DNA of 63,894 nt, filler included, from Dirinaria sp. TL-2023a (taxonomy: Eukaryota): assembly GCA_051941275.1 (NCBI GenBank). It is 22 parts of 22 records of this genome, joined end to end, with 100 filler letters (N's around TTAATTAATTAA, not from the genome) between each part and the next. Parts side by side here need not be neighbours in the genome. Positions count along the whole stretch, not along the records: positions 2,970 to 5,838 come from JAVEBF010002180.1; 21 more parts are not named here. One strand, given 5' to 3'. Of this stretch, positions 1 to 63,894 are shown piece by piece. The first letter of the stretch is position 1, and each line of letters begins with the position of its first letter. The translations under genes and the position numbers were made by a program. Under the pieces are notes generated by a model. It did not search any database. It saw only the letters and a list, made by a program, of their open reading frames with translations, and was not told where the DNA came from.

Positions 1-1653
1 TTAGCGGAGATTGGTCTTGGGGGTTGAGAATCCGCACCTGTTTTCGGGGCTAGGCTTTTCGCGAAGAATGATTGCACTTTGGGGTCTTGCCACTGGACAG
101 ACGAGGTACCACTGTGAGAACACTTTAGTAAAGCTACCACTAGCATATTTCTGCCACATACTTCTTCTGATACCAGTCCTTGACGACCTGCGGTGTCGTG
201 TATGGAGCGGCATGGGCGTCGTACTGGCTGCTCCATTTCATCTCCGTCAAGTCGAATATTTGAAGTCCGTGCGTCGCCGTGTCTTGCGACATCTTCGGCG
301 AGTTGGCATCGAGTGCGTTCAGTCCCCCAACGGATAACATTTGCCGATTCCCGACTACTTGACAGCTGGTCGCACATGTCATGTCAGTTGCGCCCTCGGT
401 AGTCGTGGGAATGAAAGACTTACGTGTGAAAGTAGCGAGGATTCTTCGCTGGGTAGTCTGCTCGGAACCAAGCAAAGGCTGGTAAGGAGATCACATAGAC
501 AGCGTCCAAATTGATGTTTTGTTGGATTTGGGGCGCTGTAAGCTCCCCCTGGTTCTGGTTCGCTCGACCTCCATACATAAATCTGCGCCAGGATGATGAT
601 TAGCTCCAGAAGATGTAGACAATAAAATGGATGCGTACATTTCATAGGTGCCATTGTCGCCTTGCATCCCGACGGTACAGACGCCATCTCTCCCTGAGGG
701 TACGTCACCCGTAGAGGTTTGATAATGCCAAGTCCTATCGCTCGGCTCGTATATGGTGATATTCTCAAAATTGGGAGCCGTTTGATCTTGATTGGTGCCA
801 GTTCCCGCCGCTAGCAATAGACCTACAGGGCCAAAATTCGGCACAGAATTGAGCATGCCATTCAATCCGTTTGGCCGTTGTAGATGAGACGGCGCCGAAG
901 AATTTGTCCAAATACCGGTGGTCATGTTGAAGGACACCACGCCGCCTATAGGCACGTTGCTGGTGAGGTTCATAGTTTGCTGAGTGGTGTGGCTGTCTTC
1001 CATTCCACCAAGGATGAAGAATGTGTCATCCACCGTTGCAGCCAGAGCTCTAGCTGGACGCGTGACGTTGTTGAAACCTGATGAACCCCCCGGATTGAAC
1101 TGGGACCAGGACCCATTGCCCTCACCATTGATTGAGAATTGCCCTATAGATGTAAAAGGGGCGAGCCATGCGTTGAAAAGCCAATTTGTTTCTCCGCCGA
1201 ATTGGAAGAAAGATTTGTTGTCCGGTGCAGGGAACAGAAAGCCATCATTTAAATTAGGAACCACAGCGGTTTTATTGATAGCGCTGAACGGCGCACTATC
1301 ATTGGTCCAAGAACTGCTCATGTCGAGCGTTAGGGTATCATTGTCTGAAAGCTGTCTGTTAGCAGAGTGAAAAAGATAGGTGTAGGGTTGGCGGGAACGC
1401 GTTCAAGAGTGCAAATGGTCTTACTTAGCATGTTCACCGGCTCGCCATCGATCATCATGGCGATTTCGCCTCCATCGATCCAGACGTAGTTACCCAGCGC
1501 GAGAGCTGCAAATCATTAACATAACATTCGAGCCGTCCCGGTCTCAGCGGATGCTCACTCACAGGCATGATTTGCCCGTCGCACAAAATCATCCGCAGCT
1601 GGCTCGTCGGGATACGCGTGGTAGAGCTCATCGTAGGTTTCATTGCCTGACAT
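1..1653 (-). CDS. Kelch-repeat (beta-propeller) protein, multi-exon, 3' end truncated by window start
   Basis: Spliced translation reads MSGNETY...FVRRANHA/LALGNYVWIDGGE.../TLTLDMSSSWTND...FFQFGG...FFILGG...WHYQTSTGDVPSGR...MLSVGG...QIFDLTEMKW. It has GG kelch motifs and GT-AG introns. The start codon is uncertain. Confidence 0.75.
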
Positions 1654-3078
1654 TGGGACACGTTTTGACTGCTGTTGTTCAAATCTTAATTGGCCTTGCA
1701 GGCGCGGCTTCGTAGAACGTTGCAGCCGTGATTCTGTCTAGTGGTGGGAAGATTTTGAAAGTACAATCCACAGAGACGTGCCAGAATTACGGTAAGATGA
1801 AGAGTATTGTGAAGCTCAAGGCGAGAGCGACAGAGTCGCAAAAGGAAAGAAGGCTGTAGAGCGGGGCGAGCGAAGTGTCATGATCCTTCGTGGCACAGCG
1901 CAGAGACTAGCGTTGATATCGAAGAATGCGAGAGTGGTTGAGGCTGAGACGGTTGCTGTTAATTGGTGAATAGTTCGGTATCAACCACTGGCGCTCCTCA
2001 GCCTTGCACCATGTGCGGCCGAAGCATTCTTGGCGCGGTAGGAGCTTCTCTAGCTTCGAATCCTTCAAGTAAGAGCAATATTAAATGCAAAGATTTTCTC
2101 CCTCGAACACCGGCAAGCATCGTTGGTCCAGAGATCCCGGTTCTGTTGTTGCTCTGTTCCGCGATGATAAAAGATGTAAAGATGTATAGAGAGACTGGAA
2201 TAGGAAAATTATAAGTGTAGGTGGAAAGGGTGAGAACGACGCCACCAACTTCCGTTGGCCAATTGCAGTGCAGTGCAATCACAGCCCGATGGATCGACAT
2301 GTGTCCCGTGTCGGTTGCCAAGTCAAAGATAATCAAAGATTTGGTTTCGGGCATCAGTATTCCTTGGCCGCTCACATGCTGCTGTTCTTTCCCCTTCTCT
2401 GAACAATCCTGCAGTAAATAGTCGTTCAAATGTAAGAGTTAGAAACTCACCACCACTAAGAAATTGCCAAGATACTTTGACAAAAGCGGTTAGACTGTAA
2501 TTTAGTCAGCAGACTCCGGGTATTTAGTGCCCACAAAAGTTCTTCCTTTAGTTTTTAGGCAATTGCATACCAATACACACACAATTGGGTTCAATTCACC
2601 TCCCAAACACCTAAATCTGACATCAAACAAAAAGCTCAGACGTGCCGTCGAGGACTACACAAGGAGCGAAGCTGCGCTGCGATGATCAAATCATGGTAGC
2701 TGTTGAATAGGAGAGAAGAAAGGGTAGCAAGATTGAAATTGAAGGGAGCGGTGATCGTACGTCAATGATTGTCCGTTCTGGAGCCATGACTGCTCCACTG
2801 TCATGAGTTTCGTCTGAGAAGAAGACAAAGTATTTTCACGCCTCGTAGCCTTAGAGCTAGTTCTGTTCANNNNNNNNNNNNNNNNNNNNNNNNNNNNNNN
2901 NNNNNNNNNNNNNTTAATTAATTAANNNNNNNNNNNNNNNNNNNNNNNNNNNNNNNNNNNNNNNNNNNNAAAGGTGTATTCTAGAGCGGTGGTCAGTACT
3001 GCAACCATCACGTGGGTAGTCAGTCTGGCATTATATATAGGTCTCGCATGGGCCCTTAAATGGGTGTCAAATCGAGTA

Positions 3079-3115
<37 letters not shown>

Positions 3116-3273
3116 TTTTTTAAAATTTTTAATTCGAAAAACGAACTAATTCTTTTATGTGTATATCAATCTCTTGAAAGTAGTTCTCGCCGTCAACATG
3201 AAAAAACTACCCACATTTCTGTTCAAAATTCACTCGCGTCTTCAGATCTCTTTGCACTTGACCTATAAAAAAT

Positions 3274-4050
3274 ATGAAAGATGGTAGCTCGAGCTTCGGG
3301 CTCGCAAACCCAGATCTTCTCGAAAAGATTGATAGGCTTTTCGTCTGCAACGCGGGATATTGTGTAGATCTCCCACAGCTGATTGTGGTTGACGATCAAT
3401 CAAGTGGCAAAAGCTCGATCTTAAAAGCACTGACCAATCTTCCATTCCCTCGAGAGAGCGATCTGTGTACAAGATTTGCAACTCAGATCATCTTTCGACG
3501 ATCTTACGAGACACACGGATCGGTGTCAGTGATGCCGATCGAGAATGCAACCGAGGAACACAAAGCAGACTGTCGCACTTAGACCACGAATGAGTTTCAA
3601 TCATTAGACGTGGACTCATTTGCCAAGATCACGAAACAGGTATGTCAGCTCTTTGAGATCCTCTCACTGTAACGAATCGACCAGGTGAATGTTCTGATGA
3701 GCATTACGTCGGATGAGCCTGGCCTGAAGAGTACATTCTCCAAAAAGGTCTTACGACTTGAGATCACCAGTCTTAACGAAGAGCATCTGAGCGTTATCGA
3801 TGTCCCTGGTATCTTCAAGACAATTACGTCGGGGGTGACGATCGAGGCAGATATGGAAATGGTGGAGAGTATGGTCTATAACTACATGAAGAACCCCCAA
3901 TGTGTAATGCTGACCGTGTACCGGTAAATGTCGACATTGCTACGCAAGAGATCCTCGAAAAAGCGGAAGATGTGGATCGGGAGGGGACAAGGACTTTGGA
4001 AGTTCTCACAAAGCCAGTCTTAGTCGACCCAGGCGCGGAGAAAAGTAGCT
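3274..4050 (+). pseudogene. Dynamin-family (Mx/Vps1-like) GTPase N-terminal pseudogene
   Basis: LPQLIVVDDQSSGKSS (G1 with G->D), LCTRFAT (G2), IDVPG (G3), VLTKPV (G4). There is a premature TAG at 3580-3582 and a frameshift near 3920, and no stalk region follows. Confidence 0.85.
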
Positions 4051-4852
4051 CTGATCGCACATCAATCTTCACTTGTTTGGTGCTTCCTTCGAGTGCTTTT
4101 CACCAGTCAGGATTTTCGTTTCAGAAGGAATGATCTTTTGACTCTCGCTAAACACACACGCTCTCTTTTTGGTTTCGCATTTTTCTTCTTTTCTTCCCAC
4201 TTTTACATGATTGAGAACTTATTTTCTTTCGACTCATTCGCACTTGAAATGACGTGCACTGTCAGGACCCCTCCTGGGAGCGCGGGCCAGATTGGAAAGG
4301 TTTAACAACTAGGGAGCCTTGACGAATTTATCAAACCAGGTCCCCGACCTGGCTGCCTATCCTACTGCATATATATGCCCGTAACAAGAGCTCAAAAATT
4401 TTGTAAATTGTCTTTTCTTCCACTCCTGTTCCAAACATCCCATGAAACGCGGATATCGTTACCCATCTCAGGCGCTTATAGTCCGGGGTTCATGCGCTGC
4501 GGCTATAGTCCAGACAAGGATTGTGCTTCCGCAGAAAACGTTTCATCAACGGTAGCTAGATACGGAGTACTTCGTACGAATGATCGCCTGGTAACGATTT
4601 GACTAATTTATCTCTTTCTATTGATGCGCCGTCATTCACGCCGTGTTTGAGAGAACCCTCAAATGACGCATACGCACTAATCCTGCCGGGAAATTGGTTA
4701 CCGTAGTTCTGAAACAGAATCTGGCAAGTCTTCGAGTGCATATATGTATTTCGTGTCCCCGTTTTGAAAGGTTGTTGGGAACGAAAGAACACGTGCGCTG
4801 GTTCTGGCAAGCATAAATCAAGTATCGCCGAACGGATTGCTGAGTGTTCGAT

Positions 4853-5466
4853 ATGAAGTGTAATACCGTAAGCATGAAATACTCCTCCCCAAAGCTTAAC
4901 AAACAGCTGAATTATGCACAGACATTAGTAAAAGGCGCGCTTTCCGCCCAAGCAGCGCTCACTCAACAACCATCTGTTCGTCCCCTAGCCCTTCCCTCAT
5001 CCATAACCCCCAGCGAATGTCACTAAGCGCAGGACTGATCTTCTAGTCCAACCTCCCCACACAAGCCAAATGCTGGTCAATCGCCTACTCTCCCTCTTCC
5101 ATCACCGCTGCCGCCACGCAAGCCAAGAACCTCCCCCTCGGCTCCATCCAAGGCTTCCCCATGCCCTACCCGCTCTCAAACCTCCACTTCCCAGCCTGGG
5201 ATAATAACGGCGGCCCTTTCCCCTCCAGCGGCGCTCCCTTCGCACCAGGGTGCGATACGAGCGATATGAAGAAATTTCCGCTCGTGCCGCCGGTCCTGGC
5301 GGGCGCGAATGGAGCGTGGGATGGGACTAAGGATCGGAGTAGTGTTGTTGATGGGGGGAGTACGCAGAGTGATTTTGTGTTTGTGGATGGGGCGGGAAGG
5401 TTTTGTCTTATTGCGACGGAGACGCCGTATGGGGTTCAGGGGTGGTTGCCGTGTTGGTGGCAGTGA
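4853..5466 (+). CDS. Small secreted RNase T1/U2-like protein, predicted catalytically inactive (3 exons: 4853-4867, 4922-4975, 5047-5466; 162 aa)
   Basis: Introns GTAAGC..CAG and GTTCGT..TAG are both phase 0 and join an open frame: MKCNT/TLVKGALSAQAALTQQPS/SNLPTQAKCWSIAYSPSSITAA...GFPMPY...GCDTSDMKKFPLV...SDFVFVDGAGRFCLIATE...WLPCWWQ. Motif order matches the fungal guanyl-specific RNase fold. Confidence 0.6.
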
Positions 5467-6439
5467 GTGATGCATTGTAGGGGGAAGTGTGAATGTGTCC
5501 AGGGTGAAGAAGACTGCTTGGTTGATGTTGCATGGAAGATTTAATGAGATCGCCACCATGGATGATCTCGCTGCTCGTACGAGCATAGCAGTAACGCTTA
5601 ATTGAATGATAAAAGAAGGAGCCTTTCTAGCCGACACCTGAGCTCACTCTACGAGCACTTACTGTGGTCACTTGTAATGGCCCCGATATCGATTCTGTTA
5701 CTTGTGAGACTTGAGATCGAACTCCGCTTATCGACGACTGCGTCTCAGCAATCTGCTCGCTCAAAAGATCTCCTGACTTCTTCACACAGCCAGGAGAGAA
5801 GGGCGCAACGTGGTGCGCAGGTGTAAGTAACGCATCTCNNNNNNNNNNNNNNNNNNNNNNNNNNNNNNNNNNNNNNNNNNNNTTAATTAATTAANNNNNN
5901 NNNNNNNNNNNNNNNNNNNNNNNNNNNNNNNNNNNNNNGAAGACGTTTCTTCATCACAAGAGCTCACGTCAGCGTGGGCTCTTCGTCGTCGGAGCACTGA
6001 AGACATGACACATCTCAAACTCGAACAGGAACGTGGCATTCTTGAAACGAAAGATGAGACAAAAGTTGAAGATTCGGAGCACTTCTCATTCAAGGTGGCA
6101 AAATGACTATCGAAGAGAGCAGCTATTTCACAAACTTCTCTCATGCTGTCACAGAAGGTGATCGAGCCACCTGACAGGATGAGCGACATAGACTAAATAG
6201 TTTGTGACTAGTATGAATCTTACTAAGACTCCACACAAGTAGAAGCACGAAAATATAACATTCTCATGAACATTGTATAATGGAGTCATATGGCGTGAGG
6301 TTTTTCAGTTGACAGTCTTTGGGTAGGCTTTTCAGTTAGTGAAGGCCTATACGGCAAATGCTCAGCAGCTCTAATGAATGAAAGACAAGATGAAGAATAG
6401 CACAGTAACTTCAAGACGTCAGCACACCAAAATAAGTTT

Positions 6440-7320
6440 CAGAGTCTCTTTCGTTCGTTCATCTCTCTAGTCTCGGGTACAGATGTTTTCAAAAATTCAT
6501 ACACGACTGCCATTAATGCATTATCGAATGCTAGAGCTTTCATTGCCGTCATAGTTTCTCATGTGACGAGATCAATGTGTGGTGTCAAAACACATTTATC
6601 GTTATGACGCAAGCTCTCAGGAACATTCGACTCTTTTTCGTACACATTCAAGCCTACACTGAAAAGATGATCTTGATCAAGAGCTTCGAGCACTGCTGAC
6701 TCGTTCAAGATAGACTCACGAGCAGTATTAATTATAATCGCCTCTTTCTTCATCATCTGAATTTCTTGAGCATCAATCATATGATGAGTTGATGAATTCG
6801 ATGAAACATGAACACTGATTATATCACTCGTTCTAAGAAGTTGTTCGAAGCTCACATATTGTGCATCTTTAGGGCTCTTATCGACAGACAGCGATGTGCG
6901 GTTATGATATTGAATGTGCATACCAAACGGAACAGCACGTTTAGCAAGTTCGGTCTCGATCTCGCTCATTCCGAGGATCCCAAGGGTTTTTCCGTCCGGG
7001 TCATATCCAAGCTCCATTTCACCACGCCAGCGGTCTGCTCGTAGGGCACTGCAAGGAACCTGAATTCGCCTGAGGCATTCAAGAAGTAGCCACATGGCAT
7101 TCGTAGCTGTAGATCTGCTATTTATTCGAGGAGTATGAGAGACTTTGATTTCTACGATTTTCAAGTTAGAGGCATATTTCACAACTGCTGCACAATCCTA
7201 TCTCGTGCTGCACACAACGAAACATCGATCGACTCATAGACGGCTCCTATATGACATATATATCTAACAGATGATGGCAGAAATTTCAAGAGTGTCTCGT
7301 CGAAACGGCCCGTCATCTAA
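6440..7320 (-). pseudogene. D-isomer-specific 2-hydroxyacid dehydrogenase (glyoxylate reductase-like), RIP-type degraded
   Basis: TGRFDETLLKFLPSSVRYICH; GILGMSEIETELAKRA (GxGxxG destroyed); INTARES; GLNVYEKES; LTPHID followed by an in-frame TGA at 6559-6561 while homology continues. Confidence 0.85.
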
Positions 7321-9562
7321 AAGCTTGTAAGTGCCACTTCTTCAAATTCAGCTCTAGAGGATCATCTCAGTTGACTCGAAAGTTCTGATTATCACACTGA
7401 CACTGGCAAACTGGTCCGTCCGACAGAGATCTCGGAATCGATCTCGAGAGGTATCTATGATTTGCTGTTCAAAAGTTTAGGCTTCTTAAAAAGTGAATTG
7501 ACTACAGAGCAAATACTTCAACCGTTGTATTAACCCTCAATTGTTTCCATAATTGCTGTGCAGCTACAATTTTTCCAATCAACAGGATCTTTGACTTTAC
7601 TTGATTTCTTCTGATATGCGGAGGGTTGGACATGTTCGAGCAATCTTTCGATAGTCTCTTCAAAGACAGAAAGCGAAGGAAGTGGCTCGTTATGAAGTGA
7701 TATGATGCGAATGCAAAGGCAGAAGCTCTGCGAAAGGGGCTTTCGCTGGCGAAAGAGGAAAGGCTTCTGACTTCTTGTAAACATCTGTAAATAATATTCC
7801 CTCTTTCCGTGATCGCGATGCTCTCTCGCAGTCCTCTATATAAGGGCGACACGCGAGTTGATATTCATCATTTGTCAGAGCGTACTGATTTTTCTGCCAA
7901 ATGCCGCATAACCTAGCGTGGACTGAATCATTATGGCATTCAGCGATATGATTTGAAATCAGCTGAAACTTGGTATGGTTCATTGCAGAATTTAGACTCT
8001 AGCAATCATCATAATACGTCAAACCCAATTCATCTCGAGTTATGATGGGGGATGTTGCATCGTAACGATTGCATTTTCATTCTTGCATCACCCGGGGCCT
8101 TTCCGTTCCGGGCTAAAGTGTCAAGCGTGCTTGCGAAGCATCATCCTTATCTTTTTGAGTTGTACGCACCTAATTCTCCTTCTCTATTGCTTCAAATCGA
8201 TCAATGCACAGGTTTGAGGGTCTTGAGCGGCTACGTTTCACTATATGCTCATAAGCTCACATTCGAGTCAGTCTAATCTAGTCTGCTCATCTTTGTATTA
8301 ATCACCAAGCTTTGAATCATCTGATGCGATGGACGAGAATAGAGAGCTACAGAATTCTACAAGAGTACATTGATATACGTCATGTGCGGAAAGCCCGACA
8401 TGCTCTTAACGAGCATCTTGAAATTCACTCAGCGCGTGCAGAAGGGAGGCTGGTTTCTTTCGTCACTTACGTTCCCTGTTAAATTCTGATTTCACGTCCT
8501 CGGTTGCGGTTTTTCAGTCCAACAGACGGCAAGGTCGCGGCCGTTCCGGATCATACTTCTATACGATATGTTTGGATGGATCTCTCGAAATCTGGAACGG
8601 GATGGCCGCAGTATATTCTAGGCTCACACAATGAGCACGACTAAGCGATTTTGAGCACAATGCCTAGGCCTCAAATCCGCTTACTCGAAGGCGACATACT
8701 CGTCTGGAAAGGGAGCAGTGCATTCTATTGTTTGGGGGAAAGAGGAAGTGGGCTAGTTATGCTCATTCGATTCTCACATCATTCACGATCTCGGCACTGA
8801 GGTNNNNNNNNNNNNNNNNNNNNNNNNNNNNNNNNNNNNNNNNNNNNTTAATTAATTAANNNNNNNNNNNNNNNNNNNNNNNNNNNNNNNNNNNNNNNNN
8901 NNNTCGATTAGCTGTTCGGCTGGTCAGGACCGAGGCACCGTGTTCATTCCGTCATCGCGGCCAGTTATCCTTTCAACACAGACTGTGAGCAAATCATCTC
9001 TCGTCTTGATAGCGATCTGGAAAACCATAAGTCGTGGAACATAGAGCAAATGGCCCGAGCCAAGTCTTGTCGAATGGTGATCCTGCCTTTCTTATTACTC
9101 GTCTTTCGAGATTGCGCTGACGTTCTACGTCACGACCATCATCACGGGAGTGCCATTGATAGCTCTCGCAAGATCGTAGTCAATTATCGAAGTCACTTCG
9201 GAAACATCAGCCGCATGGGAGGATTGCCCCGGTTCGACCATCGGCGATGGTGGCCCTTTTGCATTACGTACCTGCCTTCTTGGTCTTTGGAGTTGTGGCA
9301 CTCCCGTGGTAGGGGACGTGATGGCTGCACCCAATTCCTCCCCTTATCTTTTAGGCCAAGGCGGCTCTGGAACCTTTCGAATCGCATCTGAGATCCTTGT
9401 TATGTCGTGATAGATTGTGTCCTGTTCTCGCGCAATGTTCTCGATCTAGTTCTTTACTTTTGGATGAATCCGAGATTTGTTTAAATTCGTTGTGCATGAA
9501 TCGTCTCCACCCTTCCAAGTACAAGGTTTCTAGAACCCTGGTTTAAAAATTTTTGGACAGCT

Positions 9563-11717
9563 ATGGCAGGGACCACTAAAGATTTCTCATTGGCATATAC
9601 ACAAGCGGAGCATCACGATGCCTTTGAAAGCCGGCACCGACTCACAACATTAGAAACAAACCCATGGTGGAAGTTCGGTGGCCGTGATCGAAGCTTCATC
9701 CCAACCCGATCGGAAACATCGAAAACGAGTCTTGATAATTTCAACGATCCTGGCACCTCTTATGGCGATAGTACCGCAGACGACAGCGTGTATAATGATA
9801 CCAAAGCTTATGATATCTACAAGCCGATCGAAGACTATGAGGGTCGCCATAGATTCGATCAGACTGCGACATGGTCTGACGAAGAAGAGAAGAAACTCAT
9901 TCGCCGAGTGTGCACTTTCTTTCTAGACGAGGAGAAGACAAATGTTGACTTGAGCAATAGCTTGACATGAAGATCTGCTTGTGGGCATGTATTATGTTCT
10001 TTGCCTTGCAGCTTGATCGCGGCAACATTGTGCAGGCGTTGTCAGATAACATGCTTGGTAAAATATCTTGAACAATGCTGGGCTCTGAATTGTGTACATC
10101 GACTAACAGTTACCTATGAAGATGACCTTAAGTTGACCACGAATGTCTACAACAACGGCATGACGATATTCTATTGCTCGTTCCTATTTGCAGAGCTCCC
10201 ATCACAGCTCATCAGCAAAAAGGTTGGCCCAGACAATTGGATACCGTGAGTCTTCATGCTCGAGCTACTCAACATTACTTACTAACACGGCTTGCGCTCG
10301 AAAGTATTCAGATGATTGCATGGAGGTAAAAACATATCTCTCCACGAGCGGAGAGGATTGCTAACTTGGATTGCATTACAGTTGTGTTGCCAGCTCTCAG
10401 AGTCATCTTACCGGGAAATCGAGTTTCTACATTACTCGATTCCTGCTTGGTCTGATTGAAGGGTACGATATTTTCGCTCCATACTATCTGCATTTCTAAT
10501 CCCACATATGGCTTTGCTAATACAATGAACCGGACTTGCAGAGGGTTTATCCCAGATGTAGATCACCTCGTTCCAAGACAGTTTGAAGGCTGTTTTCAGC
10601 GTTCATACTAACAGACACTACTATAGGTCATACTTTACCTCAGTTATTTCTACAAGAACAAGGAACTACCCATCAGGCTTGCATGCTTCTGGACCTCGTA
10701 TGTCGGCACCAACATTGCCGGCTCGTTCCTTGCGTATGGCATCCTCCATCTCCGGGGTCACAATGGCTGGGCTGGATGGCGCTATTTGTTTGCCATTGAA
10801 GGCGGTATCACCGCCACCATTGGCGTCATATCTTGGCTCTATCTACCGCCATCACCAACCCAAACCAAAAGACAAGGCCTTAAAGGGCTCCTACGCAGCA
10901 AGGACGGTTGGTTCACCGTAAGGGAGGAAGTTATCATGGTGACGCGCATCCTAAGGGACGACCCCGGCAAAGCAACCATGCACAATCGACAAGCGGTTGA
11001 TTTCAAACTCCTATGGAGGAGTCTCAAGGATTATGACATGTGGCCCGTGTATCTCCTCGGACTGACATGGACAATCCCATTCACGCCCGAGACGAACTAC
11101 CTGAGTCTGACTTTGCGGTCTCTGGGCTTTAACGTGTTCCAGACCAATCTATTGATCATTCCCTCGAGCGTGCTGTTCATCATCCAACTACTCTTCTGGA
11201 CATGGTTTTCCGAGAAGTTCAATCAGAGGTTCTTCATTGGCTTCGTCAGTCAGATTTGGGCTATCCCCTTGCTTATCGCCCTTGAGACGCTACCACTCAA
11301 ATTCCACAACGCCGCCTGGTCCCGCTACGCACTATCTTCCATGCTCGTCGGCTATCCATATGCTCACGCAATGTTGGGTATGAGTTTCAGAAGGCACGGA
11401 CAGCCGTACCTGCATTGCTAACAAATGATTCCATTATAGTCGCAATTACGAGCCGGAACTCCGGCTCAGTGAGGACACGAACGGTGGGCTCTTCGATCTA
11501 TAATATGTCGGTTCAGGCTAGCAATATCATTTCTTCGCAAGTGAGCACAAGTCATCACTTAACTCAAATATCAGAACTTGTTCATTCATGCTCTACAGAT
11601 CTACCGTACGAATGACAAACCACTGTATCGCAAGGGAAACAAAGTCCTCCTCGGCCTCGCAGCATACAACGCCGCCCTCTTCGTGGTCGCCAAGTTCTAT
11701 TACGTCTGGAAGAACAG
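9563..11717 (+). CDS. MFS transporter, allantoate permease (Dal5/ACS) family, multi-exon, 3' truncated
   Basis: [14 protein letters not shown]..., [59 protein letters not shown]. There are many short GT-AG introns. Confidence 0.9.
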
Positions 11718-11860
11718 GTAAGGTTTTCGATGTCACGTCCGAGGTTAGTAGCTCTAGACANNNNNNNNNNNNNNNNNNNNNNNNNNNNNNNNNNNNNNNN
11801 NNNNTTAATTAATTAANNNNNNNNNNNNNNNNNNNNNNNNNNNNNNNNNNNNNNNNNNNN

Positions 11861-12124
11861 GTGTTGGATGACCCGGACGCGGAGGATCAATTTGCGCTGG
11901 TACAGATTGCGGATGATTTCCGAGCTCTGTTTACGAAGTGCGTCAGAGCGAGCGTTTACGGGCCCTCCTCAGGATTCATCCCCGTTGGACCCCGAAAGGT
12001 CCTCAAACTGTCTGTAGGCCCGACGCCTCAGGGTGGAATGCATAACTTCACGGCCGGTGGATATGATTTCAGGGTTGGCCGGGCTTCGGCGAAGCGGCAT
12101 TTCGTCGACCTGGTCCAGTCGTGA
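11861..12124 (+). CDS. C-terminal fragment of a putative secreted protein, paralogous to 13295-13954
   Basis: The frame is open from the contig start. DAEDQF-x15-CV...GP..GFIPVGPRKVLKLSV aligns by eye with DHEESW-x15-CV...GP..GVIIPKPKSEVLRLEI. Confidence 0.45.
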   Translation: MLDDPDAEDQFALVQIADDFRALFTKCVRASVYGPSSGFIPVGPRKVLKLSVGPTPQGGMHNFTAGGYDFRVGRASAKRHFVDLVQS

Positions 12125-12687
12125 CCTTCGAATTAGACTACTGGCTCGAGGGATTGATGATAGTCCTCAAAAGGACTGGGAATAAGGTATGGGCGTTATC
12201 TTTCTGCATATTTACCTAGCGACGATTAGGTGCTGGAGAAAGGTGTACTCTCTGTATCAGTTGAGGGAAGTGCAGGCTGTTTCTGGGCAGAGTCGCATGT
12301 TCAACTTCCATACTCATTTCAAACATTCTAGTTCTCACCCTCCTCACTTTTGATGAGAATCCGAGGAGATCAAATTACAGGATGACGCCCTAGCATTATT
12401 CGACAATTCTTTAGCGCTCTTCCTAATGACGAATAGGGGAAGTCGATAAGGGATTCCTATCGCATCTTGGCGACATGACGCAATGCCAAGACCTTTGCCA
12501 TTTTCGGATATTGAACGATACCGGACAAGGTAAGATGTAAGTACCATTTCACGTCTGCGCCGGCTGCCGTCCAGAACCATCTCGATTCTCGAGCGAGGTT
12601 TCATTCCGTGATCACATATCGAGAGATATAAACATAAGCTACGCTCCTATGCGAGCCTTCTGATTCCCGGAGCTAATTCATCAAATC

Positions 12688-13025
12688 ATGTGCATCCAGG
12701 GAACTTGTCACAACTGCCGTACGTCTCCATGGATACCCTTTCCTCTTCATCTAGTCCATTTGCGCACAATTTTGTCTTCTGGATCATATTTCCTTCCATC
12801 CTTTGTTGGTCCTACTCTGATTTTCAACGTGCCACAGAAAATTCCTCCTGGTGGGGCTGCGGTAAGCATGTTCCGAACGTCATGGACGGCCTACCTAAGG
12901 AGCGATGGTGTTCCTGTGAGCCTAAGATTGAGCGCGAGGGCAAGCAGTATCCTCCTATGGCGCCGAAGGGGAACTGGCTACCGAAATGGCTGTGCTCTGT
13001 GATGGTCAAAGACGCTCCGAAGTAA
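12688..13025 (+). CDS. Small Cys/His-rich protein (72 aa; exons 12688-12718, 12838-13025)
   Basis: A GTACGT..CAG intron joins MCIQGTCHNC to QNSSWWGCGKHVPNVMDGLPKERWCSCEPK. The CxxC/CxxH/CxC pattern suggests metal binding. Confidence 0.75.
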
Positions 13026-13294
13026 GGGAAATCGGACGTTCCCGATCTAGCTCGGTGCGTCGCTGGTGCAGAATATCGGGTTGAGTTTCGATGTTGCGCG
13101 CAAATTTGCAATACATCACCAAACCTATATCGTTTCCGTTTCCCGAATGGGTTTTAAATACTTTTTTTTTCGGTGCTGCTGGCCACGACTCCGTTTAATT
13201 TGTAACTCTTTTGCATTGCTACACCTCCTCTTTTACGATCTCTATCTCTGCTGCAAATCGTTCTTGCCTAGAAAGTTCTTCACAAGTCTCACAC

Positions 13295-13954
13295 TCACTG
13301 GACTGCCGTGTGCGTGACACCTTTCGCTGTCCTCACCTCGATCTCCAACCTCAGAACCTCGCTCTTCGGTTTAGGAATAATCACCCCATAAGTCGGCGGA
13401 CCGGGCGGTCCATACGCAACACAATTGCCCCACGCGATGATCGCATTCTGCAGCAAAAGGCGCGTATGCCACGACTCCTCGTGGTCAGGCGCAGTACCAC
13501 CGCGGAAGCGGAAAGTAATGGAACATGTGTCTCCATCGTCGGTGGATGTAGAGATGTTACTCGGGGGTATGAGGCTAAATCTGTGATTTGAGCTGTTGCC
13601 AAAGCCGTCTGAGGAAGTGGAGGAGATAGTGATGGGGACCGCGCCGTATGGTTCAGGAGCGCGGGCAGAGTCCGTGGTGAAAAGAAAAGGCTTATCCCGA
13701 TCGTCTGTCATGGCTTGGATCCCCGTGCGGAAAAGACTGTCGCAGGAATCTGGGTCTCCAGGCTGGAGGTGAGGAGGATATTCCAGACATTCCAGAGCGA
13801 ATCGGGGCGTTCCTGGGAGGACTGTTGCGCCTGATGGGGGAGGCGCTGCTAAGGCATCCAGGAACACGGCAGCGAGGAAGAGCAGCAACAGACTTTGCTG
13901 AAGATGCGTTGCAAAGATGCAGGTCGCTTGCAAACGAAATATAGGGATTGCCAT
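13295..13954 (-). CDS. Putative small secreted protein (4 Cys in mature part)
   Basis: The hydrophobic signal-like segment SLLLLFLAAVFLDALAAPP is followed by a single-exon ORF with spaced cysteines (ECL, SCD, TCS, NCV). Confidence 0.7.
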   Translation of the reverse strand: MAIPIFRLQATCIFATHLQQSLLLLFLAAVFLDALAAPPPSGATVLPGTPRFALECLEYPPHLQPGDPDSCDSLFRTGIQAMTDDRDKPFLFTTDSARAPEPYGAVPITISSTSSDGFGNSSNHRFSLIPPSNISTSTDDGDTCSITFRFRGGTAPDHEESWHTRLLLQNAIIAWGNCVAYGPPGPPTYGVIIPKPKSEVLRLEIEVRTAKGVTHTAVQ

Positions 13955-15329
13955 TTCGGAACGCAGTATTTCTGCGCTTCCTTGGTTCGCTTTCAATTGG
14001 CTTATGTTTCTCAAACAAACGCGGTCTCAATGTTGCATTTCAATGTTACAAATAGTTCATTGAGATTGCCTGTCGCTGGTTCAAGTAACCGCGAAGCAGA
14101 AGCAGTTCTGCAAATTATATGGCTGACGCTTAGCGCATGAAGCGCGTGTCCATATCGCAAGCGACGGAGCAGACGCGTGAAATCTCCAACCCATCTTCAC
14201 TCAGAGTCGTGACGAGCCGCTATTTCCGAGCCAATGATCCTATGACTGCTAAAAACCCTCTGTCCCTGATTTCTAAACTGTATCGTATCAATATTGCCAG
14301 TCAATATCTACAACACCGGCTGGCGATGAGGATCACCTGTACGTGGTGCCGGCTACGAACCTATTGCAATGTCAATAGAGCCAAGTATCCTCCTGTTGAC
14401 GATGAGGGCATAGTGGGAGCAGTGTGTCCTCGTGATGACAACTGTGGCCTGGTCTGCTACACGCGTCTGGACTCGAAATCCGCGTCGTCAACGTCGATTG
14501 TTCTGTGTGATTGACGTTTACGTTGACATGAAGTCAAGAGAGAAGGTAGAAAAGGTTCGACTTGTTTCACGCGGCTCCGCCTTCAGCGACATCGATACTG
14601 TTACTGCCGAGAACATCCTCTTCGATTCGCCATCCTTCATCAGCTACAGTACTATGTTTTATAGACTGCAGCAAGTCCTCCTCGATATTCAACACGTCAC
14701 GAGTACGATTAAGAGNNNNNNNNNNNNNNNNNNNNNNNNNNNNNNNNNNNNNNNNNNNNTTAATTAATTAANNNNNNNNNNNNNNNNNNNNNNNNNNNNN
14801 NNNNNNNNNNNNNNNGTAGATAAGTCTTCGACAAAGCTTTGCAATATCGTCAAATTCTACATCAAGTTTATTCCTCGTATTCAAATGAGGATATATCATG
14901 ATGATCGAAGAAGTTCTTTGATTCAAGTTAGACTCTCATTTGTTGATTTCGTAGACTCGAAATGATCGCTCGTTCTGAATCGATTTAGATCGATTGCATT
15001 TCCACAGCTGCAACGATTAACTCTCTCAGATTGTCGTGACAAGTATAGCGCGAATAAGAAAGATCAACAGATTGAGACACAGGACTTTTTACTCAAAAGA
15101 ACAGATCGCAACTCTATTGAAGACAGCTGAACGACCCGGCGTCACACCTCAAATCTACACACACTCTCGTCGAAAGATAATTCTGCTGAGCGTACGACTG
15201 CATACGAGTAGTACTATATCAACAAGAAAGTCAAGCGAAGTGACTGATACTAGACGCATGTAATGTCTCAATCGTAGAGAGTGAGAAGGACGTTACGATT
15301 TCTACTAGCTGAGAGTCGGGCTTTGGACG

Positions 15330-15700
15330 AGTAAAGAACTACAAGATGACTTTTTGAAATTCTGAAGTGGAAATGATTCTGCCTTATGTGCGAATGCTGT
15401 ACGCAAACCCTTGCTTTGTATCTCAATGTTCTTCTTCATTCTCGATGTGTCGATCATTCATACAATATATCTGAGTTCTCGTTCGAATTGACTACGACTT
15501 GAATCGTCGCTTGATTGTCTACGCATATTATCAGTCTGCTTGCTACTTGGTCTGATCTCGCTGTCAGCGTTAATGCGAGAATGATTTCATAGAGCTCTGC
15601 TGAATATACGCTACAATACTTCGCCGAGCTTAGGCACGTGCTCACTCATCTGAGCACTATCTCAGTTTCTCCGCCTGGAGCTGTTCTATTGGGGGTGCCA
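15330..15700 (-). mobile_element. Degenerate non-LTR retrotransposon (Tad1/I-like) RNase H fragment
   Basis: VYSAELYEIILAL...IICVDNQATIQVV.NS..SD matches the LINE RNase H pattern (AEL.GI..AL / DNQAA), with G->E, P->S and G->D changes. Confidence 0.7.
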
Positions 15701-16619
15701 ATCCTTCAAACCCGATTTAAATAGAAGTTTGCCCCCTCTACACGTAGTATTGAGTATAACTCACGTTTCACGCATCTGTCTCGAGCAATACAGACAGTGT
15801 CTTTCAATCAGCTCATATGAGCTAACGACTGTCCCGATCTCGACCGAAGAAGTGATCGTCAAGGGTTAGCGTTCATGAAAAGAGTGAGATCCTTGAGATT
15901 CGCAGTCGTTGTCATTGTACGCTACGCCTTGCAAGCTGCGTGAAGAGCTTGTTTCACGTTATCTGCAGAGGTCTTCTTTACAATATTGCAGACCGACCGT
16001 GTCTTGCAAAGACGGACGCTCTCATACACTCAGTAACCGCCTTGCTCTTACTATTCAAGCTGTTCTATTCTCTCTAGTTTTAGAGCAATACCACGTCCAC
16101 AGCTATCTTCGCTTCCAGTAGCTGCTTCTGCCTTAGTATGAATGATGTAGAGATTTAGAGATTCCGCCGCTCTCGCTACAGAAGGAGCTCAGAACAGCTG
16201 TGAGTCAGAGAAATTCGATGTGAGAAGGTCGCTCGCTAAAATGAAGTATCTAATCGACTTTACAAGTTGAACTGCGTATGATGCGATGCTGACAAGCAAG
16301 CCATCAATCGAGACTATAAACGGTTTTTGAATGTCAGCCCAAGTCGTAAGTGTCCTAAACTTAGCCTCGTGACCAAGCTGCCGTGAGCGATACGAACTTT
16401 TAGCCGAGTAGCAAGAGACAGCAGACATGATCTTGAATAGCTGAAATTGCTTGAGAGCGATGTGAGAAGATTATGTAGCTCCTCTCTTGGAATGATATGA
16501 ATAGTGAACTTTGTAGATGGTCTGAGTCGATTAGAACTTGAATGAAATTGATCATATCACGTGATATTGAGATTTTGTAGTGCGGAGACGCTACTAATTA
16601 CCCATCTCAGCCGCGCAGA

Positions 16620-16889
16620 CTTCAATTTCCATACAAATTGCACTCAAAAATCGTCGTTTTGTGTTTCATAACTGAGCTCGATTGGACTACAATATCGAAA
16701 AAATTCTGCGTACATCCCCAAACTGCAAGGCAAATGTACCAAAAGGTTTATACACGATTTCAAAAAAGCAATCATTTACGAATATTACTTCAATATTGCG
16801 ATCTTCAAAAAATCGTAAATATCTCTCTTCAAATTGACGCATTATCATTCAAAGCGCTAGCAGAAATATTAACGAAGCCTCATCACTAG
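16620..16889 (+). mobile_element. Possible Tc1/mariner-like transposase N-terminal HTH remnant
   Basis: HSKIVVL...LDWTTISKKFCVHPQTARQMYQK resembles a transposase HTH and lies in AT-rich degenerate DNA. No DDE domain or paired TIRs were found. Confidence 0.3.
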
Positions 16890-19349
16890 AAAGCATCATC
16901 AACGAACTCTTCAGAGCCATCCATGATGAATATATTGACATTAGTTCCACAACATTCGACTAGAAATGCTCGTCGCTCGATCACTAGAGTAGATAGAAAA
17001 TCCATTTTCTTGAGTGCCAGCTATAAGCGTCCAAATTCATTACGACTGTAAGATTGAAGAAATTGCGAATAGCAGCTGAGGATTTAATCGGGTGTTTATC
17101 CATCTTTATTAGCTAGGATATGCAAGGAGCTTCATATCTCCTAACTCATAATTGATCAAAGGAGAAATTTCATCGACATTCACGTTGCTTTGTCCCCTCG
17201 ATAAATATTTATCACGAAGGTCTCCTCCCATATCATTCTGTCTAAGGACCACTGATAGTGTTTTATTCCTAGTGCTCAATCCTAGCTCCCGTTCGATTGT
17301 ATCATCGTATTTTCCGTTACAATATATACAACCTGGATCCTTATCAGCCACCAGTATACACTAATAGCATCTAAAATTACACGGATACGAATATTTATGC
17401 CACAGCCCATCTTGTGGTTGCGACGACACACAACTCATCTCCTCAAGCTTCATCGGGCCATAGCTAGTATGATTTTTCTTGATTATAATGAATCATTCAT
17501 CACTTGTCGTTGTATGACAGCATGCCACATGAGCGCATCGACTCGGAGATATTCTTAAGCCATTTATTCTCCTAAGCGCAATTATATGAATTAGATTGCA
17601 CTATGCTATCATTAAATAATTTTATATACTTACTTGCCCGTGATAGTGTACCTTGGCCNNNNNNNNNNNNNNNNNNNNNNNNNNNNNNNNNNNNNNNNNN
17701 NNTTAATTAATTAANNNNNNNNNNNNNNNNNNNNNNNNNNNNNNNNNNNNNNNNNNNNACCCCCACTCATCCCACACATTACCTTGTGGTGGTTGATGCA
17801 GATGCAGCTGGTTTGAAAATGCGTGGCGTGGAAAATTTGATAGATGAAAGAGTCAGTCGACTAGTCACTGGTAGTTAGAGAAAACTACATTTGCTCAACA
17901 TTCATCTCATTGCATGCTCGAAAGTGAAATCGTGTAACATGTGTGACGGTCGAGTAAGATCACCATTGCCACTGAGATGCAGAGACTCGCCTGCTCGTAT
18001 ACTACCTATCGAGCCAGCTAAGCCAAGCTGCTCCAGCCTATTCCCAATAATCCTATGTAGGCCCAGAAGTGATAGTTACAGTAGCCCCTCCAATCATCTA
18101 TATCCAAATCCCTAGAACTCACCCGGCCCTAACACCATGCTCTCCCACCCGCATATAGAACATAGTCCCCATAGATCCAGAGATCGCGTTACTGTTCGCT
18201 AGAGTCGAGTCAATCCTGGCAGAAACTTTGATATATCAGCAACATCTTGACTGGTTTGAAATTGCGATACTGATGCTATGCAACAGTGACGGACGGAGAA
18301 GATGTCGCTTTGGCGTGGGGGGAACCAATGTTATTTAATGTAGGAGGAGAAAACATGCCTGACAAGACACAGCCGGAGGGAATGTACTTCGCGCCCTGCT
18401 TGCCAAGATTGAGGATGCTGCAAGCAGAGGAGATATAAAATCGGGGGTTACTTGGATATTGTTTTCGGGTTCATGATGTTTGGGAGATTCAAGAATCTGC
18501 TTGCGCTCTCTGCTTGCGGGTGTTAGAACGCGATCCTCGCTTGGAAGAAGCGGAGACGTTGCAGACATAATGTACATGTAGGTAAGGAATCTTCGTGGAA
18601 GGCATAGGGTTTTCTGGTCCTTTTGAGGGGCGGCTTTTATGTTGATGACTTTGTCATGCGGGTATTTTATCGAGAGATGGGACTCACCCCTAGAGACGGG
18701 GATGATTGTTTCTGTTGCTCAACCTTTTGGTAGAGCTATTGATGATGGCTTGATAGCATGGTCGCTGGATTAGGATCGATCTGGGTCAATGTTGATTAGC
18801 TGGCTGACTTGGAACTCTCTCAGAAGTGGGACGTACAGCGAGTTCTTTTGCCATGCAGTGAAGGAATAATCAAAGAACGGATTGGATAACAGGAGTTTCT
18901 ATCTGGTCAATCTGGATACAGCGATGACCACGTCTTTCAGACACATAACTACGGTGATCACTTGGCGTTAAGTCTACCGCTCCACTGTGTTGCCATATTG
19001 TCCTCTGCTTTCTCACTCTTCTCTGTGTCACTTGTAGCAGTGCCCGTGAGATACCAAGCGACTGAAGAAACCGATCTGTTCGCTCTGGAAGTGGTCAACA
19101 ACTCGGCTCTGCTAATACATAGCTTGAGAACAAGGGACGAGAACATCAAGTCAAGGGCGTACGACAGGCTAGAAGATACGGCACAGTGGAGCTGGCTGGG
19201 TAGAATGGGCCGAGTTAGAGCAGGAGACCATTTGCCATACAACTTTAGAAGTAGTGAACTAAGAGGATTCCTCGCGTCCAGGAAAGTCGAATGTGGGCCC
19301 AGGGATACCATTTTCATGAGCTGCAAAGTAATTTTGGCTTGATAATCTT

Positions 19350-20078
19350 TCAGCGTTCAAGATCCAACCATGCCTCTACAATAGATACAATCTCCGTCCA
19401 CTCTCTCATGGCACCGTCACCAGCGTCACCACACGCTAGGGTCTTCTCAACAGGCTTAAGGACTTCAATCCAACCCTCTATTGTACTTACCAGGCCCCAC
19501 TCTTCTTCCAGGATCTTGATTTGCTTCTTTGTGATTGGATGCCTCCACATAGCTGTGTTCATGGCAGGAGCGACAATAATAGTTTTTATTTTTCCATGCC
19601 CATCGATCTCGCCGGTAGTATCCCAAGCTCTTACTACAGAGAGTAAAAGGTTGTCGGCTATGCCTGCGGTCATCTTCGCCATTGTATTGGCTGACAACGG
19701 TGCTATGACCAACAGATGGGCCCATCTCCGTAGCTCGATATGCAGGATACCACCGCCACGCACCCAAGGAGTGCTCCATTCGTCCTCGTCTTGATGAATA
19801 CCGTCAACATTGTCAAGCTTTAGGAGGGACTCTAAGGGAGGCTGCTCCTTGCTTTGGGCTTTAAGGAATTTCGCGGCTGATTTGGTGACGATAATTCGGA
19901 TAGACAGATTTGCGTGTTTTGAGAGCGCGGCGACAGTAGCCGGCAGTTTGATTGTAGCTACGCTACCGCTTGCTGCAAGAAGGAGGTGCTTCTTTCCGTC
20001 ATTGGCATAATCTGCCGCCACCAAAGGCGTGGAAGTGCTCGAAGGGTATCTCGATGAGGGCAATCCATTGGCGGCCAT
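19350..20078 (-). CDS. Phosphopantothenoylcysteine decarboxylase (HAL3/PPCDC-type flavoprotein)
   Basis: LLLAASGSVATIK, LHIELRRWA (catalytic His), APLSANTMAK, PAMN, LACGD (catalytic Cys). The likely start is MAANG at 20078. Confidence 0.92.
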   Translation of the reverse strand: MAANGLPSSRYPSSTSTPLVAADYANDGKKHLLLAASGSVATIKLPATVAALSKHANLSIRIIVTKSAAKFLKAQSKEQPPLESLLKLDNVDGIHQDEDEWSTPWVRGGGILHIELRRWAHLLVIAPLSANTMAKMTAGIADNLLLSVVRAWDTTGEIDGHGKIKTIIVAPAMNTAMWRHPITKKQIKILEEEWGLVSTIEGWIEVLKPVEKTLACGDAGDGAMREWTEIVSIVEAWLDLER

Positions 20079-20701
20079 GGTCCAGTATTGGAGCTCTTGT
20101 GGGATATCAATGCACACATGATGATCCGAGATGTCCTTGCAGAGGTTTGAGGCTGAAAGGCATCAAAAGCCTTGCGGTTCGCATTCCGGTTCGCATCGCA
20201 GTTCGCAGAAAATTTCTAGAGTGACTCAGTGGGTATTAGCAATCCATAACTCCTGATCCATTTGCTAAAGGCAAGTCGAAGCGACCGAGTCCGCAAGTCT
20301 GGGATCGACGTCATCTTCGATGTTTTGCCATACGGTTCCTTACCACAGTTAAGGTAATCTTCCAATCTGCACTTGGATCTTTCCATCAATATGCTTTCAA
20401 GAAGTCTACTTCCGCCGGTAAGCTCTCATATATAGTCTATATCGAAATCTCCGCTGAGACACTCCAGCTTTACCGACAAGTAAACAGGCCGGCAGGGCCA
20501 GTGGCGGCAGCTTTCGCGAAACCTCACGTCTTCCGGCCAAGGCTTTCACAATTAAGACTTATATCGACTGAAACGCGCGCAGCTATTGACCAAGCTGTAA
20601 NNNNNNNNNNNNNNNNNNNNNNNNNNNNNNNNNNNNNNNNNNNNTTAATTAATTAANNNNNNNNNNNNNNNNNNNNNNNNNNNNNNNNNNNNNNNNNNNN
20701 A

Positions 20702-23529
20702 CACACCCTAGACGCGGTCGCGGCGCATTGGATATCGCTTTATGAAGACGACAACGCCAACGCCATGTGCGACCTGATCAATTTCGTTTTGAGATGCACT
20801 GGATGCCCTCTAAAGATCAACGTGCACGATATCGAGGATCCTGACAACGCGCCCAGCAAGCTCGAGGATTTACAGAACGAATTTCACGCGCAGAACATTA
20901 CGACTTATCCGTTGATTTCTAAGGCAAAGGCAGATGTCACGTTCAAATCTACCATGACTGGCTTCTTCCAGATCCTTATCCGTAACGCCCATGCTTCGGA
21001 CCTGCTCTACAGAGACTCCCTCTTCTTTGAAAACCTTGAAACCTGGGTTTCAGCAATGTCGGACTCGGCCATTAGACCTTTTCGACATACTGCCACCGTC
21101 ATTGCTCTAAGCATGGGCGGCCAAATCTGCGGTGTGATTGCCGCTATCGCAGAAGACACGGCGAAGATCACGAGACAGAAAGAATCAGAACAGAGGAAGA
21201 AAACGGTCAATAAAGAGAGGGTCAAGGGTTTGGAACTCAAAGTTCGGGAAGGGGACCGAAAGCGGGATGCTGTACAAAGGCTCGCCGAAGGTATCTTCGA
21301 TGCCGTATACGCTCACCGCTACCGTGATGTAGACCCAAAAATTCGCGTGGACTGTGTTAGTGCGTTCGGAACGTGGATCACCGCGTGCCCCGAGGTCTTC
21401 TTCTCTGGCCAGTATATTCGCTATCTTGGCTGGGTTCTCTCCGATACTGCTGCGGCGACACGCGCTGAGACCATCAAGCAGCTGTCAAGACTTTATAAAA
21501 ACAAGGAGGACGTCGGTCGACTACGGGCATTCACGGAGAGGTTTCGGCCCCGTCTGGTCGAGATGGCCATTCGAGATGCCGAACCGAGTATTCGAGCCGC
21601 CACCGTGGATCTTCTTGGAATGATTCGAGGCAGCGGTCTGCTTGAGCCGGACGACATCGATAATATTGGCCGCCTTATTTTCGACAGCGAGCTCCGCGTA
21701 CGCAAGGCCGTTGCAGGCTTCTTTGCCGAGAATATCCAGGATCTGTATGAATCTGTAATAGATGACCTCGGAGGAGACGAAGAGCTCAACGAAATTCTCG
21801 GAGAAGAGAATGAAGAGGACTTTGACTTGCCACGCAAGTCATGGCTAATGTTTAAGTGCTTGGCTGAGTCGCTGCAAGGATACGACGCTGAAGAGGACGG
21901 GACGCCCAACGATACACATATCCTGACCGCAAGTGGCGAGGAATCGAGATCCGCTCTGGCTGCCCAAGCCGTGTGCGACGGTGTCAAGGAGCTCGAAAAG
22001 TGGGAAGTTCTAGCCGGCTATCTGCTGTATGATCTTTCCAACGTCAATATGCCTTCGACGGATCCTGAAGCGGCATTCAAAGAGCGTTGCCAATTGAGCG
22101 AACGCGAGAATGTCCTTCTGCTCGAGGTCCTTCATGTAGCCACCAAGTCTACGCTGCTAGGAGCTATTCACTCCGAGGTCGACAGTAAAGGGAAGTCGAC
22201 CAAAGCACGCAAAGAGAGATCCCGGGAAGTACAAGAGTCAACAGCCCTCCATCTGGCAGGCGTCATTCCTCGCCTGCTGAAAAAGTTCGGTGGTAACCCT
22301 GCAACAGCGACAGCAGTCCTGCGGCTCGGGCAAGTGCTGGATCTGGAGATTTTCCAAGAGTTACGCCAAGACTCCACCACATATGCTTCGCTTCTGGACG
22401 ACATCAACAAGCAATTCCTGACGCACGTGGACCAGGGCGTTCTCACAGAAGCCAGCACCGCGCTCCTCCACGCTCGCAGCTTCGAAGACCTCGAAGAGGT
22501 GACGGAGGGCAAGGTGAACGAGCTGTGGGAAGACACCGTGAGCAGCCTGCGCGGTATCCAGGGCGACTTCGAGGAAAACCTTCCCGAGCTCTATAAATGC
22601 GTCCGACGGATCCAGCACCTTGCCCGGATATCCGATTGCGCGGCTCAATTCGAGTCGCAACCGCGAGCTACGAAGAAAAACCCCAGCACAGAGAACCTCC
22701 TCAATACGCTGCAGAACCTCATCCGACAGTGCACCGACCAGAGCAGTATGGACGCTGAATCGATCGAGGCAGCCGATCAACTGATCCAGAGCGCCACCCA
22801 AGCCATCCTCTTCTACTACATGTGGCTGGTCCGCTCCCTCCGCGCCGCATACGAGGAAGGAGCGAAGAAACAACCCCCCACCCTCCCCTCCTTCGACCCT
22901 TTCTCCCACACCCTCCTGTCAACAATGGAAAACCGCTCGCTATCAGACTCCGCCCGCTTCGCCGCCGCAGGCACCTACCTCGATCTGCACACCCTCTTCG
23001 CCACCTTCCGCCACCTCCCTCCTTCCCATCAACAATCTCAAATCAATATCCAACAGATCCCTCCCTCCGTCCACCCGCTCCTCACGCGCATCTTCACCAC
23101 GGCCGAAAAATCCTTCGCCAAGAAATCGCATCGCGCGCTCGAATCAGACGATACTCCCGACGAAGAAAATAACTCGATCGAGGAACCTCCCTCCGACGAC
23201 GACGACGAAGACGAAGAAGAAGCGGACACAAAAACCCAAAAATCAATCCTCCTGTCCGAAAAATCCCTCTGCGAACTCACGGGCAAACTGGTGCTCGCCA
23301 TCTTAGCCCGCGTGCTCGACACCCATACAGAGGGGCTATTGAAAGCGCGGCTGCAGCGCAATAAAACCCGGCTCGGCGCGAATTATAAGGAGGTCGTCAA
23401 ACATTTGGATCCTCCCCCCCCTTCCTCTTCTACTACTAAAATGAAACGGAAGCCGGTGGACAAGAGGAAGGAGGTGCTGCAGCGGGTTGAAAGTATTGAG
23501 GATGAAGATGAGGAGGGGGAGGGGAGGGG
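20702..23529 (+). CDS. SCC3: Cohesin subunit Scc3/STAG (Psc3/Irr1), partial at both ends
   Basis: STAG motifs RPFRHTAT, HRYRDVDPKIRVDC, YIRYLGWVLSD and FTERFRPRLVEMA. The frame is open across the whole contig. Confidence 0.95.
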
Positions 23530-23803
23530 NNNNNNNNNNNNNNNNNNNNNNNNNNNNNNNNNNNNNNNNNNNNTTAATTAATTAANNNNNNNNNNNNNNN
23601 NNNNNNNNNNNNNNNNNNNNNNNNNNNNNGGGCCAAGCGAGGGGGAGATGTATGTGTTTGTGTGTGTGGGGAGGCAGGGAACATGGGGGGAAGGAGGGTT
23701 AGTTGGGCGCTTTTTTTGCATAGCGAAGGTGTTGGGCGGTTTGGGAAATTTTATTTTCTTGCATGGTAAATGGTGATGGTATGGTATGGTATGGTCTTGC
23801 GGT

Positions 23804-25360
23804 TTATCTAGCATCTACTCTCCTCCGCTTGTCGGAGCGGTAGCGGTCGTCATACGGAGATGGACTACGTTTCCGCCTGCTTCGATCGTCTCGGTCCCGA
23901 TACCTGTCTCTTCGCGGTGACGGTGATTTCGATCGCGAGTAGGAGGAGCGCGAATACGAGCGTCTCCTGCGAGGGCTGCGATGGCTTCTATCATCTCGAT
24001 AGCGATCTCGGTCGTTGTCGTCGTCTCGATCACCTCGCCTGCTTCGATCCGGAACGTAACTGTCTCCTCGAGCTCGATCTCTATCGTCTTTTATCCTCCG
24101 CTCGCCGTCGCCTCCCCCCCGAAAACCTCTGGGACCTTCAGCAGGAGCTCCGTCGGGCAATTTCCGCCTCTCCCCGACTGGCATGGTGTTCGCTCCCGAA
24201 ACTCCCGGTCCCTTCCCTCGTCCATCGCTGTCAGGCATGAACCTCTCATCTGTCGTCCTCCCGTCACGGTTCCGTGGTGCTGCTCCTCCTCGGCCGTCGA
24301 ACTGTCCCCATCGGCCCGTATCTTCGGTCTTCAGGTCTTTGTATTTCGTCCTGCCTTTCCGGCCCAGCTTCGTCATATCCCTGATCTGCATGTACTGCGG
24401 CAGCAGCTCGCGGTTGGACACATCGTCTTGGTATCGGCTGCCCATGATGTCTCGTCGATCCAGCCCTTCGGCTTTGGCGTCGTCCTGGAAGAAAGCCCCC
24501 CTGTGGAAATATTTTTGCATGTAGCCCATCTTGCCTTTGCCTTCCCTTTCCTCCTTCTGTCGCTCCAGGTGCTCGGCGTCTTCGGCTTCCCGTTCTTCTT
24601 TGCTGAGGTGCCGCCGCCGCTCGATCTCCTCGCGCTCTTTCTCCGCGACTTCGATCGCCTCCCGAGCACGTTTGATGCGCTTCAGCTCGCGGAGCTTCCA
24701 TTCTGCGCGCTCGATTTCTGGGTCCAGACCATCTGTGTCATCGACCTGGCCAGCTTCCTCGTCTTCATCGTCATCCCAGTATTTTTTGCCTGCCGCTTTC
24801 GCAGCCGCGTTCTTCTCCAATTGTTCTTGCACCAGCGCATCTGCTTTTTGTTTCCGGCGAGTTTCCTCTGCTGCCCAATCTTCCTCTTCCACGTTCGTGG
24901 TCGCTGCGTCGTTGGTTTCTTGCCGCTGGCCCTTTTTTATGAATGTTGGTCGTAGCAGTTTCTTGGGAGCTTCGTCCTCGCTGCTGCTCTCTTCACCACC
25001 GCTTTCCTCTTCATCTTCCTCACTCCCTGCTTCTTCCTCCTCGCTCTCCTCAGTTTCGAATTCTTCCTCTTCTTTTGCGCGCGCAGCTCGCTCGGCTTCT
25101 TGCCGTAAAGCCTCTTCGGCGGCAGCTTGCTTTCGCCGCTCATTGAGGTCGACTTTTTGGAGATTGCTGGCTATACGGGCGGCATCGGAGGGAAATGAGG
25201 TTGCTTTTGGTGGTGCAGCTTTGGGCACTGGTGCACTCTGCTCCGCTTCTTCATCTTCTGAATCGTCTTCCTCAGATGAGGAGGGATCTTCAGCAACAGG
25301 CTTTCCTGGACGGTAGCGGGCAGGCTTGACCGGGTTCGCGGTCATACGTTTGGAGGCCAT
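23804..25360 (-). CDS. MFAP1: MFAP1 / Spp381-like spliceosomal B-complex protein with RS/RD-rich tail
   Basis: RYRPGK N-terminus, DDTDGLDPE.E..EWKLRELKRIKR, MQKYFHRGAFFQD, GRKGRTKYKDL..EDT. Confidence 0.93.
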   Translation of the reverse strand: MASKRMTANPVKPARYRPGKPVAEDPSSSEEDDSEDEEAEQSAPVPKAAPPKATSFPSDAARIASNLQKVDLNERRKQAAAEEALRQEAERAARAKEEEEFETEESEEEEAGSEEDEEESGGEESSSEDEAPKKLLRPTFIKKGQRQETNDAATTNVEEEDWAAEETRRKQKADALVQEQLEKNAAAKAAGKKYWDDDEDEEAGQVDDTDGLDPEIERAEWKLRELKRIKRAREAIEVAEKEREEIERRRHLSKEEREAEDAEHLERQKEEREGKGKMGYMQKYFHRGAFFQDDAKAEGLDRRDIMGSRYQDDVSNRELLPQYMQIRDMTKLGRKGRTKYKDLKTEDTGRWGQFDGRGGAAPRNRDGRTTDERFMPDSDGRGKGPGVSGANTMPVGERRKLPDGAPAEGPRGFRGGGDGERRIKDDRDRARGDSYVPDRSRRGDRDDDNDRDRYRDDRSHRSPRRRRSYSRSSYSRSKSPSPRRDRYRDRDDRSRRKRSPSPYDDRYRSDKRRRVDAR

Positions 25361-25615
25361 TTTGAGAATCGCACAAGAATAGAGAATGTATGAAAAAAGC
25401 AGGAAGATTTGATTACCTAGGTCCACAGCAATGTTTTGTGCATCATGGAGGTATTGAAATCACTGTTATTGGGATTCTGCCCGCCAAGGTGGGAGTAAAA
25501 GGCTGGAGCCAAAGTTCCTTAGCGCGATCACACTTTCACGCTTCGCTACCCGGCGTCCCTCCCCAAGCTACTTAAACCCTCACTCCCCCCCTTTCAATAT
25601 TCTTTTTTCTTCTTC

Positions 25616-25770
25616 ATACTTACCTTGTTGGAAGGAGGATGCACAAAAAGATCTTCCCTTACGATTCGAGCCCTGCATTGCACATCGCGGAGGCAAGAGT
25701 TGTCGAGTATGCTTCGGCATCCTCGCCGGCGCAATTTTTGATGGTCTTCCACGCCTTATGTGGTCTGCTA
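25616..25770 (+). ncRNA. U1: U1 spliceosomal snRNA
   Basis: 5' ATACTTACCT at 25616; helix H TGTTGG/CCGGCG; stem I 25632-25660 with a 10-nt loop; stem II 25661-25703 with loop ATTGCACATC (U1A site); stem III 25704-25725 with a TTCG tetraloop; Sm site AATTTTTG at 25733-25740; 3' hairpin CCAC/GTGG. Confidence 0.9.
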
Positions 25771-28214
25771 CTTTTCATCATTGTCTTGTCGCCTTGAGCG
25801 GGGACTTGGAGAAGAGAGACGTGCACTGTAAAGTTATCCTAGTAAAGTTGTGTAGGTCAAAACCCCTTTACTGGTGGCAGCCCAAGCTCTGGCCGTGAAT
25901 GCTTCAGTGTCATTGATTGTTTGTCCTGCTCGAAGTTAGCCATCGTCTTACCCATGTATGATGGCACTGTTGCTGGCAGGTTACGGCGTGCTGTTCGTCT
26001 TCGTGCCTATCTGATCAACCATCTATCAGGCCAAAGTAGTGAACCCAAGCGCCGTAACGGTGGTCTCCTTCAAGATAGGCTTTGGGTCCTGTACCTGTAG
26101 CTAGTCCTCAATAAATAGTCAACAAATGCTACAAAAAAATCCCAAGAGCCCTCAGATCTCCAACCAAATCACGCCGTAAAAATTCCTATTCTCTGCCGCA
26201 CTGACAACAACTGAAACCCCCCACGACCACAACCTCGTAATTCAACCAAAAACCCTCCCCTCAGATCGCTCTTCGAATAAAAGCTGCTCTCAGCAACACC
26301 TCTCAACCCCCCGGCCACGATGGCCAAACTCCCCCACCGCAAATCTACCTCAAAAGGCAGCCGCTCACCACTCCTTTCCCCCTGGCCCCCCTCTCTCACC
26401 AACACCTAAAAAAGTAGCTAACCAAAACCTCAGCGGCCCTCACCTCCAGCACCCGNNNNNNNNNNNNNNNNNNNNNNNNNNNNNNNNNNNNNNNNNNNNT
26501 TAATTAATTAANNNNNNNNNNNNNNNNNNNNNNNNNNNNNNNNNNNNNNNNNNNNATGTATTGTTTCCACATCGCAGAATGGGAGAGACGGATGGGTGAG
26601 ACTGCGACGCGAAACGCCAAGCATCCACAGCAATACTCACGGCAGCCCATCGCCGATCTGTTGGGGACAAGGCTGGTTTCTTTCTCATTAGAAAACGCAC
26701 ATAAATTATGCCAACAGCATACGAGCACGGGTGTGCTTTACCGACCACTTCGCTGGATCTTCGGAGCCTGAGTCATTGGCGCGGAAAAGAAGATAAGACC
26801 GGCCATTATTGATGCAGGGGGGTTTTTTTCCTCGAGTCCACCACAGTAGTTGAGGGGGAAGGGGGACCCCGGGTTAGACCATGATGATGGATGCCTTTCG
26901 ACCACGGATTCTCCAGTCCATCAACTGGGGTACCACGTGGCAATAGCCGCTAGTTTCTAGTGGCGATGAGTTTCGTGCTCACGGAAGGTAGAAACCTAAT
27001 CTCAGGTCTTCTGTGGCTTCGCCTCTCTAGGTAAGGTACGCAACAGGCACAGTGAGTGTTACTTGATCCTCAAACTTTTACATACTATTGTATGCCGCCA
27101 TATCAGGACTAGAGCTCAAAACATATCTGCGGGCGCATGGGAAACAGGCGAGACGCATATCCTCCCACCAATATATCCCTCTGACCCAAATTCGCGCCTT
27201 TCCAGGGACCGGACTACCTGCAGAACGCTAGATCCATGCCCGAAGAACGGGAAATACAAGGCTGACACACAAACTCTTGACTTCCGGCTGGAATGGCTCC
27301 TCGGTTGCTTGTCGAAAGACTTTTCACCTATCAAGACAGTACCAACATGTTTAAGCGAAACGCTTGGCGGTGAGTTTCGGAGGCTGGACACCAGATGATT
27401 GATCAACGTAGGAATGGTGTAATGGTGGGGGGCGAAAAGCGGTGATTGGCCTTTCCTCCTGCTGTAATTTCTTCCTGCATCAAAAGTGGTCCGCTGGCGC
27501 GAAGGCGAATGACAAGCAATTCCTAAACAGTCGTCGGGCGCGTGCTCATGTTTGTGTTTGCCGCTGTGAGTCTTGTCGCCGTACGGGCGATGCCTGATGC
27601 TCTACACAAGCTAAGAAACAGAGACCATGGGAGAGCTATGGGCAGAATCCAGGTCCTAGACTAGCCATGCATACCCTTTCCCAACATGTTTTTATCGCAG
27701 GCTGCACCACCTTCTAGCGCCTTCGAGGAGATCCCACTCATTCGATCGAGGTCAGCACGACCAACGTACTCTGAACTTCCGCTTAATCGCCCAGGACAGA
27801 TGATACAACTTTCGTTCGCATGCCTGAAGCAGACCGCCTTCTTCAAACACCAGAGCCATGTCGAGATCCAAGTGGGCCTTCAAGGTTCGCACCGAAGCCG
27901 GGAGTGTGCTTGACGCGACTTACTTAGCTCCAAACCCTACCTTGATCTCGTCAAAATGGCTTTTCGCACAGTGCCGAAAGATTCGGATGAGCATTGCAGA
28001 CTCGGCTGCTCCGCATATCTTTGTCGCTAGCCAAGCTTGTAATGCAGCTTACGCTGAGTGTCTGACCCCGGTTCGCTCCACTGATTGCTCTTCAGACAGT
28101 CTATGTGGGAAATTTGAGATGGATGTGTCTTATTAAAATCCCGCAACGCCTCTTTTATATCTCGCCACAGTCACTTCCTGTACTGTGGGCAAGGGGCTGC
28201 TGCTCAGGTCTGAG

Positions 28215-29243
28215 ATGGCAGAACCGAGGACACCGCGAACTAAAAGCCTGGAACCATACAAGAAACAACTCTACCAGTTGTACTTTACGGATAACTACAC
28301 CATGGTCCAGGTGACAGAGATATTCGCATGGCTGTTCTCCATGCTCTACAAAGCAAACAAAGCGCACATCCAAGCTACGTGAGTAGTCCTACCAATCTAG
28401 TCGTGGCTGCTACTGATAATTGTGGAAAAAAGGGAGCACGACTGGAGAAGCCGTTTACGACAATGGAATAAAGAGTGGAAATGCCGCAAGAAACAGTCTG
28501 TTGGCTTGCTGCCCGCACAGTCCATACCAGGGGACTTGTGGCTAAAAAAAGGACACCATGGTCTAATAATTCTTGACAAGTCTCTGCTTTCTGTGTGGGA
28601 AGAAGCAAGTGCAAGGTATTAGCTCCTTATCATCACGTTCCATCTTTACCTAAGCTGATTTTGTTAGACCGAAATTCATTACTGCTGTTGAATACCTCGA
28701 CGACTCAGGGCAACCCCGTGTGATGTTCTCAAGATCGGAGCTGGCCAAGAATAATGAGGATTCTTCGCTAGAGTACGATACGCCCTAATTATGCAATGCT
28801 GTGCTTCCGCGCTCTAACCGCCGTACAGGATCTCTAAAGCTACATTTTCGGAAAAAGCAGTGCCCGATAGCCTTGAGACTATCTTCCCCTCTCTACCTTA
28901 TTTACCCAGAGAGGGTGCCATCTCACGAACTTCAGAAAAGCCGTTGCTAGACATGTCTGTCTTTACAACCCTGCCTAAGGTAGTACCAGCGCGCACCAAC
29001 CCTATTCCCTCCCACTTCCTTGCCGGTGCTACATTATCTCAAAGCAACACCACGGCCTACTACTCACCGTACTCAGGCCCCATTGCAGACACGATAGACC
29101 CGAAAAAACTCATGATTGACCGGTGCGAGGCCCCAGACGAATCGCGCGCAGATTGCGTGAGCCCACGATCCCGTCCTTTACCGCTACTCTTCCAGAACGC
29201 GCCGAAGATCCGCGGTGCTACAACTCCTTCACCTACGAGCTGA
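28215..29243 (+). CDS. Clr5-like N-terminal domain protein (about 4 exons)
   Basis: LEPYKKQLYQLYFTDNYTMVQVTEIF...QAT/EHDWRSRLRQW matches the Clr5 pattern. GT-AG introns link it to the 28860-29243 ORF. Confidence 0.5.
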
Positions 29244-29779
29244 ATATTCGCAATGATTTCAACAGACTAGCTACCCTTGATGGCTCAGTCCTTCAACCTT
29301 CAGGAGATATGGAGTTCCGGATTTTGATCGGTCGCAGAATTTAGGTGTCTGATACCCTTCCGACNNNNNNNNNNNNNNNNNNNNNNNNNNNNNNNNNNNN
29401 NNNNNNNNTTAATTAATTAANNNNNNNNNNNNNNNNNNNNNNNNNNNNNNNNNNNNNNNNNNNNAAAAAAAAAAAAAAAACCCCGGGGGGGGGATAATGT
29501 GCCCTTTTCGCCCCCACACCACGCTGCAAGCAACGCCGCTCGTCTCCGTGAAGAAAAACCAACGGGAAAAGTTAAAAATTAGGATGCAAGAAGCCGGGGC
29601 ATGGGAGAGAGAAACGAGATTGCTGCAAGGGGTTATCTATCTATTCTCTATCTATCTAAAATTTCTCACATTTCTCAGGTTTTACGTATGGTATGTTATA
29701 GCCTGGGATTTATGCCCGTTTTTATACGTACGTGTGTGTATAAAATCTATCTCCTTTTCAAAGATTAGGGAGAAGAGAT

Positions 29780-31150
29780 AAGGTACTTCTCTGCATCTTC
29801 GCTTGACGACCACGGCCTGTCAATCGAAGTCTCATTCCTGCTCTTTCTTCTTTTCCTGCTCACAATCGCGTACGCAGCCTTGTCCTCCTCGCCAGTCGTC
29901 GTTTCGAGGGAGGATACTCGGTACAAGATATAGTAGGTCAAACTGTTGTAAGAAAAATAAGGTCAGTCATCAAATATAATCCTTTCCTAGCTTAACACAT
30001 ACATACGGGTTGAGGAAAGGGGGGTGCGTACCTTACAAAAACAAGACTCTCGATCCACGACAAACTGCTGAAATTGATGTAACCCCTGGCCATACCTTCG
30101 ATCTGCGGATTAATCCGCCACACCAAACCCGGAAGCTGGGGGCAGCATGCCGGTTGCGAAAGCCACTATCCCGCGCCAGTTGACGCCGTTCGTGTACCAA
30201 TAGAATCCGTGTGGCCGGTACAGATGGGAGATATGGTAGTCGTGGGCGCGCGCCGCACGACGAAGTAATCCGTCAACAAGATGCCCGTGATGGGGCTCAA
30301 GAAAATGGCGTAGCCGTTCGAAAAAGCTCAGAGCTCGATTTTCCAGGGGCAGATGGCGAACGCGAGGGCCGCGCAGAGGTACTGGCCGCGCCTGATATTG
30401 AAGTAGCGCGGGAACAGCGCCATGGTGTCGTTGGCGAAGGGGACGGAGTCGGCGGCCACGTTGTTGCCGATGGCTGCGAACGCGAATAGCAAGCCGGCGA
30501 AGAATTTGGCGGGCCGGTTCGTCCAGAGCTTCACCATTTCTAACGAGTTCCGTGGACGGAGTTGTAGAGGACTTCAGACGATGCCGCTAGCACGATGCCC
30601 AGGAAATATGTGAGCATGGTGCAGATTTTGAGGAACCCGAAGGCTTGGGCGACGCTGAAGAATCGAGAATTGCTCGTATAGCGCGTAATATCTAGCATAT
30701 TAATCGCGAACGTTGAGAAGCACCGACCAAGGCGGATGTGATGGCGTAGCAGAACACGTATCCCACCGACTGCTCGTCCTCGATCTTGGTAGATATGCTC
30801 AACAAAGGGCCGAATCCGTTGGAAGCGATGAGTGCCCCCGTGAACAGGACGATACCTAAAACAGGCATGATGACGATCTTCGCGAGGAATATCCATCGTA
30901 GAGCCGAGACACCGATCCAGAGGAAGGGGCAGAAAAGACCAGCCATAGAATGCCAAAGCTCAGCAGTCCCGGCGCACATCTATGGCGCTGCTTGCGGGGC
31001 GAGGAACCAGCGTGCCAGGGTTGCGAATGAGTTCGATCATACTTTGCACCCCCAAGCAAGGCTTCCGATATAGGTTTGAATCCCGAATCAGCGCATGCAG
31101 ACCGCAAGGTACGAGTCTCAGAGACCCAAAGAGCTTGTCAGACAAACCAG
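29780..31150 (-). pseudogene. NCS1 (Fur4/Dal4-type) nucleobase permease, frameshifted
   Basis: INMLDITRY, GNNVAADSVPFAND...PRYFNIRRG...AICPWKI, GYAIFLSPITGILLTDY and YWYTNGVNWRG are spread over several frames. Confidence 0.8.
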
Positions 31151-32204
31151 CCTTGTTCTCTCATCCCGGTTATTGATGGGGCGCGCCTTACACTCGTGCT
31201 TACACCTGGAAATTGATACAGATATTTAAAAAAAACCCCCCCTATTAGCTATGTTGCGCAGAAAGAAAAACCAAGACTCACATTTCTCTACGGAAGTAAA
31301 AAACCGCCCGAAAAGGGGCAGCCCCGCTTAAAAAAGTGGTTCAAGTCTCTCTCTCTCAACTTCCTTTCAACTCAATATCCCCACTCCTCCACAGCACGCG
31401 GCCGTAGTAATGAAATCGATACTGATGAAACTCAATGTCATGCTCGCCGATAGACTTTCCATTACATCACTACCCCCATAAAACCTTTCCACAATCCAAT
31501 ATCTGATCTCCTTATCTTCTTCCACACCAAATCCATCTCCATCTCTCCATCTCTCCTCCCCTCGAACATCTCAAAAGCCCTTCCACTACGCACCCAAAAA
31601 AATCCTATCCCCAGCGCCGCGCCAATAAACCCAGTCTATACAAATACACATTAATACATAAACCCCCCCCCAAAAAAAAAAAAATCAAGTTTTCAAAGTT
31701 GAGGAGGGACTTGCTGCTCCTGGTAGGTAGAGCACTATTTTTGATTGGGCAGCCCTGTCATTGTGCAGAGGCTCTGGATAGATATATGGAGATTGTTAGT
31801 GGCAGGTTTGGTAGTTTATGTGTAAGATACTCGAGGAGTGTAGGTGGGTGGGTGGGTATGTTGGTGCTGGTTTTTTGACGCGGAAGGGTGGGTTACACGA
31901 GGAAATTTGGATGTGCGAGCAGTTTGGAAGATAGGAAGGGAATCAATAAGATACACTGTGTAAGGTAAGGGAGTTTTGGATATATAGGGTAGGTGGTGAT
32001 TTGGATATCAAGCACACGGGCTTTGGCATAAGGTATCGAGCTCTAATTTCTCCCATTTTTGCTATCCGCGAAAACCACAACTATCCCTACCTTATCTACC
32101 CAGAGGCAATGATCAAAAACCAAAAACAAAAGTAAAAACCTCTACCTGTCCTTATATCCGCAAAAAGAAAAAAAAAAAAAAAAAAACCCCCCCCGCTCAA
32201 CTAC

Positions 32205-32268
32205 AGAGCAGAGCAGAGCAGAGCAGAGCAGACAAGCACCACCTTACCTACCTACATACATACATACA
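32205..32268 (+). repeat. Microsatellites (CAGAG)n and (TACA)n at contig end
   Basis: Directly visible. Confidence 0.85.
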
Positions 32269-32687
32269 NNNNNNNNNNNNNNNNNNNNNNNNNNNNNNNN
32301 NNNNNNNNNNNNTTAATTAATTAANNNNNNNNNNNNNNNNNNNNNNNNNNNNNNNNNNNNNNNNNNNNGGAGAGAATATATGATTTCCGATCTCGTCTGG
32401 GAAGGTTTTGATACTTGGCCTTTTTCCCCCTCTCTATGTTGCGTGATATGCCTGTCTGTCTGCCAGCCACGGATGGAAGTGCTGTTTTTGGGGGCTGTGA
32501 AGAAATTGAAAACGACGACCAAAAAATGTCGTTGATAATCGAGGAAATTTTGCGCTCACGGATAGAAATCTTGTACGAAAGAGGATCTTACTTCGGGTCG
32601 GGTTAGTTGGGGCCTGGAAACCGAAGGGTCGAGATTCAATTATACAAATAGAAGCTGGGTATCTGAAAAATGAAATTATTTATTTGA

Positions 32688-34112
32688 TCAAGACTCCACT
32701 AGGTAAGAGTCCCTAGCGAGGGGCTTTAGCACAGAATCTGGGTATACATGTTTGATTTTTTTCTCTCTCCTCCTCGAACGATGGAAAAACGGAGCGCCAT
32801 CTTCTTCCGACTCCAAGGCATCCGCTGGAGAAGCATTTGGCGCTTCCTCGTTGAGCGGTCTTGCGACCGCGCCGTTATCATCTGCAGGCACCGGCACCGG
32901 CGGTGGGGGTGCTGTCGACGCAGCGTGTCTTTTAGGTTTGACAAGCAGGAGGATGAACATGCCGATCACGAGAAGGAGGAGCAGGAACAGGATCTTTCGC
33001 TTGGTGTACTTGCGCTGGTAATTGGTCGCCTGGATCATTCTCCGTCAGCTTTTTTTTTTTTTTTTTTTTTTGCCTACATCGAGTGGAGAGGGGGCTGCTT
33101 ACTGTGACAAGCTCTTTCTGAGCTCCCTTGACCTCGACGGCCATATTTTCTACGTTATAATCGATCCGGTCAAGCATTGTGCCCTGGTCTATGACCATGG
33201 TCTGCAGGTTTTTGAAAATATCTGCCAGCTCGATGATGCCTTCGGCGATGCCATTGATCTCTCGTTCGCGCTGTTCGATCGCAGCATCGTTACTTCGGAG
33301 GTGCTTCATAGACGTCTGTTGGAGAGTGGATTGTGAAAAGGATTTATCGGCTTCTGATTCCATCATTGATGGATCTGTATATGGGTTCTGGACTGGGGTA
33401 GACATGCGATCTATCGGCGTAGTGAGACCGCCGAGTGTGCGGAGTTCTAAGGCCTCGAAGTTAGCATGTATGTTTGACTAGTGCTGTGGAATGCTGCCCG
33501 ACTTTTCATGTAATTGCTTTGTTTCTTTCGGAACCCAGCACTGGCCTCCTGGACTCGGCCTGCGAGAGATATTTGGATGTTGCGCGCCATTGTTTCATCT
33601 CCTCTGCTGACTCCTCCCTGCCGTTTGGCATCTCGGACCATCATCTCTATTCTCTGGATCGCGTTCTGGCAATGATGAAAGCCGCGGGTGATCTCCTGCG
33701 TCAACCGCTCTATGGCGATTTCCTCCCTCCGTTTTACATCCTCGTCATCAAAGCCTGGTAAAACGTGCTTGGCGTGGAGCTTATCCAGGTCGGCGGACTT
33801 CTGCGCTATCGTCCCAAGCAGCTCGGTGACTTCATCCTGAATATCGATCCACCGCGGCGGTAGCAAATCCATTTCAATGACTGCATCTCCGTCGTCCTCG
33901 AAGGCACCAGCGGACATAAGCCCTCGACGCTCCTCGGATTCCCCTCCCTGACTGGCAAAGCCATTGGCAGCGGGGCCCACGACTCTGCGTTTCTTGGCCG
34001 GGTGATGAGCATAGGACTGGCGGTAGGATATGTATCTGTCACATTGCCGGTATTAGTTGAGCTGGATAGTCTTGCAAGGCGGTACTGACAGATTAGTCCT
34101 GTCCCTCCACAT
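32688..34112 (-). CDS. TLG2: Syntaxin-16/Tlg2 t-SNARE (4 exons)
   Basis: MWRDRTNL/YISYRQS N-peptide, LLPPRWIDIQDEV, FRKKQSNY, SNARE motif REREI...VIDQGTMLDRIDYNVE, C-terminal transmembrane helix. Confidence 0.95.
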
Positions 34113-34589
34113 GACTGTTTATGGCTATGATGAGCCCTAAAGTGGTGGCGCGAAGCCTTGAAGTCTTCTTCTGTGATTATTTGCTCATGTTCTTGGACCA
34201 TATCTACTCCAGAAATGTACGGTTCACCACAGTATGTATGTTTTCCTAACTGGCAGATGGACCTCACTGCGCGGCTTCCATTCCGCACTCAGCTGCGACT
34301 TTCATTCATTTCACTCTTCGCTGGCCTTTTAATTAGCGGCCTTGGCGCGAGGCTTGGCAGTAAATTAGCCTTGGATTCAGCCTTGTCGGGATTCCCACTT
34401 ACTTTAGGTTGCAGTCGTCCTCGAGTGCTTGGGCTATTATAATTCCCCCCCTGCGACAACAAGCCTACAAGCCTACAAACCTACCTCCCCTCACGACTGT
34501 CGATTAAAGGTCTTCAAAGGCATCGGTACAACCTTGATCTCCTCAACAAAGCAACGGATCAAGCATTCATCCCATTCTAGCCTACAAGT

Positions 34590-35168
<579 letters not shown>

Positions 35169-38166
35169 CCNNNNNNNNNNNNNNNNNNNNNNNNNNNNNN
35201 NNNNNNNNNNNNNNTTAATTAATTAANNNNNNNNNNNNNNNNNNNNNNNNNNNNNNNNNNNNNNNNNNNNCTGTTGACACGAGATGCGCTCAGTCTGAAA
35301 CACAGAATTCTATAATTGGAAGTCAGCAATTCGCGGAACCCAACCTTGCGAATAAGGTACCTTGATCAGCAAACCGAACATACATAATAATGCCTTCGTT
35401 CCTTCTCATAATTTCGTTACCCACCCGAACGCAGAGATATTCTCATAGGATTATGTGAGAAAGCTTGCTTTCGAGTGTTTGGCAATCCTTGGCAAAGGCC
35501 TTGGAGCAGCCAGATAAGGTACGGAGTACTGTAAGGTAAGTAAGATTACGTAAGGTACCTTGAATATTCTCGAGCCCCAACCCTACCTACACGCACGTGA
35601 CAGCCAAGGCCAAGTCCTGCTTACCGTAGGGAAAGGTTCCAGGTCGCAAACTGATGATCCAAGATGCGTCGCACTTCATCAACGAAGCGACTATTAGGCT
35701 CTCAATTGACTGCTAATAGCATAGTTCCTTCGAGCTTTGAGAACTGGATCAACCTTGGACGTGGTGATAGAATCCACCTGTTACGACCTGTGGGGGTACT
35801 TTGATGGCTCGTGAACCTAGTACCCGGTAAGCTTCGTATACATTTCAAGAGGCGGTGGTGTCGGCCGGGTTCTCCTACTTGTCAGTGCTTGGCTCTTCTT
35901 GATATCGATTTCACCATAACCATCTTTTCATACTCCAACGGAGGCTTCGAAATCCACCGAGGATCGAGGCCATAAAAACTTGCCTTCCACAACACTCATG
36001 TTCAGCTGCTGAGAAGCGTCTTTTGATACAGCTGTTTCGGGGAGGGTAATGGCGTGTTCTGCGGAGAAGTATTGAGATAGCCGTCGAGCCTAGAGCTATG
36101 AATGTTGGAAGACTACTTATCGTTGCCTGATCTCTCGTCGTTACGTCGAGAAATGGTTTTCTGGCAATTTGTGGTACTTGCGGCATACAAGTTACGTTGA
36201 TGGAGAGATAGATTCAGACAAGTTGAGTGATGACTGGTGCACTTCTTCGATGTCGTTTCGAGCTTTCAAATGCTTCTGTTGGTTTCACTCCGGTCACGGT
36301 TCTGTACATGTTAGTACCCAGCTCCAGAACAGGCTTGAAGAAAGTATTTCCAATGGGAAGCATTTACAGCGGAAAGATCTAATAGAATCGGCGAGATGTT
36401 GGACATCGGAAGCATGCCCATGGCAGGTAATTATTTTCCTGCAGCGACCCAGGCACAGTCATGAAAATTCTTGCTCTCTTGGTAGCAAGGCTGGAGGATG
36501 GATCAGCGCCAAAAAGTAAAGTTGGTTCCATGGATGGCCTACTATTTCCAGAAGGTATCGATTGTGCTCTCAAATAAAGCACAAAGTTGAGTATGGACGT
36601 ACATTTTTTTCGAAGAAAGATATTCAATCGTTCCTGGGGTCACAGTAGCATGAAGATCAAGACCTCTGGATCCTGGTCTCCCCCTATATACAAGAGCACA
36701 AAGCAAAGGTGACCGTGAACGACATAATTGATTGGCAGCGCTTCAGGAGGACCTGCGAGCGAAACGCTTCTGTTGGCTCTTGCCTATTGGTCGAATCGTA
36801 CTGGAACCACGCATGATTGGCTCATCAATCGCTGTGCCGCCTCGCAGCATCGCCGAACGTATTAATGACTGTTTCGAGATTACAGTAAGGTAGGTCTACC
36901 ACTTCCTGACTCGCTGCTGATGAAGATTTACTGCGTCTTGAACTCACGGATGTAATTAAACATTACATTCGCGAAGTGTGGGTCAAGTTTCGCAGTCATT
37001 ATTTCTCCCAGTTACTAGGAATCAATTCTGAATTCATATCAGGGTTTCTACATTCGCCGTACTGCCAGGGAAGCGAGCAAAATCCTTCAGCGCTCCGCCC
37101 CATTCTTGACTCCTACACCTAAAAATGCTGGGGCCGCAAAGGATCCTCAATGGCTAGCTACATCAAGAACAGACCGCAATTTGAGCAGTCTGGATGGTTC
37201 GCTTCGATACTAGTTCACTGATTAGAGTGAGGTAGCTGTCATTGTCAAGCTATGGATATAAGCTTCAGCTAGTAAATGCAACGACCATAAAATACTTTAC
37301 AAAACATCATGGCGAGCACTGACCTCTTTAGTCTTTGACTATATCACAAGGCTGGGAAGATTTGGTACGCACTTTCTACGCATTATCATCATGTCGGTTC
37401 GGCTTGAAGGCCCGTTAGTCAACTTTTTGCCGTTCTCTAGCACAGCATCAACCCAAAGATACATCCGGTTTCTCTTGAGCTTTCTCAGCCATGCTCAGAA
37501 GGCGAACGACCGTCATGTCTGCGTAACAATGGCTTTATAGCCGGAAGGGGCGACACGCCTCGATTTGATACCTACCTTAGGACATCTTCGATTTGTATGA
37601 CCCTGGCGTCTGCTAATTTGAGCTATGCAGGAGGTTAGGCAAGCCGCCACTGCAACAGCTACGCGCTCGTGAGTGGGTTTGTTCACCACACCATTCAGAC
37701 GATGCCAAGCCCTCTCATTGCGGCAACCAACAATTAGCCGCTGTGGCTACATGAGCCCTAAATGGGACTTTAAGTAATGAAAGTCTGACATGATCTCTAG
37801 GTAACCAGTAATTTATTTGCAGTAGTAGTATCATAAGATCTCCAATTGGAACCTAAACATAAAGGCTTCGTTGCTCGAGCCAGCTGTGCGAATTGTAGTA
37901 CTGTAATCTTTGTCATCCATGCACAGTGTCGAGTGTCGACAAGAGATTGGCGAGATTGCGAGTCGGCAAGGATCGAATCCTTCCGCGCTCCGCCCCGTTC
38001 TTGGCCTCCAACGCGCACCCGAGGATCCAGCTGCAGAAGTCAGAAGCGGCAAATTCTATGTCATGANNNNNNNNNNNNNNNNNNNNNNNNNNNNNNNNNN
38101 NNNNNNNNNNTTAATTAATTAANNNNNNNNNNNNNNNNNNNNNNNNNNNNNNNNNNNNNNNNNNNN

Positions 38167-39072
38167 GAAGTAGCAGCTGCAGCTGCAGCAGCTGCAGCTC
38201 CGCCGTCTGCTCCGACATGATGGATAGGGTGATGGTAATGCATGGTTCGGCGACTCATGCGTGGGGGACCCCTCTCCCGAAGATACTCCTCCCCCCTTAG
38301 GTATAGACTTGGTCCATTATCTTGGGTGGTTGCAATCCGAGCTTCTGCTTCATACACCTCACCACGATCCCAAACACCTCTAGATCGGTAGTCATGGCTG
38401 TGGGGCAATTGTTCGGAACGAGATCTCCCACCCACAACGAGACTCGGCGGGCCCGGCTCATGCCGCGCTGTCTCGGTGTAAGGAGGCGGATCATCGCGCG
38501 GAGGCCACCCACGTCGCAAATCTTGCTCAGTCGTATAGACGGGTTGTCGTCCGCCAACCACTAGGCTTGGCGGACCTTGTCCCAGCTGCTCTGCTTCTCT
38601 GTAAGGAGGCGGTCTGTCGACTGTCGGCAACCTACCGCCAACAACCAAGCTCGGCGGGCCTTGTCGTCCATGTTCCCACCTCTCTGCATGCGATGGTGAG
38701 GGTGTCCTGGTCCTTTGATAGCTGGCAGGCTGTCGTCCGCCAAGAACTAAGCTTGGCGGACCGATTTCGCTTAGTCTGTTGGTACTCGATGATTGCATGT
38801 ATTGAAGCGGCCTACTCCGGCCTGACGCCGATTGCTCTATCGCTTGGCGTACTCCTTCGAAGTGATTTGAGATTCGATGCCCTGTAGCAAGGATTTAATG
38901 AACGAGGTTGACGTGGTTAATCCAATTCCTCTGAGTCGAGGTCGCGGACGCAGGACCTGCCAATGGATTATCACGCGGAATCACCTGAAGGATCAGGCAT
39001 ATCCGAAGGTCCAGAGCTGACGCGAGTAATGTCTAGATAGATATCCACTCGGAGCTCGGAACTCGTGGCCAT
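38167..39072 (-). CDS. Hypothetical protein with four GPPSLVxGGR repeats, 3' truncated
   Basis: ORF 38167-38798 extends upstream. A possible first exon MATSSELR... at 39072 is joined by a phase-1 intron. The repeats are also conserved at nucleotide level. Confidence 0.55.
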
Positions 39073-41717
39073 CTGGCTCTTATTACCTTATTACTCAATT
39101 GGTGGGCTCTGCCCAATGCGCAGCAAAAGGGGTCAAAGCAGCTGCTTTATTAGCTCGCTTGTAGCCGCATCGCCACTATGAAGGATGAAACCATCGTCCT
39201 GACAATAAGGCAGATTCGATAATAAAGTGGCAGCCGTAATGGCGTGCTCTGCTGATCGGTGACACTACTATCAACGACGGTAAGCTGTATCGCAGGATGA
39301 TCGCAGTAGTGACTTGGTGGCAAAGTATCTGCTGTTGCGTTGACGACTTCCGATCATCCAGCTTTATCTAATCCAACGGCTGTTGAAACCAGAAAGTGAA
39401 AACACCAGGGACCTTGATTGTGGCCTTGCATGACACTTTTCAAATCCTCAAGAGCTCTACAAATTCGGGTTTGGGACGTGATCGCATTAAGAGCTTTGAA
39501 TATCCAGCGTCCGGCATTGTTGACTATTGCATTCCCAGATGAGGGGTGTCGTGCCGTATTTTCGGGCTCAACTAGCGGTTGTTCGGATATGTTGTCATCA
39601 AACCTCAGCAGTTGGGACGAACTACTGTGAGATCTACTTATGATGCAGAATTCGAGGGCAATCGGCCATTTAGATAAGGGGTTTGTGCTTTAAAAACTTC
39701 CTAAGGTATGTTCACAACGAACTTTCAAAAATACTGGGATTCTACTGAATGTGCTACTTCCTCATCTTGAGTTTTTCAGACCGGATACGAATTTAAAAAT
39801 CACGTATCCCATATCATTTAGCAATTAGGTCATACTATCGTAAGTGCCGATTGTATGCACCAATCCTCACGATTCAGGTGGAGTAAAGACAGATCCGCTG
39901 TATCATTTGAATGGCTTCTTGTCATTATACGGCTTGGTTCTGGCTATGAGATAGGTGAAGAGAACGGGACAGCCTGAGCAATGATGCCTCCAGAAACCCA
40001 ATCCAAGCGACAGGAAAATAAGGGATATACTATGCTGCAGGTTTATGCAGTACATACACAGCAGCTTACTTTGGGTCTTGACCACTATTCAAGCAGCCCC
40101 CCCCCTCCAATCAACTGTGCATTTCCCTTCTCAAGCCCCTCCCAAGTCTCAGGATCCATATCTTCGAGAGCTAAATCATCCGCAGCAGGCAACTCTTTAT
40201 CCTCGCCCATCTGCCGATTGATTATTGGAATGTCAGCGCTCTTTCCCCGGAACTCAATCACCTTTCCGTTGAATCTCTTGGACGAGATGTCTCTGAGCCG
40301 CATGGCGACAATACTGATGCCCCTATAGTCTGTCTGCCTTGACATGCCATTTTCGGGTTTGGTTAACGGCAAAGCCTGCTTCAAGGCCACCAGCGCCATC
40401 AGCCGGAAGTACTAAGCCTTGGCTAGCGCAGGCAGCAGCGATGGCAGTTCCCAGCGGCGCTGCTTTTTGTACTGCGCAGTCTTCGTGAAATTCTGTGGAC
40501 GACTAGGCCAGCAGCGAGGCGCACAAGGGGACTTGGATTTCAGTTCTCACTGTGGACACAGTCATCCCGCTACTGCCACTCTAAAGTAACGTGTCCTGCT
40601 TAAGTTCAATCCCGGATATATCGAGCTGCAGCAATTTGATGTAACGCAAGTGCTGGTCTTGTTAGTTGAACCTCTTGTCAATCAATCTCTTCTTTCTAGG
40701 TCATGTCGAGTCCCCCAGGTTTCATCACAGCGGCATTATTGCGGACCTCATCTCGATTGATCAAAACGAGGTCGCTGAATCCTTCGAAGCACCGTCCTCT
40801 TATCGTACTGCAATGGCCCCGCAGGGGTAAAATCATCAGTCCGCACCTAGATGTTCTTGACTGCGGCGTTTCGAGCAAAAACCCCGCTCTATACAAAATT
40901 CAGAATCTCTGGAAGAAAAAAAAAAAAAAAAAAGGACCCCCCTCCTCCCCCAAAAATTNNNNNNNNNNNNNNNNNNNNNNNNNNNNNNNNNNNNNNNNNN
41001 NNTTAATTAATTAANNNNNNNNNNNNNNNNNNNNNNNNNNNNNNNNNNNNNNNNNNNNTTTGCATGATAGACGAAAGTACCTTCACTCAGAAAGCAATCA
41101 CCGTTTCACAAGTTGCTGTCTTCCCTCGCTATAGGCACATCCATGACTTGCTAGTGGCAGCGCTTATCATAGCAGCATCGACTCGGTTGACTTTCCGAAA
41201 TGGGACGGTGTTCCGTTTATTTTGATTACTTTGAATCGGAAGCCAAGGACGACGATCCGATGCTGCCCCTTCGCACCGGGATCAGAGGGACCATCAAGCG
41301 GAATATAGCGTGTAACTATGACTCAGGCAAGCCCCTGCTTCGAAATCCTAGGAAGCTATTTAAGGAATAGCGAGGTGGCCGTATGATCTGGAAGCTTTGA
41401 TAAAGAAGTTTAGCCAAAAGTTGTAGCTTGTACGGAGTCGCGAAATGGGGGATACGGTGTCCAGTTGAGTAAGCTTCAGAGTCTGGCTTTCAAAAGTGTT
41501 CACCATGGTGAGTCTGCTTCCACGATTGGACCAACCCACCTTGTAAAGTGTGAGCGTGGCAAAGTCCGCGGTGGTCTTGCCATTTCAAGGCCGATATGAT
41601 CAAGATCGGCTCCAATAGGTGGCCACTTACTGAATACTGAAGAGTGGTATCTATACATGCCATTAAAACCCCTTTCAAAGCTCAATGCCTAAGCGAAACT
41701 CCTTGTGAACCCAACGC

Positions 41718-43245
41718 CTATGCCCGCCAACCAGGTGCCGGAGGGGCTCCACTTCCATACTGTTGCTGTTGGCCATATGGGCTGTATTGAGGTTGCTGGT
41801 GGCCATATCCTTGGTCCGGAGGAGCACCGAAGCTTGGCTGGCCTGGGTAACCACCGGACGAAGGCTGTCCGCCGTATTGACCACCTTGCTGATTTGGGTG
41901 CGAGCTCATTGGTGGCGGCGGAGGACCATAGGAATCGTATCCGCCTGGCTGCTGGCCCGGATATGCAGGAGTATTATGCGGTGGCGGTGGGTAATGGCCC
42001 TGTTGTCCGTGGGATGGATACTGGTCGTACCCCGAGGGTTGCTGTTGGGGCGGATATGAAGGTGTCTGCTGTCCGTAGGGTGTATGGGAGGCTGTGTTGT
42101 CATATGGAGCACTCGGCGGGCCTGAAAATGAAGGCGGCTGTTGTTGATTGTGCTGTTGGCCAAAACTTTCGTAGGAGGTTGGGTTTGAGTGGCCATATGA
42201 TGGACCTTGAGAGGAAGGTCCATACGGAGAGGCATCATGATGAGTCTGGCCAGCACTGCTTGAACTTGAGTTGTAGCCTCCAGTGGTGGTATGTTGCACG
42301 GTCGACTGTTGGCCCGGTGGCTGATAAGCTACTGGTGGAGCTTCGCCAGAATAACCACTACTGTGCTGGCCGGTCGATGAGTAACCGTAGTTATTGCTCG
42401 AATTCTGTAAGTCTTAGTTGATATGTTCCCATAGCATAATCGATCCTTACATTAGAACCGTGATGGCCCCCGAGGAAGCCAGAGGCCATGCCCATCAAGC
42501 CACCTTGTCCGTGGCCACCAGATGAACCACCATAGCCGCCAAAGCTTCCTGGTGCTTGTCCTGACGACTGCTGATTGTGTGGCTTGTTGCCTCCCAGAAG
42601 GCCGCCAACGAGTTGCCCTGCGAGCCCACCGCTACCACCATGTCCACCGCTACCGCTTTGTGAGCCTTGCCCGCCTAAGAAAGATTGCGCGAATCCGCCT
42701 AGCCCAGATTGATTGTGGGGCTTGTTTTGCTTCCCTCCCATAGCGCTCGTTGCCAGATCCTGTACACACGTCAGTCACCGATGTCTGGGCATGATCGTGC
42801 GCGTACCGTTAGGAAACCTCTATCGGCACCTTCATATTCTTCACCTGGGCCGGCAATACCTCTGGTACCACCAGCGCCGTCGGACTCGGCCTTTGGATCA
42901 CCTGGCATCGGTGGCTGCTGGAAAGGGTGTGTGACTGGTTGCGGAGTTGGATCGGGTGTAGGAACTGAAGGTGCAGGTTGGGTAGGGATCTGTTTTTCAC
43001 GACTTAGACGATTTAGTTCGTTTCTATTGGAGGTTCTTTCATACGGCCCATTGCGAGTGACCTGTGGCTCGCTGGACGTAATAGTATTTGCGAGATTGGC
43101 CTTCCCACTGCGCAAGCCTGCAGTTCGAGTGAGTGAGCTAACATGAACCCGAGAGAATAATAGCTGATACTGACCAGCCTTCTGGGAGGGAAGGAGGCGC
43201 TTCCGAGGGACCTTCCTGATTCGCGGGCGTTGTTGGGCGAGTCAT
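41718..43245 (-). CDS. WW-domain protein with G/Q/P/Y-rich low-complexity tail (Wwm1-like), 5 exons
   Basis: Spliced MTRPTT...PPSLPEGW/LAQWEGQSRKYYYVQRATGHSQWA/IPT is a WW domain. Four GT-AG introns give a continuous frame to GWRA-stop. Confidence 0.85.
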
Positions 43246-44065
43246 CGAGGTGGAGGGACAAGGTAGGGTAAGCTTCAGGAATGAGGGACTGTAAGACTCA
43301 AGATGTACTATGTTTTTAAAGGATTCAATTGAAGCATAAGTCAGGAGTATCCTGACCTGATGAAATGGAAGTAATGGAAGTCATGGGAAGATGTGGCTGT
43401 GTGCTGCCTGCCCTAAGCAGCATCACGTGATACTTTATGCAGTAATGAATCTACTGTGCATGCGCCTCATATTCAGAGCTGAACGGCTATCTGTATGATT
43501 GTACAAACTTATACCCACTGGGAGCATTTTGTTCAAGTCTAGATTCTGCTAGTGTGAAATCAAGAGGCAAATGTAACAGTGAGCTTGGAATGGAGCAAAC
43601 AGTCGCAAAGATTCAGCTCGCTTTTCATGATACTGCAAACACAAACAAAATTCCAGCAGTTTGTCAAAGCTGCAGGGACATTGTCAAGGCCTACCATACC
43701 AATGCATCAGCCTAAGCTTGCATGACTTTTCTGATGGCTTCATCAACCGCGGCTGTTCGACCAACAATTTGACAAGGAACACGACCTGGGCGACTAAAAG
43801 TCTCCCCCTCCACCATCATCTCCGCCAAAATCACCCCCATCATCCCNNNNNNNNNNNNNNNNNNNNNNNNNNNNNNNNNNNNNNNNNNNNTTAATTAATT
43901 AANNNNNNNNNNNNNNNNNNNNNNNNNNNNNNNNNNNNNNNNNNNNCGGAGGAGGCGACCGAACATGAGGCAAATTCCTGATTCGCTGGGGATCCCAGCG
44001 CCGCTTTCTTGTGTAAATTTAAACTCAGTCAAACGAAACAATGAGAATTTAGTCTTGTCAGCAAC

Positions 44066-44680
44066 TTACGGTTTGCGTTTCGGATGAGACTCTTCGTGGT
44101 ATGGATCGTTGGCCTCCCGTCTGAGTTGTGCTTTTCGGTTCTTGGCAGCTTCTCTCATTTTCCCCTCCAACCTTGCCCTCTGGTCATTCTGAATAAGCAA
44201 TTCAGGAAAATCTCTGCCGCAACTATTGCGGGGATGGGTACACGGTTGGGAAGTGAGCAAGCCTTTACAGGTTGGCTGGACGTGGTATACCATTTTGTTA
44301 AGGGCGTGGTTGAAATGATGCCCGCTCTGCACGCATATCCTCTAAAAAAAATCAGGTCATCGAAATCAACAGAGTCCTCAACGCTACAAGTACTTACATC
44401 TCTGTCACGAAAATCCGAGCAGATTGGCAGACGTCCCGCGCAGTCAGGATTGGTTCTTGGACACAATTGGCCCCGTAGATTGTGCGGACACACCAAGGTC
44501 AGTATTAGTTCATACGTTAACTCCTCTTCTTTGTGGTTCCCATCGTCGCGAATAACTTCTTCAAGATCTGCTAGTTGGAGAGTTGGGGAGGACGGACTGA
44601 AGGTTGGATCTCCAGCCGGATCGGCACAGAGCACTTACATTCTGGGCGGCTGAGTGGGTTGGGGCGCGAGAGTTTCTGGC
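44066..44680 (-). CDS. Hypothetical protein 3' part with Cys/His clusters (CCCH-like)
   Basis: VCPHNLRGQLCPRTNPDCAGRLPICSDF, a GTAAGT..TAG intron, then ICVQ...HVQPTCKGLLTSQPCTHPRNSC. Confidence 0.4.
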
Positions 44681-44915
44681 ATGGAGTGTTCCTTAGAGTC
44701 GGTGAAGCGTTTAGTGAGCTCCAGGCGATGTCCTGTACCCCAGGCAGAGTTTGTTCGATTCGTCCAGGGAGACTGGAGATCGAGCTGCTGCTCAAGTGGG
44801 CTCCAGGTGGCAGGTGTGCGGTTCCCAGTTCGGTACAGACTTGCGTTGTGAGCGGTTGCATAGATGAGGGCATAAGCCGGGCGCAAGAGAGTTGGTATCA
44901 TTCGATTGACGTCCA

Positions 44916-45960
44916 TGGGACAGGCGTTTGGGGCTCTGGAGACCAAGTGTCCGAATCTTTAGCCTCTAGAGTGCTCGTAGAAGCGATCACATACCTAGGG
45001 TCATGGAACGACAGTTTCGAACGTGCATCCAAGTGGGGTCGCGGGCATCGAGAGATTTCCCCTAGCCCGTTTGGCCTTATAGAGAGCGCTTGTGTTCGGG
45101 GCGGCTGCGTGAACGAAAGCGCGAGGGTATCTGACAGCGAATGCTTGTGAGTTGACTGTTCGGATGGAGCGTGGGACAGACTTTTGGGGTCCTGGCTATA
45201 AAGTGACCGAATCGTTAGTCTGGGGAGTGTTCGTAGAAGAGATCACATACCCATGGGTCATGGCACGACGGTTTCCAATGTGTAACCGAAGTGGCGTCTC
45301 GGGCATCGAGAGACTTCTAGCTCTTCTGGCACTGTAGAAAGCACTTGTGCATCCGACGACTGAGTGGACGAAAGCGCGAGGGTTTCTGACAGCGAATGTT
45401 TGTGGGGATGGAGCTCGTGAGAGAGGCGTCTGGGTCCCTGATGATCAAGTTTCTGAATCATTAGCCTGGAGGATGGAGAGTGCTTATAGAGGCGACTACT
45501 TACCTATGGGCCATGGCCGATGGCTTCAAATGTTCACTCCAGGTGGCATCACCGGCATCCAAACATTTCCTCCCCGCTAGACATTGCAGAGAGTGCTTGT
45601 GATCCGGGCGGCTGCGTGGAAGAAAGCGTGAGCGTATCTGACAGCGAGTGCTTGTGGGTTGACTGTTCGGATGGAGATGTGGGACAGGCGTTTGGGGTCC
45701 TGATGGCCAAGTGTCTGAATCTTAGCCTGAAAAATGGAGAATTCTTGTAGAAACGACCACTTGCTTATGTAGAATCGCACGACAGCTTCAAATGTGTACC
45801 CGAGGTGGCGTTGTGGGCATCAAGAGACTTCTCCTCAGTCCTTCCGGCACTTGTGTAGAGCGCTTGTGTTTCCAACGGCTGCGTGAACAAGAGCTTAGGG
45901 TGTCTCTAGCAGGAAGTGCTTGAAGGTGACTGCTAGGTTGGAGCTCGTTGAAGAGGTGCC
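44916..45960 (-). repeat. Four diverged tandem units of about 250-260 bp, each with an intron-like segment on the minus strand
   Basis: A TGGGACAGGCGTTTGGGG-like anchor recurs at about 44916, 45172, 45417 and 45680. Other blocks (GGGCATCGAGAGA, TCTGACAGCGA) also recur. Confidence 0.9.
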
Positions 45961-46829
45961 CGCGATGAGGCTTTGGAGGTCGAGTGCCTGCATGTACTGT
46001 AGTTAGTCTTGAGACAGTGTTAGTGGAGAGTACTTACGTGGTGAACGAGTGCGTGGCTGGACGCGACGCTATCTGTCAAGTGGTACTCATCTGTCGGCGA
46101 GTGTGTCCTTTCGAGTCTCGGCTCAGTGTTCGTGTCCTTGTCTAGGAGTGTGGCTGCTCGATAAGACGTGTGCAAATGGATCTGCTTGAGTGAATTCCTT
46201 CGAAGAGGGCCTGGTGGCGAGTTTCTGATGGTGCTTGGTGCGGGGTACAACGAGTACGCGCCGGGCCTGGCGACGATTGTCTGACGATGCTTACTGAGGT
46301 ACTAGTACGTAGAGAGAGCATGCTTGTGAGTGGATATCGACCTGGGTGGTAGCGGATGCAGCTAGCTCGTAGACTGAGCTTCGAAGGATTGTGGGCTGGG
46401 AGCGATTGATAGTCAATTCGGAATCGACACTGTACACAGCATCTGATGGCCTGGGGACTCTCTGCTCGTTCGATAGCTCCTCAGTGAAGCCACGCCGTCT
46501 ATCAGAGTGTGAGAGAGTAGAGGAGTTGGGGGGATAGTGGTTGACGAGGTGAGAAGTCTGCCGGGAGGATGTGTTCGTCCGCATGGAGACTTAGGCCATC
46601 AGCTACGCGATATCAGCAGCAACCATTAGCCGAAACACGCAATCCCAATGCTTGGAGCGAGCAAACATGTACCTTCATATGCCAGGACATTCTCATGCGA
46701 CAATGCAATCCAGACTCCTTCCAGAGCCTNNNNNNNNNNNNNNNNNNNNNNNNNNNNNNNNNNNNNNNNNNNNTTAATTAATTAANNNNNNNNNNNNNNN
46801 NNNNNNNNNNNNNNNNNNNNNNNNNNNNN

Positions 46830-47182
46830 GATCCCGACTAGGAAGATCAGGAAGCCCTGAAGTGTACCTATCCACGAGATTGCTGAAGCCGTTTCGTGTG
46901 AGAGGAGACTGGTAGAGTAGTAGGCTTGGTAGACACCAAACGCATTGATAACACCCCTAGGCATATGTCAGTCGTCTAGTCACCCTCACCGTGCATCGCG
47001 AATGCAATTCACGTCTCTGGAGATTGGGACTACTACCATGAGTTGAAGAATAGAAGATGGGCACCTAGGACTTGCAGATATGCATGAAATCCGCCGTCCG
47101 GTATTTCGGACTGAGGGGCTCGGGGAGGAGACTTTTCTTCCAAGGCTTTTTCGTGACTGGTAGGTAGTGACGTTGATGACAT
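46830..47182 (-). CDS. MFS monocarboxylate-porter (Mch-like) transporter, 5' fragment
   Basis: MSSTS...IPDGGFHAYLQVLGAHLLFFNSW/GVINAFGVYQAYY...SAISWIGTLQGFL. Confidence 0.9.
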
Positions 47183-49575
47183 TGTTGGATACCTTAGTTG
47201 ACACCGAGTTGCGTCACAGATTGGAATGTTCAGTTCGTGAGGTCAAAGAGACGGCATATTCCCGGAGCGTTTTCATCAAGGATTTTGCAGCACAATCATG
47301 TCGCATGCAGAGCGTCACGGAATGATTGCGCTGAACCATTCGAACTTTTCATCAGGGAAACCCATGGTCAGGAGGAGCTGCATGATTGTTCAAGTAGGCA
47401 AGTCAGGTAGGCAACAATTGAGGCAGCCACAGTGGGTTTGATGGGAGTTGCGTGGTATTCACGAGTATAGGTGACTGCATGCTCGGTGGAATGCCTGCGT
47501 GCAGCACTGATGCACATTACTGGCTGCTCTGATAAAGTTGGGTATGGATGGGTCCATTACATTATCTTATGTATGAAGGTACCTTATGAGGTACGGAAGA
47601 CGACACCATAAGGTAAGTCCTGGCTAGCCTCATGTACGCCAAGACTGGTCGTTCAGGTGACGAAAGTTGCTCTTTGGTGACCACTACTACCTCTTAGGTA
47701 GCAAGTTGATATGTCCAGGCGATAATCTCGGGTGGTCTCCCAGGCGACTTTCAGTTGACCCCACCTATAGCATTGACCGCGCTAGCCAGGACTGATGGCG
47801 TTGTCCTCCGTACTCAGATTGATCTTGTTCTACAATAATGATAAATGATGGTGTGTAGGACGGAGCGACACAAGATTCAATTCCGAGCTTCTGCTTATGC
47901 ACAAGCATTCAATCCTCTCCTTTCTTGTTGCCGCTGCCTCATCATTACATGAATCACATTATCGCTAATACACATACGATCTTACTGGACACTCTCGTGT
48001 AAAGATAATCCACGGATATGTCCGCGTGCCGAAGACCGTCAGGCGTGCCTGCAGCCTTGCTCCCGAGTGTGACTTGATCATGCTACTATTGATCTGCAGC
48101 CAGTCGCGTCTGTTATGCCCAATAAGCATGACTGCGTGCTGGCGGGGTCGAGGTACATGTTACATGCTGTAGTACAAATCAAGTACCATGACAGTTAAGC
48201 CGGAAAAGCGCTGTGGTCTGAATACTGTGACGAATGAAATCTCCGGGATAGTCATACACTCAGACTTTCGTCCATTGATTCCTTATAGAATGGAAAGACA
48301 AGAGCCAGCTTCTATGCAAGCGGAAACAGACATTTACTTTGGCTTGATTCCCCTTCTCTCGCTTTCTGGACCGCTTTCTTCAAAGCCGGCTCATCTGGTG
48401 CTTCAACGCTCTATGGTACCGTATCCATAGATGCATTGCCAAATGCCCATCACTGGGCTCTGCTTTCATCCAACTACGAAGGACGGATTGCTCGTGGTCC
48501 GTCTTAGCTCCCGTTGTCTCTGACTGGCGAAACGCTTTTCAATGTAGTGGGTCGGAGAAAATCGAGCTGCTGGCTGATGACTACCTCTGTTCTGGTCCGA
48601 GACCACCAAGGCAGCCGTAGGAGACACATCATTTTGGAAAGCCATGGAGAACTCCAATATCCGAGAGATCTACCGTGCAGCAAAGTTGGGCTAGGAGAAA
48701 GCGACCAATACGGCGCTCTTTCTTTCTCAGTTTTTTTAATTCAGCTGAAGAGCGAAGACAACGATATGATTCACTGGGTAGCGATGGCTCAAAGTGAGGT
48801 CACAATGCCGCAGCCTTACGGCATTGTCTTTGAGATTGTAAAATTGAAGACACGGTACAAAATCAAGCTAGGAAACAGCAGAGGGGTTTTGATGCGGATA
48901 GAGCGAAGACGGTGGTAGATGAGTTAGAACAGACTGTGAAAGCTGTGGTTGAGGAGAGAAATGGAAATAAGAATTTTCATCAGTGGCTTAAAGGAGAGGA
49001 TGTGTAAAGCGTAGACAGAGCGTAAGTAGCGCGTAAGTCTGTCCAAAAGCAGCACTGTTAAGAGGCATTCTTAAGGGTAGAGTTTGACCCCAGAGCACTT
49101 GCTTTCCTATTTTCCTGGATATTGTCATTGCCACCACGGGTAGCAATTGAGCACTGCTTCCTCCATCAAAATCGTGCCAGAAATGATCACAATTGCAATT
49201 GTCAATTTTCCAACGCAGGGTTCTGCATATATACCCAGACGCGGACGGAAACAGCAGGGTACGCCCATATAATTTTGGTAGGGTTGGTCTATGAGAAAAA
49301 AAATCTTCGTACAGACACGATCACGGCTATTCTTCTGAAGCCAATTATTGAACAAAGTATGATCGAAGTGATGGATGAAAACACGCTATACCGCATTCAG
49401 TACACCACCCAAATCTGGCACCTTAAGCGAGGCCACAAGCCCGCTCCGCCAGTACCTTTTAACCTCCAAACCCAAACCTCTCAAACCACAACCACCACAA
49501 CCCAAAAACCCCCTTCGAATCCACCAATCCACCCCACACAAAAACCTTCCCCTCACCAAAAAACCATAAAAAAAA

Positions 49576-49602
49576 ATGGAAAACGACAAAGGCGAGCTCG
49601 TA
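49576..49602 (+). CDS. RPS21: 40S ribosomal protein S21 (eS21), first 9 codons
   Basis: MENDKGELV is the conserved eS21 N-terminus and has an A-rich start context. It is truncated by the linker. Confidence 0.8.
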
Positions 49603-49901
49603 NNNNNNNNNNNNNNNNNNNNNNNNNNNNNNNNNNNNNNNNNNNNTTAATTAATTAANNNNNNNNNNNNNNNNNNNNNNNNNNNNNNNNNNNNNNNNNN
49701 NNCTATTCACCGCCGCAAAGTGTCTCGCTTCGAGCTTTCTCGATCCGAACCTTCCTGCATCTCCCGCATGCTTGAGGACACCGACTTTTCCTCGGGAACA
49801 TGATCACCGCTGCATCTCTCCAACAGCATCAGACTTGTACTTAAACACACTCACGGGCCGCGATCGAGGCCCCCTTGGACATCGTCCGTGCATATCTGCC
49901 A

Positions 49902-51316
49902 ATGTCAAGCGATCCAAACAACCAGGGACAGTATCCGCCTCCACAGTGGGAGAACCATCCACAGCGGGGCGCATATCCAATCGCACAGCAGGCATTGAAT
50001 TATCGGGTATGACGAGAGCTGCAGTACTTCCGATGATCTCGGAGAACCTCTTCAAGCTGACAGCGTGACCAGCAACCACCGCCCTCGTCACAGCCCTACC
50101 CCAATCCTCCAGGTCCAACAGCAGGCGAAATGGTGACTCTACCGCCGCCCGGACATCAGCAGCAAGACTTCTACCGCCACCCTCCTCCATATGACATGTA
50201 TGCCGGCCACGGACCGGACATGCGAGGGCCTCCCCCGCAGCACATGTATCAAAACCAGCCTGCTCCGCGGCAGAGGACGGCCATTGCTTGCCGGTATTGC
50301 CGCCGACGCAAAGTCAGTAGTGAACACACCACGTATCCCGCGATTCCAGGAGTGCTGACACTGACCAGATCCGCTGTTCGGGATTCGAGGCATCAGAGGA
50401 CGGGCGTTGCACTAATTGCCAACGGTTCCAGCAAGAATGCATCTTCACACCGGTCTCGTCCCAGGCGCAGGCATTTGTTCCGGCCCACACTGCGTATCCA
50501 CATCTACGAAACGCGGGTCCAATGCAACCCCAGAGGGGCGGGCGGGCCTTATACCCTCAGCCGGGTCAAACGCCCATCTACGGGGCCCATGGGCAACCTC
50601 TCGGCACGTTACCACCTCAAGGGGTAGATCCGTATCAACCGCCGCCACCGCAAGGGTACCCAATGCAGCAACCGCCAGGTCCGTATCCGCAGGGACAAGT
50701 CTACGATGATCGAGGTGCACCGCAGCCTCCGCACCCCAATAAACAAGTGAGTCGCAAGCGTCCCCGCACCTACGAACCTCATCCTGCCGTCCCCCCACCC
50801 CATCCGCCTCATACACCGTCCTCACAAGCAAACCAGGGACGCCCTTCGGCTCCAGGTGGTCGTCGTGGCTCGGGTGGAACCGGTGGCTACGAGTACCCCG
50901 ACCCGACTGGGCTTGTGCCGGTATCTCCAGCATCGTCTACCACCTCGTATCCGCCTGCGCCGTACCCGCAACAGCAACCATACTACCCTACTCAGCCACC
51001 ACCATCGGCCCGTCGGTCTTCACCGCAGTCATCATACTCGTATGAAGCGCGAGCGTCTGGGTCCCCTCACGGGAGTACGTCCTCGTCATCTGCTCCCGCC
51101 CATAGTTATGCCGGCGGCTTACACCCACCGCAGGTGCTGCCGGACCGAACCGGGCGTACACCCCCTCCGCAACAGAGAGACGGGAGCAATAACGGTAGCG
51201 CCCAGCGAGGGGGCATGGCTGTCCGAGATCTGCTCGGACCGGGCAACGAGAACCAGGGCGGAAGGTCGAACACGGATAGCGATATGCTGAAGGCATTAAA
51301 TAAGCGAGGGATGTGA
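49902..51316 (+). CDS. Zn(II)2Cys6 transcription factor, probably McrA-like (3 exons)
   Basis: RQRTAIACRYCRRRK/IRCSGFEASEDGRCTNCQRFQQECIF. Introns at 50007-50072 and about 50313-50369. The remainder is P/Q/Y-rich. Confidence 0.88.
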
Positions 51317-52574
51317 AGAGGGCTGCGTCCGCTTCTTAGTAGGCGCGATGAAGCTTGTTCGGCTGGCTGGACCACATCCCCCCCCTTTTTTTGTTTGTTT
51401 TTCTTTTTGTTCTTTGGTCGACCGGTCATGGACGGCATCTCGACCTTTGCAAATCTGCGTTCTATCCATGGCCCATGTCTTTTTCTGGCAGTCAACGATA
51501 TCCCGGCTCGGGCGGCGCTCTGATTTTTACAGCTTGCATCCACAGCGACTCAGCGTATGCTTGCTTTCTGGAGCGATCTGCTTTTTTTTTTTTTTTTCCC
51601 CGTCTGTATTCGTGTTCGATTCCTGTTTTCCACTCCCCTTAAGTTTTCCCTTAACTCACACTCGCTTCCCATTTCATCGACTACAAACAACGGAATTCAT
51701 TACAGGAACACATGGCGGTTGATTCTGCAGTTGGTCGGTCGGTTGGTCGGTTGGTCGGAGGCAGCTCTGAAAGAGGAGGAGAGAGGCCTTGTGTACTTGT
51801 ACCTCGGGCATATCATAAAGGCGGGCACAAAGAGGCTGCAATCTGCATGCGATGGGATGGGTTGGCCGTATTTTTGAAAGCATACGAGTTTGCGACAGGG
51901 CAAGGGGCAAGAAAGGAATGGAAAGAATGGCTTGAGGGCAGAAGGCTGGGTTCCTGGCGATGAAAGAATAGTGAAGAACATAAATTAATTAATCCAAAGT
52001 CGTCTGCAGCATCCCCTTTCCCCCCACCTTCAGTCCACTATTTTTGCAGATGAGATCGCTTCGGTCGAAAGGAGGCGTATCTACCTCACCTACCTTACCT
52101 TACCTAGTTCAATTCCGAAACCAGCAGTGATAACCATAATCATACCAACCACGCCCGGAACCCCCCAAAAGATTTAATAATTTTGGTTATTAGGAGATCC
52201 TTTTGGAAAACAAAAATCAGAAATTAATAAGAATTATCTTTCCTTAGGAGGGCAAAAAAAAAGAAAAGAAAAAAACCAAGGCAAATCCTCCCTCCCGACC
52301 ACAATTATCAACTCCAGCCCCTCCAAACCTCCAACAAAACGAAACAAAACATAATGTACATCCAATAGTCCGGCAGATCCAGCACCGCAAAAAAAAAAAA
52401 AAAAAAGTCTACACAATCCTAATATCGAAAAAATCGATTCCCATTATCTCTCACTGATGTATACTGTACTTGAANNNNNNNNNNNNNNNNNNNNNNNNNN
52501 NNNNNNNNNNNNNNNNNNTTAATTAATTAANNNNNNNNNNNNNNNNNNNNNNNNNNNNNNNNNNNNNNNNNNNN

Positions 52575-53557
52575 CCCACCACCGCCGCCGCCGCCGCGAC
52601 CACCTCCCAACATACCAGCCAAGGACGCAAGATCCGGCATCCCGCCCGCTCCAGCACCTTCTTCTTTCGCGCTCTCATCATCAATATCGGCTTCTTCGGA
52701 AGTAGCTTTATCAGCTTCTTCTTTCTCCCTGGCTTCGAGCCGCGCTTTCGCCTTCTCGAGCGACATCTTCATCGTTTCCGTCCCGCCACCCCCTTCGTAC
52801 TCGATCCCCTTCTCATAAGCCTCCACGCTGCCCTTGGCATCATCGAGTGCCAGCCGCGCGAACCCCAAGCGGCTCCATCCCTTGGTATACTTCGGGTCCG
52901 CGGCGACGGCCATCTCGGCATCGGTCGACGCTTGCAGGTGCTTCTTGGCCTGGCTGTACGCGGCCGAGCGGTTGGAGAGGTAGATCGCGTTCGTCGGGCA
53001 CAGGTTGATCGCTTTCGTGTAGTTGTCGATGGCGCCTTGGAAGTCTTCCTTCCTCATGGCCGCGTTGCCATAGCTCTTGAACGTCTCGGCTTCGGCGTTC
53101 GGCGTGGATGATTCTGTGGTGTTGGTGCCGGACGTGTTTGGATGGGCTTCTTGGGCGCTGCTGCTGGTGGGATCAGTGGACGTGCTTGGAGCAGCTTCTT
53201 TGGTGCTGCTGCTGCTGGGACCGGCGGACTTGTTGCCTGTGCCTTTGGGGGGTTTGAGGCCGTCAAACACGCTGTAAATGCTCGCGAGGGACTGGCCGCC
53301 GGTGGCTTCTTTCATGACTTTCTCATCATTTGGTTCCACGTGGAAGATCTCGGCGATACATGTCTGCGCGACTTCGAAGCTGTCCTTGTCCTCGTGGCTG
53401 ATGGTGCCATCGTGGAAGCATTCCGACAGGAAGTCGATAATATGGAGAGCGAGGCGCTTCTTGGATTCTTGGCTTACTTGAGGGGCCTAGGCGAAGGGAA
53501 AAGTCAGTCGAGTGGGTTGGGTTGTGGGTAATCATCCACAGAGTAAAGCAATACCAT
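52575..53557 (-). CDS. SGT2: Sgt2/SGTA TPR co-chaperone, 3' truncated
   Basis: M/APQVSQESKKRLALHIIDFL dimerisation domain; TPRs AETFKSYGNAAM...YLSNRSAAYS...KGWSRLG; GGMPDLASL. Confidence 0.95.
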
Positions 53558-53871
53558 AGTCTCCCGATCCTTCACATCAGAAACAGTGATTATTGAATTG
53601 TTGAGTACTCTGTAGCCTCTGTTAGTGAGCTTTCTGAGCCGCATGGCCTGTTCATCCAGCTGCGGCATTCCGGGCAGCGTTCCGGGCGGCATTCCGGAAG
53701 ACAGCGCCGTTAGCGGCGGGTGATCGACAAAGCTTATTTCTATCCCTGGGTGCAAACCTGCAAAATCCCCCACTCGCGGGATCAAATCGATTAGATAAAG
53801 ATTTTCGACCGGCTTCCTTTCCAACTGCTGCTAAACTGCCCGCCTTTTGGTTTGGCGGAGAGGATGGCAAT

Positions 53872-54682
53872 ATGGGTCGAGATGAACAGATCGAGGAACG
53901 CGAGGTTCTGAGTTCTATATTCCCCGACGAAATCACCGGTGGGCCACTGTACCTGTTTTGGACACGCGCTTCGCTAAACCGGTGGAATTAAATCCGTCCA
54001 GATATCTCAGAGACCGCCTACCGGATTTCGATAGCATTGGACATTGCGAATTGGGAGGAGGATGCGGAGCCTCGTACTAGATCCCCAAAAATGATTGCAT
54101 GAAGCTTTTCTACATAGCTAAAGCCATCTTACAGCAACCGTCCTTCTCACAGTCTCCTACCCCCCATCCTACCCCGACACCGCGCCTGACCTGGACATCT
54201 CTCTCCCTCCCAATGCCCTTCCGGTCCCTCACCTTTCCGTATCTGCCGACAAGCAGCAACTCCTCTCCTCTCTCGAGCCTTCCATCTCCGAAAGCCTCGG
54301 CATGGCCATGATCTTCACTCTCGTCAGCACGCTCAAAGATAGTATCGAGCAGCTTATCGTCAAACGCCAGAGCGCCTTACAAGCGGCGAAAGATGCCGAG
54401 GCGCAAAAGGCTGAGGAAGCGGAGAATGCCAAGTTCCACGGTGAGGCCGTCACAAAGGAAAGCTTCTTGAAATGGAGGGAGAGGTTTCGGGCGGAGCTGG
54501 AGGAGAGGAGGTTGCAGGAGGAGAAGGAGAGGGAGGCGGAAGTTGGGAAGAAGAAGGGCGCGAAAGTGGAGGAGAAATTGACCGGGAAACAATTGTGGGA
54601 GAGGGGAATGGTTGGCAAGGTGGATGAGGAGGAGGATTTGGGCGAGGTAGATGGATTGGAAAGCCTGAGAGTCACCGAATAG
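53872..54682 (+). CDS. GIR2: RWD-domain protein Gir2/RWDD1 (3 exons)
   Basis: MGRDEQIEEREVLSSIFPDEI, YPPSYPDTAP, LGMAMIFTLVSTLKD, KFHGEAVTKESFLKWRERF, KLTGKQLWERG. Confidence 0.93.
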
Positions 54683-55110
54683 CGTTTTTCATGTGATTTG
54701 ATTCTTGAAAATACAGTAACGCATGGACTAGGAGAATGAGATCCGTTAAGTGCCATGGTCTGTGGAGCAGAGCCTAGATCGCATACTAAATTTGTGGGTG
54801 AGAGTCTGCCATGACTATTATAAGCCCTCAAGACCCATTCATGATTGCTTTCCGCAGATGTCAGACTAGGTTAAGTGCAAATTCCATGAAGTTTCCTCGG
54901 TCGGGCATTTGAAATCCCAGGCTTCACCACACTCTACTTTATGGTACTAGCGTTAGGGCATCGCTGTTAAGCGAGATAAGATAACTCTAATTCCTACAGC
55001 TCTCGGGGTTAAAAGGACGAGCTACAAAAATAATAAGATACAAAGCTACAGCCTCAAGTATCGTCTCCAATCCTACATCAGCACTCTATCTATTCCGCCC
55101 TGCCTCTATA

Positions 55111-55335
55111 ATGGCAAAAACCCGCCCCACAAACCGCTCCTCCAAGACCTCGCGCTCCAAAGCCGACCTCCTCCTGCACACGACGCAATCCCCGCGCAAA
55201 CCCAAAAGCAAACCTCCACCCTCTCCAACAACCCTGCTCGCCTCTGCCTCCACCCATCTGATCCAATCCGAGCCCCATCTCGCCCTGCCGCTCGCCCAGC
55301 GCGCCCTCAATCTGCTGCAACCTGCCTCTGCAATC
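55111..55335 (+). CDS. TPR protein N-terminus, Acl4-like (Rpl4 assembly chaperone), truncated
   Basis: A basic MAKTRP N-terminus is followed by PTTLLASASTHLIQSEPHLALPLAQRAL. Recognised by resemblance only. Confidence 0.5.
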
Positions 55336-55843
55336 NNNNNNNNNNNNNNNNNNNNNNNNNNNNNNNNNNNNNNNNNNNNTTAATTAATTAANNNNNNNNN
55401 NNNNNNNNNNNNNNNNNNNNNNNNNNNNNNNNNNNGTTTGGGGGAGGGTTTGAGTAGAGCGATGGACTTTGTCTCTGCTTGGTGATATCATTTGTATATA
55501 TTTTACTACAGGACAGAATATAAGGAAGGTAAGGAAGGTAAGGTACGAGTACCGCATGTATATCAGATACGACGGGCTATATCGCTGAACTTTTACTATA
55601 GATGGGATGACATTCGAAATATAAATCAATAGCGAAAGAAAAGAAAGAAATGAAATTCGTGTCTTGTATACATACATGTTGCCTAATTGCGGAAGACATG
55701 GGCCTTGGTAAAGAAAGGGGCCCCCTTCAATTCGCATCAGCCAGTCAGCCAGCCATTTAGAGTGTTTTCTCCCACTGATATCATTCTCTCCAGCCAAAAG
55801 CAAGCTAATCTTCCTGAAGCCCATTTCGTATCTTACGTACACT

Positions 55844-57730
55844 TTACAAAGTACACCCGCCTCTGTACCTAAGACACCACTCCATCTGCACCATCCCCGC
55901 TCCGATCCCCCTCGCCACCATCCTCTCTCTCCACTCCGCCAAGCGGCGCGTCGTATCCTTATCCGCCAACTTGCGTGGGAGACTCCACATCACTTCCGCC
56001 GCCGCCGCAGCGCGTGGCCATAGTGTCCCGTCCAGCGAAACACGGTCCGTTAATTCCCCCCAGAGATGGACTTCTCCGCCTGCGATCAGATGGCGGTGTT
56101 CGGGCAAGACGCCGTCTAAGGGGTTGTAGCTGTAGATATGGCGCCAGTTTTTGTAGGGGGTGCAGTAATCGAGGTAAGGCGGTTTGACGCTGCTGCGGTC
56201 TTGGTCCGAGGGGTGGGGATCTTTTTCTAGATGTGGATTGGGATCGAGGAACGAGCCGGCGCCGCAGTCGAGGTACCAGTGGCTGTTGGAGCCGAAGAGG
56301 GCGCGGTGGCCTTTTGCGAGCACGGCGTTGAGCGCGGATGCGGAGCGCCAGGTTTGCACTGTGACAGGTTTCGGTAGGGTTAGGTTCCATTCTAGAGACA
56401 TTTCTTCCCAGACGATAGGTTGGATGTTGTGGGATTCCGTTATTGAGAGGACGTGGTCGAGGAAGGATTGGAGGAGGGGTTGAAGCACGGTTGGTGATGA
56501 AGAGCGCACGGTCGGGTCGAGGGTGTAGAGGTGCGTGTTGAGTTCGTCGCCGCCGATGTGGAGCTTGGAACTCCAGCGAGAGGTTCGGGGAAGGAGGTCG
56601 TCTAGGAGAATCTTGAGGAAATCACGAACTTCGGAAGAGTTTAGCTTCAGTTGGCCCGCCGGAGGCTCCAACGCGAATTCCGACCAAGGCTCCTTATCCC
56701 CAGCGACAATCAGGTCAGGATACGCGTAGCCGATTGCTCGAGTGTGCCCCGGCAGATCGATTTCGATGAAGATCTCAACGCCGCGGTCGGACCCATAGCG
56801 CTGGACGTTCTCGAGGTCTGCAGTTGTCCATATTTGAGACGGGTCATACGCACCTTTGATGGCCAGGTCGGGAAGGCTGGGAATCTCCAATGGCCACGAT
56901 TGTGCGTCCACAGCATGGAGATGGAGGTGGTTAAGCTTGGTGGCAGCCATCGCGTCGATGGTCCGCATGACGTCGTCGGGGGGAATCCAATTTCGTGAAA
57001 TGTCCAGGTTCAAGCCACGGTGCTCGAACTCGGGACTATCTCTGATTAGTACAGGCGCATATGGGCTGTAGAGCTCAGTTGAAGTCTGACTATGGGTGAA
57101 GAACAGTTGAGAAAAAGTCTCGAGTGCGTGCAGGCCGCCTTGAGGGGAGGTTATTTCAATGATTGCTCTACCGTCTTCATCCACCTTGATGGAGTAGGCT
57201 TCTGGGTTCCGAAAGCGAGTGGAAGATGAAGAAGTGAAAGTTTTGACTTCCTTGATAACAATTACTTCCACCATCGGATGATTAGGAGAGTCCTTGTCTG
57301 GTTCAAAATCTGCATTTCTAGGATGGAATTTTCGGGGTACAAAACAGTGTTCCATGAGGTTCCATTTCATGCGTTCAAAGGCGTCTTGAAGCCACTTTTC
57401 CGAGATTAGGCCAGCCTTTTTAGAAAATTTGACTGTCGGTTGAGAAGTGATGTTCAGGGTCAATGGACTTTCTATGCCTAGTCTTGCGAGTCCAGGTATA
57501 TCTCCAAGAGCTACTCCAGCGAACTCAGAGATCTCTCGAACTTTGTCCCACAGCCACTGAGCCGGCTGCGATGAGTATTGCAGAGGCTCGTAGACCATCT
57601 GAAGATCTGAAGTGAGCCAAACTGTAGATGAGCCATGATAGTATTCTTGCGGCGCCGGCCATATAGCATGGACTTTAAAGCGAAGACAAGATATCCATAA
57701 CAGAGCTACTGAAGGAAAAGCCCACATCAT
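55844..57730 (-). CDS. Secreted beta-N-acetylhexosaminidase (GH20)
   Basis: Signal peptide, IWPAP, HRGLNLDISRN, EIDLPGHT, HIGGDE catalytic pair, WYLDCG, GGEVHLWGE, WPRAAAAAE. Confidence 0.96.
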   Translation of the reverse strand: MMWAFPSVALLWISCLRFKVHAIWPAPQEYYHGSSTVWLTSDLQMVYEPLQYSSQPAQWLWDKVREISEFAGVALGDIPGLARLGIESPLTLNITSQPTVKFSKKAGLISEKWLQDAFERMKWNLMEHCFVPRKFHPRNADFEPDKDSPNHPMVEVIVIKEVKTFTSSSSTRFRNPEAYSIKVDEDGRAIIEITSPQGGLHALETFSQLFFTHSQTSTELYSPYAPVLIRDSPEFEHRGLNLDISRNWIPPDDVMRTIDAMAATKLNHLHLHAVDAQSWPLEIPSLPDLAIKGAYDPSQIWTTADLENVQRYGSDRGVEIFIEIDLPGHTRAIGYAYPDLIVAGDKEPWSEFALEPPAGQLKLNSSEVRDFLKILLDDLLPRTSRWSSKLHIGGDELNTHLYTLDPTVRSSSPTVLQPLLQSFLDHVLSITESHNIQPIVWEEMSLEWNLTLPKPVTVQTWRSASALNAVLAKGHRALFGSNSHWYLDCGAGSFLDPNPHLEKDPHPSDQDRSSVKPPYLDYCTPYKNWRHIYSYNPLDGVLPEHRHLIAGGEVHLWGELTDRVSLDGTLWPRAAAAAEVMWSLPRKLADKDTTRRLAEWRERMVARGIGAGMVQMEWCLRYRGGCTL

Positions 57731-58759
57731 GTGGAGAAGTGGAGGGTATAGTGGGCATGATATACTTGGAGTAGTGAGGGAAAGTGGAAGCTGACTGTTC
57801 AGCCCATGGTCTTTGAATTGGAAGTCTGCAAGGAACCAGAAGATACAAGAATTTGGAGAGCCTAACTTGATCAGGGTTCTTGAAAGAGGTTTGTTCAGTG
57901 TTCGCCGTTAATAGGAGAAGAAAGCACCAGATATTCCAAATCGAATCACAATTCACTGAAATACAGTAAGGTGGAAGCATGTGAGCTCACTTACTGAACC
58001 TAGCCCGATCGAGGTTTTTCAAAGTGGTTTGTTCAGTATCCGCCGCTGCAGCCCGACAGAAAAACACTGACCGGAACACAAATCTTCCTTAGCTTCACAC
58101 TAGAGCCCCACAGGTCTAACCCAAATAAGGTTTTACAAGGAAAACTGTTCAAAGGTTTGCCGACACGGTCCGACAACATTCCGACGAAANNNNNNNNNNN
58201 NNNNNNNNNNNNNNNNNNNNNNNNNNNNNNNNNTTAATTAATTAANNNNNNNNNNNNNNNNNNNNNNNNNNNNNNNNNNNNNNNNNNNNTCTCTGAACGG
58301 ACATGTCTGGCATATTGTCGACCCAGCTGCGAAATGGGCAATTTGCGCCGCCGCAATGATTAACTGGAATTCGCTCGAAAAGTTGTTGATGGGCCTATGC
58401 AAAATACTTTAGGAATCAGGTACACATCTGACCTCATTTCAGGTTTAATCTGGAGAAATGTCGGCGAAACAGATACGCCGAGATTCCGAAGCCAATGCCA
58501 AGAATGCTTCACAATGCCAGGTACTCGTAGATCGTATCAACGAGGAGCATACCACCCATTCGATGTTAAAGCTGTGCAGTTGCACAGCTCCAAAGCTGTC
58601 AACCTAGCGTCGAATGCTGCGCTGGAGAGGCTCCGTAGCATAACAATATTCTCGCATTACAATATTCTCGCATTCTTTGAGATCCTGCTGGTAATCTGGT
58701 GCACATCGTCTACCCCCGATGCCAGACCCGTGAAGCGGTACTTTTGTCTAGACTACACA

Positions 58760-59821
58760 ATGGCTACAATAGTCGAAGGCCAAAAATTTCCGAGCCTTCA
58801 AAGCTTCAAAGAAGCTCTTCGAGAATGGGCCGTTGAGAAAAACTTCACGCCGCACATACTTGATAGCGACAGAACACGTGTTCGTGCTGGCTGCAGAAGC
58901 GCACCAGATTGCCCCTTCAAAATCCGAGTTAATCACAATAGTAAGCTCGGGTACGCTCGAGTCACGACAGTAGAAGACGTTCATACGTGTGCTGCCAGTA
59001 CCGGTCAGCTTGTACCGCAAAATATCAAAAGAGCCGAGACAGCGAAAGTATCGTTCCTTGTAAAGGCTATTCCGCAGCTACTAGAGGTAACCAAATCAAC
59101 TTCAGTCAGTCGCATTGTTGAGGTCGTGGAGGAGAAGTATGGCCAAAAAATTGCAGATAGGCAGGCGCAGAAGGTAAAACGATTGCTCTGTAGCAGGCCT
59201 TGCAGATACTGTCATCAACTCGGTCATTCGGTTAGATGCTGTCCACAGCGTCCGGCTCAGTTGAACCCCGACGAGGTGAATGGAGCGGATGCCGAAGCGG
59301 ACAGCGATCCCGGCGAGTGGGTTAACAGGAGAGTTCACTGTCAGGTGTGCTCCAAGACTGGTCACAATCGCAAAAATTGCCCCGATTCAGCCAGCATCGA
59401 CCCTGCCAGCCAAGATGTAACGATGATCGAGGAGCAGCTTAAGATGGCAGCTTATGCTCCTGCTTTGCCTCCTAATCCACCGAGCAGTACCAGTGTCCCA
59501 GTGGATCCTCAGATCGAAGACAATGAACCGGCCCCTGCACCCCGACAGCTTTCTGTCTCAGGAGGCTCTCTACCGTCGAATAGGTCAATGGATGGTTCTT
59601 CAGGGCTACCAAATTCTCTACCGTCCAGACCGTCTTCTGAGCCAAGACCTTTACAGCAAGCAATCAACGCGCAGCTGGCTAGGCCTACACCACACCAGAA
59701 TACACCTCAAAATCCTAAATTAGAAGCTGCTCGATTGATGCAGCAAGCAGCAAGATTGATGCAGGAAGCCGCGAGGCTGAATTTCGAGGCTGCGAGACTC
59801 ACCGCATCCGCGGTAGATTGA
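58760..59821 (+). CDS. Mutator/MuDR N-terminal domain plus two CCHC zinc knuckles, no DDE domain
   Basis: GQKFPSLQSFKEALREWAV...SDRTRVRAGC...CPFKIR...HTC (MuDR DNA-binding zinc domain); CRYCHQLGHSVRCC and CQVCSKTGHNRKNC; EAARLMQ heptads at the C-terminus. Confidence 0.8.
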   Translation: MATIVEGQKFPSLQSFKEALREWAVEKNFTPHILDSDRTRVRAGCRSAPDCPFKIRVNHNSKLGYARVTTVEDVHTCAASTGQLVPQNIKRAETAKVSFLVKAIPQLLEVTKSTSVSRIVEVVEEKYGQKIADRQAQKVKRLLCSRPCRYCHQLGHSVRCCPQRPAQLNPDEVNGADAEADSDPGEWVNRRVHCQVCSKTGHNRKNCPDSASIDPASQDVTMIEEQLKMAAYAPALPPNPPSSTSVPVDPQIEDNEPAPAPRQLSVSGGSLPSNRSMDGSSGLPNSLPSRPSSEPRPLQQAINAQLARPTPHQNTPQNPKLEAARLMQQAARLMQEAARLNFEAARLTASAVD

Positions 59822-62800
59822 AGGCCTCGTTTCCTGTATACCCGCTATTGCTTTCCATCTATAGTCCGCGGGCATCTGAAGTGAAGGGGGATCTAGGACG
59901 ACCAAATCTTTTAGCCGATAACTTAAAAGAATGGATCCTCATGTGCCGCATCCGATATTGCCCAGCCATACTTAAAATTAACGCGAGCTTAATTAGATTG
60001 AAACTCGGTCAGCTATATGTCTGGCGTACGTAAGGCTTCTTAAATGGCTCAAAAATATGACATCTTCGCTAACCGAGCCCCTTAGGCAATTGCTACGAGC
60101 AGCACCAGAAATATACGGTGCACTTAGGCTACTAGATTGTCCAGACTGCATTTGAATTAACAAGGTCCAATTATCTAGACGACATTTACCTCAACAGATT
60201 AGTCATATTTTCGCGAATTGAGGTAGATCAAAGCCCAAGGATGCTGAGTATGGATCATTGCGAGAGAAAGCAATACGTTTTTTCTTACCAAGGATGTCGG
60301 ACACTCACATTGATGGGTTTGTATAACGTGTGTTAATGAGGAGAACTCTGAGGCCAGTTTTCGGCAATGGTAGCTCACTCTCACGTTCGATGGACAAGGA
60401 TGAAAAGCAAATCGACTCATGTCTGCGACAGCTACTTTACGTACTTGAATCATGACACGATTTTGGCTAGCTTTCGGACTAGCACAGTGGGCCCATATCC
60501 GTAGCACGCGGATGAAGGGCGGTTACTGAGGTAGCTTTAAAGAGATACCTTAAGGAAGTGGTAGTATCTTGGGTAAGGTAGGTACGCTGACCTACCTTTA
60601 CCTTATGTAAGGTTCCATGCACCTAGGTAGTGAAGTAGATACCTTGAATAATTGGATTACAGTACTATAACGTTGGGCGAAGGGGCGGATCTAGATTAGA
60701 TATGATAAGATTCTGGGTGTTTTCTTACCTTACTCTGGTGTAGGTAACCCTTGGCTTAAGTTTCCTACCTACATGTACCTTACCTTACCTTAGCCACCTA
60801 ACGTCACTGTTCAAGCTTCCGGACTTTATGGAATCTCGCCCACATCTAGCAATCAAGAAACTCTCACAGTTTCAAACCAGCTTTGACATATTTCTGCCAC
60901 CATAGGTTTCCAAATACTAAGAGCGTCTCGTCGATTTGCTTTGCACTCTAATTCGCTTCGTTCTTCTTCGAGGAGACCCTACTACACTCGAATTGCGCAC
61001 GAAGCGAACATGGCGACTCTGGGAGTGTATGAAAAGAGACATNNNNNNNNNNNNNNNNNNNNNNNNNNNNNNNNNNNNNNNNNNNNTTAATTAATTAANN
61101 NNNNNNNNNNNNNNNNNNNNNNNNNNNNNNNNNNNNNNNNNNTCGTGTTTGTGTGGTGTGACGCTGGAAAATTCGGTGAAGGCAAGGGTTGGGGTTGTGG
61201 AAGCCAGCAGCAGAGGGAGAAGGAAACCCAAAAAAAAAAAAGGTTCCTAGGTATTTTCCAATAATGCGGTTTCAAAACCCTCCTGCCCGCGTCACTGGTG
61301 TTAAGGTAAGGTACAGTACCTTACAAGCAACAGCAACAGCCAGAATAATTCCTCCTCACGACCAACAAGCCGTTCCACGCGTTGATCGCGATTGATGACT
61401 TTGATGTTTCGGGTAATTGTATGGCACTGGCGCAGGTGTGCCCTGTAACTGTACTCGCTTATGGCAGAGGGGCGCGCTGAGTGACGCGCTTGCAAAGGCG
61501 ACAGTAGTGGGGATGGGGACTAGGGGAGGGATGGACTGCTGAGCCAGAGCAAGAAGGGAATAATGGCCCTCTTAGGGTGCCAGCAGCAGACTACTGGGAC
61601 CAGCAACAAAAAGGACTGTCGTCCCGATAGCGGGAGATGGCGATGGGAAATCTGGGAGTTCGGTAGAGCAATGCCGTAAGCGTGGTACACTAGCGGTGTA
61701 GTGGGTGTGTAATGGGTGCGTAGTGGGTGTGGTGTGGGTGTGGAGGGTGTGCAAGTGTAGGGTTGCGATTGGGGGAAAGAAATGTTGAAGAGGGTCGTGA
61801 CGAGAGACTGGCGAAAGAGTAAAAAGGGAGTCAAGGGACGGACTGGACGCCGCTCGCCTTAGCGTGCCTGCCTAGATCGATCTCACTTTCGTTTCTTAAA
61901 ATTGAATGTTTACGGACGACGGTCTTGGTAAGCTTTCGAGGCACGGCAAAGGCAAATAATCATAATACCAACGTTTAACCTTTTTGCGATACAGTGCTAA
62001 GTCATTAAGCTGTCTTAAGCTGCTCATTAGTGGCCCCTTTAGTGGTCTCTTTACTGTAGTGGCCCCTTTAGCGGTCCCACACGCAACCTGCTTCACCTTA
62101 GTCGTGTAAGCTCCACCTGTCGGCAACTTTCCTGCGCAGTGGTAATTGGTATTTGTGCTACTCGTGCTTGGCTCCTGGCTGGCTTTTTTCGCGGCTATGG
62201 AATATGGATGGAGCCAAGAGAATTCCACTAAGGTAAACCGTACGTAGGTAAGACTGCGCCGACTCCGCCGAGCTTGAGGGGTAAACACCAGGGGGGAGGG
62301 AAGGAAGCTAGTGTGTTGCAAAGCGAGGTTGGAAAACGTTCACGACACTTCAAGAGGCATGCAGCTAACGACTTGGGCAGCAGCCAGACAGCGCGTGATT
62401 ATTGGTAAGGCTCTCAAGAGCGACAGCCGCTCCCCGAGCGAAACGACCTGTAAGTCGTAACTGGTAATTATTGCTCTTCCATCATTACCATCATTATTGA
62501 CGTTGACCTCCACTCACAGCACCCTCACACGCCCCAAACAGGCGGGCTTGAGCAAATGGAAAAGCAAGGTAAGGTAATGTACGTAAGATGTCATGCTTTA
62601 TCGCTTCCTGCGCGCCCCGTGATCATCATCAGCGTGTTTCCTTTGGGCAGGAATCACGCGGCCGACTTGACCGTTGCTGCGGGCACGTAATCACATTCAC
62701 CGCCTCGACTCCAATCAAACCATTTGAATAATCAATCTTATTGTGTCTGTGGCGTCACAGTTATGCAGCATTGAATATTCCCACGCAAATGGACTGCTGG

Positions 62801-63081
62801 CGCCTAGTGCTTTTCCACTTTCCACTTTCCAGATACCGAGCGCTCCACTTGCGCCTCCAGCCGATTTGTTACCTTCACCGCCCCCAGCAGGCCAGCACCT
62901 CATCTGCCACATTGATTGTTATTCCCGTGGACAAGCAAGCGATAGGAGGCAGAACAGCCGGGAATGGGGGAATGGGGGAATCATAATGGGTGATAGTGTA
63001 ATGGAGGTTGTTACCTTACCTTATTGTTGTTAAGTACTTTACGATCTTACAAGGGACAGGCGGCGGGGGAATGTCCGCATA

Positions 63082-63113
63082 CAGTCCAGTCCAGTACAGT
63101 CCAGTCCAGTCCA
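63082..63113 (+). repeat. (CAGTC)n microsatellite
   Basis: Directly visible imperfect pentamer run. Confidence 0.8.
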
Positions 63114-63894
63114 ATTCAGCTCGGTTACATGTGCCGATGAGGGGTTCATCTTGGTAGGAAGCTTGGATAGTACAGTACTATTTATTGAAAAGCTTCTTCG
63201 ATTGGGCGCATGGGATGAGGGGTTGAATGGCTGAGGATTCGTTCAAGGCCCCCAATGTTGAATCATCACTCCTGTTATCGCCCCCGTACAAAGTACGAGT
63301 ACATACTTCTGAATATTATTACCTTCAAATGACGAGCAGGGACAGCTGGAGCGTATCCCCAAAAATCCCCTTTCGGGCTTCTAAAATCCTCCACCCCGCG
63401 CGTACATGTCAAAAGGTAGTGAGTCTCGGGTTCCACACACGCCCACTGGCCTGTCTCATGGCTTGCTGCCAGGTCTCGGAGATTTCGCCGTTGAGTCGTG
63501 GTTACTCGCTGCGCTGTTCATGAAGTTACGCATATTCGTGCTGCCGATGGGCGTCATGCAGCCTTGAAAATCTTTGATCATATCCGCTCGTCCAATGGCA
63601 GCGAAAAGGGCAGTATCGACTAAAGCTGGGATGTCTCTTGTTGAGGCAGCTCGCGGTCATCCAACATCCAAGCGTGCATGCTGCGCTGCAACATCGCCTA
63701 GGCTCTCCCGAGCGGCATGTTGCCGTCCCCCAATTGTTTGGACATTCACGGTAACACCCCCGTGGCACCTGGTTGCGTGTGACGAAGGTCGAAGTGGGTA
63801 AGGAAAGAATGCCGCGATAAGAGTGGTAGGCGCCGGTGGTTGCTGGCAATGTTCGGCCTATCTCGCCCTGATGCTCTTGTAATTAGGTAATAGA

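Follow-up and report, generated by a model that had tools for sequence, protein, structure and literature searches.

Positions 4853–5466 (+) of the window, a stretch of 63,894 nt made up of 22 unrelated short contigs of Dirinaria sp. TL-2023a (GCA_051941275.1), hold a genuine, transcribed gene with three exons, from a lichen-forming fungus. The gene lies within the part derived from JAVEBF010002180.1 (2970–5838), which alone provides its genomic context. Its first in-frame ATG, at 4853, is preceded by an in-frame TGA at 4841–4843, and the spliced coding sequence of 489 nt encodes a protein of 162 amino acids (Table 1). A tblastn search with the spliced protein found no second copy of the gene in the 63.9-kb window.

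Table 1 Features of the gene and its transcript
Feature	Coordinates	Strand	Evidence
5′ untranslated region (minimum extent)	4634..4852	+	X3 RNA contig colinear from 4634 to 4867
Two short uORFs in the 5′ untranslated region	4663–4680, 4744–4767	+	Sequence
Exon 1, coding part, 5 codons (M K C N T)	4853..4867	+	X3 contig joins it to 4922
Intron 1, 54 nt, GT..AG (GTAAGC..CAG), phase 0	4868..4921	+	Joint 4867→4922 in RNA
Exon 2, 18 codons, remainder of the weak signal-like N-terminus	4922..4975	+	X1, X2 and X3 contigs, 0 differences
Intron 2, 71 nt, GT..AG (GTTCGT..TAG), phase 0	4976..5046	+	Joint 4975→5047 in RNA
Exon 3, coding part, 139 codons plus stop; entire predicted RNase T1-fold domain, intron-free	5047..5466	+	ORF, RNA contigs, AlphaFold2 model
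RNase T1-like domain (exon-3 ORF residues 4–138), predicted	5056..5460	+	VIA alignments span residues 4..138
3′ untranslated region, to the reach of the RNA contigs	5467..5635	+	Contigs end at 5591–5635

The initial annotation had proposed this structure, with two phase-0 introns, from the genomic sequence, and every motif that it cited was found in its place in the translation. RNA contigs from four runs (X1–X4) of one lichen metatranscriptome sample in one study, about 98% identical to the window, spliced exactly the introns that had been proposed. The joint across intron 2 was found in three of the four runs (X1, X2 and X3) and that across intron 1 in one (X3); in X1 and X2, a loose end of 20 letters before 4922 corresponded to exon 1 except at two letters, consistent with the intron-1 joint. 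The X4 contig spanned 5336–5591 only. Exon 3 and the region downstream were colinear with the RNA contigs over 5047–5602/5635, and the stretches of the genomic contig without RNA cover include 4122–4313 and 5658–5838. Compared with the X1 contig, the window differed at 4 of 420 nt in the exon-3 coding part and at 6 of 156 nt in the 3′ untranslated region (5467–5622), a lower rate in the coding part that speaks for constraint. Across the coding sequence there were six differences from the RNA relative, two synonymous and four residue-changing (one of these, at 5129, in X3 only). As four of the six change a residue, this close comparison gives no sign of strong purifying selection.

Predicted fold and active-site positions

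We modelled the product of exon 3 with AlphaFold2 and obtained a structure (pLDDT 79.5, pTM 0.80) in which DSSP assigned a hairpin, a helix and a sheet, in that order. On this predicted model the domain has the RNase T1 fold, as the initial annotation had proposed. Foldseek placed T1-family chains at ranks 1–45 among the matches listed (best E-value 2.7e-3, probability 1.00), and VIA aligned RNases F1, U2, Po1, He1 and T1 with the model at Z-scores of 12–12.8, covering 99–106 of 100–114 residues at 2.2–2.7 Å. The best of these alignments was with RNase F1 (Z 12.8, 100 residues, 2.2 Å), and RNase T1 scored about 12. A search independent of Foldseek, against 48,161 representative chains, returned microbial RNases or RNase-like effectors as its top ten matches (F1 at 12.8, U2 at 12.4); the first unrelated chain came at Z 3.3, 9 units under the top score. 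The comparison with T1, U2, ribotoxins and BEC1054 that had been suggested for this protein gave Z-scores of 12–12.8 for T1 and U2, 8.1–9.3 for the ribotoxins and 8.7 for BEC1054 (6fmb). As a group, the Blumeria RALPH effectors (AVRA22, AVRA10, AVRPM2, BEC1054, AVRA13, AVRA7 and AVRA6) scored between 5.1 and 9.4.

The catalytic residues of RNase T1 are His40, Glu58, Arg77 and His92, and the residues of RNases Po1 and He1 that equal His40, Arg77 and His92 are known (PMC11487538). HMMER aligned He1 His34 (T1 His40) with Met39, Po1 Arg72 and He1 Arg71 (T1 Arg77) with Phe110, and Po1 His87 and He1 His86 (T1 His92) with Glu125; residue numbers of the Dirinaria protein, here and for its cysteines, are those of the exon-3 ORF. 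The Glu58 position was aligned by no tool, and a PDB query with exon-3 ORF residues 63–91 gave no hits; judged from the predicted β4 strand (residues 75–79) and the following proline, Pro78, it would correspond to Lys76. The earlier proposal that all four catalytic residues are replaced is thus borne out by alignment at three positions, with the fourth assigned by inference.

About 20 relatives were compared at these sites, and the replacements proved nearly invariant. The column equated with Glu58 holds Lys in 19 of 20 covering sequences, that of Arg77 Phe in 19 of 20 and that of His92 Glu in 20 of 21, while the His40 column is divided among Met (12), Trp (2) and Tyr (2) in 16 sequences. No family member carries His, Glu, Arg and His at the respective positions. 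The position of the helper residue Tyr38 is occupied by Phe in most members, and the tyrosine equivalent to T1 Tyr42 is kept in all 16 covering sequences. Also conserved are two insertions in loops, about 19 and 15 residues long, which make the domain some 35 residues longer than T1-type domains.

The domain contains four cysteines, Cys9, Cys69, Cys120 and Cys136. Three of them (Cys9, Cys120 and Cys136) align with He1 Cys7, Cys81 and Cys98, and two (Cys120 and Cys136) with Po1 Cys82 and Cys99, in line with the earlier remark that the terminal cysteines persist. Po1 has disulfides 9–99 and 48–82 (PMC11487538). To judge by the alignments, the pair linking the N- and C-termini and a second pair, comparable to Po1 Cys48–Cys82, are retained, with bonds 9–136 and 69–120 predicted; the third Po1 disulfide (7–84) has no counterpart here.

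A family known from lichen fungi

Searches of 1.84 billion representative sequences returned relatives with E-values down to 8e-53. All eight named sources of the relatives are lichen fungi of the Teloschistaceae and Physciaceae, which agrees with the placement of the protein in a fungal lineage other than the powdery mildews, and no protein of the Erysiphales was among the relatives found in the sequence searches. Identity within the family is 47–83%; the relative P0002 is 82% identical to the window protein, whose domain keeps every family-invariant residue. An 880-residue repeat protein (P0010), matched over 15 stretches, was not counted as a member, its match being one of low complexity. 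PF00545, the Pfam family of the T1-type RNases, matched none of 13 members at E ≤ 10; PF11786 appeared in 2 of the 13 at E 0.022, which we took as noise.

Several relatives look decayed, and the family may therefore be dispensable. In four relative loci (L001–L004) the leader exon is interrupted at codon 4 by an in-frame TGA, and no in-frame GT..AG gene model could be built for their 5′ end. Neither a dynamin-like neighbour nor nucleotide similarity to the flanks of the Dirinaria contig was found at these four loci; at the protein level, L001 is 53% identical to the window copy. Among the papers listed by a literature search, none concerned a lichen RNase-like protein, to judge by title and abstract, and neither ribonuclease nor RALPH is mentioned in the main text of a Peltigera pangenome preprint.

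Proposed role and alternative readings

We propose that the 162-residue protein begins with a short leader, followed by a single T1-fold domain braced by disulfides, and that the ancestor of this domain was a secreted RNase of the T1 type. With Met (or Trp or Tyr), presumably Lys, Phe and Glu at the catalytic sites, RNA cleavage by the T1 mechanism would have been lost. The family-wide retention of the new residues and of the two insertions suggests to us that the former active-site cleft was rebuilt, perhaps as an apolar pocket with a Lys–Glu pair closing it, and on this reading the protein would work by binding a partner instead of by catalysis. We give this explanation as a whole, an expressed three-exon gene for a T1-fold pseudoenzyme that arose from a secreted RNase and has a binding role, a probability of roughly 0.7.

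That the T1 likeness is an artefact of modelling or chance and the protein has another fold seems to us extremely improbable. The input alignment of the model was shallow (8 sequences), its five models ranged in pLDDT from 57.9 to 79.5, Foldseek returned E-values of 1e-3 to 1e-1 only, with no match at E ≤ 0.001, and Pfam, even at E ≤ 10, assigned the window protein to no family; yet three lines of evidence that do not depend on the model lead to the same fold. PDB sequence searches at E ≤ 10 returned T1-family chains only (3 of 3 hits in one search, 2 of 2 in another), as matches that were marginal (E 0.04–0.29) but fell in two colinear segments; the first hit in the ESM Atlas, a protein-language-model neighbour, was a PF00545 cluster (0.93, with 216 of 256 features in common); and the cysteines align with those of He1 and of Po1, where they form disulfides. 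The margin of the top structural score over the first unrelated chain also speaks against an artefact. If the fold is accepted, the protein might still be a ribonuclease that uses non-canonical residues such as Lys76, Glu125 and Arg97, which are nearly invariant in the family, and a 2026 preprint describes a competent RNase domain kept in some dicot powdery-mildew RALPHs (10.64898/2026.08.13.744637), so that RNase-like does not always mean dead. Residual activity is nevertheless very unlikely, given that the two general acid/base positions have changed along with the two transition-state stabilisers, that the only histidine of the domain, His48, is replaced by other residues in relatives, and that the guanine-recognition loop has a long insertion. 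We regard as somewhat less improbable, though still distinctly unlikely, a non-catalytic RNA-binding protein that shields or blocks an RNA target, for example the sarcin–ricin loop of rRNA, without cutting it. The retained T1 fold, the tyrosine conserved at the Tyr42 position and the structural neighbour BEC1054, a powdery-mildew protein that has reportedly been proposed as a non-catalytic RNA binder, would all suit such a role. Against it, the phosphate-contacting positions are now all apolar or charge-reversed, the domain is acidic (calculated pI 4.98, 7 K+R versus 9 D+E), and in Cao et al. 2023 (PMC10410722) the RNA binding of five RALPH effectors is reported not to exceed that of unrelated proteins.

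The part of our explanation that concerns secretion has a rival of its own. The N-terminus had been described as signal-like and the protein as secreted; a signal-like stretch is indeed present, but it is weak, and secretion is not established for the window copy. Its best 8-residue Kyte–Doolittle mean is 1.31, with an apolar run of 5 residues and Lys9 in the middle of the core, against 2.29–2.80 and runs of 10–11 residues in six relatives. Nine database models extend to the N-terminal cysteine, and six of them start with a hydrophobic leader. P0014, a member of the cluster of P0002, keeps in its leader an apolar run of 10 residues that is missing from the window copy. From the clear signal peptides of the relatives we infer that the family was ancestrally secreted; the leader of the window copy appears to have lost hydrophobicity since, which makes its export uncertain. 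A copy with a decayed leader might stay in the cytoplasm, where its disulfide-dependent fold may not form, and the gene would then be on its way to loss or have taken on an intracellular role. The RNA relative has an exon 2 identical to that of the window, and the weak leader is therefore not an assembly error; the in-frame TGA in the leader of L001–L004 indicates that the 5′ end has been damaged in other lineages too. Even so, the domain of the window copy has lost none of the four cysteines or family-invariant residues, the transcript of the gene is correctly spliced, and the protein retains both a positively charged start (MK) and the small-residue pattern before QQ that follows the leader of P0014. 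Weak leaders can, moreover, still be exported. We therefore hold a non-secreted window copy to be possible but, on this evidence, unlikely.

A wider version of our proposal, which we offer tentatively and rate as improbable, is that lichen fungi of the Teloschistales–Caliciales clade independently turned a secreted T1-type RNase into a conserved non-catalytic binding protein, which acts as a symbiosis effector at the fungus–alga interface, a mutualist counterpart of the RALPHs, with the leader being lost in some lineages including this one. Were this true, loss of the leader would imply either a shift in the site at which the protein acts or gene turnover driven by the partner.

Relation to RNases, mildew effectors and ribotoxins

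The protein resembles the T1-family RNases (T1, F1, Ms, U2, Po1 and He1; PF00545) most: its predicted α+β fold agrees with theirs along almost the full chain, no other PDB chains matched it by sequence at E ≤ 10, and it shares with them two cysteine pairs, small size and, in the relatives of the window protein, a secretion leader. Judged by sequence and cysteine pattern, the closest are He1 and Po1. It differs from them in that all four catalytic positions, and Tyr38 in most members, appear replaced throughout the lichen family, and in the two insertions that lengthen a domain unseen by PF00545.

With the RALPH effectors (BEC1054/CSEP0064, AVRA6/7/10/13/22 and AVRPM2) it shares an RNase-like fold without the catalytic residues, cysteines predicted to link the N- and C-termini, small size with a leader peptide, though a weak one in the window copy, and membership of a lineage-restricted family whose fungi live closely associated with a photosynthetic partner. 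The differences are that the RALPHs match the model less well than true RNases do, that no sequence relatedness to the lichen family was found, that the latter is small and well conserved rather than hugely expanded and diversified, and that the lichen fungus has no mildew-type haustoria. An intron in the β3–β4 loop is common to RALPHs and RNase F1 (PMC10410722). This intron is absent from the Dirinaria gene, whose introns both lie upstream of a single-exon domain; the window protein would thus be an analogue of the RALPHs and not a member. Of the initial label "RALPH-like", the fold with apparent catalytic loss stands, and the likeness goes no further than analogy, given the missing intron and a model nearer to true RNases. 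An effector role towards a host or photobiont, also put forward there, would be a candidate function.

Ribotoxins (restrictocin, α-sarcin and hirsutellin A) have the same superfold and are secreted by ascomycetes. They are catalytically active through a His/Glu/His set, larger in size and basic. The window protein has no such set, contains one non-conserved histidine and is acidic. For another lichen mycobiont, Xanthoria parietina (Teloschistaceae), the predicted secretome includes a "ribonuclease" structural cluster among the putative effectors, the only such cluster without a thallus-upregulated member (10.1101/2024.08.16.608140). The text of that preprint is silent on the catalytic residues of the cluster's members and on membership of the family described here.

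In the lichen family, a T1-type RNase seems to have been turned into a pseudoenzyme for a second time, independently of the mildew case. The dominant effectors of powdery mildews are RNase-fold proteins without catalytic activity, a class whose origin is debated. The lichen case contrasts with theirs in its mutualistic hosts of the gene, its own fixed replacement residues, its two conserved insertions and its different intron layout, and would allow a natural comparison of what use the scaffold has once catalysis is gone. To our knowledge, almost no effectors have been characterised in lichen biology, for which this gene would offer a candidate that is small, expressed and easy to produce. The records of the family read "hypothetical protein" and carry no Pfam match, so that a family definition would improve the annotation of lichen genomes.

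A transcribed three-exon gene

The gene was compared with RNA contigs from four runs (X1–X4) of a lichen metatranscriptome. These contigs, all from one sample of one study, are ~98% identical to the window and come from a close relative rather than from the strain itself; they attest the existence of the spliced form but say nothing about its abundance. The X3 contig runs through 4634–4867, then 4922–4975 and then 5047–5602. X1 and X2 carry a 20-letter loose end before 4922 that corresponds to exon 1 with two differences and fits the 4867-to-4922 joint, and X4 covers 5336–5591 only. Because RNA joints are present at both introns, the three-exon model of the initial annotation, with its two phase-0 introns, is correct to the base, and the GT..AG ends place the transcript on the plus strand. 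The spliced coding sequence of 489 nt encodes 162 amino acids.

Features of the gene and its transcript (positions along the window)
Feature	Position	Strand	Details
5′ UTR	from 4634	+	at least 219 nt; X3 RNA contig
Short uORF in the transcribed 5′ leader	4663–4680	+	5 codons; from sequence
Short uORF in the transcribed 5′ leader	4744–4767	+	7 codons; from sequence
Start ATG	4853	+	in-frame TGA directly before
Intron 1	4868–4921	+	54 nt, GT..AG, phase 0; contig in one of four runs (X3)
Intron 2	4976–5046	+	71 nt, GT..AG, phase 0; contigs in three of four runs (X1, X2, X3)
Exon-3 open frame	5047–5466	+	139 codons

The exon-3 coding sequence differs from X1 at 4 of 420 nt and the 3′ UTR at 6 of 156 nt, while the stretch 4634–4867 shows 11 differences and 4 gaps in 234 nt relative to the RNA relative. 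Thus, the coding sequence is more conserved than its flanks. Over all runs there are six coding differences (two synonymous, four residue-changing), too few for an estimate of selection; all four residue changes affect sites that are variable among family members.

The window (1–63894) consists of 22 short contigs of ~2.9 kb each, falling in length and joined by 21 spacers (N44-TTAATTAATTAA-N44). Since the spacers join separate contigs, features flanking a spacer are not genomic neighbours, and the usable context of the gene is the 2.9 kb of its own contig (2970–5838). Upstream of its 5′ UTR, one 212-nt RNA contig, from run X1 alone, matches 4396–4604 with 11 differences, in a stretch with no obvious gene. 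Farther upstream, two fragments of a dynamin-family GTPase share a reading frame at 3262–3924 on the plus strand (PF00350, E 5.9e-8 and 5.3e-7), split by a stop codon at 3580–3582. RNA contigs of a ~95%-identical relative span 3172–4078, with 3637–3681 skipped (45 nt, GT..AG) and 28 nt missing at 3816. Despite its broken or mis-assembled appearance, this gene is transcribed in the relative.

Predicted fold and catalytic positions of the exon-3 domain

Pfam contained no family for the protein at E ≤ 10, and the PF00545 profile matched none of 13 family members. Among all PDB chains, sequence matches were to the RNase T1 family only: a single-sequence search returned Po1 (3who, E 0.043) and He1 (7w05, E 0.061; 5gy6, E 0.17), and the family profile gave two colinear segment matches, both to He1. 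From an 8-sequence alignment, AlphaFold2 produced a model of the exon-3 protein (mean pLDDT 79.5, pTM 0.80) with a hairpin, a long helix and then strands. In a Foldseek search of the PDB with this model, the top 45 of the matches listed were all T1-family enzymes (He1, U2, F1, T1, Po1 and Ms), with a best E of 2.7e-3 and no match at E ≤ 0.001; below them, among the matches listed, came restrictocin, AVRPM2, BEC1054, AVRA22 and alpha-sarcin. Re-alignment with VIA-align placed RNase F1 first (Z 12.8 over 100 residues, 2.2 Å), followed by Ms, U2, Po1, He1 and T1 (Z 12.5–11.4) and the RALPH effectors, the RNase-like, catalytically dead effectors of powdery mildews (Z 8.7–9.2); the first unrelated chain scored Z 3.0. 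A second structure search, independent of Foldseek and covering 48,161 representative chains, gave F1 (Z 12.8), U2 (12.4), AVRA22 (9.4), restrictocin (9.3), BEC1054 (8.7), hirsutellin A (8.1), AVRA13 (6.6), AVRA7 (5.5), AVRA6 (5.1) and RNase Sa (4.2), with all remaining chains at Z ≤ 3.3. The nearest ESM Atlas cluster is ‘Ribonuclease clavin’ (score 0.93), 71% of whose members carry PF00545. The T1 fold proposed in the initial annotation can therefore be regarded as established for a prediction.

The sections of Takebe et al. (2024, PMC11487538) consulted here equate the catalytic His40, Glu58, Arg77 and His92 of T1 with Po1 His36, Glu54, Arg72 and His87, and count Tyr38 of T1 (Po1 Tyr34) as catalytic too. 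In HMMER alignments (residues numbered along the exon-3 frame), Met39 lies opposite He1 His34 (the His40 site), Phe110 opposite Po1 Arg72 and He1 Arg71 (Arg77), Glu125 opposite Po1 His87 and He1 His86 (His92), and Phe37 opposite He1 Tyr32 (Tyr38). These alignments do not cover the Glu58 site, and a PDB search with the middle segment containing it found no match. Lys76 is probably the Glu58 equivalent, because strand 75–79 of the model sits in the place of β-4 and because Pro78 follows Lys76 two residues on, as Pro56 follows Glu54 in the Po1 excerpt. Replacement of all four catalytic positions, as first proposed, thus stands by alignment for His40, Arg77 and His92 and is likely for Glu58.

Counts over the 22 family sequences, taking those that cover each column, showed Lys at the Glu58 site in 19 of 20 (exception P0012, a frame-shifted model), Phe at the Arg77 site in 19 of 20 (exception P0008), Glu at the His92 site in 20 of 21 (exception P0013, with an off-frame C-terminus) and Met (12), Trp (2) or Tyr (2) at the His40 site in all 16. 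No member has the enzyme's own residue at any of the four sites. Such near-uniform replacement marks fixed features of the family, not random decay. The domain has a single histidine, which the family does not conserve, and insertions of ~19 residues after β-3 and ~15 after β-4, both conserved.

The terminal cysteines are retained, as originally noted: in the He1 alignment, Cys9 and Cys136 face the pair that ties the chain ends, and Cys136 also aligns with Po1 Cys99. Cys120 aligns with Po1 Cys82, whose disulfide partner is given as Cys48 in the part of PMC11487538 that we used, and Cys69 lies in the loop corresponding to that of Po1 Cys48. As read from the aligned sequences, the pattern is that of two of the three Po1 disulfides.

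A family of lichen fungi and its leader

Of 22 candidates from a word-indexed search, six proteins reached E ≤ 0.01, and an exhaustive phmmer search of 1.84 billion representatives found nine at E ≤ 0.001, one of which, P0010, an 880-aa repeat protein, was left out of the family. A profile search gave 11 proteins at E ≤ 0.1 among 4,690 candidates, with no canonical RNase even at that threshold. With cluster members counted, these searches gave 20 database proteins of the family; one further relative occurs on four metagenome contigs (L001–L004). Species names are given for eight of the 20, all annotated ‘hypothetical protein’. Seven are from Ikaeria, cf. Caloplaca, two Teloschistes, Xanthomendoza, Villophora and Wetmoreana; lineage checks place Ikaeria and Wetmoreana in Teloschistaceae, to which we take the others to belong. 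The eighth is from Physcia stellaris (Physciaceae, Caliciales). None of the species-named relatives falls outside lichen fungi, which bears out the suggestion of a fungal lineage other than powdery mildews.

Of the 20 database models, nine extend far enough to include the N-terminal cysteine, and six of these (P0006, P0007, P0009, P0014, P0020 and P0021) have a classical leader, with a best 8-residue Kyte–Doolittle mean of 2.29–2.80 and unbroken apolar runs of 10–11 residues. P0003 and P0005 begin just before the domain and are probably truncated models; P0013 has an aberrant start. The window leader, by comparison, reaches a mean of only 1.31, with a mid-stretch lysine and an apolar run of 5. 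Judged by eye, it appears two residues shorter than that of P0014, with several polar replacements; P0014 is a cluster member of P0002, a protein with 82% identity to that of the window. Since the RNA relative has an identical exon 2, the weak leader is not an assembly error. The signal-like N-terminus of the initial annotation is therefore clear in relatives but weak in the window copy: the sequences suggest a family that was ancestrally secreted, and export of this copy is uncertain.

The relative on L001–L004 (L001 3777–4429, and likewise in L002–L004), contigs that differ mutually at 0–6 positions, is 53% identical and has an intact domain frame. It nevertheless looks damaged: its would-be leader exon has an in-frame TGA as fourth codon, and in none of the four contigs does a GT..AG intron connect this exon, in frame, with the domain. 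P0008 lacks Phe110 and Cys120, while the C-termini of P0013 and P0021 are unrelated to the family; together with P0012, these proteins look decayed or mis-modelled. This may be a family that is readily gained and lost.

Likely identity and comparison with RALPH effectors

Most likely, the protein descends from a secreted T1-type RNase and is now a pseudoenzyme. The old phosphate-binding cleft would now be lined by Phe/Tyr, Met/Trp/Tyr, Lys, Phe and Glu, and, as far as sequence can suggest, may form an apolar pocket with a possible Lys–Glu pair, a binding rather than a catalytic site.

The likeness to RALPHs extends to the fold, the lost catalytic residues, the end-to-end cysteines, the small size and the leader (here in relatives). 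Unlike RALPHs, which share an intron in the β3–β4 loop with RNase F1, Zt6, Fg12 and SRE1 according to the part of PMC10410722 at hand, the window domain is a single exon lacking that intron. The predicted model is also nearer to true RNases than to RALPHs by Z, the family is small and conserved whereas RALPHs are expanded, and homology searches found no sequence link to Erysiphales proteins. The protein is thus a dead RNase scaffold like a RALPH, but not a RALPH.

Among the papers listed in searches on lichen effectors, secretomes and RNase-like proteins, none was found to describe a catalytically dead T1-fold family in lichens, and by title and abstract none of those listed for RNase-like effectors dealt with lichen RNase-like proteins. 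The one relevant text is a Xanthoria parietina preprint (10.1101/2024.08.16.608140), whose available portion counts a structural cluster labelled ‘ribonuclease’ with its putative effectors, the only cluster without a thallus-upregulated member. A putative role at the fungus–alga interface would be attractive. The domain is acidic (calculated pI 4.98), and five RALPHs are described as having no specific RNA affinity in the consulted part of Cao et al. (2023, PMC10410722); both points speak against simple RNA binding.
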